Part shown: positions 1-41,185 of the stretch, in pieces | Numbering within the stretch: position 1 is the stretch's first letter | Layout of the letters: every line of letters begins with the position of its first letter | IMG/VR virus record: IMGVR_UViG_2859783438_000002 | Direction: 5' to 3' (one strand) | DNA length: 41,185 nt | From: a virus | Taxonomy: Duplodnaviria; Heunggongvirae; Uroviricota; Caudoviricetes | The notes under the pieces: model-generated | What the model saw: only the letters and a program-made list of their open reading frames with translations | What the model was told of the DNA's origin: nothing | The model's database searches: none | Program-made: the position numbers and the translations under genes

Positions 1-603
1 TCATTCAGTATCATCACGCGCGGTCTGTGCATATGTCACTACCGCACCTAATGTATTAATTTTCTTTTCAACATAGATAATATTATCGTACTCATAATTG
101 CCATACGGATAGCAAATGCGAATATTCTCATGTAGATCGGGGTCATCCACCTCAGCTCCAGAACAACTTTTTGAACTACCGGAAGTATACCGATACGGTG
201 CAACATAAGACGATGTCTCTCCAGGCAAAAAATAAGTTAGTGTTGTAAGGGGTATAATCAGAAAAAATCCAGAAAATATGCATATCCCTGCATAAACCTT
301 AAGGTATGCTGACAGACTCTTCCAGCCGCTTTGTTTTACTATCCCCTTCTTAACCCAAAACAGAGATAACAGAAAAGCTATTCCCATGCTAAACAGAATG
401 TAATAGTGGGATATACTCTGATTAAGAAACGTGACCCTGTAGATATCTGCCCGCCACCAGAAGAAAAGGAAAATAAAGATCAGCCCTGAAACTGTCATGC
501 AAATCAAATAAGGATACGAATCTTTTTTCATGTTTAGCGCCCATAAAATTTTTCCTGCCCCGGACAAATTTATCATCCATTTTTTGCACAGAAAATAGCT
601 CAT
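1..603 (-). CDS. Hypothetical integral membrane protein (200 aa, about 4 hydrophobic helices, soluble C-terminal tail); AT-rich
   Basis: Complete ORF; stop codon is bases 1-3 (tca = TGA on minus strand). Hydrophobic segments visible in translation. No family recognised. Confidence 0.4.
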   Translation of the reverse strand: MSYFLCKKWMINLSGAGKILWALNMKKDSYPYLICMTVSGLIFIFLFFWWRADIYRVTFLNQSISHYYILFSMGIAFLLSLFWVKKGIVKQSGWKSLSAYLKVYAGICIFSGFFLIIPLTTLTYFLPGETSSYVAPYRYTSGSSKSCSGAEVDDPDLHENIRICYPYGNYEYDNIIYVEKKINTLGAVVTYAQTARDDTE

Positions 604-844
604 TACTTACTGCACAATAATACACAAAATTGCGTAAATTTTTTGCATGGATTTTAGCTCTTTCAGCCGACGTTTAAGGGGTAAAGAGCATTTCCTAAAA
701 GCAACTGACCAACCCAACAGAATGGGCTACCGCTTACGTTGAGAGCAAAAAAGTGTATAGCAGCAATGAACAGCATCCTCGCACTGACGGGGATTTCTTT
801 TATCTGAGCTCGCTACGGCGAGTTTTGTTTTATGGAGACAAGAA

Positions 845-1189
845 ATGTCAGATTTGGCTATGAAGGTTTTGAAATGGCAATCAACTGGCGATGTCGGCAT
901 CAGTAGCGCAACTCTTGCCTCAATCGCATGTGGCCTGAAAAAGAATATCTATGGTCATCACTTCGGCGCTCCCCATGACGCAGCAGACTTTCGGCGATGC
1001 GTTGCACTTGTTGAGCAGATTCCAGAAATCAGAGATTCATTCGACAAGGTTGCAAAGCGCGTTCCGGCATTCAAAGGAATCCTCAACGAATGGGATTCAC
1101 TCGTTGCTCTGTTGAAGTCTGAAATGAAGACGTACGGGAACAAAGCACCAGAGACTTACAGAAGAATCAGCGAGCTACGCAAGGACTAA
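845..1189 (+). CDS. Hypothetical prophage/island protein (114 aa)
   Basis: ATG at 845 preceded by GGAGA; sits directly upstream of the TorI-like gene. No family recognised. Confidence 0.45.
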   Translation: MSDLAMKVLKWQSTGDVGISSATLASIACGLKKNIYGHHFGAPHDAADFRRCVALVEQIPEIRDSFDKVAKRVPAFKGILNEWDSLVALLKSEMKTYGNKAPETYRRISELRKD

Positions 1190-1311
1190 CCCGCCTCACA
1201 CTCGATGAGGCCTGTTCATTTCTCAAGATATCCAGACCTACCATTGCTGCATCAATGCGGCTTTTTATTGCCTGATTTGCAGGTTCGATTCCATATTCGG
1301 AGATAGCACTC

Positions 1312-1512
1312 ATGCAACACGAACTACAACCTGATTCACTGGTTGATTTGAAATTCATCATGGCTGATACTGGCTTCGGTAAGACCTTCATCTATGACCG
1401 GATTAAGTCCGGCGACCTGCCTAAAGCCAAAGTTATCCACGGACGAGCAAGATGGTTATATCGTGACCATTGTGAATTCAAAAATAAGCTCTTAAGCCGC
1501 GCCAATGGGTAA
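1312..1512 (+). CDS. torI: TorI/AlpA-family excisionase-like DNA-binding protein (66 aa)
   Basis: 66-aa ORF with HTH-like segment (FGKTFIYDRIKSGDLP), GGAGA RBS. Size and context (argW 3'-end att copy downstream, csc/dsd-type locus beyond) match torI of KplE1/CPS-53. Confidence 0.55.
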   Translation: MQHELQPDSLVDLKFIMADTGFGKTFIYDRIKSGDLPKAKVIHGRARWLYRDHCEFKNKLLSRANG

Positions 1513-1578
1513 AATAGCGGGTAAAATATTTTTCAAATCTAAAAAACAGCATTCCAATCAATCCCCTGCCGCCTCAAG

Positions 1579-1600
1579 TAGATGTCTGCAGGGGACACCA
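1579..1600 (+). other. att core-like copy of the 3' end of tRNA-Arg argW (CTGCAGGGGACACCA exact, imperfect upstream)
   Basis: 15-nt exact match to the argW 3' terminus as I recall it, with partial identity extending 5'; located just downstream of the torI-like gene as expected for attR. Confidence 0.45.
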
Positions 1601-2040
1601 GATACCCTTCAAACGAAATCTACCTTCACCCCGTAAAAGATGGGTTTGGCAGCACACTTGCCTTATATCTACTCATTTTTACTGCAACAGGTTGAAATCT
1701 CAGCACTGTCAGAAAGCGCTGATGACTAAACAGCCCTGGGCCGGGCGATGTAACCATCACACAGAATCCTGATAGCGAAATATGGCGTGACTCGATACTT
1801 CACTCCGCAATGCATTCCTTGATGAATTCGCAGGACCGTGATACACGGGACAGGTCGCTGAATGACGACAATGTCCTGGAAATCAGCGAACCGCGCATCT
1901 GAAGTACATTTGAGCGACTGTACCAGAACATGAATGAGGCGTTTGGATTAGGTGATTATTAGCCGGGCTAAGCACTTTAGTATTATTATTTTCCGGTTGA
2001 GGGATAGGGAGATATCGACAACAACCGGAAAAGTTTACGT

Positions 2041-3288
2041 CTATATTGCTGAAGGTACAGGCGTTTCCATAACTATTTGCTCGCGTTTTTTACTCAGGAA
2101 GAAAATGCCAAATAGCAACATTAGGCAGACAATACCCGAAATTGCGAAGAAAACTGTCTGGTAGCCTGCGTGGTCAAAGAGTATCCCAGTCGGCGTTGAA
2201 AGCAGCACAATCCCAAGCGAACTGGCAATTTGAAAACCAATCAGAAAGATCGTCGACGACAGGCGCTTATCAAAATTTGCCACGCTGTATTTGAAGACGG
2301 ATATGACACAAAGTGGAACCTCAATGGCATGTAACAGCTTCACTAATGAAATAATCCAGGGGTTAACGAACAGCGCGCAGGAAAGGATACGCAACGCCAT
2401 AATCACAACACCGATAAGTAATGCATTTTTTGGCCCTACCCGATTCACAAAGAAAGGAATAATCGCCATGCATAGCGCTTCGAGTACCACCTGGAATGAG
2501 TTGAGATAACCATACAGGCGCGTTCCTACATCGTGTGATTCGAATAAACCTGCATAAAAGACAGGAAAAAGTTGTTGATCAAAAATGTTATAGAAAGACC
2601 ACGTCCCCACAATAAATATGACGAAAACCCAGAAGTTTCGATCCTTGAAAACTGCGATAAAATCCTCTTTTTTTACCCCTCCCGCATCCGCCGCTACGCA
2701 CTGGTGATCCTTATCTTTAAAACACATGTTGATCATCATAAATACAGCGCCAAATAGCGAGACCAACCAGAAGTTGATATGGGGACTGATACTAAAAAAT
2801 ATGCCGGCAAAGAACGCGCCAATAGCATAGCCAAAAGATCCCCAGGCGCGCGCTGTTCCATATTCGAAATGAAAATTTCGCGCCATTTTTTCGGTGAAGC
2901 TGTCAAGCAAACCGCATCCCGCCAGATACCCCAGGCCAAAAAAGAGCGCTCCCAGAATTAGACCTACAGAAAAATTGCTTTGCAGTAACGGTTCATAAAC
3001 GTAAATCATAAACGGTCCGGTCAAGACCAGGATGAAACTCATACACCAGATGAGCGGTTTCTTCAGACCGAGTTTATCCTGAACGATGCCGTAGAACATC
3101 ATAAATAGAATGCTGGTAAACTGGTTGACCGAATAAAGTGTACCTAATTCCGTCCCTGTCAACCCTAGATGTCCTTTCAGCCAAATAGCGTATAACGACC
3201 ACCACAGCGACCAGGAAATAAAAAAGAGAAATGAGTAACTGGATGCAAAACGATAGTACGCATTTCTGAATGGAATATTCAGTGCCAT
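2041..3288 (-). CDS. cscB: LacY-family oligosaccharide:H+ symporter, sucrose permease CscB-like (415 aa)
   Basis: 12-TM MFS protein with LacY-family motifs (e.g. NFWVFVIFIVGTWSFYNIFDQQ); 415 aa matches CscB; PfkB-kinase 3' remnant (cscK) immediately upstream; argW att copy nearby. Confidence 0.6.
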   Translation of the reverse strand: MALNIPFRNAYYRFASSYSFLFFISWSLWWSLYAIWLKGHLGLTGTELGTLYSVNQFTSILFMMFYGIVQDKLGLKKPLIWCMSFILVLTGPFMIYVYEPLLQSNFSVGLILGALFFGLGYLAGCGLLDSFTEKMARNFHFEYGTARAWGSFGYAIGAFFAGIFFSISPHINFWLVSLFGAVFMMINMCFKDKDHQCVAADAGGVKKEDFIAVFKDRNFWVFVIFIVGTWSFYNIFDQQLFPVFYAGLFESHDVGTRLYGYLNSFQVVLEALCMAIIPFFVNRVGPKNALLIGVVIMALRILSCALFVNPWIISLVKLLHAIEVPLCVISVFKYSVANFDKRLSSTIFLIGFQIASSLGIVLLSTPTGILFDHAGYQTVFFAISGIVCLMLLFGIFFLSKKREQIVMETPVPSAI

Positions 3289-3359
3289 AATTACCTACCT
3301 GTCGTTAAAAAATTCACGTCCTATTTAGAGATAAGAGCGACTTCGCCGTTTACTTCTCA

Positions 3360-3420
3360 CTATTCCAGTTCTTGTCGACATGGCAGCGCTGTCATTGCCC
3401 CTTTCGCCGTTACTGCAAGC
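3360..3420 (-). pseudogene. cscK: 3'-terminal remnant of PfkB-family fructokinase gene (cscK-like), truncated by IS1
   Basis: Minus-strand frame reads ...LAVTAKGAMTALPCRQELE* ending at 3360; this is a typical PfkB/ribokinase-family C-terminus. Reading frame is cut by the IS1 end at 3422. Confidence 0.45.
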
Positions 3421-3674
3421 GGGTAATGACTCCAACTTATTGATAGTGTTTTATGTTCAGATAATGCCCGATGACTTTGTCATGCAGCTCCACCGATTTT
3501 GAGAACGACAGCGACTTCCGTCCCAGCCGTGTCAGGTGCTGCCTCAGATTCAGGTTATGCCGCTCAATTCGCTGCGTATATCGCTTGCTGATTACGTGCA
3601 GCTTTCCCTTCAGGCGGGATTCATACAGCGGCCAGCCATCCGTCATCCATATCACCACGTCAAAGGGTGACAGC

Positions 3675-3774
3675 NNNNNNNNNNNNNNNNNNNNNNNNNN
3701 NNNNNNNNNNNNNNNNNNNNNNNNNNNNNNNNNNNNNNNNNNNNNNNNNNNNNNNNNNNNNNNNNNNNNNNNNN
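3675..3774. other. Assembly/scaffold gap (100 N) inside IS1
   Basis: Run of exactly 100 N. Confidence 0.99.
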
Positions 3775-3912
3775 TAAAAGTCCTCTCTGCTCAGCATGTT
3801 GATGTCCTTTCTGGTGTGAGAACCTTAAGGAAACAACATGTTGGGTGGAGCGGACAATCCAAATGGCGAATTACCGTCTTATATCACTGGCGCTGACAAT
3901 ATCAATGATTTT

Positions 3913-4140
3913 CTGGTGCGTACCGGGTTGAGAAGCGGTGTAAGTGAACTGCAGTTGCCATGTTTTACGGCAGTGAGAGCAGAGATAGCGCTGATGTCCG
4001 GCAGTGCTTTTGCCGTTACGCACCATCTGGTGCGTACCGGGTTGAGAAGCGGTGTAAGTGAACTGCAGTTGCCATGTTTTACGGCAGTGAGAGCAGAGAT
4101 AGCGCTGATGTCCGGCAGTGCTTTTGCCGTTACGCACCAC
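3913..4140. repeat. Tandem direct duplication, 2 x 114 bp, within IS1 insA
   Basis: 3913-4026 and 4027-4140 are identical except the last base; yields the duplicated peptide seen in the InsA-like ORF. Confidence 0.8.
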
Positions 4141-4350
4141 CCCGTCAGTAGCTGAACAGGAGGGACAGCTGATAGAAACAGAAGCCACTGGAGCACCTCA
4201 AAAACACCATCATACACTAAATCAGTAAGTTGGCAGCATCACCGAAGTGGTAAAGAAGATAATAAAGAATAATATTTAGGGTTATAGGTCTTAGCCCATT
4301 TTAAATGGAAGGCAGACATGCAGCCATGCATACTTCGCATGGCAACATAA

Positions 4351-4779
4351 TTATTTAGACAAACTATCTAATTTTTGCGTCGCTTTTTGTGTTAGGTCGC
4401 TGTAACTGATAAACCCTACGTTAGCACCTACAATTAACACTAAGAACACTAAGCTGCATATGGATAGAGTGGCAGATTTATGCTTATGGAAAACAAAATA
4501 TGCTACTATTGCACTTAATATGAAGGAAATGAATAGAAATATAGATGTTGATGTTTTTAGATATTTTTCAGGAAATAATGGGTGAGCAATAATGTATACA
4601 AGATTAAGTAGTATATAAATTGCTACCGGAATGAAAATCATGCTCCAGTGTGTATCTTTTTTGGGAGGGATTGGCTGCAAATAATCAGACACCGTTTTTC
4701 CATCAGTTTCAAGAAGAATTACTAGATCTCTTACTTCACCACTGACTTGAGTGCCATCCTTAGTAGTAATGTTAATCAT
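4351..4779 (-). CDS. Hypothetical membrane protein (142 aa): N-terminal soluble ~50 aa, then about 3 TM helices
   Basis: Start MINITTKDG at 4779 with GGAGGG 7 nt upstream. Hydrophobic segments IFIPVAIYILLNLVYII, IFLFISFILSAIVAYFVF, ICSLVFLVLIVGANVGFI. Confidence 0.5.
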   Translation of the reverse strand: MINITTKDGTQVSGEVRDLVILLETDGKTVSDYLQPIPPKKDTHWSMIFIPVAIYILLNLVYIIAHPLFPEKYLKTSTSIFLFISFILSAIVAYFVFHKHKSATLSICSLVFLVLIVGANVGFISYSDLTQKATQKLDSLSK

Positions 4780-5153
4780 TTTTTCCCTCCAAATACGATG
4801 CCCTCTACGTCTTTGGAAGCTTTTTGTGATGACCACTCCTCTGAATCAGGTGATTTAATTAAAAATATTGTATCTCCATCAAAAATCGTATTTGTTCCGT
4901 AAAAATTCACATTTGATAGATCACCACCAAAAACCCTCTGCCCACTCGAGGTAATTGCCTCACCTAATTTAGTAAAATTACCAGCAATAGATGATTTTCT
5001 TTTTCCACTTCTATTCAAAGTGGCTTTAATTACACCACCACCATCCTTAGAGTTAAATAATTGAATGTCCACTCCAGCAGTTGGTTGTATATATTTTGAA
5101 AGCTCTTTCTTGAACTTGTTAATATATTTATCTTTGTTTTCTTTGTTGGTCAT
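4776..5153 (-). CDS. Hypothetical soluble Gly/Lys/Ser-rich protein (125 aa), first gene of a coupled pair
   Basis: ORF in AT-rich DNA; its last codons GGA GGG AAA AAA form the Shine-Dalgarno for the downstream gene; stop overlaps next start (ATGA). Confidence 0.5.
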   Translation of the reverse strand: MTNKENKDKYINKFKKELSKYIQPTAGVDIQLFNSKDGGGVIKATLNRSGKRKSSIAGNFTKLGEAITSSGQRVFGGDLSNVNFYGTNTIFDGDTIFLIKSPDSEEWSSQKASKDVEGIVFGGKK

Positions 5154-5417
5154 TGGTTAGATCCATAGTTCTGGCTGTGATTAGGTGAAAGTATACAAGG
5201 TTTTTAAAGCGAAGATCACTGTTTTGGCTTCAAGATAGTTTTGATTTATCGTAATCAATCCGCCATAATCCTCTCATCGGAGCCTGAACAACTCCGGTGA
5301 CTTCTGCGCATTTAAGGGGACTTAAATGCGACCACAATCTGAACTCATCACCTTGTCACAGATGCAGAAATGCACCTGCGATTTTCTGCATTCTGCGGTT
5401 TCCGTTAGGGAGGCCGT

Positions 5418-5873
5418 ATGACTCTGCCAGTAGACGGCATCAAACTCCATCGCGGTAACTTCGCGGCCATCGGCCAGCAGATTCAGCCATTGCTGGATGC
5501 CGGGCAATGCTTACGCCTGCAGGTTAAGCCGTGGCGCGAGAAGCGCAGCCTGTCGCAGAACGCGCTCAGCCACATGTGGTACACGGAGATCAGCGAATAT
5601 CTCATCGCCCGCGGCAAGACCTTCGCTACGCCTGAGTGGGTCAAAGACGCGATGAAGCACACCTATCTCGGCTACGAAAGCAAAGACCGTGTAGATGTCG
5701 TGTCCGGCGAGGTCACCACCGTCCAATCCCTCCGCCATACGTCAGAGCTGGAAACCGGCGAGATGTACATCTTCCTGTGCAAAGTCGAAGCCTGGGCGAT
5801 GAATATCGGCTGCCACCTGACAATTCCGCAGAGCTGTGAATACCAGCAGCTGCGCGATAAGCAGGAGGCGTAA
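5418..5873 (+). CDS. ybcN: NinB-family protein (DLP12 YbcN-like, 151 aa)
   Basis: GGGAGG RBS; length and sequence pattern similar to lambda NinB and K-12 YbcN; followed by ninE, ybcO, rusA in canonical nin order. Confidence 0.65.
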   Translation: MTLPVDGIKLHRGNFAAIGQQIQPLLDAGQCLRLQVKPWREKRSLSQNALSHMWYTEISEYLIARGKTFATPEWVKDAMKHTYLGYESKDRVDVVSGEVTTVQSLRHTSELETGEMYIFLCKVEAWAMNIGCHLTIPQSCEYQQLRDKQEA

Positions 5874-6043
5874 TGGCTACACCGCTTATTCGTGTCATGA
5901 ACGGGCACATCTACAGAGTATCAAATCGTCGTAAGCGTAAGCCTGAGCTGAAGCCATCCGAAATACCAACACTGCTCGGATATACCGCTAGCCTGGTTGA
6001 TAAAAAATGGTTGCGACTGGCAGCAAGGAGGAATCATGGCTGA
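5873..6043 (+). CDS. ninE: NinE-family small protein (56 aa)
   Basis: ORF below the 60-aa track cutoff, found by hand translation (MATPLIRVMNGHIYRVSNRRKRKPE...). Start overlaps ybcN stop (TAATG); basic region typical of NinE. Confidence 0.55.
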   Translation: MATPLIRVMNGHIYRVSNRRKRKPELKPSEIPTLLGYTASLVDKKWLRLAARRNHG

Positions 6044-6326
6044 TTTGAGAAAAGCAGCGCGTGGTCGGGAATGCCAGGTAAGAATCCCTGGCGTATGTAA
6101 TGGCAATCCTGAAACGTCAGTACTGGCACATATCCGGCTGGCTGGATTGTGCGGTACCGGTATCAAACCGCCAGACCTGATTGCCACCATTGCATGTTCT
6201 GCCTGTCACGACGAAATCGACCGCCGCACATATTTTGTCGATGCTGAGTATGCAAAAGAATGCGCGCTGGAAGGTATGGCGAGAACGCAGGTTATCTGGC
6301 TGAAAGAGGGGGTTATTAAGGCGTGA
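6036..6326 (+). CDS. ybcO: YbcO-like nin-region protein (96 aa, DUF1364-type, Cys-rich putative nuclease)
   Basis: Start [14 protein letters not shown]; overlaps ninE end and rusA start; Cys motifs. Confidence 0.6.
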
Positions 6327-6685
6327 ATACCTACAGCATCACATTACCCTGGCCTCCGAGCAATAACCGCTATTACCGCCATAATCGCGGGCGCACACAC
6401 ATCAGCGCAGAAGGGCAGGCATACCGCGATAACGTCACCCGAATCATTAAAAACGCAATGCTGGATATCGGCCTGGCTATGCCAGTGAAAATCCGTATTG
6501 AGTGCCACATGCCGGATCGCCGTCGCCGTGACCTGGATAATCTGCAAAAAGCCGCTTTTGACGCACTCACCAAAGCAGGTTTCTGGCTGGATGATGCTCA
6601 GGTCGTTGATTACCGCGTTGTGAAGATGCCTGTTACCAAAGGTGGGAGGCTGGAACTGACCATCACCGAAATGGGGAATGAATGA
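6323..6685 (+). CDS. rusA: Holliday-junction resolvase RusA (120 aa)
   Basis: Near-identical to my recall of E. coli RusA ([26 protein letters not shown]...TITEMGNE). Confidence 0.9.
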
Positions 6686-6822
6686 TGTTTGAGTTTTATA
6701 TGGCAGAACTTCTTCGCCACCGCTGGGGGCATCTGCGCTTATATCGTTTCCCCGGTTCTGTTTTGACCGATTACCGAATACTGAAGAATTACGCCAAAAC
6801 CCTGACAGGAGCAGGAGTATGA
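6682..6822 (+). CDS. ylcG: YlcG-like small protein (46 aa)
   Basis: Hand-translated [46 protein letters not shown]; start overlaps rusA stop (ATGA); position as in DLP12. Confidence 0.5.
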
Positions 6823-6907
6823 AGTCAGAGATAACAATCAACTAATACTGTTTTGTTGATTTTTGCTTGTAATTGGCGTTCTGGTCTGATTTTTGTGGAG
6901 TAAGTTG

Positions 6908-7291
6908 ATGCGTGATATTCAGATGGTTCTTGAGCGTTGGGGAGCGTGGGCGGCTAATAATCATGAAGATGTGACCTGGTCGTCCATTGCCGCCGGTTTT
7001 AAGGGATTAATTACTTCAAAAGTAAAATCTCGCCCGCAATGTTGTGACGATGACGCGATGATTATTTGCGGGTGCATGGCCCGTCTGAAAAAGAACAACA
7101 GCGATTTGCACGATTTATTAGTAGATTATTATGTAGTCGGTATGACATTCATGTCACTGGCAGGTAAGCATTGCTGCTCTGATGGTTATATCGGGAAAAG
7201 GTTACAGAAGGCTGAGGGCATAATTGAAGGGATGTTAATGGCATTAGATATCCGGTTAGAGATGGATATCGTTGTTAATAACTCTAATTAA
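6908..7291 (+). CDS. quuD: Late-gene antiterminator Q (DLP12 QuuD-like, 127 aa)
   Basis: Start [18 protein letters not shown] with GGAG RBS; matches recalled QuuD; position after rusA/ylcG. Confidence 0.75.
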
Positions 7292-7324
7292 TATGCCAAT
7301 TGTTTACTAAAAATTATTAAAAAT

Positions 7325-7342
7325 GGGGCGTTGCAACGCCCC
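7325..7342 (-). terminator. GC hairpin (GGGGCGTTGCAACGCCCC) with T-run on the minus strand; probable terminator downstream of nmpC
   Basis: Perfect palindrome; minus-strand read is followed by ATTTTTAATAA. Confidence 0.4.
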
Positions 7343-7479
7343 CAAAAATAAAGGGTAATATATAACAGAAGGTTTATATAGTTAGAAGCAAGGTTGTGCT
7401 CCTAAAGGAAGTGGCTTGAGGGAGCCACTTATATGTTGGGGAGGCAAAGCCTCCCGCAACATATCTTTTAGTAATCAAA

Positions 7480-8562
7480 TTAGAACTGGTAAACCATACC
7501 TACAGCAACGATATCATCGGTAGCAACGCCAGATGCTTTCGTGAAATCGCTCTTATCAATCAGGTTGATTTTGTAATCAACAAAAGTGGACATATTTTTG
7601 TTGAAGTAATAGGTTGCACCTACATCAATATATTCAACCAGGTCCTGATCACCCCACGCACCCAAGTCTTTTCCTTTAGATTGCAGGTAAGCAACGGACG
7701 GACGCAGACCGAAGTCGAACTGATATTGTGCAACTACTTCGAAGTTTTGTGCTTTGTTGGCAATATGGTTATTACCAAAAACAGTCATGTTCTGGGTTTC
7801 AGAATAGGTGGTAGCCAGATAGATGTTGTTCGCATCATATTTCAGACCAGCTGCCCATACTTCAGCATTTTGACCAGATGCATTCAGGCTGTTGTTACCG
7901 TAGATAACCTGATTATTAGTGCGGTCAGATTTAGCATAGGTTGCACCTACACCGAATCCTTCATACTCATAAGTAGTGGAGAAACCGAAACCATCACCAT
8001 TAGCTTCAGTTACGTCAGTGCGGTCATTTTTACCCTGATACTGAGCAGCAAAGTTCAGACCATCAACCAGACCAAAGAAGTCGTTGTTACGATAAGTTGC
8101 AACACCAGTGGTGCGACCAGTCATGAACACATCTGTTTGAGTCCAAGTGTCACCACCGAATTCTGGCAGGACGTCAGTCCACGCACCGATGTCGTATGCT
8201 ACACCGTAGTTACGGCCGTAATCGATGGAGCCGTAGTCACCGAATTTCAGGCCAGCGAAGGCAAGACGGGTTTTATCTTTGGAGGAACCTTGAGATTCAG
8301 CGCGGTTGCCTTTGAATTCATATTCCCACTGACCGAAACCAGTCAGTTGATCGTTGATTTGGGTTTCACCTTTGAAGCCAAGACGGGCATAAGTAGTATC
8401 ACCATCATCTGCATCATTAGAGGAGAAGTAGTGCTTAGCATTAACTTTCCCGTACAGATCCAGCTTGTTACTGTCTTTATTATAAATTTCAGCTGCCTGA
8501 GCAGACATCGCCATCAGTACTGATGCAGCTACAGCAGAAATTGCCACTGTTAATTTTTTCAT
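7480..8562 (-). CDS. nmpC: Outer-membrane general porin NmpC/OmpD-like, apparently intact, with signal peptide
   Basis: Start [23 protein letters not shown] (signal peptide), C-terminal ...VGMVYQF typical of OmpC/OmpF-family porins; location between Q and lysis genes as in DLP12. Confidence 0.85.
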
Positions 8563-8952
8563 CGTGAGCCCTTTTTTTGAACTATTATTAAAAAATGATG
8601 TCACTGCGCGATAAATATTCATCTAATCAATGTGATTATTTCAAGATGTAAGTTTTGGTTTCTCGTTTGATTTGTGAAGTAGATCTCTATTTTTATCTGA
8701 ACTTTTTTCTATCGAATCCTATTCATGGCTCTTGGCTGAATAAAAATAAATCTATTAGCCAATTTATATTAACGGCTGTTATTTATAAGTGCTCTATAAT
8801 TTGAAGGTTCAATTTAAACCGGCTAAAAATAACACTGGAAATTATTTGTTGGTTATTTGTTGGGATTTGCTTATGTATTTGTAGTGGTGTTTTCAATACT
8901 CGGTAGCATTCTCGCAAATATCATTTAGTGGTTTACGTACGTAAAAAATTGG

Positions 8953-9416
8953 GGTAATGACTCCAACTTATTGATAGTGTTTTATGTTCAGATAATGCCC
9001 GATGACTTTGTCATGCAGCTCCACCGATTTTGAGAACGACAGCGACTTCCGTCCCAGCCGTGCCAAGTGCTGCCTCAGATTCAGGTTATGCCGCTCAATT
9101 CGCTGCGTATATCGCTTGCTGATTACGTGCAGCTTTCCCTTCAGGCGGGATTCATACAGCGGCCAGCCATCCGTCATCCATATCACCACGTCAAAGGGTG
9201 ACAGCCGTACCGGGTTGAGAAGCGGTGTAAGTGAACTGCAGTTGCCATGTTTTACGGCAGTGAGAGCAGAGATAGCGCTGATGTCCGGCAGTGCTTTTGC
9301 CGTTACGCACCACCCCGTCAGTAGCTGAACAGGAGGGACAGCTGATAGAAACAGAAGCCACTGGAGCACCTCAAAAACACCATCATACACTAAATCAGTA
9401 AGTTGGCAGCATCACC
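8953..9416 (-). mobile_element. insAB: IS1 copy lacking about 320 bp of its interior, flanked by 8-bp direct repeats AAAATTGG
   Basis: Both IS1 termini present; internal junction ...caaagggtgacagc|cgtaccgggttg; flanks 8945-8952 and 9417-9424 are identical (target-site duplication). Confidence 0.8.
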
Positions 9417-9461
9417 AAAATTGGTTATGCTGTTAAGAGTGGTTACTTCGTCACACAGCTT

Positions 9462-9486
9462 AAACCCGCCGTCGAGCGGGTTTTTC
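9462..9486 (+). terminator. Rho-independent terminator-like hairpin plus T-run upstream of the holin gene (tR'-like position)
   Basis: AAACCCGC-CGTCGA-GCGGGTTT followed by TTTTCC. Confidence 0.45.
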
Positions 9487-9606
9487 CATTTTTTGAGTCT
9501 CGATATTAGCTGATAACCCAATACCTGAGTTATTCACTGACTCCGAGTCTGTTACGTTTCGTAGTATTCCCTCAATTTACACCCGCTTTGTCTGCGAGGT
9601 GGGGTT

Positions 9607-9822
9607 ATGAAATCCATGGATAAGTTAACAACGGGTGTCGCCTATGGCACCTCAGCAGGTAGTGCCGGGTACTGGTTTTTACAGCTGCTAGATAAAGTCA
9701 CGCCCTCACAGTGGGCGGCAATTGGAGTGCTGGGTAGCCTGGTATTTGGCCTGCTGACGTACCTGACAAACCTTTATTTCAAGATTAAAGAAGATAAGCG
9801 CAAGGCTGCGAGAGGTGGATAA
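9607..9822 (+). CDS. essD: Class II pinholin, phage 21 S21/EssD-like, with dual-start motif (MKSM...)
   Basis: Near-identical to recalled S21 ([13 protein letters not shown]...[12 protein letters not shown]...[10 protein letters not shown]); two TM segments. Confidence 0.85.
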
Positions 9823-10319
9823 TGCCTCCATCATTACGAAAAGCTGTTGCTGCTGCTATTGGTGGCGGGGCTATTGCTATAGCATCTGTGTTAATCACTG
9901 GCCCAGGTGGTAACGATGGTCTGGAAGGTGTGAGACATAATCCTTACAAAGACATAGTTGGTGTATGGACTGTATGTTACGGGCATACAGGAAAAGACAT
10001 CATTCCCGGTAAAACGTATACCGAAGCAGAGTGCAAAGCCCTCCTGAATAAAGACCTTGCCACTGTCGCCAGACAAATTAACCCGTACATCAAAGTCGAT
10101 ATACCGGAAACAACGCGCTGCGCTCTTTACTCGTTCGTCTACAACGTGGGTGCTGGCAATTTCAGAACATCGACGCTTCTTCGCAAAATAAACCAGGGTG
10201 ATATTAAAGGCGCATGTGATCAGCTACGGCGCTGGACATACGCTGGCGGTAATCAATGGAAAGGACTGATGACTCGCCGTGAGATTGAGCGTGAAGTCTG
10301 TTTGTGGGGGAAACAATGA
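9822..10319 (+). CDS. rrrD: SAR (signal-anchor-release) endolysin, phage 21 R21/RrrD-like lysozyme
   Basis: N-terminal Gly/Ala-rich SAR segment ([20 protein letters not shown]) then lysozyme domain; matches recalled R21. Confidence 0.85.
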
Positions 10320-10774
10320 GCAGAGTAACCGCGATTATCTCCGCTCTGGTTATCTGCATCATCGTCTGCCTGTCATTGGCTGTTAATCATTACCGTGATA
10401 ACGCAATCGCCTACAAAGAGCAGCGCGATAACAAGGCCAGTGAACTGGAGAAGGCGAACGCCACCATCGCTGACATGCGGAAGCGTCAACGTGATGTAGC
10501 AGAACTCGACGCAAGATACATAAAGGAGCTTGCTGATGCTAACGCGACTATCGAAAGTCTCCGTGCTGATGTTTCTGCTGGGCGTAAGCGCCTGCAAGTC
10601 GCCGCCACCTGTGCAAAGTCAACGACCGGAGCCAGCGGCATGGGCGATGGAGAAAGCCCAGGACTTACAGCAGATGCTGAACTCAATTATTACCGTCTCC
10701 GAAGTGGAATCGACAAGATAACCGCGCAGGTTAACTACCTGCAGGAATACATCAGGACGCAATGCCTGAAATAA
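10316..10774 (+). CDS. rzpD: Spanin inner-membrane subunit Rz (i-spanin)
   Basis: Start [20 protein letters not shown] (N-terminal TM) then coiled-coil; matches lambda/21 Rz. Confidence 0.8.
10530..10721 (+). CDS. rzoD: Spanin outer-membrane lipoprotein subunit Rz1 (o-spanin), embedded in the +1 frame of Rz
   Basis: Lipobox LLGVSAC followed by Pro-rich segment; fully embedded in Rz. Confidence 0.6.
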
Positions 10775-10975
10775 TTTTTTTGCAAATCACAAAGTCCATT
10801 TAATGAGCCTCGCGATGCGGGGCTTTTTGCAATAAATGCGTACCGCAACGCATGTTTTTTACACCGAACCTGCCCCTTTGGAATGGGCCTTTGAGGATAC
10901 CAGTTAGTGCTGGCGAGCCTCGGTGGGCTGGTTTCCTGTGCGGCAAAGGTTCATTTCAAAGAGTAGGTACACGCT

Positions 10976-11473
10976 ATGAAATCATTAACCCTCTTCAATC
11001 AACCAATTCGTATCGGTGAAGATGGCATGATCTGCCTCACTGATATGTGGAAAGCCAGTGGTAAAAGTGAATCTGAATCGCCTTACCACTACCTGCGAAA
11101 CAAGCAGACCAAAGAGTTCTTAGCCGAGCTGGAGAAAAACCACGAATCTGTGGTTTTTACTGAGCGCGGTGTACACGGTGGAACATATGGCGGGAAGTTT
11201 GTTGCTTACGATTATGCGGCTTGGTTAAACCCCGGGTTCAAGTACGCGGCCTATAAAGTCCTCGATGACTACTTCACCGGAGAACTTCAGCATCGCAACA
11301 GCTTAAGTGCGCAGCTCAACATGAAATGTCATGAATTTGACCAGAAGAAAGACATGGCGAGCTTCTGCGGACAAGGGCTGGCAGCATGGCGCTATACGAA
11401 GCCAGTGTTGGTCGCTGAGATTAACTCCCTGGCTAACCAGCTGCAGATTACGATCCCCGGGCTTCCGGGATGA
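10976..11473 (+). CDS. KilA-N domain protein (165 aa)
   Basis: Segment ...KQTKEFLAELEK...GTYGGKFVAYDYAAWLNPGFKYAAYKVLDDY resembles KilA-N consensus (recall-based). Confidence 0.5.
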   Translation: MKSLTLFNQPIRIGEDGMICLTDMWKASGKSESESPYHYLRNKQTKEFLAELEKNHESVVFTERGVHGGTYGGKFVAYDYAAWLNPGFKYAAYKVLDDYFTGELQHRNSLSAQLNMKCHEFDQKKDMASFCGQGLAAWRYTKPVLVAEINSLANQLQITIPGLPG

Positions 11474-11727
11474 GTGATCATGTTATTGAATGCGCCTCCA
11501 GAGCGGGGCGCGACTTCTCAGAGTTCATGAAAGGCGAGAAGGGCATGATGGAAGCATTGGCCTCGGTGGATGAGTTTGGCGAGCAGCTGCGCCTCAACGG
11601 CTGTGTCAATCATCACTTTGTTAGCTACATGATGCGGAACTCGATCATGCAGGCATTCATGGACATGGCAAAAGCCGAGAGGAAAGAAGAGCGCCGGCGT
11701 AAGCGAGCGGAAGCAAAAGCGAAGTAG
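11470..11727 (+). CDS. Hypothetical small protein (85 aa) with basic C-terminal tail; translationally coupled to the KilA-N gene
   Basis: ATGA overlap with upstream stop; KRAEAKAK-type tail. Confidence 0.4.
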   Translation: MSDHVIECASRAGRDFSEFMKGEKGMMEALASVDEFGEQLRLNGCVNHHFVSYMMRNSIMQAFMDMAKAERKEERRRKRAEAKAK

Positions 11728-12150
11728 CCATTACAAAGCCCATTTACGGGTGGGCTTGATAATGAAACCGGAATTTATTCTGGGCCACCAGTTAACGGCA
11801 GTACCACGAAACAACCCAAGCCAGTAAGTGGGGAAATAACACCGGCAGCCACTGAAAGATGAACCTCCTGCCTTATGGCAAAAAAGATTCTTTGTGGTGG
11901 CGGACTGATGGAAAGACATCCCAATTTCAGCCAAACATTGAAGGAGTTGTTATGTCAGCAGAAGGTTTCAATAACCCATCAAAATTCCGGGATGAGTGGG
12001 ATAGCAGCGTAAAGAGTAAGTGATGCCATCACAAAAGCCATTCCCTACAGAGTGGCTTTGATAATGGCTTATACTACACGGGATAACTTAACTGATATCC
12101 CTTTTAAAGGATAAAGGTATTCAAGCCTGACACATCATGCGCTGTATCGT

Positions 12151-12691
12151 TAGACTGGCCCCCTGAATCTCCAGACAACCAGTATCACTTAAATAAGTGA
12201 TAGTCTTAATACTAGTTTTTAGACTAGTCATTGGAGTACAGATGATTGATGTCTTAGGGCCGGAGAAACGCAGACGGCGTACCACACAGGAAAAGATCGC
12301 AATTGTTCAGCAGAGCTTTGAACCGGGGATGACGGTCTCCCTCGTTGCCCGGCAACATGGTGTAGCAGCCAGCCAGTTATTTCTCTNNNNNNNNNNNNNN
12401 NNNNNNNNNNNNNNNNNNNNNNNNNNNNNNNNNNNNNNNNNNNNNNNNNNNNNNNNNNNNNNNNNNNNNNNNNNNNNNNNNNNNNNAAACGATAAAGCGT
12501 GACTACATCAGTATCATGCCCAAACCAGACGGGTTAACGGCAGCAAAGAACCTTGCAGAGGCGTTCGAGCATTATAACGAATGGCATCCGCATAGTGCGC
12601 TGGGTTATCGCTCGCCACGGGAATATCTGCGGCAGCGGGCTTGTAATGGGTTAAGTGATAACAGATGTCTGGAAATATAGGGGCAAATCCA
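12151..12691 (+). mobile_element. insCD: IS2 (ends intact, interior replaced by a 100-N gap) flanked by 5-bp target-site duplication ATCGT
   Basis: Left end TAGACTGGCCCCCTGAATCTCC, InsC N-terminus [18 protein letters not shown] from 12242, InsD C-terminus ...[29 protein letters not shown] at 12146-12150 and 12692-12696. Confidence 0.85.
12387..12486. other. Assembly/scaffold gap (100 N) inside IS2
   Basis: Run of exactly 100 N. Confidence 0.99.
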
Positions 12692-12859
12692 ATCGTCGCC
12701 GTATTCCCGTATTAACAGAGACCGTAGCCCGACGGGGAACTCCTTCTGCGCGAGTGTGCGGGAATAATCAAAAACGATGCACACCGGGGTTACCGGGTAC
12801 ACATATTTCATCATGCCAGCGAGTCCGGTTCTGGCACGGAAGAAACCGGACGTTATGAT

Positions 12860-13270
12860 TTAGTGCGGAAATATTTGTGTAGTGTTCTGTATGTTCTCAG
12901 TAAAGAGTAATGAATTATCAAAGGTATAGTAATACCTTTTGTTTTCGTGGATATTTGTAATCCATCTGAAAACCCCTGCTGTAGCAAGATTTTTCCTGTA
13001 TTCGTAAAATGATAACTCTCCTGATTTGAATCCTTTTAAGGTGGCTTCTATAAGGCATTTATTTTTTGAAAATCTTACATTTACAACCTTACCCTGTCCT
13101 TTTATTAAAACCGTATTATCGTTTTCAAGAACAAGATGAATATTCTCTGTGGCTAAATAGTAAATGTAATGTGAGACATTGTGACGTTTTAGTTCAGAAT
13201 AAAACCAGTGATAGTTTAAATTATTTCGCACTTTATCGAATATTTGTTTAAAAATGGCAACCTGAGCCAT
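12860..13270 (-). CDS. ybcV: YbcV-like protein (DUF1398-type, 136 aa from MAQV); AT-rich
   Basis: Size and position (downstream of ylcI, antisense to late genes) as in DLP12; assignment by context and recall. Confidence 0.5.
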
Positions 13271-13327
13271 TGTAGTACCTTCCATGTGATATGAGGGGGC
13301 GTAGTCTGCACGATTATCTAAATTGCT

Positions 13328-13561
13328 TCAATCTGGTCTAACCTGTTTTCTGAGCAATTCAGTAATGTCACTCTTTTCTTTGTTTGCTTCAGGCGAAACT
13401 CTTTTTTCTGAGCACAGTCTCCGGCGGCAGGCTTCAATGACCCAGGCTGAGAAATTCCCGGACCCTTTTTGAACAAGAGCGATGTTAATTTGTTCAATCA
13501 TTTGGTTAGGAAAGCGGATGTTGCGGGTTGTTGTTCTGCGGGTTCTGTTCTTCGTTGACAT
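13328..13561 (-). CDS. ylcI: YlcI-like small DNA-binding protein (ribbon-helix-helix-like N-terminus)
   Basis: N-terminus MSTKNRTRRTTTRNIRFPNQMIEQINIAL...NFSAWVIEACRRRL resembles Arc/CopG-type strand-helix-helix; position just upstream of cos/Nu1 as in DLP12. Confidence 0.5.
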   Translation of the reverse strand: MSTKNRTRRTTTRNIRFPNQMIEQINIALVQKGSGNFSAWVIEACRRRLCSEKRVSPEANKEKSDITELLRKQVRPD

Positions 13562-13760
13562 GAGGTTGCCCTGTATTCAGTGTCGCTGATTTGTATTGTC
13601 TGAAGTTGTTTTTACGTTAAGTTGATGCAGATCAATTAATACGATACCTGCGTCATAATTGATTATTTGACGTGGTTTGATGGCGTAGATGCACGTTGTG
13701 ACATGTAGATGATAATTATTATCATTTTGCGGGTCCTTTCCGGCGATCCGACAGGTTACG

Positions 13761-13772
13761 GGGCGGAAGGCG
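13761..13772. other. cos: cos site (cosN region) of the lambdoid prophage; cosB/IHF region follows to about 13950
   Basis: ...GGTCCTTTCCGGCGATCCGACAGGTTACG|GGGCGGAAGGCG|CGCGGGTTTTCGCTATTTATGA... is collinear with the lambda right-end/left-end join; the 12 nt differ from lambda GGGCGGCGACCT. Confidence 0.7.
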
Positions 13773-13949
13773 CGCGGGTTTTCGCTATTTATGACAATTT
13801 TCCGGTTTAAGGCGTTTCCGTTCTTCTTCGCCGTAACCTAATGTTTTTATTTAAAACACCCCCTGAAAAGAAAGGAAACGACAGGTGCTGAAAACGGGCT
13901 TTTTGGCCTCTGTCGTTTCCTTTCTCTGTTTTTGTCCGTGGAATGAACA

Positions 13950-14469
13950 ATGGAAGTCAACAAAAAGCAGCTGGCTGACATTTTCGGTGCGAGTATCCGT
14001 ACCATTCAGAACTGGCAGGAACAGGGAATGCCCGTTCTGCGAGGCGGTGGCAAGGGTAATGAGGTGCTTTATGACTCTGCCGCCGTTATAAGATGGTATG
14101 CCGAAAGGGATGCTGAAATTGAGAACGAAAAGCTGCGCCGGGAAGTTGAAGAACTGCGGCAGGCCAGCGAGACAGATCTCCAGCCAGGGACTATTGAGTA
14201 CGAACGCCATCGACTTACGCGTGCGCAGGCCGACGCACAGGAGCTGAAAAATGCCAGAGACTCCGCTGAAGTGGTGGAAACCGCATTCTGTACTTTCGTG
14301 CTGTCGCGGATCGCAGGTGAAATTGCCAGTATTCTCGACGGGATCCCCCTGTCGGTGCAGCGGCGTTTTCCGGAACTGGAAAACCGACATGTTGATTTCC
14401 TGAAACGGGATATCATCAAAGCCATGAACAAAGCAGCCGCGCTGGATGAACTGATACCGGGGTTGCTGA

Positions 14470-14495
<26 letters not shown>
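13950..14495 (+). CDS. nu1: Terminase small subunit Nu1 (181 aa)
   Basis: Near-identical to lambda Nu1 (MEVNKKQLADIFGASIRTIQNWQEQGMPV...). Confidence 0.9.
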
Positions 14496-18175
<3,680 letters not shown>

Positions 18176-18195
<20 letters not shown>

Positions 18196-19495
18196 TCTCC
18201 CGCATATTGCCAGCATGGCTTTTAATGAGCCGCTGATGCTTGAACCCGCCTATGCGCGGGTTTTCTTTTGTGCGCTTGCAGGCCAGCTTGGGATCAGCTG
18301 CCTGACGGATGCAGTATCCGGCGACAGCCTGACTGCCGGAGAGGCACCCGCGGCGCTGGCGTTATCCGGTGATGATGACGGACCACGACAGGCCCGCAGT
18401 TATCAGGTAATGAACGGCATCGCCGTGCTGCCGGTGTCCGGCACGCTGGTCAGCCGGACGCGGGCGCTGCAGCCGTACTCGGGGATGACCGGTTACAACG
18501 GCATTATCGCCCGTCTGCAACAGGCTGCCAGCGACCCGATGGTGGACGGCATTCTGCTCGATATGGACACACCGGGCGGAATGGTGGCGGGAGCATTTGA
18601 CTGCGCTGACATCATCGCCCGTGTGCGTGACATAAAGCCGGTATGGGCGCTGGCCAATGACATGAACTGCAGCGCAGGTCAGCTGCTTGCCAGTGCCGCC
18701 TCCCGGCGTCTGGTCACGCAGACCGCCCGGACAGGCTCCATCGGCGTCATGATGGCTCACAGTAATTACGGCGCTGCACTGGAGAAACAGGGCGTGGAAA
18801 TCACGCTGATTTACAGCGGCAGCCATAAGGTGGATGGCAACCCCTACAGCCATCTACCGGATGATGTCCGGGAAACATTGCAGTCCCGGATGGATGCAAC
18901 CCGCCGGATGTTTGCACAGAAGGTGTCGGCATATACCGGCCTGTCCGTGCAGGCTGTGCTGGATACCGAGGCTGCAGTGTACAGCGGTCAGGAGGCCATT
19001 GATGCCGGACTGGCTGATGAACTTGTTAACAGTACCGATGCGATCACCGTCATGCGTGATGCACTGGATGCACGTAAATCCCGTCTCTCAGGAGGGCGAA
19101 TGACCAAAGAGACTCAATCAACAACTGTTTCAGCCACTGCTTCGCAGGCTGACGTTACTGGCGTGGTGCAAGCGACGGAGGGCGAGAACGCCAGCGCGGC
19201 GCAGCCGGACGTGAACGCGCAGATCACCGCAGCGGTTGCGGCAGAAAACAGTCGCATTATGGGGATCCTCAACTGTGAGGAGGCTCACGGACGCGAAGAA
19301 CAGGCACGCGTGCTGGCCGAAACCCCCGGTATGACCGTGGAAACGGCCCGCCGTATTCTGGCCGCAGCACCACAGAGTGCACAGACGCGCAGTGACACTG
19401 CGCTGGATCGTCTGATGCAGGGGGCACCGGCACCGCTGGCTGCAGGTAACCCGGCATCTGATGCCGTTAACGATTTGCTGAACACACCAGTGTAA
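18176..19495 (+). CDS. C: Head maturation protease/scaffold C (GTG start; scaffold Nu3 is encoded in-frame within the 3' part)
   Basis: Matches lambda gpC from VTAELRNLPHIASMAFNEP. Confidence 0.85.
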
Positions 19496-19504
19496 GGGAT
19501 GTTT

Positions 19505-19837
19505 ATGACGAGCAAAGAAACCTTTACCCATTACCAGCCGCTGGGCAATAGTGACCCGGCTCATACCGCAACCGCGCCCGGCGGATTGAGTGCGAAAGCG
19601 CCTGCAATGACCCCGCTGATGCTGGACACCTCCACCCGTAAGCTGGTTGCGTGGGATGGCACCACCGACGGTGCTGCCGTTGGCATTCTTGCGGTTGCTG
19701 CTGACCAGACCAGCACCACACTGACGTTCTACAAGTCCGGCACGTTCCGTTATGAGGATGTGCTCTGGCCGGAGGCTGCCAGCGACGAGACGAAAAAACG
19801 GACCGTGTTTGCCGGAACGGCAATCAGCATCGTTTAA
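19505..19837 (+). CDS. D: Head decoration protein D
   Basis: Matches lambda gpD ([12 protein letters not shown]...). Confidence 0.9.
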
Positions 19838-19855
19838 CTTTACCCTTCATCACTA

Positions 19856-19880
19856 AAGGCCGCCTGTGCGGCTTTTTTTA
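19856..19880 (+). terminator. Hairpin plus T-run between D and E (attenuator/terminator-like)
   Basis: AAAGGCCGC-CTGT-GCGGCTTTTTTT. Confidence 0.35.
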
Positions 19881-19892
19881 CGGGATTTTTTT

Positions 19893-20918
19893 ATGTCGAT
19901 GTACACAACCGCCCAGCTGCTGGCGGCAAATGAGCAGAAATTTAAGTTTGATCCGCTGTTTCTGCGTCTCTTTTTCCGTGAGAGCTATCCCTTCACTACG
20001 GAGAAAGTCTATCTCTCACAAATTCCGGGACTGGTAAACATGGCGCTGTACGTTTCGCCGATTGTTTCCGGTGAGGTTATCCGTTCCCGTGGCGGCTCCA
20101 CCTCTGAATTTACGCCGGGATATGTCAAACCCAAGCATGAGGTGAATCCGCAGATGACCCTGCGTCGCCTGCCGGATGAAGATCCGCAGAATCTGGCGGA
20201 CCCGGCTTACCGCCGCCGTCGCATCATCATGCAGAACATGCGTGACGAAGAGCTGGCCATTGCTCAGGTCGAAGAGATGCAGGCAGTTTCTGCCGTGCTC
20301 AAGGGCAAATACACCATGACCGGTGAAGCCTTCGATCCGGTTGAGGTGGATATGGGCCGCAGTGCGGCGAACAACATCACACAGTCCGGCGTCACGGAGT
20401 GGAGCAAGCGTGACAAGTCCACGTATGACCCGACCGACGATATCGAAGCCTACGCGCTGAACGCCAGCGGTGTGGTGAATATCATCGTGTTTGACCCGAA
20501 AGGCTGGGCGCTGTTCCGTTCCTTCAAAGCCGTCAAGGAGAAGCTGGATACCCGTCGCGGCTCTCATTCCGAGCTGGAGACAGCGGTAAAAGACCTGGGC
20601 AAAGCGGTGTCCTATAAGGGAATGTATGGCGATGTGGCCATCGTCGTGTATTCCGGACAGTACGTGGAAAACGGCGTCAAAAAGAACTTCCTGCCGGACA
20701 ACACGATGGTGCTGGGGAACACTCAGGCTCGCGGTCTGCGCACCTATGGCTGCATTCAGGATGCGGACGCACAGCGCGAAGGCATTAACGCCTCTGCCCG
20801 TTACCCGAAAAACTGGGTGACCACCGGCGATCCGGCGCGTGAGTTCACCATGATTCAGTCAGCACCGCTGATGCTGCTGGCTGATCCTGATGAGTTCGTG
20901 TCCGTTCAACTGGCGTAA
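19893..20918 (+). CDS. E: Major capsid protein E (341 aa)
   Basis: Matches lambda gpE (MSMYTTAQLLAANEQKFKFDP...). Confidence 0.9.
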   Translation: MSMYTTAQLLAANEQKFKFDPLFLRLFFRESYPFTTEKVYLSQIPGLVNMALYVSPIVSGEVIRSRGGSTSEFTPGYVKPKHEVNPQMTLRRLPDEDPQNLADPAYRRRRIIMQNMRDEELAIAQVEEMQAVSAVLKGKYTMTGEAFDPVEVDMGRSAANNITQSGVTEWSKRDKSTYDPTDDIEAYALNASGVVNIIVFDPKGWALFRSFKAVKEKLDTRRGSHSELETAVKDLGKAVSYKGMYGDVAIVVYSGQYVENGVKKNFLPDNTMVLGNTQARGLRTYGCIQDADAQREGINASARYPKNWVTTGDPAREFTMIQSAPLMLLADPDEFVSVQLA

Positions 20919-20959
20919 TCATGGCCCTTCGGGGCCATTTTCTCTCTGTGGAGGAGTTC

Positions 20960-21358
20960 ATGACGAAAGATGAACTGATTGCCCGTCTTCAGGAGCTGGG
21001 TGAGCAATTGAACCGCGATGTCAGTTTGACGGGAACGAAAGAAGAACTGGCGCTTCGTGTGGCAGAGCTGGAAGAAGAGCTTGATGACACGGATGAAACT
21101 GCCGGTCAGGACACCCCTCTCAGCCGGGAAAATGTGCTGACCGGGCATGAAAATGAGGTGGTATCAGCGCAGCCGGATACCGTGATTCAGGATACGGCTG
21201 AACTGGTCACGGTCGTGGCACTGGTGACGCTGCATACTGATGCACTTCACGCCACGCGGGATAAACCTGTGGCATTTGTGCTGCCGGGAACGGCGTTTCG
21301 TGTCTCTGCCGGTGTGGCAGCCGAAATGACAGAGCGCGGCCTGGCCAGAATGCAATAA
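20960..21358 (+). CDS. FI: DNA-packaging protein FI
   Basis: Matches lambda gpFI (MTKDELIARL...). Confidence 0.85.
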   Translation: MTKDELIARLQELGEQLNRDVSLTGTKEELALRVAELEEELDDTDETAGQDTPLSRENVLTGHENEVVSAQPDTVIQDTAELVTVVALVTLHTDALHATRDKPVAFVLPGTAFRVSAGVAAEMTERGLARMQ

Positions 21359-21369
21359 CGGGAGGCGCT

Positions 21370-21723
21370 GTGGCTGATTTCGATAACCTGTTCGATGCTG
21401 CCATTGCCCGCGCCGATGAAACGATACGCGGGTACATGGGAACGTCAGCCACCATGACATCCGGTGAGCAGTCAGGTGCGGTGATACGTGGTGTTTTTGA
21501 TGACCCTGAAAATATCAGCTATGCCGGACAGGGCGTGCGCGTTGAAGGCTCCAGCCCGTCCCTGTTTGTCCGGACTGATGAGGTGCGGCAGCTGCGGCGT
21601 GGAGACACGCTGACCATCGGTGAGGAAAATTTCTGGGTAGATCGGGTTTCGCCGGATGATGGCGGAAGTTGTCATCTCTGGCTTGGACGGGGCGTACCGC
21701 CTGCCGTTAACCGTCGCCGCTGA
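21370..21723 (+). CDS. FII: Head-tail connector protein FII
   Basis: Matches lambda gpFII. Confidence 0.9.
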   Translation: MADFDNLFDAAIARADETIRGYMGTSATMTSGEQSGAVIRGVFDDPENISYAGQGVRVEGSSPSLFVRTDEVRQLRRGDTLTIGEENFWVDRVSPDDGGSCHLWLGRGVPPAVNRRR

Positions 21724-21734
21724 AAGGGGGATGT

Positions 21735-22313
21735 ATGGCCATAAAAGGTCTTGAGCAGGCCGTTGAAAACCTCAGCCGTATCAGCAAAACGGCGGTGCCC
21801 GGTGCCGCCGCAATGGCCATTAACCGCGTTGCTTCATCCGCGATATCGCAGTCTGCGTCACAGGTTGCCCGTGAGACAAAGGTACGCCGGAAACTGGTAA
21901 AGGAAAGGGCCAGGCTGAAAAGGGCCACGGTCAAAAATCCGCAGGCCAGAATCAAAGTTAACCGGGGGGATTTGCCCGTAATCAAGCTGGGTAATGCGCG
22001 GGTTGTCCTGTCCCGCCGCAGGCGTCATAAAAAGGGGCAGCGTTCATCCCTGAAAGGTGGCGGCAGCGTGCTTGTGGTGGGTAACCGTCGTATTCCCGGC
22101 GCGTTTATTCAGCAACTGAAAAACGGCCGGTGGCATGTTATGCAGCGTGTGGCCGGGAAAAACCGTTACCCCATTGATGTGGTGAAAATCCCGATGGCGG
22201 TGCCGCTGACCACGGCGTTTAAACAGAATATTGAACGGATACGGCGTGAACGTCTTCCGAAAGAGCTGGGCTATGCGCTGCAGCATCAACTGAGAATGGT
22301 AATAAAGCGATGA
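21735..22313 (+). CDS. Z: Tail completion protein Z
   Basis: Matches lambda gpZ. Confidence 0.9.
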   Translation: MAIKGLEQAVENLSRISKTAVPGAAAMAINRVASSAISQSASQVARETKVRRKLVKERARLKRATVKNPQARIKVNRGDLPVIKLGNARVVLSRRRRHKKGQRSSLKGGGSVLVVGNRRIPGAFIQQLKNGRWHVMQRVAGKNRYPIDVVKIPMAVPLTTAFKQNIERIRRERLPKELGYALQHQLRMVIKR

Positions 22314-22705
22314 AACATACTGAACTCCGTGCAGCCGTACTGGATGCACTGGAGAAGCATGACACCGGGGCGACGCTTTTTGATGGTCGCCCCGCTGTTT
22401 TTGATGAGGAAGATTTTCCGGCAATTGCCGTTTATCTCACCGGCGCTGAATACACGGGCGAAGAGCTGGACAGCGATACCTGGCAGGCGGAGCTGCATAT
22501 TGAAGTTTTCCTGCCTGCTCAGGTGCCGGATTCAGAGCTGGATTCGTGGATGGAGTCCCGGATTTATCCGGTGATGAGCGATATCCCGGCACTGTCAGAT
22601 TTGATCACCAGTATGGTGGCCAGCGGCTATGACTACCGGCGCGACGATGATGCGGGCCTGTGGAGTTCAGCCGATCTGACTTATGTCATTATCTATGAAA
22701 TGTGA
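22310..22705 (+). CDS. U: Tail terminator protein U
   Basis: Matches lambda gpU. Confidence 0.9.
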
Positions 22706-22712
22706 GGACGCT

Positions 22713-33704: not shown

Positions 33705-36700
33705 ATGGCAGTAAAGATTTCAGGTGTACTGAAAGACGGCACAGGAAAACCGGTACAGAACTGCACAATCCAGCTGAAAGCAAAACGTAACAGCACCACG
33801 GTGGTGGTGAACACGCTGGCCTCAGAAAATCCGGATGAAGCCGGGCGTTACAGCATGGACGTTGAGTACGGTCAGTACAGCGTTATTCTGTTGGTGGAAG
33901 GATTCCCGCCGTCACATGCCGGGACCATCACCGTGTATGAAGATTCCCGACCCGGTACGCTGAATGATTTTCTCGGTGCCATGACGGAGGATGATGCCCG
34001 TCCGGAGGCACTGCGCCGTTTTGAGCTGATGGTGGAAGAGGTGGCGCGTAACGCGTCCGCGGTGGCACAGAACACGGCAGCCGCGAAGAAATCAGCCAGC
34101 GATGCCAGCACATCAGCCCGTGAGGCGGCAACCCATGCGACTGATGCTGCAGATTCAGCACGTGCAGCCAGCACGTCAGCCGGACAGGCCGCTTCGTCGG
34201 CTCAGTCAGCGTCTTCCAGCGCAGGAACGGCATCAACAAAGGCCACTGAAGCCTCAAAAAGTGCTGCCGCTGCAGAGTCCTCAAAAAGCGCGGCGGCTAC
34301 CAGTGCCGGTGCGGCGAAAACGTTAGAAACGAATGCGGCAGCGTCACAACAATCAGCAGCCACTTCTGCATCCACCGCGACCACGAAAGCGTCAGAAGCT
34401 GCCACCTCAGCCCGGGATGCGTCGGCTTCAAAAGAGGCGGCAAAATCATCAGAAACGAACGCATCATCAAGCGCCAGTAGCGCAGCTTCCTCGGCGACGG
34501 CGGCTGCAAATTCTGCGAAGGCGGCCAAAACGTCCGAGACGAACGCCAGGTCTTCTGAAACGGCAGCGGGACAGAGTGCCTCAGCTGCGGCAGGCTCAAA
34601 AACAGCGGCTGCGTCGTCTGCCAGCGCCGCGTCAACAAGTGCCGGGCAGGCCTCAGCCAGTGCCACCGCCGCCGGAAAATCGGCAGAAAGCGCCGCATCA
34701 TCCGCTTCAACAGCCACAACGAAGGCTGGCGAAGCCACTGAGCAGGCCACGGCAGCAGCGAGGTCAGCTTCCGCAGCGAAGACATCCGAAACGAACGCGA
34801 AAGCGTCGGAAACCCGTGCAGAATCCTCAAAAACGGCTGCCGCATCGTCCGCCAGTTCGGCGGCGTCATCGGCATCATCGGCGTCTGCTTCAAAAGATGA
34901 GGCGACCAGACAGGCGTCAGCAGCGAAGGGCAGCGCCACGACGGCATCCACGAAGGCGACAGAGGCTGCTGGTAGTGCGACGGCAGCAGCTCAGAGCAAA
35001 AGTACGGCGGAATCTGCAGCAACGCGCGCTGAGACAGCGGCAAAACGGGCAGAGGATATTGCATCCGCCGTGGCGCTTGAGGATGCGAGCACGACGAAAA
35101 AGGGGATAGTACAGCTCAGTAGTGCGACTAACAGCACTTCCGAGTCACTGGCGGCAACACCAAAAGCCGTTAAGGCCGCGTATGACCTGGCTAACGGGAA
35201 ATACACCGCACAGGATGCAACGACAGCACAGAAAGGGATAATCCAGCTAAGCAGCGCGACCAACAGCACGTCTGAAACGCTGGCGGCAACGCCAAAGGCA
35301 GTAAAAGCAGCCAATGACAATGCTGAGAAACGTCTGCAGAAAGATCAGAACGGTGCGGATATCCCTGGCAAAGACACCTTTACGAAAAATATTGGTGCCT
35401 GCCGTGCCTTCGGTGGGTCAGTAAGCACAACAACAGGAAACTGGACGACTGCACAGTTTATCGAGTGGCTGGATTCTCAGGGAGCATTTAACCATCCATA
35501 CTGGATGTGCAAGGGTTCCTGGTCTTATGGCAATAATAAAATCATTACTGATACTGGCTGCGGTAATATTCATCTCGCCGGAGCTGTCATTGAAGTAATG
35601 GGGATAAAGTCAGCGATGACGATCCGCATTACCACTCCGACCACATCCAGCGGTGGCGGAACAACCAACGCCCAGTTTACCTATATTAATCACGGAACAG
35701 ATTATTCACCTGGCTGGCGAAGGGACTATAACTCCAGAAATAAGCCAACGGCATCAGAGATCGGGGCGCTACCGTCAGGTGGAACAGCAGTATCATCAGT
35801 TAATCTGGCTTCAAAAGGTCGGGTAGCCGCGCTGACAGACAATACGCAGGGGGCAGCAGGTCTTGAGTTATACGAGGTGTATAACAACGGATATCCAACA
35901 GCGTATGGAAATATCATTCACCTGAAAGGGATGACAGCCGTTGGCGAAGGTGAGTTACTCATCGGCTGGAGTGGTACAAGCGGTGCTCATGCTCCGGCAT
36001 TTATTCGTTCACGACGGGATACGACCGACGCAAACTGGTCGCCGTGGGCGCAGCTTTACACCTCGGCTCATCCTCCTGCAGAGTTTTATCCAGTCGGTGC
36101 ACCAATCCCGTGGCCATCAGATACCGTTCCGTCTGGTTATGCCCTGATGCAGGGGCAGACTTTTGACAAATCTGCTTACCCGAAACTTGCAGCCGCTTAT
36201 CCGTCAGGCGTGATCCCTGATATGCGTGGCTGGACGATTAAGGGCAAGCCCGCCAGTGGTCGTGCCGTATTGTCTCAGGAACAGGATGGCATTAAATCGC
36301 ACACCCACAGCGCCAGCGCATCCAGTACGGATTTGGGGACGAAAACCACATCGTCGTTTGATTACGGCACTAAATCCACGAATAACACCGGGGCGCATAC
36401 GCACAGTCTGAGCGGCTCTACAAGTTCAGCTGGGGCCCACCAACATAGTCAGACTGGGCCCAGAACGAATAGCGGGAGTCAACCTACTGGAATGTTTCCG
36501 GCAGGGAGTACTCAAGTTAGCGGGACTAATCAGGTTGGTATCAGTGGCTCATTAACCAGTGGCACCTCCCAATGGGTAGGTAAATCATCTTCAGAAGGAA
36601 ACCATACACACTCACTGTCCGGCACAGCAGCATCTGCGGGTGCACACGCGCATACTGTCGGTATTGGTGCTCATACGCACTCTGTTGCGATTGGTTCACA

Positions 36701-36788
36701 TGGACACACCATCACCGTTAACGCTGCTGGTAACGCGGAAAACACCGTCAAAAACATCGCATTTAACTATATTGTGAGGCTCGCATAA
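33705..36788 (+). CDS. stf: Side tail fibre protein Stf (about 1027 aa), with expanded Ala/Ser/Thr-rich repeat region and His-rich C-terminal domain
   Basis: N-terminus [26 protein letters not shown] and C-terminus ...[25 protein letters not shown] match lambda Stf; central region longer. Confidence 0.85.
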
Positions 36789-37368
36789 TGGCATTCAGAA
36801 TGAGTGAACAAGCACGGACCATAAAAATTTATAACCTGCTGGCCGGAACTAATGAATTTATTGGTGAAGGTGACGCATATATTCCGCCTCATACAGGTCT
36901 GCCTGCAAACAGTACCGATATTGCACCGCCAGATATTCCGGCTGGTTTCGTGGCTGTTTTCAACAGTGATGAGTCATCGTGGCATCTCGTTGAAGATCAT
37001 CGGGGTAAAACGGTTTATGACGTGGCTTCCGGCGACGCGTTATTTATTTCTGAACTCGGCTCATTACCGGAAAATGTCACCTGGTTATCCCCGGAAGGGG
37101 AGTTTCAGAAGTGGAACGGCACAGCTGGGTGAAGGATACGGAAGCAGAAAAACTGTTCCGGATCCGGGAGGCGGAAGAAACAAAAAACAGCCTGATGCAG
37201 GTAGCCAGTGAGCATATAGCGCCGCTTCAGGATGCTGTGGATCTGGAGATCGCAACGGAGAAAGAAACCTTGTTGCTGGAAGCCTGGAAAAAGTATCGGG
37301 TGTTGCTGAACCGTGTTGATACATCAACTGCACCGGATATTGAATGGCCAGTAGCACCTATAGGGTAA
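36788..37368 (+). pseudogene. tfa: Tail fibre assembly protein Tfa, frameshifted (1-nt deletion near 37125)
   Basis: ORF 36788-37132 matches lambda Tfa N-terminal part and ORF 37111-37368 the C-terminal part ([18 protein letters not shown]...) in another frame; GCTGGG where GCCTGGG is expected. Confidence 0.75.
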
Positions 37369-38117
37369 ATTCGTAATGATTACCTAAATACGTTATTCTT
37401 TTGTTAAAAAAGTGATTTTGCTATAGGTAGGGAGTATGTTCTTGGATTAAGAATAAAAAATCGCCATGAAAGAGCTTCATGGCGAGTACATAAACGTACA
37501 AAATGTGATGAAAGTAGAGTGGCGTAAGCCACTATATTAAGATATGACAATAGCGAAGAAAAGTAAATAACATTTTATGGACGTTTAATTGTTAATTATA
37601 AAAACTAGAGTGCCCGATATTGTTTATCTTGCTTTAAAATAATGTACTCAAACCAAATTTTTGAGCTAAAAGCTCAAATAATATAAATGCAATAATAATG
37701 TTTAATAAGACAATTAGCTTGCTTTGTATTTTCATTTCGGAATACTGTTAAGTAACTTTGATGACCCTAACAATAGATCGGAATTTTCTTAGAGTCAATG
37801 GTCACTGTTTTTGCTTGCAAAGCAAATGTTTTGGTGGTTATAAGTTGTCTTAATATAGTCACGCATGCAACTTGTTCCATGCGGAGATTAAAGATTGGAA
37901 TATAACGCGAAGATGGAATTAAATTACATTTGCAATAATCAATTTATTATTACTCAATAATTACCGATATTATTATTGTAAATTAATCATTAGAGTGCAA
38001 AAAGAAATGTAACGGCAAAATAAGAGGACGATAGCTGAGAAAAAAGCGTGCTTTCCCAATCTGGGGCAAATCACGTCTGAATGACACCTGAAAACAGGTG
38101 GTAGCCTCAAGAAGGCT

Positions 38118-38566
38118 GGTGATGCTGCCAACTTACTGATTTAGTGTATGATGGTGTTTTTGAGGTGCTCCAGTGGCTTCTGTTTCTATCAGCTGTCCCT
38201 CCTGTTCAGCTACTGACGGGGTGGTGCGTAACGGCAAAAGCACTGCCGGACATCAGCGCTATCTCTGCTCTCACTGCCGTAAAACATGGCAACTGCAGTT
38301 CACTTACACCGCTTCTCAACCCGGTACGCGTGGTGATATGGATGACGGATGGCTGGCCGCTGTATGAATCCCGCCTGAAGGGAAAGCTGCACGTAATCAG
38401 CAAGCGATATACGCAGCGAATTGAGCGGCATAACCTGAATCTGAGGCAGCACCTGGCACGGCTGGGACGGAAGTCGCTGTCGTTCTCAAAATCGGTGGAG
38501 CTGCATGACAAAGTCATCGGGCATTATCTGAACATAAAACACTATCAATAAGTTGGAGTCATTACC
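38118..38566 (+). mobile_element. insAB: IS1 copy lacking about 340 bp of its interior; no target-site duplication
   Basis: Both IS1 ends present (GGTGATGCTGCCAACTTACTGAT ... AAGTTGGAGTCATTACC); internal junction CCGGTACGC|GTGGTGATATGG. Confidence 0.8.
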
Positions 38567-38572
38567 AATTGG

Positions 38573-39324
38573 GTGGATGATATGGCAACTACATGTTCAG
38601 TTATATTGATTTTGGAGTCCTTTGATGTTTATTTCGGAAAAGAGAGTGTGTTTCTGGAGAGAGGTTCATCTGTACTTGTCGACTCTAGCTCTAGAGATTT
38701 TTTCCTGACATATCCTGAAAGAGTGATAGTGGCGGATTTTGGCGCTGAGTTTATTAGTCGCTATTTGAAAGCTAATAACTTAAGGGATATTTCTGATTGT
38801 AGGGAATATCCATCTTATTTAAAAATAAACTTTGCTGACTTCAGTTTAATTAAAGGATTAATTAGTTGGGCTAATCACTGTGCTGAATACATAGAAATTT
38901 TTGATGAGTCTATTGCTTTTACATGTCTCTCTGCATTTTCTTCTGAAAAACAATTTGGAGTATTTCTGTTTGGATGTTTGAAAAGCACAGGGCTAAAGTT
39001 AAAACGATTATTCATACGGATTTATCTGCACCATGGCGTCTTAAGGATATATCATCAAGATTATATCTCAGCGAAAGTTTACTAAAGATGAAATTGAAAG
39101 AAGAGGGGGTATCATTCAGTAAGATCATACTTGATGAGAGGATGCAAATGGCTGAATATTTACTCAGCACTCGTTGTTATCCTATTAGTAAAGTAGCTAA
39201 GGTCTGTGGTTATGCCAGTGTCTCATACTTTACTTATGTATTTAGACGTTATTTTGGTGTTTCTCCAAGTCAATACTCTCAGAGGAGTTCAGAAAGTAAA
39301 ATTCTTACTCACCAGGGAATCTGA
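38573..39324 (+). pseudogene. AraC/XylS-family transcriptional regulator (AppY-like position), split by a frameshift near 38975-38990
   Basis: N-terminal domain in ORF 38573-39085 and AraC-type HTH C-terminal domain in ORF 38974-39324 in a different frame. Confidence 0.6.
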
Positions 39325-39365
39325 TCATTGTTCTTGCCCCCTTATTTCCAGACAGGGGGTGTATC

Positions 39366-39835
39366 TTAAGTTAACGTTACCCGCTGACGTCGATATTCTC
39401 GCGGAGAGCGATAACCCAGCGCACTGTGCGGATGGTTTTCATTGTAATGTTCGATCGCCACTGCAAGATTATGCAATGCCGTTCTTACATTCGGTTTCGG
39501 CATGAACGCGATGTAGTCTTCCTTCATCGTTTTCACGAACCTTTCTGCCATTCCATTACTCTGAGGACTGCTGATTGCCGTTGTGCAGGGCTCCAGATTC
39601 AACTCTCTGGCGAACTGCCGTGTTTCATGCGCTCTATACGCTGAACCGTTATCTGTCAGCCACTGGATGGACTGTTCCGGTACTTTATCGCCAAAGCGTT
39701 TTTCTATCGCTCCTAACATGACATCCTGCACTGTCGCTTTATCGTAACCTCCCGTGCTTGCGGCCCAGTCTATGGCTTCACGATCGCAACAGTCCAGGGC
39801 GAACGTAACACGCAGTTTTGAATCGCCACGGGTTT
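39366..39835 (-). mobile_element. IS3-family (IS2-group-like) transposase OrfB C-terminal fragment
   Basis: Translation ...[22 protein letters not shown]...[17 protein letters not shown] integrase-core-like, similar to but distinct from IS2 InsD; truncated at 5' side. Confidence 0.65.
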
Positions 39836-39881
39836 AACAGACACCTCAGAGTCATTTAAGATGGCTTAAAGAGAGGTGCCC

Positions 39882-40027
39882 ATGAGCGGTAAGCGTTATC
39901 CCGAAGAGTTTAAAACTGAAGCAGTCAAACAGGTTGTTGATCGCGGTTATTCTGTTGCCAGCGTTGCAACACGTCTCGATATCACTACCCACAGCCTTTA
40001 TGCCTGGATAAAGAAGTACGGTCCGGA
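39882..40027 (+). mobile_element. IS3-family transposase OrfA N-terminal fragment, truncated where it abuts the intD 3' end
   Basis: MSGKRYPEEFKTEAVKQVVDRGYSVASVATRLDITTHSLYAWIKKYGPD, then loss of similarity at about 40027. Confidence 0.6.
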
Positions 40028-41185
40028 TTACTCCACTTTTTCATCAAGCCAATCCGCCCACCACTGCATCATTTCTCTGCGCTTATCGAGATACTGAGCA
40101 TGGTTGTAAATACCGCGCACAGATCCGCCGTTGGCATGTGCCAGCTGCACTTCAATAGCGTCAGCAGGCCATTCGTGCTCGTTCATAATCGTGCTGAATT
40201 CATGCCTGAATCCGTGACCGCTTTCCAGACCTTCATAGCCGATTTGTTTGATCACAAGCAATACCGCGTTCTCGCAGATTGGCTTCTTCTTATCGTTGCG
40301 CCCGGCAAAAACAAACTCTGAGACTGGTTTGGTGATTGAGCTTAGCGTAGTGAGAAGTTCAACCACCTGGTCTGACATCGGGACCACATGAATTTTGCGT
40401 CCCTTCATCACACTGGCGTCGATGGTGATAATCCTGTTTTCAAAATCGACGTTCTTCCATAGCATGGAACGAAGCTCTTTTGTTCTTAGGGCTGTGTAGC
40501 GTAAAACTTTGGTCGCAATGAGCGATACGATACTTCCTGAAAATGTTGCCAGTGCTTTGTTGAATGCAGGCATCTGGTCTGCTGGAAGGAACGGGAAGTT
40601 CTTCTTGCGGTATCCTTTCATGGCGTCTGCAAGGTCAGGTGCCGGGTTATATTTAGCCCTTCCGGTGACAATAGCGTAACGAAAAACCTCGCCGCATCTT
40701 CTGCGGGCTTTGTTGGCTCGCTCCATTGCACCGCGATCTTCAAATCTGCGGATTACTTCCAGCAGTTGCATCGGCTCAATATCCTGAATCTCAAGACCGC
40801 CGATGATGGGTAAAATGTCGTCATCAAACATTTTGGCAAGTTCAGTTGCATAGCCTACTGACCAGACTTGCTTCTTGTGCTCGTACCATTCCTTGTAAAT
40901 CGCACTAAATGAATTGTTGTTAGACGAAGCCTTTTTCGCCTTTACCGGAACGATGCCAACCGAGATGTCTTTCCTCGCAGTCCATGCCTTATCCCTTGCT
41001 TCCTGCAAAGTCATAAGCGGATATTTTCCGACGGTCAGGATTTTCTCCTTACCGTCAATCTTGTAGCGAAGCTGCCATACCTTTTTCCCGGATACAGGAA
41101 CATAAAGGTACAGGCCATTACCATCGAGAAGGCGGTATGGTTTTTCTTTCGGCTTTGCTGCTTCAATCTGCTTAACGGTGAGCAT
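40028..41185 (-). CDS. intD: Tyrosine integrase, DLP12 IntD-like (start codon at window end)
   Basis: Matches recalled IntD (MLTVKQIEAAKPKEKPYRLLDGNGLYLYVP...); C-terminal catalytic-domain residues present. Confidence 0.85.
   Translation of the reverse strand: MLTVKQIEAAKPKEKPYRLLDGNGLYLYVPVSGKKVWQLRYKIDGKEKILTVGKYPLMTLQEARDKAWTARKDISVGIVPVKAKKASSNNNSFSAIYKEWYEHKKQVWSVGYATELAKMFDDDILPIIGGLEIQDIEPMQLLEVIRRFEDRGAMERANKARRRCGEVFRYAIVTGRAKYNPAPDLADAMKGYRKKNFPFLPADQMPAFNKALATFSGSIVSLIATKVLRYTALRTKELRSMLWKNVDFENRIITIDASVMKGRKIHVVPMSDQVVELLTTLSSITKPVSEFVFAGRNDKKKPICENAVLLVIKQIGYEGLESGHGFRHEFSTIMNEHEWPADAIEVQLAHANGGSVRGIYNHAQYLDKRREMMQWWADWLDEKVE

Follow-up and report, generated by a model that had tools for sequence, protein, structure and literature searches.

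A conserved argW-like motif upstream of torI as a candidate operator in KplE1-type prophages

Organization of the torI-attR region

The window analyzed in this work, a stretch of 41,185 nt considered over its whole length, is E. coli chromosome, and its features are collected in Table 1. Two plus-strand segments on either side of torI match argW exactly when compared with the copy of this tRNA gene in a prophage-free strain (locus L001, 341-415; GTCCTCTTAGTTAAATGGATATAACGAGCCCCTCCTAAGGGCTAATTGCAGGTTCGATTCCTGCAGGGGACACCA). The first, TTGCAGGTTCGATTCC at 1277-1292, corresponds to argW 46-61, that is, to the last two bases of the variable loop (TT), the 5' strand of the T-stem, the T-loop and the CC of the 3' strand, and the second, CTGCAGGGGACACCA at 1586-1600, to argW 61-75, the 3' end of the gene including CCA. 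The two segments share a single base (C61) and, if joined, give contiguous argW 46-75, while in the window they are separated by 293 nt with torI (1312-1512) inside the gap. The initial annotation had described this contiguity, at a spacing of about 290 bp, and the argW sequence on which it relied, the positions and the contiguity all prove to be correct. The same is true of the absence of a complete tRNA gene, since ARAGORN detects none (0) in the whole window; no Rfam match was found in 1000-2000, and on the strength of these two empty searches a known RNA family or tRNA-like element was rejected.

Both the 16-mer and the 15-mer occur only once in the window, with up to two mismatches allowed (shuffle expectations 0.03 and 0.06, respectively), and the chance of a core-adjacent argW 16-mer arising on the same strand less than 300 nt from the core is about 500/4^16. 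In the 723 kb of fetched loci, the 11-mer GGTTCGATTCC is present 103 times against a random expectation of 0.34: 98 copies precede torI homologues, 5 lie in argW and 0 elsewhere. The uniqueness of the 16-mer in the window and this tally lead us to reject a chance match. No argW match of at least 10 nt was found 5' of 1277.

Table 1. Features of the torI-attR region and of the integrase gene in the analyzed window.
Feature	Position	Strand	Remarks
114-aa ORF	845-1189	+	HK022 gene 32 homologue ('N15 early protein homolog'); last early-left gene before torI
Intrinsic-terminator-like hairpin and T-run	1246-1267	+	GCTGCATCAATGCGGC and TTTTTATTGC; closes upstream module
TTGC-N5-TTGC	1268-1280	+	Counterpart of HK620 'cII protein' box (L005 1512-1524)
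16-mer	1277-1292	+	Conserved core 1280-1292, CAGGTTCGATTCC; GTTCG at 1283-1287
Shine-Dalgarno GGAG of torI	1299-1302	+	6 nt past motif; aligned GGAG column
torI, recombination directionality factor (RDF), 66 aa	1312-1512	+	100% identical to K-12 TorI; PDB 1Z4H; annotated in matching genomes
Primer attR-IHF2	1489-1508	+	Exact match; left end of 135-bp attR
Two GGGTAAAATA direct repeats	1507-1528	+	At torI stop codon; contain TAAA; kept in all lineages
TCCCCTGC	1562-1569	+	Perfect inverted copy of core bases GCAGGGGA (1588-1595), 18 nt off; conserved in P arm of all lineages
Putative phage-side core-type region (C site), AAGTAGATGTC	1575-1585	+	Inferred from inverted repeat GATGTC / GACACC around TGCAGGG
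attR core	1586-1600	+	argW 61-75; prophage-free genomes align from 1586 rightward
Native argW-downstream chromosome	1601-3421		Same as flank in prophage-free strain H10; normal-locus homology ends at 3421
cscB	2041-3288	-	Inside native argW-downstream flank
intS, cognate integrase	40028-41185	-	376/384 identical (98%) to IntS of strain Res13

The segment at 1586-1600 is an attR core of the usual kind, from a KplE1/HK620/Sf6-type prophage inserted in argW. Among 5,426 complete E. coli genomes, 3,105 match something in 1190-1640, and in those without torI at this site the alignment starts only at 1586, within the final portion of an intact tRNA-Arg, and extends to the right. The prophage-free alignments and the published KplE1 core (CTGCAGGGGACACCAT; PMC2951348) thus corroborate the earlier expectation that the second segment is the attR core of a KplE1-like element. 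The base following CCA is G in the window, not T, and the repeat is accordingly 15 nt long. With KplE1 (CPS-53), HK620 and Sf6, the known argW elements that use IntS and TorI, the window has in common the same TorI (compared with that of K-12), the 15/16-nt core, the order torI-attR and the same GGGTAAAA arm repeats. The comparison of torI flanks in other genomes that the initial annotation had called for further reveals TTGCAGGTTCGATTCC upstream of torI, hkaC and gene 18 in K-12, HK620 and Sf6, as in the window; the 16-mer is hence carried in the virion DNA of HK620 and Sf6 and is not peculiar to this insertion. The window departs from these elements in its leader (CCA instead of CCC at 1291-1293) and in the position of intS, which is inverted and 38.5 kb away, and its right flank is a csc-type locus, as opposed to dsdC for KplE1 in K-12.

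Fragments of the 3' ends of tRNA genes are reportedly found at prophage attR sites, and the 15-mer at 1586-1600 is exactly such a displaced 3' end. The 16-mer, in contrast, is no displaced or duplicated att core, being situated in the phage portion at a distance of 293 nt from the crossover.

The torI gene reads toward the core, which lies about 75 nt from its stop and 274 nt past its ATG, likewise in all relatives. TorI has no Pfam match at E <= 1e-3, so its identity rests on its complete identity to the K-12 protein and on PDB 1Z4H; no Pfam match was obtained for the ORF at 845-1189 either. The GGGTAAAATA repeats at the torI stop codon are IntS arm-type sites of the P arm, P' arm-type sites being defined by TAAA (PMC2951348). 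A 'caatcccctgc' block of the P arm is kept in every lineage examined, and the inverted copy TCCCCTGC may serve as a core-type site, provide an IHF context or form a transcript hairpin. TGCAGGG, flanked by the inverted repeat GATGTC / GACACC, is a putative 7-bp overlap, and in non-E. coli lineages the C-site region reads (A/G)TTCGATGTA, a degenerate copy of the T-loop adjoining the core. A 43-aa ORF at 1505-1636, the counterpart of HK620 hkaB and Sf6 gene 17, overlaps the torI stop and crosses the att core into the chromosome; it is probably not a real gene, since its C-terminus changes on integration.

The torI leader and its putative promoter

The DNA upstream of the 16-mer (1190-1274) is 95% identical to that of HK022/HK97. 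A mosaic junction between phages lies at 1246-1267, where three different hairpins precede an identical downstream leader among the IMG/VR loci. The second TTGC of the box at 1268-1280 is made up of the first four nucleotides of the 16-mer, and this part of the 16-mer is limited to the E. coli clade. Position 1293 is A in the window and C in K-12 and HK620 (GATTCCATATTC versus GATTCCCTATTC). The A, a variant shared by a minority of IMG/VR loci, creates CATATT, a better -10-like hexamer located 18 nt past TTGCCT. A promoter scan of 1100-1700 yielded no sigma-70-like promoter, and a sigma-70 promoter was rejected on this basis.

The place of the 16-mer, past the early-left terminator and before the start of the RDF gene, is that of the pI promoter of lambda and HK022, in which the CII box overlaps the start of xis. 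The 16-mer might then be the spacer of a lambda-type pI, activated by CII on TTGC-N5-TTGC and starting just before the ATG, so that int would be expressed without the RDF; we consider this unlikely. The HK620 record does carry a 'promoter: phage integration' (L005 1511-1549) and a 'cII protein' feature (1512-1524), and that of Sf6 a 'pI'; the GenBank pI and CII box (TTGCCTGATTTGC) of both phages were annotated by sequence inspection. HK022, whose upstream DNA is homologous to the window up to 1274 and which likewise shows TTGC repeats, has a classical TTGC-N6-TTGC at the homologous place, directly before xis, and in the window TATTCG lies 13 nt past the second TTGC, a geometry that we take to resemble that of lambda pRE. 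In the window, however, the spacing is N5, not N6, and about 18 nt of additional sequence contain the tRNA-like motif; in K-12 and in roughly one in four IMG/VR loci TTAC takes the place of the first TTGC, and the promoter scan is empty. In other lineages, conservation extends neither to the TTGC boxes nor to the putative -10, while no part of the leader is better conserved than the supposed spacer, a pattern for which the pI/CII annotation does not account. A promoter of this kind would nonetheless be compatible with the function that we propose below, if the motif were an operator inside it.

Conservation of the motif across lineages

Homologues of torI were gathered from IMG/VR, phage records and a set of genomes with one per species; they represent some 12-13 diverged lineages (Escherichia, Citrobacter, Serratia, Pantoea, Erwinia and Edwardsiella), whose TorI proteins are 74-100% identical. 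Over these aligned lineages, the only invariant columns of the leader are GTTCG.TT.C and one base of the Shine-Dalgarno sequence (G59), against a mean column identity of 53% in an alignment that includes the first 15 coding bases. The conserved island reads cAGGTTCGATT(T)CC while its flanks diverge, and fuller forms of the motif among the lineages are cAGGTTCGATTCC, AGGTTCGATTTCC and cAGTTCGATTTCC. GTTCG is positioned 26-35 nt, mostly 29, before the torI ATG and 4-6 nt from the Shine-Dalgarno sequence (16 in the Serratia type). Tandem duplications of the motif occur in Erwinia-type phages, with a period of 16, and, independently, in L096, with a period of 13. Some of its variants, ATTTCC and AGTTCG, depart from any tRNA, and the leader element thus seems to evolve under a constraint of its own. 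None of the non-E. coli loci with a KplE1-type torI-attR module extends to attL or argW; a Proteus tRNA-Arg(CCU), found in a locus of different arrangement, has the T-stem ACAGG/CCTGT.

The motif is missing in L008, L009, L095, L113, L119 and L124-L129, where torI abuts or overlaps the preceding gene or the homologues are distant. Since several of these lineages (L008, L009, L095, L113 and L119) keep TorI and its attL sites without it, the motif is dispensable. A comparison of L113 with L120 reveals a clean-looking indel of about 25 nt. L120 and L130 are enterobacterial-type torI modules with the motif that were recovered in metagenome-assembled genomes labelled Actinomycetes and Parachlamydiaceae, labels that most likely reflect binning contamination.

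This pattern bears on the reading of the 16-mer as the missing part of a split tRNA or, as the initial annotation suggested, the remnant of a nested integration. The 16-mer and the core would once have been contiguous argW sequence in an ancestral att site, torI and the P arm would have been inserted between them, and the 16-mer would persist as a neutral relic. In its favor speak the arrangement of the two pieces, which lie 293 nt apart on one strand and adjoin exactly in argW with a 1-nt overlap, the left edge of the match, formed by a TTGC common to lambda-type leaders that could be a microhomology junction, and the indel-like behavior of the motif in L113, which lacks the segment of about 25 nt. 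Nevertheless, attP has a degenerate T-loop (TTCGAT) of its own adjoining the core (GTTCGATgtaTGCAGGGGACACCA in the Serratia type, aTTCGATgtaTGCAGG in the Erwinia type and gTAGATgtcTGCAGG in E. coli), and the T-loop is hence present twice rather than divided. The upstream copy, moreover, overruns position 61 into CCTG(T) in the Serratia and Edwardsiella lineages (CAGGTTCGATTCCTG in the Serratia type, GACAGGTTCGATTCCCTGTC in the Edwardsiella and P. stewartii types). Around an invariant core, the match to the tRNA begins and ends at different positions in different lineages, as would be expected of selection on the motif and not of a junction, and a neutral 16-mer would not be expected to survive unchanged between lineages whose torI genes show only about 75% identity. 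Neither a second core nor a target duplication is found around torI, nothing 5' of 1277 resembles argW, and the leader 3' of the motif is unlike the tRNA tail (p = 0.17-0.99). With two T-loops, an overrun and this conservation pattern, the reading is not borne out, and we deem a split or a nested integration quite improbable. It would regain favor if a contiguous TTGCAGGTTCGATTCCTGCAGGGGACACCA were encountered in the attP of a relative with its RDF gene elsewhere. A degenerate version of the whole tRNA 3' end before torI was rejected as well, the segment between motif and ATG matching TGCAGGGGACACCA no better than shuffled sequences in 11 lineages.

The T-arm likeness of the motif also raises the question of an element acting at the RNA level, either a T-arm-like hairpin or a structure sequestering the Shine-Dalgarno sequence in the torI 5' UTR. 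The Serratia type can be written as CAGG-ttcgatt-CCTG and the Edwardsiella type as GACAGG-ttcgattc-CCTGTC, where the departures from argW compensate for one another, and pairing of UUCGA with UCGGA at the Shine-Dalgarno sequence is possible in the E. coli type. The hairpin potential is confined to these two lineages, however, with the stem dwindling to 1-3 bp in the E. coli, Erwinia and Citrobacter types. In addition, the RNAalifold consensus amounts to -0.3 kcal/mol, the single-sequence z-score is -1.7 and Rfam is empty. On account of the consensus energy, the mostly 1-3 bp stems and the z-score, both a conserved RNA hairpin and Shine-Dalgarno sequestration were rejected, and we hold a function in RNA to be very improbable.

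Discussion

A candidate operator before torI

The attR core and the recombination module described above are already known, and the upstream motif is a candidate cis-site of this module. A full-text search of the literature apart from the primary site-mapping papers and the HK620/Sf6 genome papers found no mention of it as a conserved tRNA-like element. The 16-mer appears to copy the argW T-arm/T-loop, that is, the half of attB directly left of the crossover. Our preferred reading, to which we would assign about an even chance, is that the torI leader or promoter contains, at 1277-1292, a conserved cis-element and candidate operator, bound by TorI or possibly by IntS. A protein of the recombination module would bind the motif and feed back on torI expression, either by occluding a weak promoter or as a roadblock placed shortly before the ribosome-binding site, and the element would resemble a tRNA since the binding protein is tuned to the argW att region. 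TorI would be the best candidate for this role, because the mapped TorI sites have the core GTTCG in the same orientation, with IntS as the alternative.

The initial annotation had also considered an integrase or RDF binding region. As a regulatory site this remains plausible and is what we favor, but as a substrate of recombination it does not stand, given that the 135-bp attR starts only at 1489. This fragment, which begins at primer attR-IHF2, suffices for efficient in vitro excision (PMC3509656). The start of the primer lies 197 nt downstream of the motif, which is outside the fragment and thus not needed for recombination in vitro.

The TorI sites on attL have been defined as 8-mers, with mutated cores GTTCG, GATCG and GTCCG (PMC2951348). 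Placed on a K-12-type locus via the published coordinates, sites I1-I5 read CAGTTCGC, CAGTCCGC, CAGTTCGT, TGGTTCGC and CAGATCGT, all of them in the orientation of the leader motif, and GTTCG at 1283-1287 on the plus strand agrees with this type of core in both sequence and orientation; variants of the motif in L098 and L110 read CAGTTCGAT. Like the motif, the mapped sites sit at a module promoter or leader, where TorI represses (PMC2951348), and some of the lineages with the motif show direct-repeat arrays as well. The resemblance is nevertheless partial. Against the 8-mer consensus (C/T)(A/G)G(T/A)(T/C)CG(C/T), the leader reads AGGTTCGA, matching I4 (TGGTTCGC) at 6 of 8 positions, and its first and last bases are unlike those of all five sites. 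The mapped sites have the flanks CAGTTCG[C/T], whereas the leader motif is AGGTTCGATTCC, so the base after GTTCG is A in the latter and C or T in the former. The conserved ATT(T)CC tail falls outside the I-site consensus, even though I1 is GTTCG-N3-CC in most lineages. Finally, I1-I5 are arrayed between the core and intS and act as five cooperative TorI sites on attL, while the leader motif precedes torI, is single in most lineages and represents a putative site. The 11-13-nt identity with argW could also be that of a captured tRNA fragment with another function or none.

The motif corresponds to the 10-13 nt directly left of the putative overlap TGCAGGG in attB, and it might consequently mimic the left half-site (B) of attB, which the catalytic/core-binding domain of IntS would bind, with integrase occupancy controlling torI. 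IntS is a known autorepressor (PMC2951348), TTCGAT is common to the motif and the phage C site, and a second argW-specific P4-type integrase gene (L010/L101) has TTGCtGGTTCGATTg 25 nt before its ATG. The motif fits the core-type consensus GATGTC/GGTGTC poorly, though, at 4 of 6 positions with arms inferred from attP, and the invariant GTTCG lies outside that putative consensus; the C site of the E. coli clade (GTAGAT), for its part, tolerates changes that the motif does not. Core-type sites, as in the case of lambda Int, are usually of low affinity without arm contacts. We therefore look upon an IntS half-site as a doubtful explanation of the motif. In L010 (2400-2460) and L101, the torI-attR core is followed by the second P4-type integrase (428 aa) in what constitutes a tandem island at argW, where TTGCtGGTTCGATTg lies between GGGGCA repeats and matches the 16-mer at 13 of 15 positions.

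The likeness of the candidate operator to a tRNA may stem from descent, if an argW T-arm was captured and co-opted, or from convergence, if the protein is tuned to the argW att region, and the sequences cannot decide between the two. Two lineages with fuller hairpin forms give a hint of descent. Convergence fits the position of the argW T-loop GTTCG on attL, 31 bp left of I1 (L117 45-236, K-12-type). The spacings of the six GTTCG-type motifs on attL (31, 20, 43, 10 and 10 bp) place them roughly on one helix face, and the argW T-loop GTTCG may be a sixth, unreported TorI site on attL. A footprint there would be hard to see, since the published attL fragment begins at argW position 41 (PMC3509656). 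A bolder and rather tentative extension, which we judge improbable though worth stating, is that TorI or IntS reads the argW T-loop as a sixth attL site in phase with I1-I5, and that a copy of it was recruited before torI as a feedback operator. If true, the same protein-DNA recognition would set both the chromosomal target and the expression of torI, and mimicry of an attB half-site would extend across the argW phages of the Enterobacterales.

Implications for the control of excision

TorI represses the module promoter PintS through sites of this kind, while PtorI has been called non-characterised (PMC2951348). The transcription of int is uncoupled from that of the RDF gene in this phage family, and the control of excision has been argued to lie in the expression of the RDF (PMC2951348). 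Because excision control is thus assigned to RDF expression and PtorI is described as non-characterised, the tRNA-mimicking motif 29 nt before the torI start provides a concrete candidate for the missing control element. More generally, matches to tRNA fragments in the vicinity of att sites should not be read automatically as att scars. A practical corollary concerns the attL-KpnI primer (…GCTAATTGCAGGTTCGATTCC; PMC3509656), which ends in the 16-mer and hence has a second perfect 3' target before torI in every lysogen.

The integrase gene and the far end of the window

The cognate integrase gene lies 38.5 kb to the right of torI and attR in inverted orientation, and the window ends exactly with it, so that attL and argW would be located just past the window end. 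Between torI/attR and intS are found the argW flank, cscB, an IS1 region (3422-4243) and, on the plus strand, a lambdoid late and lysis region (5200-37000). The homology with the normal argW-csc locus stops at the end of IS1 (3421). The torI...intS arrangement reads like the outcome of an IS1-mediated inversion, which would turn the att sites into inverted repeats and leave a locked or invertible prophage, but a scaffolding artefact may also account for it. Two stretches of N, each exactly 100 long, are present at 3675-3774, inside IS1, and at 12387-12486; they may be assembly gaps or masking, and adjacency across them is uncertain. The insA part of IS1 contains a perfect tandem duplication of 114 nt at 3912-4139 (2.0 copies, 100% match).

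What the first reader, a model, noticed from the sequence alone, without database searches (positions are those of the whole stretch)
4351..5153. AT-rich, translationally coupled two-gene cassette of unknown function at the prophage left edge (candidate defence or exclusion module)
Two minus-strand genes with overlapping stop/start (ATGA at 4776-4779) and the second gene's Shine-Dalgarno (GGAGGG) encoded by the first gene's last codons. Gene 1 gives a 125-aa Gly/Lys/Ser-rich soluble protein; gene 2 a 142-aa protein with a soluble N-terminal domain and about 3 TM helices. Base composition is clearly more AT-rich than the flanking prophage DNA, suggesting separate acquisition. It lies divergent from the nin region, between IS1 and ybcN, a position where lambdoid prophages often carry lysogen-expressed morons. 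I recognise neither protein. A small soluble partner plus a small membrane effector is an architecture seen in abortive-infection and superinfection-exclusion systems, but that is inference only.
Basis: inference. Interest (0 to 1): 0.6.

Follow-up and report, generated by a model that had tools for sequence, protein, structure and literature searches.

The report
Uncharacterised soluble-plus-membrane prophage gene pair
Two small overlapping genes in a defective lambda-like prophage, one for a cytoplasmic protein and one for a three-helix membrane protein, are an uncharacterised pair that is conserved together across distant bacteria and usually sits beside known anti-phage systems or inside prophages, so it is a good but untested candidate for a new phage-defence module.

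Summary
On the minus strand, g1 (5153..4776, 125 aa) and g2 (4779..4351, 142 aa) overlap in ATGA. A GGAGGG Shine-Dalgarno for g2 lies inside g1. GC is 0.34 against 0.50 for the adjoining nin genes. Both genes are under strong purifying selection (dN/dS 0.08-0.13).

In intact relatives the pair lies between the replication genes and the nin region of mosaic lambdoid prophages, antisense to the early-right operon. Here IS1 has removed everything to its left.

Neither protein matches Pfam, NCBIfam, PADLOC 2.0.0 or PDB sequences. Both match only PHROGs of unknown function.

A full-library profile search shows that g1 belongs to a wider family of about 125-aa proteins (111 representatives). In all 24 distinct distant loci where the downstream gene could be read, a small g2-like three-helix membrane gene follows. 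It overlaps or abuts g1 in nearly all of them, and one copy is frameshifted.

These distant pairs lie next to Gabija, type I restriction-modification genes, a DUF262+HEPN pair and an AbiJ-like gene. Others lie in or beside Mu-like prophages or on a conjugative element. One g1 domain is fused to an HNH nuclease.

The best reading is a new two-gene defence, abortive-infection or exclusion module. No phenotype is shown and the structure models were poor.

The parts
4776..5153 (-). g1: 125-aa cytoplasmic protein with no signal peptide, PHROG 18061. It belongs to a broad uncharacterised family of about 125 aa. Conserved positions are Y10, G39, F84-x-G86-T87-N88, K100 (invariant), W107 and D115.
   Evidence: dN/dS 0.08-0.09
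4351..4779 (-). g2: 142-aa inner-membrane protein, PHROG 16940. It has a soluble N-domain of about 40 aa, three TM helices, a basic HKHK loop between TM2 and TM3, a G118-x3-G122 motif in TM3 and a short C-terminal tail. The N-in/C-out topology is inferred from the positive-inside rule.
   Evidence: dN/dS 0.08-0.13
4776..4779 (-). ATGA stop/start overlap that couples translation of g2 to g1
   Evidence: The same overlapping or abutting junction occurs in nearly all of the distant loci.
4785..4790 (-). Shine-Dalgarno GGAGGG for g2, inside the last codons of g1, 5 nt before the ATG
   Evidence: direct reading
5190..5219 (-). Candidate weak sigma-70 promoter for the pair: GTGATC-N18-TATACT. It aligns with TAGACC...TGaTATAGT in Klebsiella-type loci. 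This is inferred only, and the consensus scan did not call it.
   Evidence: not found
4318..4348 (-). Stable hairpin (core GCCAUGC/GCAUGGC) starting a few nt after the g2 stop, in the convergent gap between g2 and P. It is a likely terminator region for both strands. No clean U-tract follows it.
   Evidence: z -2.7 and -2.5; a + strand terminator-like site at 4279-4297
4243..4272 (+). Last 30 nt of lambdoid replication gene P. This is all that remains of the prophage's left arm and marks the native left neighbour of the cassette.
3422..4242 (.). IS1 copy that truncates the prophage immediately left of the cassette. It contains an N run and a 114-bp tandem duplication.
   Evidence: (H1)
5418..5873 (+). 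ybcN, the first gene of the nin region. It is the divergent right neighbour of the cassette.

Best explanation
g1 and g2 form one self-contained accessory operon. The prophage carries it as cargo, transcribed from its own promoter against the direction of the phage early-right operon.

Its most likely role is protection of the host, and therefore of the prophage, against other phages by an abortive-infection or exclusion mechanism acting at the inner membrane.

Proposed working, all inferred:
- Coupled translation produces g1 and g2 together.
- Cytoplasmic g1 binds the cytoplasmic N-terminal domain of g2.
- g1 acts as the sensing or regulating subunit and g2 as the effector.
- On a phage cue, g2 oligomerises through its small-residue TM3 motif and compromises the membrane, or blocks a membrane step of infection.

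Shown here:
- Both genes are real and under selection.
- They are always found together.
- They travel as cargo of prophages, defence islands and a conjugative element.
- They are absent from the libraries of known families that I could search.

Not shown: any phenotype, any interaction, the topology, or the trigger.
For: (1) The pair and its junction are conserved in every locus examined.
- This holds for the enteric prophages.
- It holds for metagenome loci L002-L010.
- It holds for genomes of Desulfobacterota, Gamma- and Betaproteobacteria, L018-L027.
- It holds for the loci with N-extended g1 forms, L032-L035.

(2) The neighbours are defence genes or mobile elements.
- GajA (E 2e-283) and GajB (2e-207) are directly adjacent in L025.
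- HsdM and HsdS are directly upstream in L018, with an AAA_15 fragment downstream.
- A NsnA / PD-T4-2_A-like GmrSD_N protein plus a HEPN protein follow directly in L023.
- An AbiJ_NTD4 / PDC-S32 gene lies next to the pair in L020, where Mu-type transposase and phage-like genes lie nearby.
- A Mu-type transposase and an S24 repressor-like gene lie next to the pair in L027.
- PIN and DUF4160/DUF2442 genes are nearby in L003.
- Peptidase_C14 and DUF4238 genes are nearby on an ICE in L034.

(3) The enteric form always occupies one variable cargo slot of mosaic lambdoid prophages, in antisense orientation.

(4) P0104 fuses a g1-like domain to an HNH nuclease (Pfam E 1e-12). It was seen in two samples. 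This fits g1 being a module that partners with toxic effectors.

(5) g2 is a small three-TM protein with a conserved GxxxG-like TM3 and basic cytoplasmic loops.

(6) Selection is strongly purifying and GC is low, as expected for acquired cargo.
Against: - There is no experimental phenotype.
- PADLOC 2.0.0 gives no hit for g1, for g2, for 81 g1 relatives or for 10 g2 relatives.
- Guilt by association rests on about two dozen loci that were not chosen at random. No enrichment statistic was computed.
- Several loci have uninformative or metabolic neighbours (L008, L009, L021, L026).
- The structure models are poor and no fold match is significant. Neither a sensor role for g1 nor a pore role for g2 therefore has structural support.
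- The HNH fusion is a single protein.
- No promoter was confidently identified.
- No isolated phage genome or plasmid carries the pair.
Confidence: 0.45

Rival explanations
1. It is a toxin-antitoxin or addiction module. g2 is a small membrane toxin and g1 is its upstream, translationally coupled protein antitoxin. The main role is to stabilise the mobile element, and any phage defence is secondary.
For: - The gene order (neutraliser first, toxin second), the overlapping stop/start and the small sizes fit TA operons.
- The pair lies among TA-like genes in L003 and L018.
- In Thiohalobacter, g2 is frameshifted while g1 is intact. That is the expected order of decay if g2 is the toxic partner.
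- It is carried on prophages and an ICE.
Against: - g1 has no recognisable DNA-binding or antitoxin domain.
- No TA family model matches either protein.
- The HNH fusion puts g1 in cis with a toxic domain, which suits a regulator or sensor better than a labile antitoxin.
- n = 1 for the decay argument.
Confidence: 0.2
2. The roles are reversed, as in Kiwa. g2 is a membrane sensor of phage adsorption or DNA entry, and g1 is the released or activated soluble effector that acts on phage nucleic acid or proteins.
For: - g1 of the window is basic (pI 9.5).
- The g1 domain is fused to a DNA nuclease in P0104, where it could serve as a targeting domain.
- g2 has a short periplasmic loop and tail that could sense envelope events.
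Against: - The basic character is not conserved. A quarter of the family has pI below 6.5.
- g1 has few conserved polar residues and no enzyme-like motif.
- There is no match to KwaA or KwaB models in PADLOC.
Confidence: 0.12
3. It gives non-abortive superinfection exclusion. The g1-g2 complex at the inner membrane blocks genome injection of incoming phages, in the manner of P22 SieA, HK97 gp15 or T4 Imm.
For: - The pair is a prophage moron oriented for expression in the lysogen.
- g2 is a small inner-membrane protein.
Against: - Known exclusion proteins of this type work as single membrane proteins (established knowledge). Here a cytoplasmic partner is strictly co-conserved.
- Many family members are not in prophages but in chromosomal defence islands.
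Confidence: 0.1
4. It is cargo unrelated to conflict, for example a small membrane transporter or stress-response pair. One source names g2 a 'VIT1/CCC1 family Fe2+/Mn2+ transporter'.
For: - Automatic names come from one source.
- Some loci have only metabolic or transport neighbours, such as L008 and L026.
- The same slot in K-12 carries emrE, an efflux pump.
Against: - There is no Pfam or NCBIfam support for VIT1, PrsW or any transporter family. The best hits are sub-threshold generic TM matches.
- Three TM helices and 142 aa are small for a transporter.
- The neighbours are repeatedly defence genes and mobile elements.
Confidence: 0.08

Closest known systems
Lambda RexA/RexB (prophage-encoded abortive infection: a cytoplasmic sensor plus a small polytopic membrane effector)
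   Same: It is a two-gene prophage cargo expressed in the lysogen. It pairs one soluble protein with one small (about 140 aa) multi-pass inner-membrane protein. It is carried by lambdoid prophages.
   Different: There is no sequence match in PADLOC, which holds defence models. From established knowledge, RexA is about 279 aa against 125 aa for g1, RexB has four TM helices against three, and rexAB lies in the immunity region co-transcribed with cI. This pair lies between the replication and nin regions. The resemblance is one of working principle and not of family membership.
Kiwa (KwaA membrane protein plus KwaB soluble protein)
   Same: It is a two-gene system with a membrane and a soluble partner, found in defence islands.
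   Different: There is no match to Kiwa models. From established knowledge, KwaB is a large DUF4868 protein and KwaA has four TM helices. The order and sizes differ.
Mycobacteriophage Butters gp30/gp31 and similar prophage-mediated two-component defences
   Same: A soluble protein and a membrane protein are encoded together as prophage cargo and proposed to act together against heterotypic phages (recalled from the literature, not tested here).
   Different: The hosts and phages are unrelated. No homology was tested or expected, and the membrane partner has a different number of TM helices.
PHROG families 18061 and 16940 (unknown function)
   Same: g1 and g2 match these families end to end (E 9e-85 and 2e-96), so they are members.
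   Different: These families carry no functional annotation. They capture only the enteric prophage clade, not the wider family found.
Type II toxin-antitoxin operons
   Same: Both are small, overlapping, two-gene operons on mobile elements.
   Different: The putative toxin is a membrane protein. The upstream protein has no DNA-binding antitoxin domain. No TA family matches.

Membership tests
PHROG 18061 / 16940 | Full-length profile match | tested here: met
   g1 gives E 9.3e-85 over 1-125 of 125. g2 gives E 2.3e-96 over 1-142 of 142. Both families have unknown function.
Known or candidate defence systems in PADLOC-DB 2.0.0 (including RexAB, Kiwa, PD-T4/PD-lambda and PDC candidates) | Match of either protein to any system-component HMM | tested here: not met
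   There are 0 families for g1 and g2. Only four isolated matches with E above 0.002 appear among 81 g1 relatives. Only one appears among 10 g2 relatives, at E 0.029.
RexAB | RexA-like sensor of about 280 aa and a four-TM RexB, in the immunity region next to the repressor | tested here: not met
   g1 is 125 aa and g2 has three predicted TM helices. The pair lies between P and ybcN, about 2.7 kb from the repressor gene.
Anti-phage defence system (general) | Genomic association with known defence genes or mobile elements | tested here: met
   The pair is adjacent to Gabija, type I RM, a GmrSD_N+HEPN pair and an AbiJ-like gene. It also lies in or beside prophages and an ICE. This is qualitative, and no enrichment statistic was computed.
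Anti-phage defence system (general) | Reduces phage infection when expressed | not testable with these tools
   This needs a phage challenge of a strain carrying 4300-5420.
Type II toxin-antitoxin | Antitoxin with a DNA-binding fold, and a toxin belonging to a known toxin superfamily | tested here: not met
   There are no Pfam or NCBIfam domains in g1. g2 gives only sub-threshold generic TM hits.
Toxin-antitoxin (functional sense) | One partner is toxic alone and is neutralised by the other | not testable with these tools
   The only hint is a frameshifted g2 with an intact g1 in Thiohalobacter.
Holin / antiholin lysis pair | Lies in the late lysis cassette with the endolysin and is transcribed with the late genes | tested here: not met
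   The lysis cassette (essD-rrrD-rz) is elsewhere and on the other strand. Many homologous pairs are outside prophages.
VIT1/CCC1 transporter or PrsW protease (names given by one source) | Pfam match to the family | tested here: not met
   No such family appears among the Pfam hits at E up to 1. The names appear only as automatic JGI labels.

The most novel reading that the evidence does not exclude
The pair founds a previously unnamed, phylogenetically broad anti-phage system, found in Gamma- and Betaproteobacteria, Desulfobacterota and probably Bacteroidota. Its roughly 125-aa g1 domain would be a new kind of phage-sensing or regulatory module that can be coupled to different effectors: a three-TM membrane protein in most cases and an HNH nuclease in at least one. 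The enteric clade would have been captured by lambdoid prophages as lysogen-protective cargo.
Probability: 0.35. Interest if true: 0.7.

Novelty: new variant of a known kind. Interest (0 to 1): 0.55.

Why it matters
If the pair protects against phages, it adds a compact system of about 800 bp with two unclassified protein families to the defence repertoire. It is present in E. coli, Shigella, Klebsiella and Enterobacter prophages, which matters for phage therapy and phage typing of these pathogens. It is also present in environmental bacteria next to Gabija and restriction systems.

It would also mark the replication-nin junction of lambdoid prophages as a defence-cargo slot worth mining. The same slot carries emrE in K-12 and a colicin-like pair elsewhere.

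The g1 domain's single fusion to an HNH nuclease suggests a reusable sensor or regulator domain. Its trigger could be found quickly through escape mutants.

Tried and rejected
- Domain libraries. Pfam, NCBIfam and PADLOC gave nothing above threshold on both proteins. Pfam and PADLOC also gave nothing on 81 g1 relatives, nor PADLOC on 10 g2 relatives.
- PDB by sequence profile. Only spurious hits with E above 0.06 appeared.
- AlphaFold2. Both runs used the shallow enteric alignments, because they were made before the wider family was found.
- Fold searches.
  - Foldseek against BFVD gave nothing at E <= 0.001 for either model.
  - afdb50 was unavailable.
  - I therefore draw no fold assignment. 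A resemblance of the a-b-b-a-b-b-a order to chaperone-like or roadblock-like folds was considered and dropped as unsupported.
- The search for related loci. The 81-sequence alignment was too diverse. A 13-sequence sub-alignment worked for genomes but found nothing in IMG/VR.
- Isolated phages and plasmids. Megablast to the phage collection, and tblastn of g1 (phages, plasmids) and g2 (phages), found no match.
- Literature.
  - Accession numbers, UniProt ids and PHROG ids gave 0 papers.
  - The supplements of the DefensePredictor paper do not list the RefSeq accessions.
  - Brenes & Laub 2025 on E. coli prophage defences is not held. Prior characterisation cannot be excluded.
- Rfam on 3000-9500. 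Nothing was found in the cassette.
- Promoter scan. It called no minus-strand promoter upstream of g1.
- DNA-binding role for g1 on the basis of pI. Rejected, because pI is not conserved in the family.

Full report
**1. What is in the sequence**

On the minus strand there are two ORFs.
- g1 runs 5153..4776 and encodes 125 aa.
- g2 runs 4779..4351 and encodes 142 aa.

The g2 ATG (4779-4777) overlaps the g1 TGA (4778-4776), giving ATGA. GGAGGG at 4790-4785 lies 5 nt upstream of that ATG, within g1's last codons. RefSeq annotates the same two proteins, at 125 and 142 aa, in E. coli A7.

The proteins have these properties:
- g1 is hydrophilic (GRAVY -0.62), basic (pI 9.5) and rich in Lys, Gly and Ser.
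- g2 is hydrophobic (GRAVY +0.57).
- g2 has a soluble N-terminal region of about 40 residues and three predicted helices at 44-68, 71-100 and 103-141.

GC is 0.339 over the cassette, 0.501 for the adjoining nin genes and 0.511 for the whole window.

**2. Are these real genes?**

Yes. Against Klebsiella- and Enterobacter-type homologues with 66-76% protein identity, synonymous sites are saturated (dS 1.0-2.8). dN/dS is 0.08-0.09 for g1 and 0.08-0.13 for g2.

The exact proteins are seen on at least 1000 contigs and are named from Shigella sonnei, E. coli and Enterobacter. The cassette occurs in 72 of 5,426 complete E. coli genomes, always on the chromosome and once per genome.

**3. Native position**

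In the intact prophage of E. coli A7, integrated at argU like DLP12, the gene order is as follows: repressor, cro-like gene, ydaT-like gene, O, P, then g2 and g1 on the opposite strand, then ybcN, ninE, ybcO, rusA, ylcG, quuD, porin gene, lysis genes.

In the window, IS1 (about 3422-4242) has replaced everything left of the last 30 nt of P (4243-4272). It joins the prophage remnant to cscB. That junction is absent from all complete E. coli genomes. 'Prophage left edge' therefore describes the truncation, not the native layout.

Klebsiella/Enterobacter-type prophages have different replication modules (DnaB-type, DnaC-type or O/P), nin genes and lysis genes. Even so, the pair always sits at the same junction, between the replication module and the first nin gene (DUF1367, YbcN or NinB), and always antisense.

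The slot is variable.
- K-12 DLP12 carries emrE-ylcJ-ybcK-ybcL-ybcM-ylcH there.
- One prophage has a colicin-like pore-former and an immunity gene beside the pair (L016).

This is the behaviour of a moron. The antisense orientation implies an own promoter and expression in the lysogen, which is inference. Alignment of upstream regions suggests a weak GTGATC-N18-TATACT promoter at 5219-5190. It aligns with TAGACC...TGaTATAGT in the Klebsiella type. The consensus scan did not call it.

A stable hairpin at 4348-4318 follows the g2 stop, in the convergent gap with P.

**4. Identity of the proteins**

Neither protein matches Pfam, NCBIfam or PADLOC-DB 2.0.0. Both match PHROGs of unknown function end to end, 18061 and 16940.

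Word-indexed searches find only Enterobacteriaceae relatives. A full-library profile search with the g1 alignment found 111 representatives at E <= 1e-3, and 30 at E <= 1e-10. Nearly all are 120-135 aa and matched end to end.

Their alignment shows these conserved positions:
- an N-terminal Y..N.FR..L..LKP..G motif;
- a GA..EF hairpin;
- a C-terminal Q..F.G.L...F.GTN...E.NRI.LIK(G/D)....W....A..D motif;
- K100, which is invariant.

None of the 81 aligned members hits Pfam or PADLOC. The profile finds nothing in the PDB.

The AF2 models were poor, because I ran them on the shallow enteric alignments before finding the wider family.
- g1: pLDDT 58.5, secondary-structure order a-b-b-a-b-b-a.
- g2: pLDDT 67.7, a small N-terminal hairpin plus helix, then three long helices.

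**5. The pair is conserved as a pair**

Every distant g1 homologue whose downstream DNA was available is followed by a gene of 117-211 aa. It has a soluble N-terminal region, two to three detectable hydrophobic helices, a basic KFK/KYK-type loop and a (G/A)xG...(S/T)P end to TM3. It overlaps or abuts g1 in nearly every locus.

- Metagenome loci L002-L010.
- Genomes or MAGs of Thermodesulfobacteriota, Desulfocapsaceae, Thiohalobacter (g2 frameshifted), Rheinheimera, Oceanospirillum, Pseudomonas, Glaciimonas, Catenovulum and Photobacterium.
- Loci with N-terminally extended g1 forms. Two of these have Por_Secre_tail neighbours, which suggests Bacteroidota.

Alignment shows that these downstream proteins are homologous to g2.

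Positive charges cluster before TM1 and between TM2 and TM3. This predicts an N-in/C-out topology, with the N-domain in the cytoplasm where g1 is. That is inference.

**6. Neighbourhoods**

Immediate neighbours of the distant pairs include the following:
- GajA and GajB, a full Gabija system (E 2e-283 and 2e-207), in Glaciimonas.
- HsdM-HsdS directly upstream, and an AAA_15 fragment plus a DUF433-like ORF downstream, in L018.
- A GmrSD_N protein (NsnA / PD-T4-2_A-like, E 8e-56) plus a HEPN protein, in Oceanospirillum.
- An AbiJ_NTD4-DUF7014 protein (PDC-S32), with a Mu-type transposase and phage-like genes nearby, in L020.
- The S24-repressor and MuA-like transposase genes, the end of a Mu-like element, in Photobacterium.
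- Probable phage tail genes in Pseudomonas, judged from their sequence only because Pfam gave no hit.
- PIN and DUF4160/DUF2442 genes in L003.
- A caspase-like Peptidase_C14 and a DUF4238 gene on an ICE with TrwC and TraG, in L034.
- A 545-aa protein with a GHKL-ATPase-like motif, on an element with Phage_rep_O, in L032.

A few loci have uninformative neighbours (L008, L009, L021, L026).

No isolated phage genome (50,697 records) or plasmid (72,556 records) carries a detectable homologue. IMG/VR holds 18 contigs with the enteric form (L036-L053) and none with the environmental clade.

**7. A domain fusion**

P0104 (447 aa) has a g1-like domain at residues 7-119, followed by an HNH nuclease domain (Pfam E 1.3e-12) and a C-terminal region. 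It was seen in two sequencing runs. This is a single case. It fits a modular logic in which the g1 domain partners with toxic effectors.

**8. Interpretation**

The best-supported reading is a mobile two-gene conflict module.

I favour a defence function of the abortive-infection or exclusion type. In this model g1 is the cytoplasmic sensing or regulating partner, bound to the N-domain of g2. g2 is a membrane-acting effector. I give this a confidence of about 0.45 as stated.

The rivals are:
- a toxin-antitoxin addiction module (0.2);
- reversed roles as in Kiwa (0.12);
- an injection-blocking exclusion complex (0.1);
- non-conflict cargo (0.08).

The automatic names 'VIT1/CCC1 transporter' and 'PrsW' have no profile support.

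**9. Comparison with known systems**

In working principle it resembles lambda RexAB: a prophage-borne soluble protein plus a small polytopic membrane protein. It fails membership on size, number of TM helices, genomic position and sequence. The same applies to Kiwa and to type II TA families.

It is a member only of two PHROGs of unknown function.

I could not exclude that a screen from 2024-2026 has already named it. Accession and identifier searches found no paper. The DefensePredictor supplements do not list it. The most relevant paper, Brenes & Laub 2025, is not held.

**10. Verdict**

This is a real, well-defined and unexplained feature. I rate interest at 0.55 and novelty as a new variant of a known kind.

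Noticed in passing
window 3422-4242: The IS1 copy that truncates the prophage contains a perfect 114-bp tandem duplication (3912-4025 = 4026-4139), which duplicates part of insA. It also contains a run of 100 N (3675-3774). A second N run lies at 12387-12486. The duplication may be an assembly or masking artefact.
   Followed up: partly
window 1-4242: The sucrose permease gene cscB (2041-3288, minus strand) is joined by IS1 directly to the prophage remnant. This junction is found in none of 5,426 complete E. coli genomes. The exact g1 and g2 proteins are named from Shigella sonnei among others, so the window is probably from an IS1-rich Shigella/E. coli lineage with an IS1-mediated rearrangement.
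   Followed up: partly
window 7480-8622: An intact 380-aa OmpC/NmpC-type porin gene lies on the minus strand between the Q antiterminator gene and the lysis genes. The K-12 DLP12 copy (nmpC) is split by IS5.
   Followed up: no
L016:5297-6980: In one prophage the same replication-nin slot also holds a colicin-like pore-former (377 aa, weak PF01024) and a divergent colicin-immunity-like gene (weak PF03857), next to the g1-g2 pair. This suggests the slot collects conflict cargo.
   Followed up: no
P0104 (L029:246-1589, L030:246-1589): A 447-aa protein fuses a g1-like domain to an HNH endonuclease domain and an unassigned C-terminal region of about 210 aa. It was seen in two sequencing runs, on contigs too short to give context.
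   Followed up: partly
L001:6919-8567: In the intact E. coli A7 prophage, a DUF4411 protein and an ImmA/IrrE metallopeptidase pair sit next to the repressor gene. This is another likely accessory module of the same prophage.
   Followed up: no
L021:8387-8768: In Thiohalobacter thiocyanaticus the g2 homologue is split by a frameshift, while g1 is intact.
   Followed up: no
window 9398-9489: A weak Rfam Trp_leader match (28.8 bits against a gathering score of 41, E 0.009) lies upstream of the lysis genes. It is probably a chance match to a terminator-like leader near the late promoter.
   Followed up: no
L032:258-1895: A 545-aa gene with a GHKL-ATPase-like motif (..DNGCGM..) lies directly upstream of an N-terminally extended g1 and a three-TM gene, on a contig that also carries Phage_rep_O. 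This may be a three-gene variant of the module.
   Followed up: no

Follow-up and report, generated by a model that had tools for sequence, protein, structure and literature searches.

The most distinctive feature of the locus described here is a conserved, structured RNA leader in front of a two-gene accessory module, a feature that the original prediction, which was made from the sequence alone, had not described. The window (the whole 41,185-nucleotide stretch of viral DNA that was analysed) contains exactly one copy of this leader, a pseudoknotted domain of roughly 95 nt at positions 10862..10953 of the plus strand, which is followed on the same strand by gene A (10976..11473, 165 amino acids) and gene B (11470..11727, 85 amino acids). 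The leader is a pseudoknotted RNA structure backed by covariation, and it is shared with rha of phage P22. The A and B pair itself is an ordinary, widespread and already annotated accessory pair and is not rare.

A and B lie between the lysis genes and the terminase genes, the position assigned to them by the original prediction. The gene order in the window is a porin gene (minus strand), an IS1 remnant, holin (9607), endolysin (9822) and Rz (10304), then A and B, followed on the 3' side by IS2 ends that flank a masked run, DUF1398/YbcV and YlcI (both minus strand), Nu1 (13950) and terminase A. A hairpin after B (AGCCCA-tttacggg-TGGGCT, 11737..11756, plus strand), which was seen by reading the sequence and was not called by the terminator scan, lacks a T run and is a weak terminator or a module boundary. 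The locus belongs to a lambdoid prophage close to Escherichia phage PhiR49_1, in which the region is 99.7% identical and in which the depositors labelled A ‘KilA-N-ORF11CD3’. The pair is common: it recurs in HK620 (as hkbK/hkbL), the Stx-converting phages 1717 and 2851, Shigella phage Ss-VASD, Salmonella phages S107, S135 and S137 and one Klebsiella phage, and the leader together with A and B (10855-11727, scored as present at ≥80% coverage) is found in 388 of 5426 complete E. coli genomes, about 7%. RefSeq names A ‘KilA-N domain-containing protein’ and B ‘hypothetical protein’. In agreement with the description of such proteins as poorly characterised, literature searches returned no paper on the function of the A and B pair or of hkbK/hkbL, and nothing on the locus under the names PhiR49 and ECOR13/mEp234.

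Gene A encodes a predicted DNA-binding KilA-N fold followed by an ORF11CD3 helical hairpin. The KilA-N domain that had been proposed is recovered by the Pfam profile PF04383 (residues 9-101, E 1.3e-15, 57.6 bits compared to a gathering cut-off of 23.8), and a second domain, which the proposal had missed, is recovered by PF10549 (ORF11CD3, residues 109-161, E 2.4e-13, 50.5 bits compared to a cut-off of 25); A also matches PHROG 129 and PHROG 10441. The AlphaFold2 model of A (pLDDT 84.5) has a beta-beta-alpha-alpha-alpha-beta-beta-alpha core, with pLDDT of 80-91, and then two helices (86-130 and 132-156) that form the modelled hairpin of the ORF11CD3 region. The APSES domain is the eukaryotic relative of KilA-N, and the APSES domain of yeast Mbp1 was ranked second by Foldseek with the A model, as a weak match (E 0.79); nothing in the PDB was found below E 0.1 with this model, and the A sequence matched no PDB sequence. 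Pfam searches of A gave no PF09669 (Phage_pRha), P22_AR_N or ANT match. In Erwinia phage phiEt88 and in Cronobacter, Salmonella and Yersinia, the slot after the lysis genes is filled by more distantly related KilA-N+ORF11CD3 genes, and B is absent; these loci have other small ORFs instead, often with a 4-nt overlap (for example, the 58-aa ‘MTKTEYNRI’ family), and one of them retains a truncated remnant of B.

B belongs to a narrow, unnamed family and is confidently predicted to be a three-helix protein. The whole of B (positions 1-85 of 85) aligns with PHROG 875, which is listed under ‘unknown function’ (E 1.3e-53). In a set of 5.8 billion proteins, the family accounts for 137 clusters at 90% identity, all of them in Enterobacterales, and only 20 members were recovered by a profile search of 1.84 billion representatives clustered at 50% identity. 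Across 22 diverse members, 21 columns are invariant, and the invariant residues include E7-C8-A9-S10-R11, G13-R14-D15-F16-S17 and G44-C45-x-N47. The AlphaFold2 model, with a pLDDT of 91.9, consists of helices 3-20, 26-42 and 48-84. The PHROG match, the 137 clusters, the invariant columns and the confident model rule out the possibility that B is a chance ORF. We found no Pfam, NCBIfam or PADLOC family for B, with only QatB at E 0.022 in PADLOC, and only scattered sub-threshold Pfam matches for the 22 homologues; similarly, the fold search with the B model against the PDB and BFVD returned nothing below E 0.1, and the B sequence matched no PDB sequence. The C-terminus had been described as strongly basic, and the tail is indeed basic, with 10 K/R in the last 19 residues, but its charge is mixed, as 4 E are found in the same stretch. 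A zinc site composed of C8, C45, H48 and H49 was considered and rejected, since C8 is lost in two of the divergent homologues (P0122 and P0132).

The pairing of A with B is not a matter of chance. The stop codon of A and the start codon of B overlap as ATGA (11470-11473), as had been read from the sequence, and this -4 overlap is retained in 282 of the 317 leader-bearing KilA-N+ORF11CD3 loci examined; the layout fits the proposed translational coupling of the two genes, and no canonical Shine-Dalgarno sequence is visible upstream of B. In every locus examined, B comes directly after a KilA-N gene with either ORF11CD3 or P63C as its second domain, except for rare cases in which a pRha gene stands there instead, and in the ∼90 loci that were fetched with B as the query, the immediate upstream gene always belongs to the Bro network. 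In leader-bearing cassettes, for which the counts are biased by how the loci were fetched, B follows KilA-N+ORF11CD3 genes in 282 of 317 cases, KilA-N+P63C genes in 7 of 13 and pRha+ORF11CD3 genes in 0 of 9, and it follows no other type of gene.

The partner of B can differ greatly while B itself does not. In phages of the mEp234, HK022 and HK97 type, B is found at 99.6% nucleotide identity behind a KilA-N+P63C gene, the 242-aa product of which is 23% identical to A within the KilA-N domain, and the two genes are spaced as TGAtcATG rather than overlapping as ATGA. The divergent B of P0122 shares a 4-nt overlap with the Phage_pRha gene before it, and the gene order of this operon, Arc(-), Arc(+), P22_AR_N, pRha, B, resembles that of P22 immI. 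In P0132, P0134 and L430, the homologues most distant from B, B-like helices are fused to a T5orf172/MUG113 domain, and B-like+T5orf172 fusions occupy the same slot behind the same leader. The E. coli-type and Klebsiella-type subtypes of B follow host genus and not the type of upstream protein, and each is found behind both kinds of KilA-N protein, which argues against a tightly co-evolving interface between A and B. On these sequence comparisons, B probably has no interface that co-evolves with one particular partner, and the two proteins may share a target but not bind to each other.

The domain-shuffling network of Bro and KilA-N proteins was reportedly described by Iyer, Koonin and Aravind in 2002. 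Its Pfam families are KilA-N, Bro-N, Phage_pRha, ANT, P22_AR_N, ORF11CD3, P63C and T5orf172. Like the members of this network, A is built from modules: a DNA-binding domain at the N-terminus is joined to a C-terminal domain that can be swapped. Such swaps are seen directly, in a pRha+ORF11CD3 protein (P0147) with 97% identity to A in the C-terminal part and in the KilA-N+P63C proteins that occupy the same slot. B differs in that it is absent from the listed modules and lacks a Pfam model, and in that it is a separate, coupled polypeptide here but part of a T5orf172 fusion elsewhere. We conclude that B is an unlisted module of this network, based on its fusion to T5orf172, and that B is tied to the KilA-N domain and not to ORF11CD3.

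The 170 nt between Rz and A have an architecture that persists among A homologues of several genera that share only 50% identity. The first element, 3' of Rz, is a terminator-like hairpin, T1 (10806..10828, plus strand), which was recognized by reading the sequence as AGCCTCGC-gatg-GCGGGGCT followed by TTTTT; the corresponding AGCCTCG..CGGGGCTTTTTT element is also found upstream of the cassette in HK620, P22, mEp234 and the Klebsiella tail-region copies. T1 travels with the cassette into other genomic contexts. The second element, P0 (10836..10860, plus strand), was detected by both the terminator scan and RNAalifold as a hairpin (ATGCGT-accgca-ACGCAT) followed by a T run, and looks like a second terminator in the window type of leader; other leader types have GCGCA-N6-TGCGC at this position, and RNAalifold reports compensatory change in the P0 hairpin between the window type and the others. 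The pseudoknotted domain, defined by covariation and by a covariance model, comes next. Its helices, all on the plus strand and all supported by covariation, are helix a (10862-10867, CACCGA, with 10920-10925, TCGGTG), P_b outer (10884-10893 with 10944-10953), P_b inner (10894-10897 with 10934-10937) and P_c (10899-10903 with 10928-10932), and the leader fold adds a small hairpin, P_d (10909-10918, plus strand). The 5' strand of helix a pairs with the loop of P_c and thus the domain is a pseudoknot.

Evidence for these helices was obtained both with and without an alignment. RNAalifold found compensatory change in 17 of 29 pairs of the leader. Helix a, however, falls in three different registers in the MAFFT and covariance-model alignments, and was therefore judged by an alignment-free permutation test of strand matching. 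For helix a, P_c and P_b, the 5' and 3' strands of the same leader form longer helices than do strands combined across sequences (0 of 10000 permutations for each). Among 90 distinct leaders, there are 28 distinct complementary strand pairs for helix a, 21 for P_b outer, 17 for P_b inner and 34 for P_c. Entire helices switch between close leaders, as in the series CACCGA/TCGGTG to CGTCGA/TCGACG to CCACAGA/TCTGTGG, and closely related leaders show a further switch from CACAGAA/TTCTGTG to CTCAGAA/TTCTGAG.

Similar results were obtained from an alignment of 94 distinct leaders, in which 89.3% of cells pair compared to 68.3% in shuffles and 32-48% with slid partners, changes are seen on both sides in 20 of 22 pairs, and the covariation score is 0.459 compared to 0.158 for shuffles (a score this high was seen in 0 of 500) and no more than 0.10 with slid partners; this alignment was fitted to the model, which favours structure, but the slid controls and the leader types that were left out of the seed lessen this concern. 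The covariance model, the seed of which left out the window-type and L270-type leaders, finds the window leader at 10850-10972 with 31 bits (E 1.7e-4) and the P22 leader with 40.7 bits. Rfam 15 gave no match at E≤1 over positions 9400-14000 and only sub-threshold, chance-level matches (at most 18 bits) on leader slices of 211-231 nt, and our literature search found no paper that joins KilA-N genes with a covarying RNA motif.

The leader appears to hide the ribosome-binding site of A. In the minimum-free-energy fold, the Shine-Dalgarno (SD) region of A, GUAGGU (10963..10968, plus strand), pairs with 10868-10873 (ACCUGC), and the flanking nucleotides 10953-10963 pair with 10873-10884, which places the SD at the base of a long hairpin; the fold of the window leader has an energy of -48.7 kcal/mol (z = -2.9). 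In the folding ensemble, the SD of the window leader is free of pairing with a probability of 0.01; across 90 leaders, this probability has a mean of 0.18, compared to 0.46 with shuffled upstream sequence, and its value is <0.2 in 60% of these leaders. The pseudoknot could also serve as an mRNA stabilizer or as a processing site rather than as a gate on translation. A motif scan from T1 to the ATG of A found no sigma-70-like promoter, although such scans are weak evidence of absence, and neither scanning nor reading of the leader sequence revealed a LexA box. A TATAAA/TATCAA box occurs in some leader types and is not conserved in the window type.

The same leader is found upstream of a variety of genes. 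These include KilA-N+P63C genes (in mEp234, HK022 and Klebsiella ST11-VIM1phi8.1), B-like+T5orf172 genes, Phage_pRha+ORF11CD3 genes, other pRha and other KilA-N genes, HNH_3+AP2 and HNH endonuclease genes and a few genes of unknown family. One leader subtype is present in 146 phage records, among them CUS-3, Sf101, epsilon34, g341c, HK106, HK639, SPN3UB and 73 Stx2a phages. We considered and rejected autoregulation of the leader by A, since the genes downstream of the leader are not homologous to one another and control by the gene product is thus unlikely; a cue that is shared among these genes is more plausible.

The closest parallel is with rha. The rha genes of P22 and phi80 occupy the same late-operon slot, directly after Rz/Rz1 and before the terminase genes; the upstream terminator and leader RNA of P22 rha are nearly identical to those described here (the leader to window positions 10860-10975), with the covariance model matching both; and P22 Rha ends in an ORF11CD3-type domain (...IPGLTN), as does A. 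The two differ in the N-terminal module, which is Phage_pRha (PF09669) in P22 Rha but KilA-N in A, and P22 rha has no B partner. Since the annotated GTG start of P22 rha (orf201) falls inside the leader, translation probably begins at the ATG 69 nt further on, after AAGAAGG. One published account describes P22 and phi80 rha as genes of the late operon that inhibit growth of the phage once control by IHF is lost (PMC4936722), and this phenotype fits with tight control of the post-lysis slot.

We also compared the locus with other systems that have related proteins or RNA-level control. P22 immI (mnt-arc-ant) draws on a related protein network, and the operon of the divergent B resembles it, but the window has no Arc or Mnt genes, and A has no P22_AR_N or ANT domain. 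RNA-level control upstream of a gene is a feature of the immI/ant systems as well (P22 sar, P1 c4), but the leader described here is a cis-acting fold and has no match to Rfam C4, c4-a1b1 or sar. Leaders that sequester the SD, such as riboswitch platforms, RNA thermometers and the T4 gene 32 pseudoknot, likewise have a conserved pseudoknotted 5' fold with predicted pairing between anti-SD and SD, but the leader described here differs from these in that it serves non-homologous downstream genes.

Our leading, still tentative, interpretation is that the locus is a mobile ‘moron’ cassette in the rha slot of lambdoid and P22-like phages, a late-operon, translationally gated, Rha-like DNA-binding module. 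The cassette would consist of the terminator, the ribosome-binding-site-occluding pseudoknotted leader RNA, gene A and gene B. It would have no promoter of its own and would be transcribed mainly in the Q-antiterminated late operon, by transcription that reads through T1 and P0, a timing deduced from position and motif scans. Translation of A would be off by default through pairing of the leader with the SD, and would be released by a trans-acting shared cue; the use of this leader by unrelated genes argues that the cue is not A itself. B would be made only upon translation of A, through termination and reinitiation at the ATGA. A is probably a dimer through its ORF11CD3 hairpin, and A and B would jointly act on DNA as a regulator that would be dispensable for virion production and would modulate other resident or competing elements or the host.

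By analogy, we favour a Rha-like or antirepressor-network DNA-binding role for A and B, based on four points: the slot and the leader are held in common with rha; a B homologue is found in an immI-like operon; the domain network is held in common with antirepressors; and the placement is in the late operon, after lysis, or in Klebsiella phages also among tail genes, where the cassette adjoins an Arc/Arc/Bro-N locus. Of the functions suggested by the original prediction (antirepressor-like, host takeover or exclusion), the genomic context thus leans towards the first and lends less support to an exclusion gene expressed in the lysogen. The cassette is mobile between phages. A broader proposal, which we put forward as a possibility that is somewhat doubtful, is that the ∼95-nt leader represents an undescribed class of phage riboregulator, which would answer a shared host or phage signal and gate translation of the Bro-network and homing-type genes in the post-lysis slot, including P22 rha, with B as a new KilA-N-specific adaptor of that network.

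A defence function is unlikely, although it fares best among the alternatives to the Rha-like role. The cassette would then be an anti-phage or exclusion module expressed in the lysogen, in which KilA-N senses phage DNA and B is the effector or modulator. The precedent is BstA, the abortive-infection protein of Salmonella prophage BTP1, a single polypeptide of 307 aa that begins with a KilA-N-like domain (PMC8585504); like BstA, A is prophage-encoded with such a domain at its N-terminus, and A has a weak match in PADLOC to the candidate system PDC-S22 through the KilA-N core (E 1.2e-8). The interval between lysis and terminase genes is a moron hotspot, and the cassette moves between phages; both points speak for this reading. 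However, A, at 165 aa, has no match to the PADLOC BstA model and lacks the C-terminal domain that BstA has as its own, and B matches no defence family beyond the QatB result given above. Moreover, the upstream terminator, the lack of a promoter match and the predicted SD sequestration are a poor fit to constitutive expression in the lysogen, and the same leader and slot hold Rha, HNH and T5orf172 genes. A BstA-like role is thus possible but less well supported than a Rha-like role.

If, instead, the slot and leader are a dock for mobile DNA-binding or nuclease genes, then A and B would be a selfish, homing-type cassette of little benefit to phage or host, which we consider improbable. This reading draws on the occurrence of the leader in front of HNH_3+AP2, HNH homing-endonuclease and T5orf172 (GIY-YIG superfamily) genes, and on several rearrangements: in one locus (L009), an HNH gene is inserted into the leader and the 3' part of the leader is duplicated, the same A protein is found behind at least three leader sequence types, and one Salmonella prophage has four tandem leader+Bro-network cassettes. 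Neither A nor B, however, has a nuclease motif or a match to a nuclease domain, and both B, with its 21 invariant columns, and the RNA structure show strong purifying conservation, which implies that their molecular function is under selection.

The weakest of the four readings, and a very improbable one, is a kil/anti-kil pair, in which A is a host-toxic KilA-type protein that B tempers or redirects: P1 kilA kills the host when it is expressed, the annotation of HK620 hkbK notes a similarity to P1 KilA, a toxic product would call for tight translational repression, and B was never found without an upstream Bro-network gene in the loci examined, but reinitiation caps B at the level of A, which is unusual for a neutralizer, B does not co-vary with the type of A, and many A homologues have no B. 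With respect to type II toxin-antitoxin systems, A and B have no toxin-antitoxin family match in Pfam, NCBIfam or PADLOC, and no promoter match is found upstream.

These results add three points to what was known of such loci: the link between B and KilA-N genes, the identification of B as a shuffling module, and a covariation-supported leader that is absent from Rfam and common to P22 rha. KilA-N, Bro and Rha proteins are among the commonest phage proteins without a defined function, and three handles on them are now available. First, B can be treated as a partner of KilA-N genes whatever their C-terminal domain. Second, a shared RNA control element is found in model phages that can be mutated, namely P22, HK620, HK022, HK97-like and Stx phages, and this leader may also bear on the IHF-dependent control of rha in the literature. 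Third, a defined cassette boundary explains the swapping of genes between phages. Since the cassette is found in ∼7% of complete E. coli genomes and many Stx2a phages have the leader, any role in regulation or interference would be widespread.

The lysis-KilA block of the window is bordered by mobile elements. A remnant of an IS1 transposase gene (8968-9390, minus strand) lies between the porin and holin genes, and the ends of an IS2 element, the N-terminus of TnpA and the C-terminus of TnpB, surround a masked run of N between gene B, which encodes the 85-aa three-helix protein, and the DUF1398 gene (12197-12680, plus strand); the block is therefore flanked by IS elements. Phage PhiR49_1 is otherwise near-identical to the window, but lacks IS elements flanking this block. 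The Q region and the lysis genes are separated by an OmpC/NmpC-like porin gene on the opposite strand (7480-8622, minus strand), a typical lambdoid moron that is annotated as OmpD in PhiR49_1. Downstream of B are two similar stretches with hairpins, ACAAAGCCCATTTACGGGTGGGCTTGATAATG and ACAAAAGCCATTCCCTACAGAGTGGCTTTGATAATG (11730-11763 and 12024-12066, about 300 nt apart), possibly duplicates of a module boundary or of a terminator.

Where B is absent, the KilA-N+ORF11CD3 genes of three comparison loci (L103, L108 and L102) are followed by another family of small ORFs of about 58 aa, beginning MTKTEYNRI (L103 3567-3683, L108 954-1130 and L102 about 1196-1370). The L103 ORF shares 4 nt with the upstream stop, and in L108 a 131-aa ORF separates it from the KilA-N gene. 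A remnant of B, SNRVIECASRAGR followed by unrelated sequence, is present in locus L106 (Salmonella contig AAHRTZ010000048).

The conserved leader RNA also bears on gene annotation in phage P22 (L465; NC_002371 38000-41724, region 1519-1650), in which the leader contains the annotated GTG start of rha (orf201) at position 1576. Translation of rha probably begins at the ATG near position 1646, which follows AAGAAGG, and the Rha protein made from there would have about 178 aa. In Scandinavium hiltneri (L009), a full leader is followed by an HNH_3-type endonuclease gene (region 3562-4242) and then by a KilA-N+P63C gene, and beyond the endonuclease gene the leader's 3' portion, GACAGGCTCACTTTCTAAAAGG, is found a second time, which would fit an insertion of the endonuclease gene into the leader. 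In L092, a B-like+T5orf172 gene and the adjacent KilA-N+P63C gene each have upstream of them (about 3800-4000 and about 4520-4723) a conserved element distinct from the leader, TGCAGGATAGG...CCGAAC.GGG...CTCTCCAC...CCTTCCTGCA, which may be a second leader motif of the same gene network.

One prophage region of L106 carries four leaders (439-558, 2116-2245, 2884-3000 and 3633-3752), each with a different Bro-network gene behind it (KilA-N+ORF11CD3, P22_AR_N+ORF11CD3, KilA-N(weak)+ORF11CD3 and KilA-N). In some phages the leader recurs in shortened form (48-51 bits) about 1 kb 3' of B (3376-3474 in each of L179, L174 and L163; L243 3116-3214; L251 2979-3093), and because of these downstream copies, the leader element may be used by more than one gene of the lysis-to-terminase gap.
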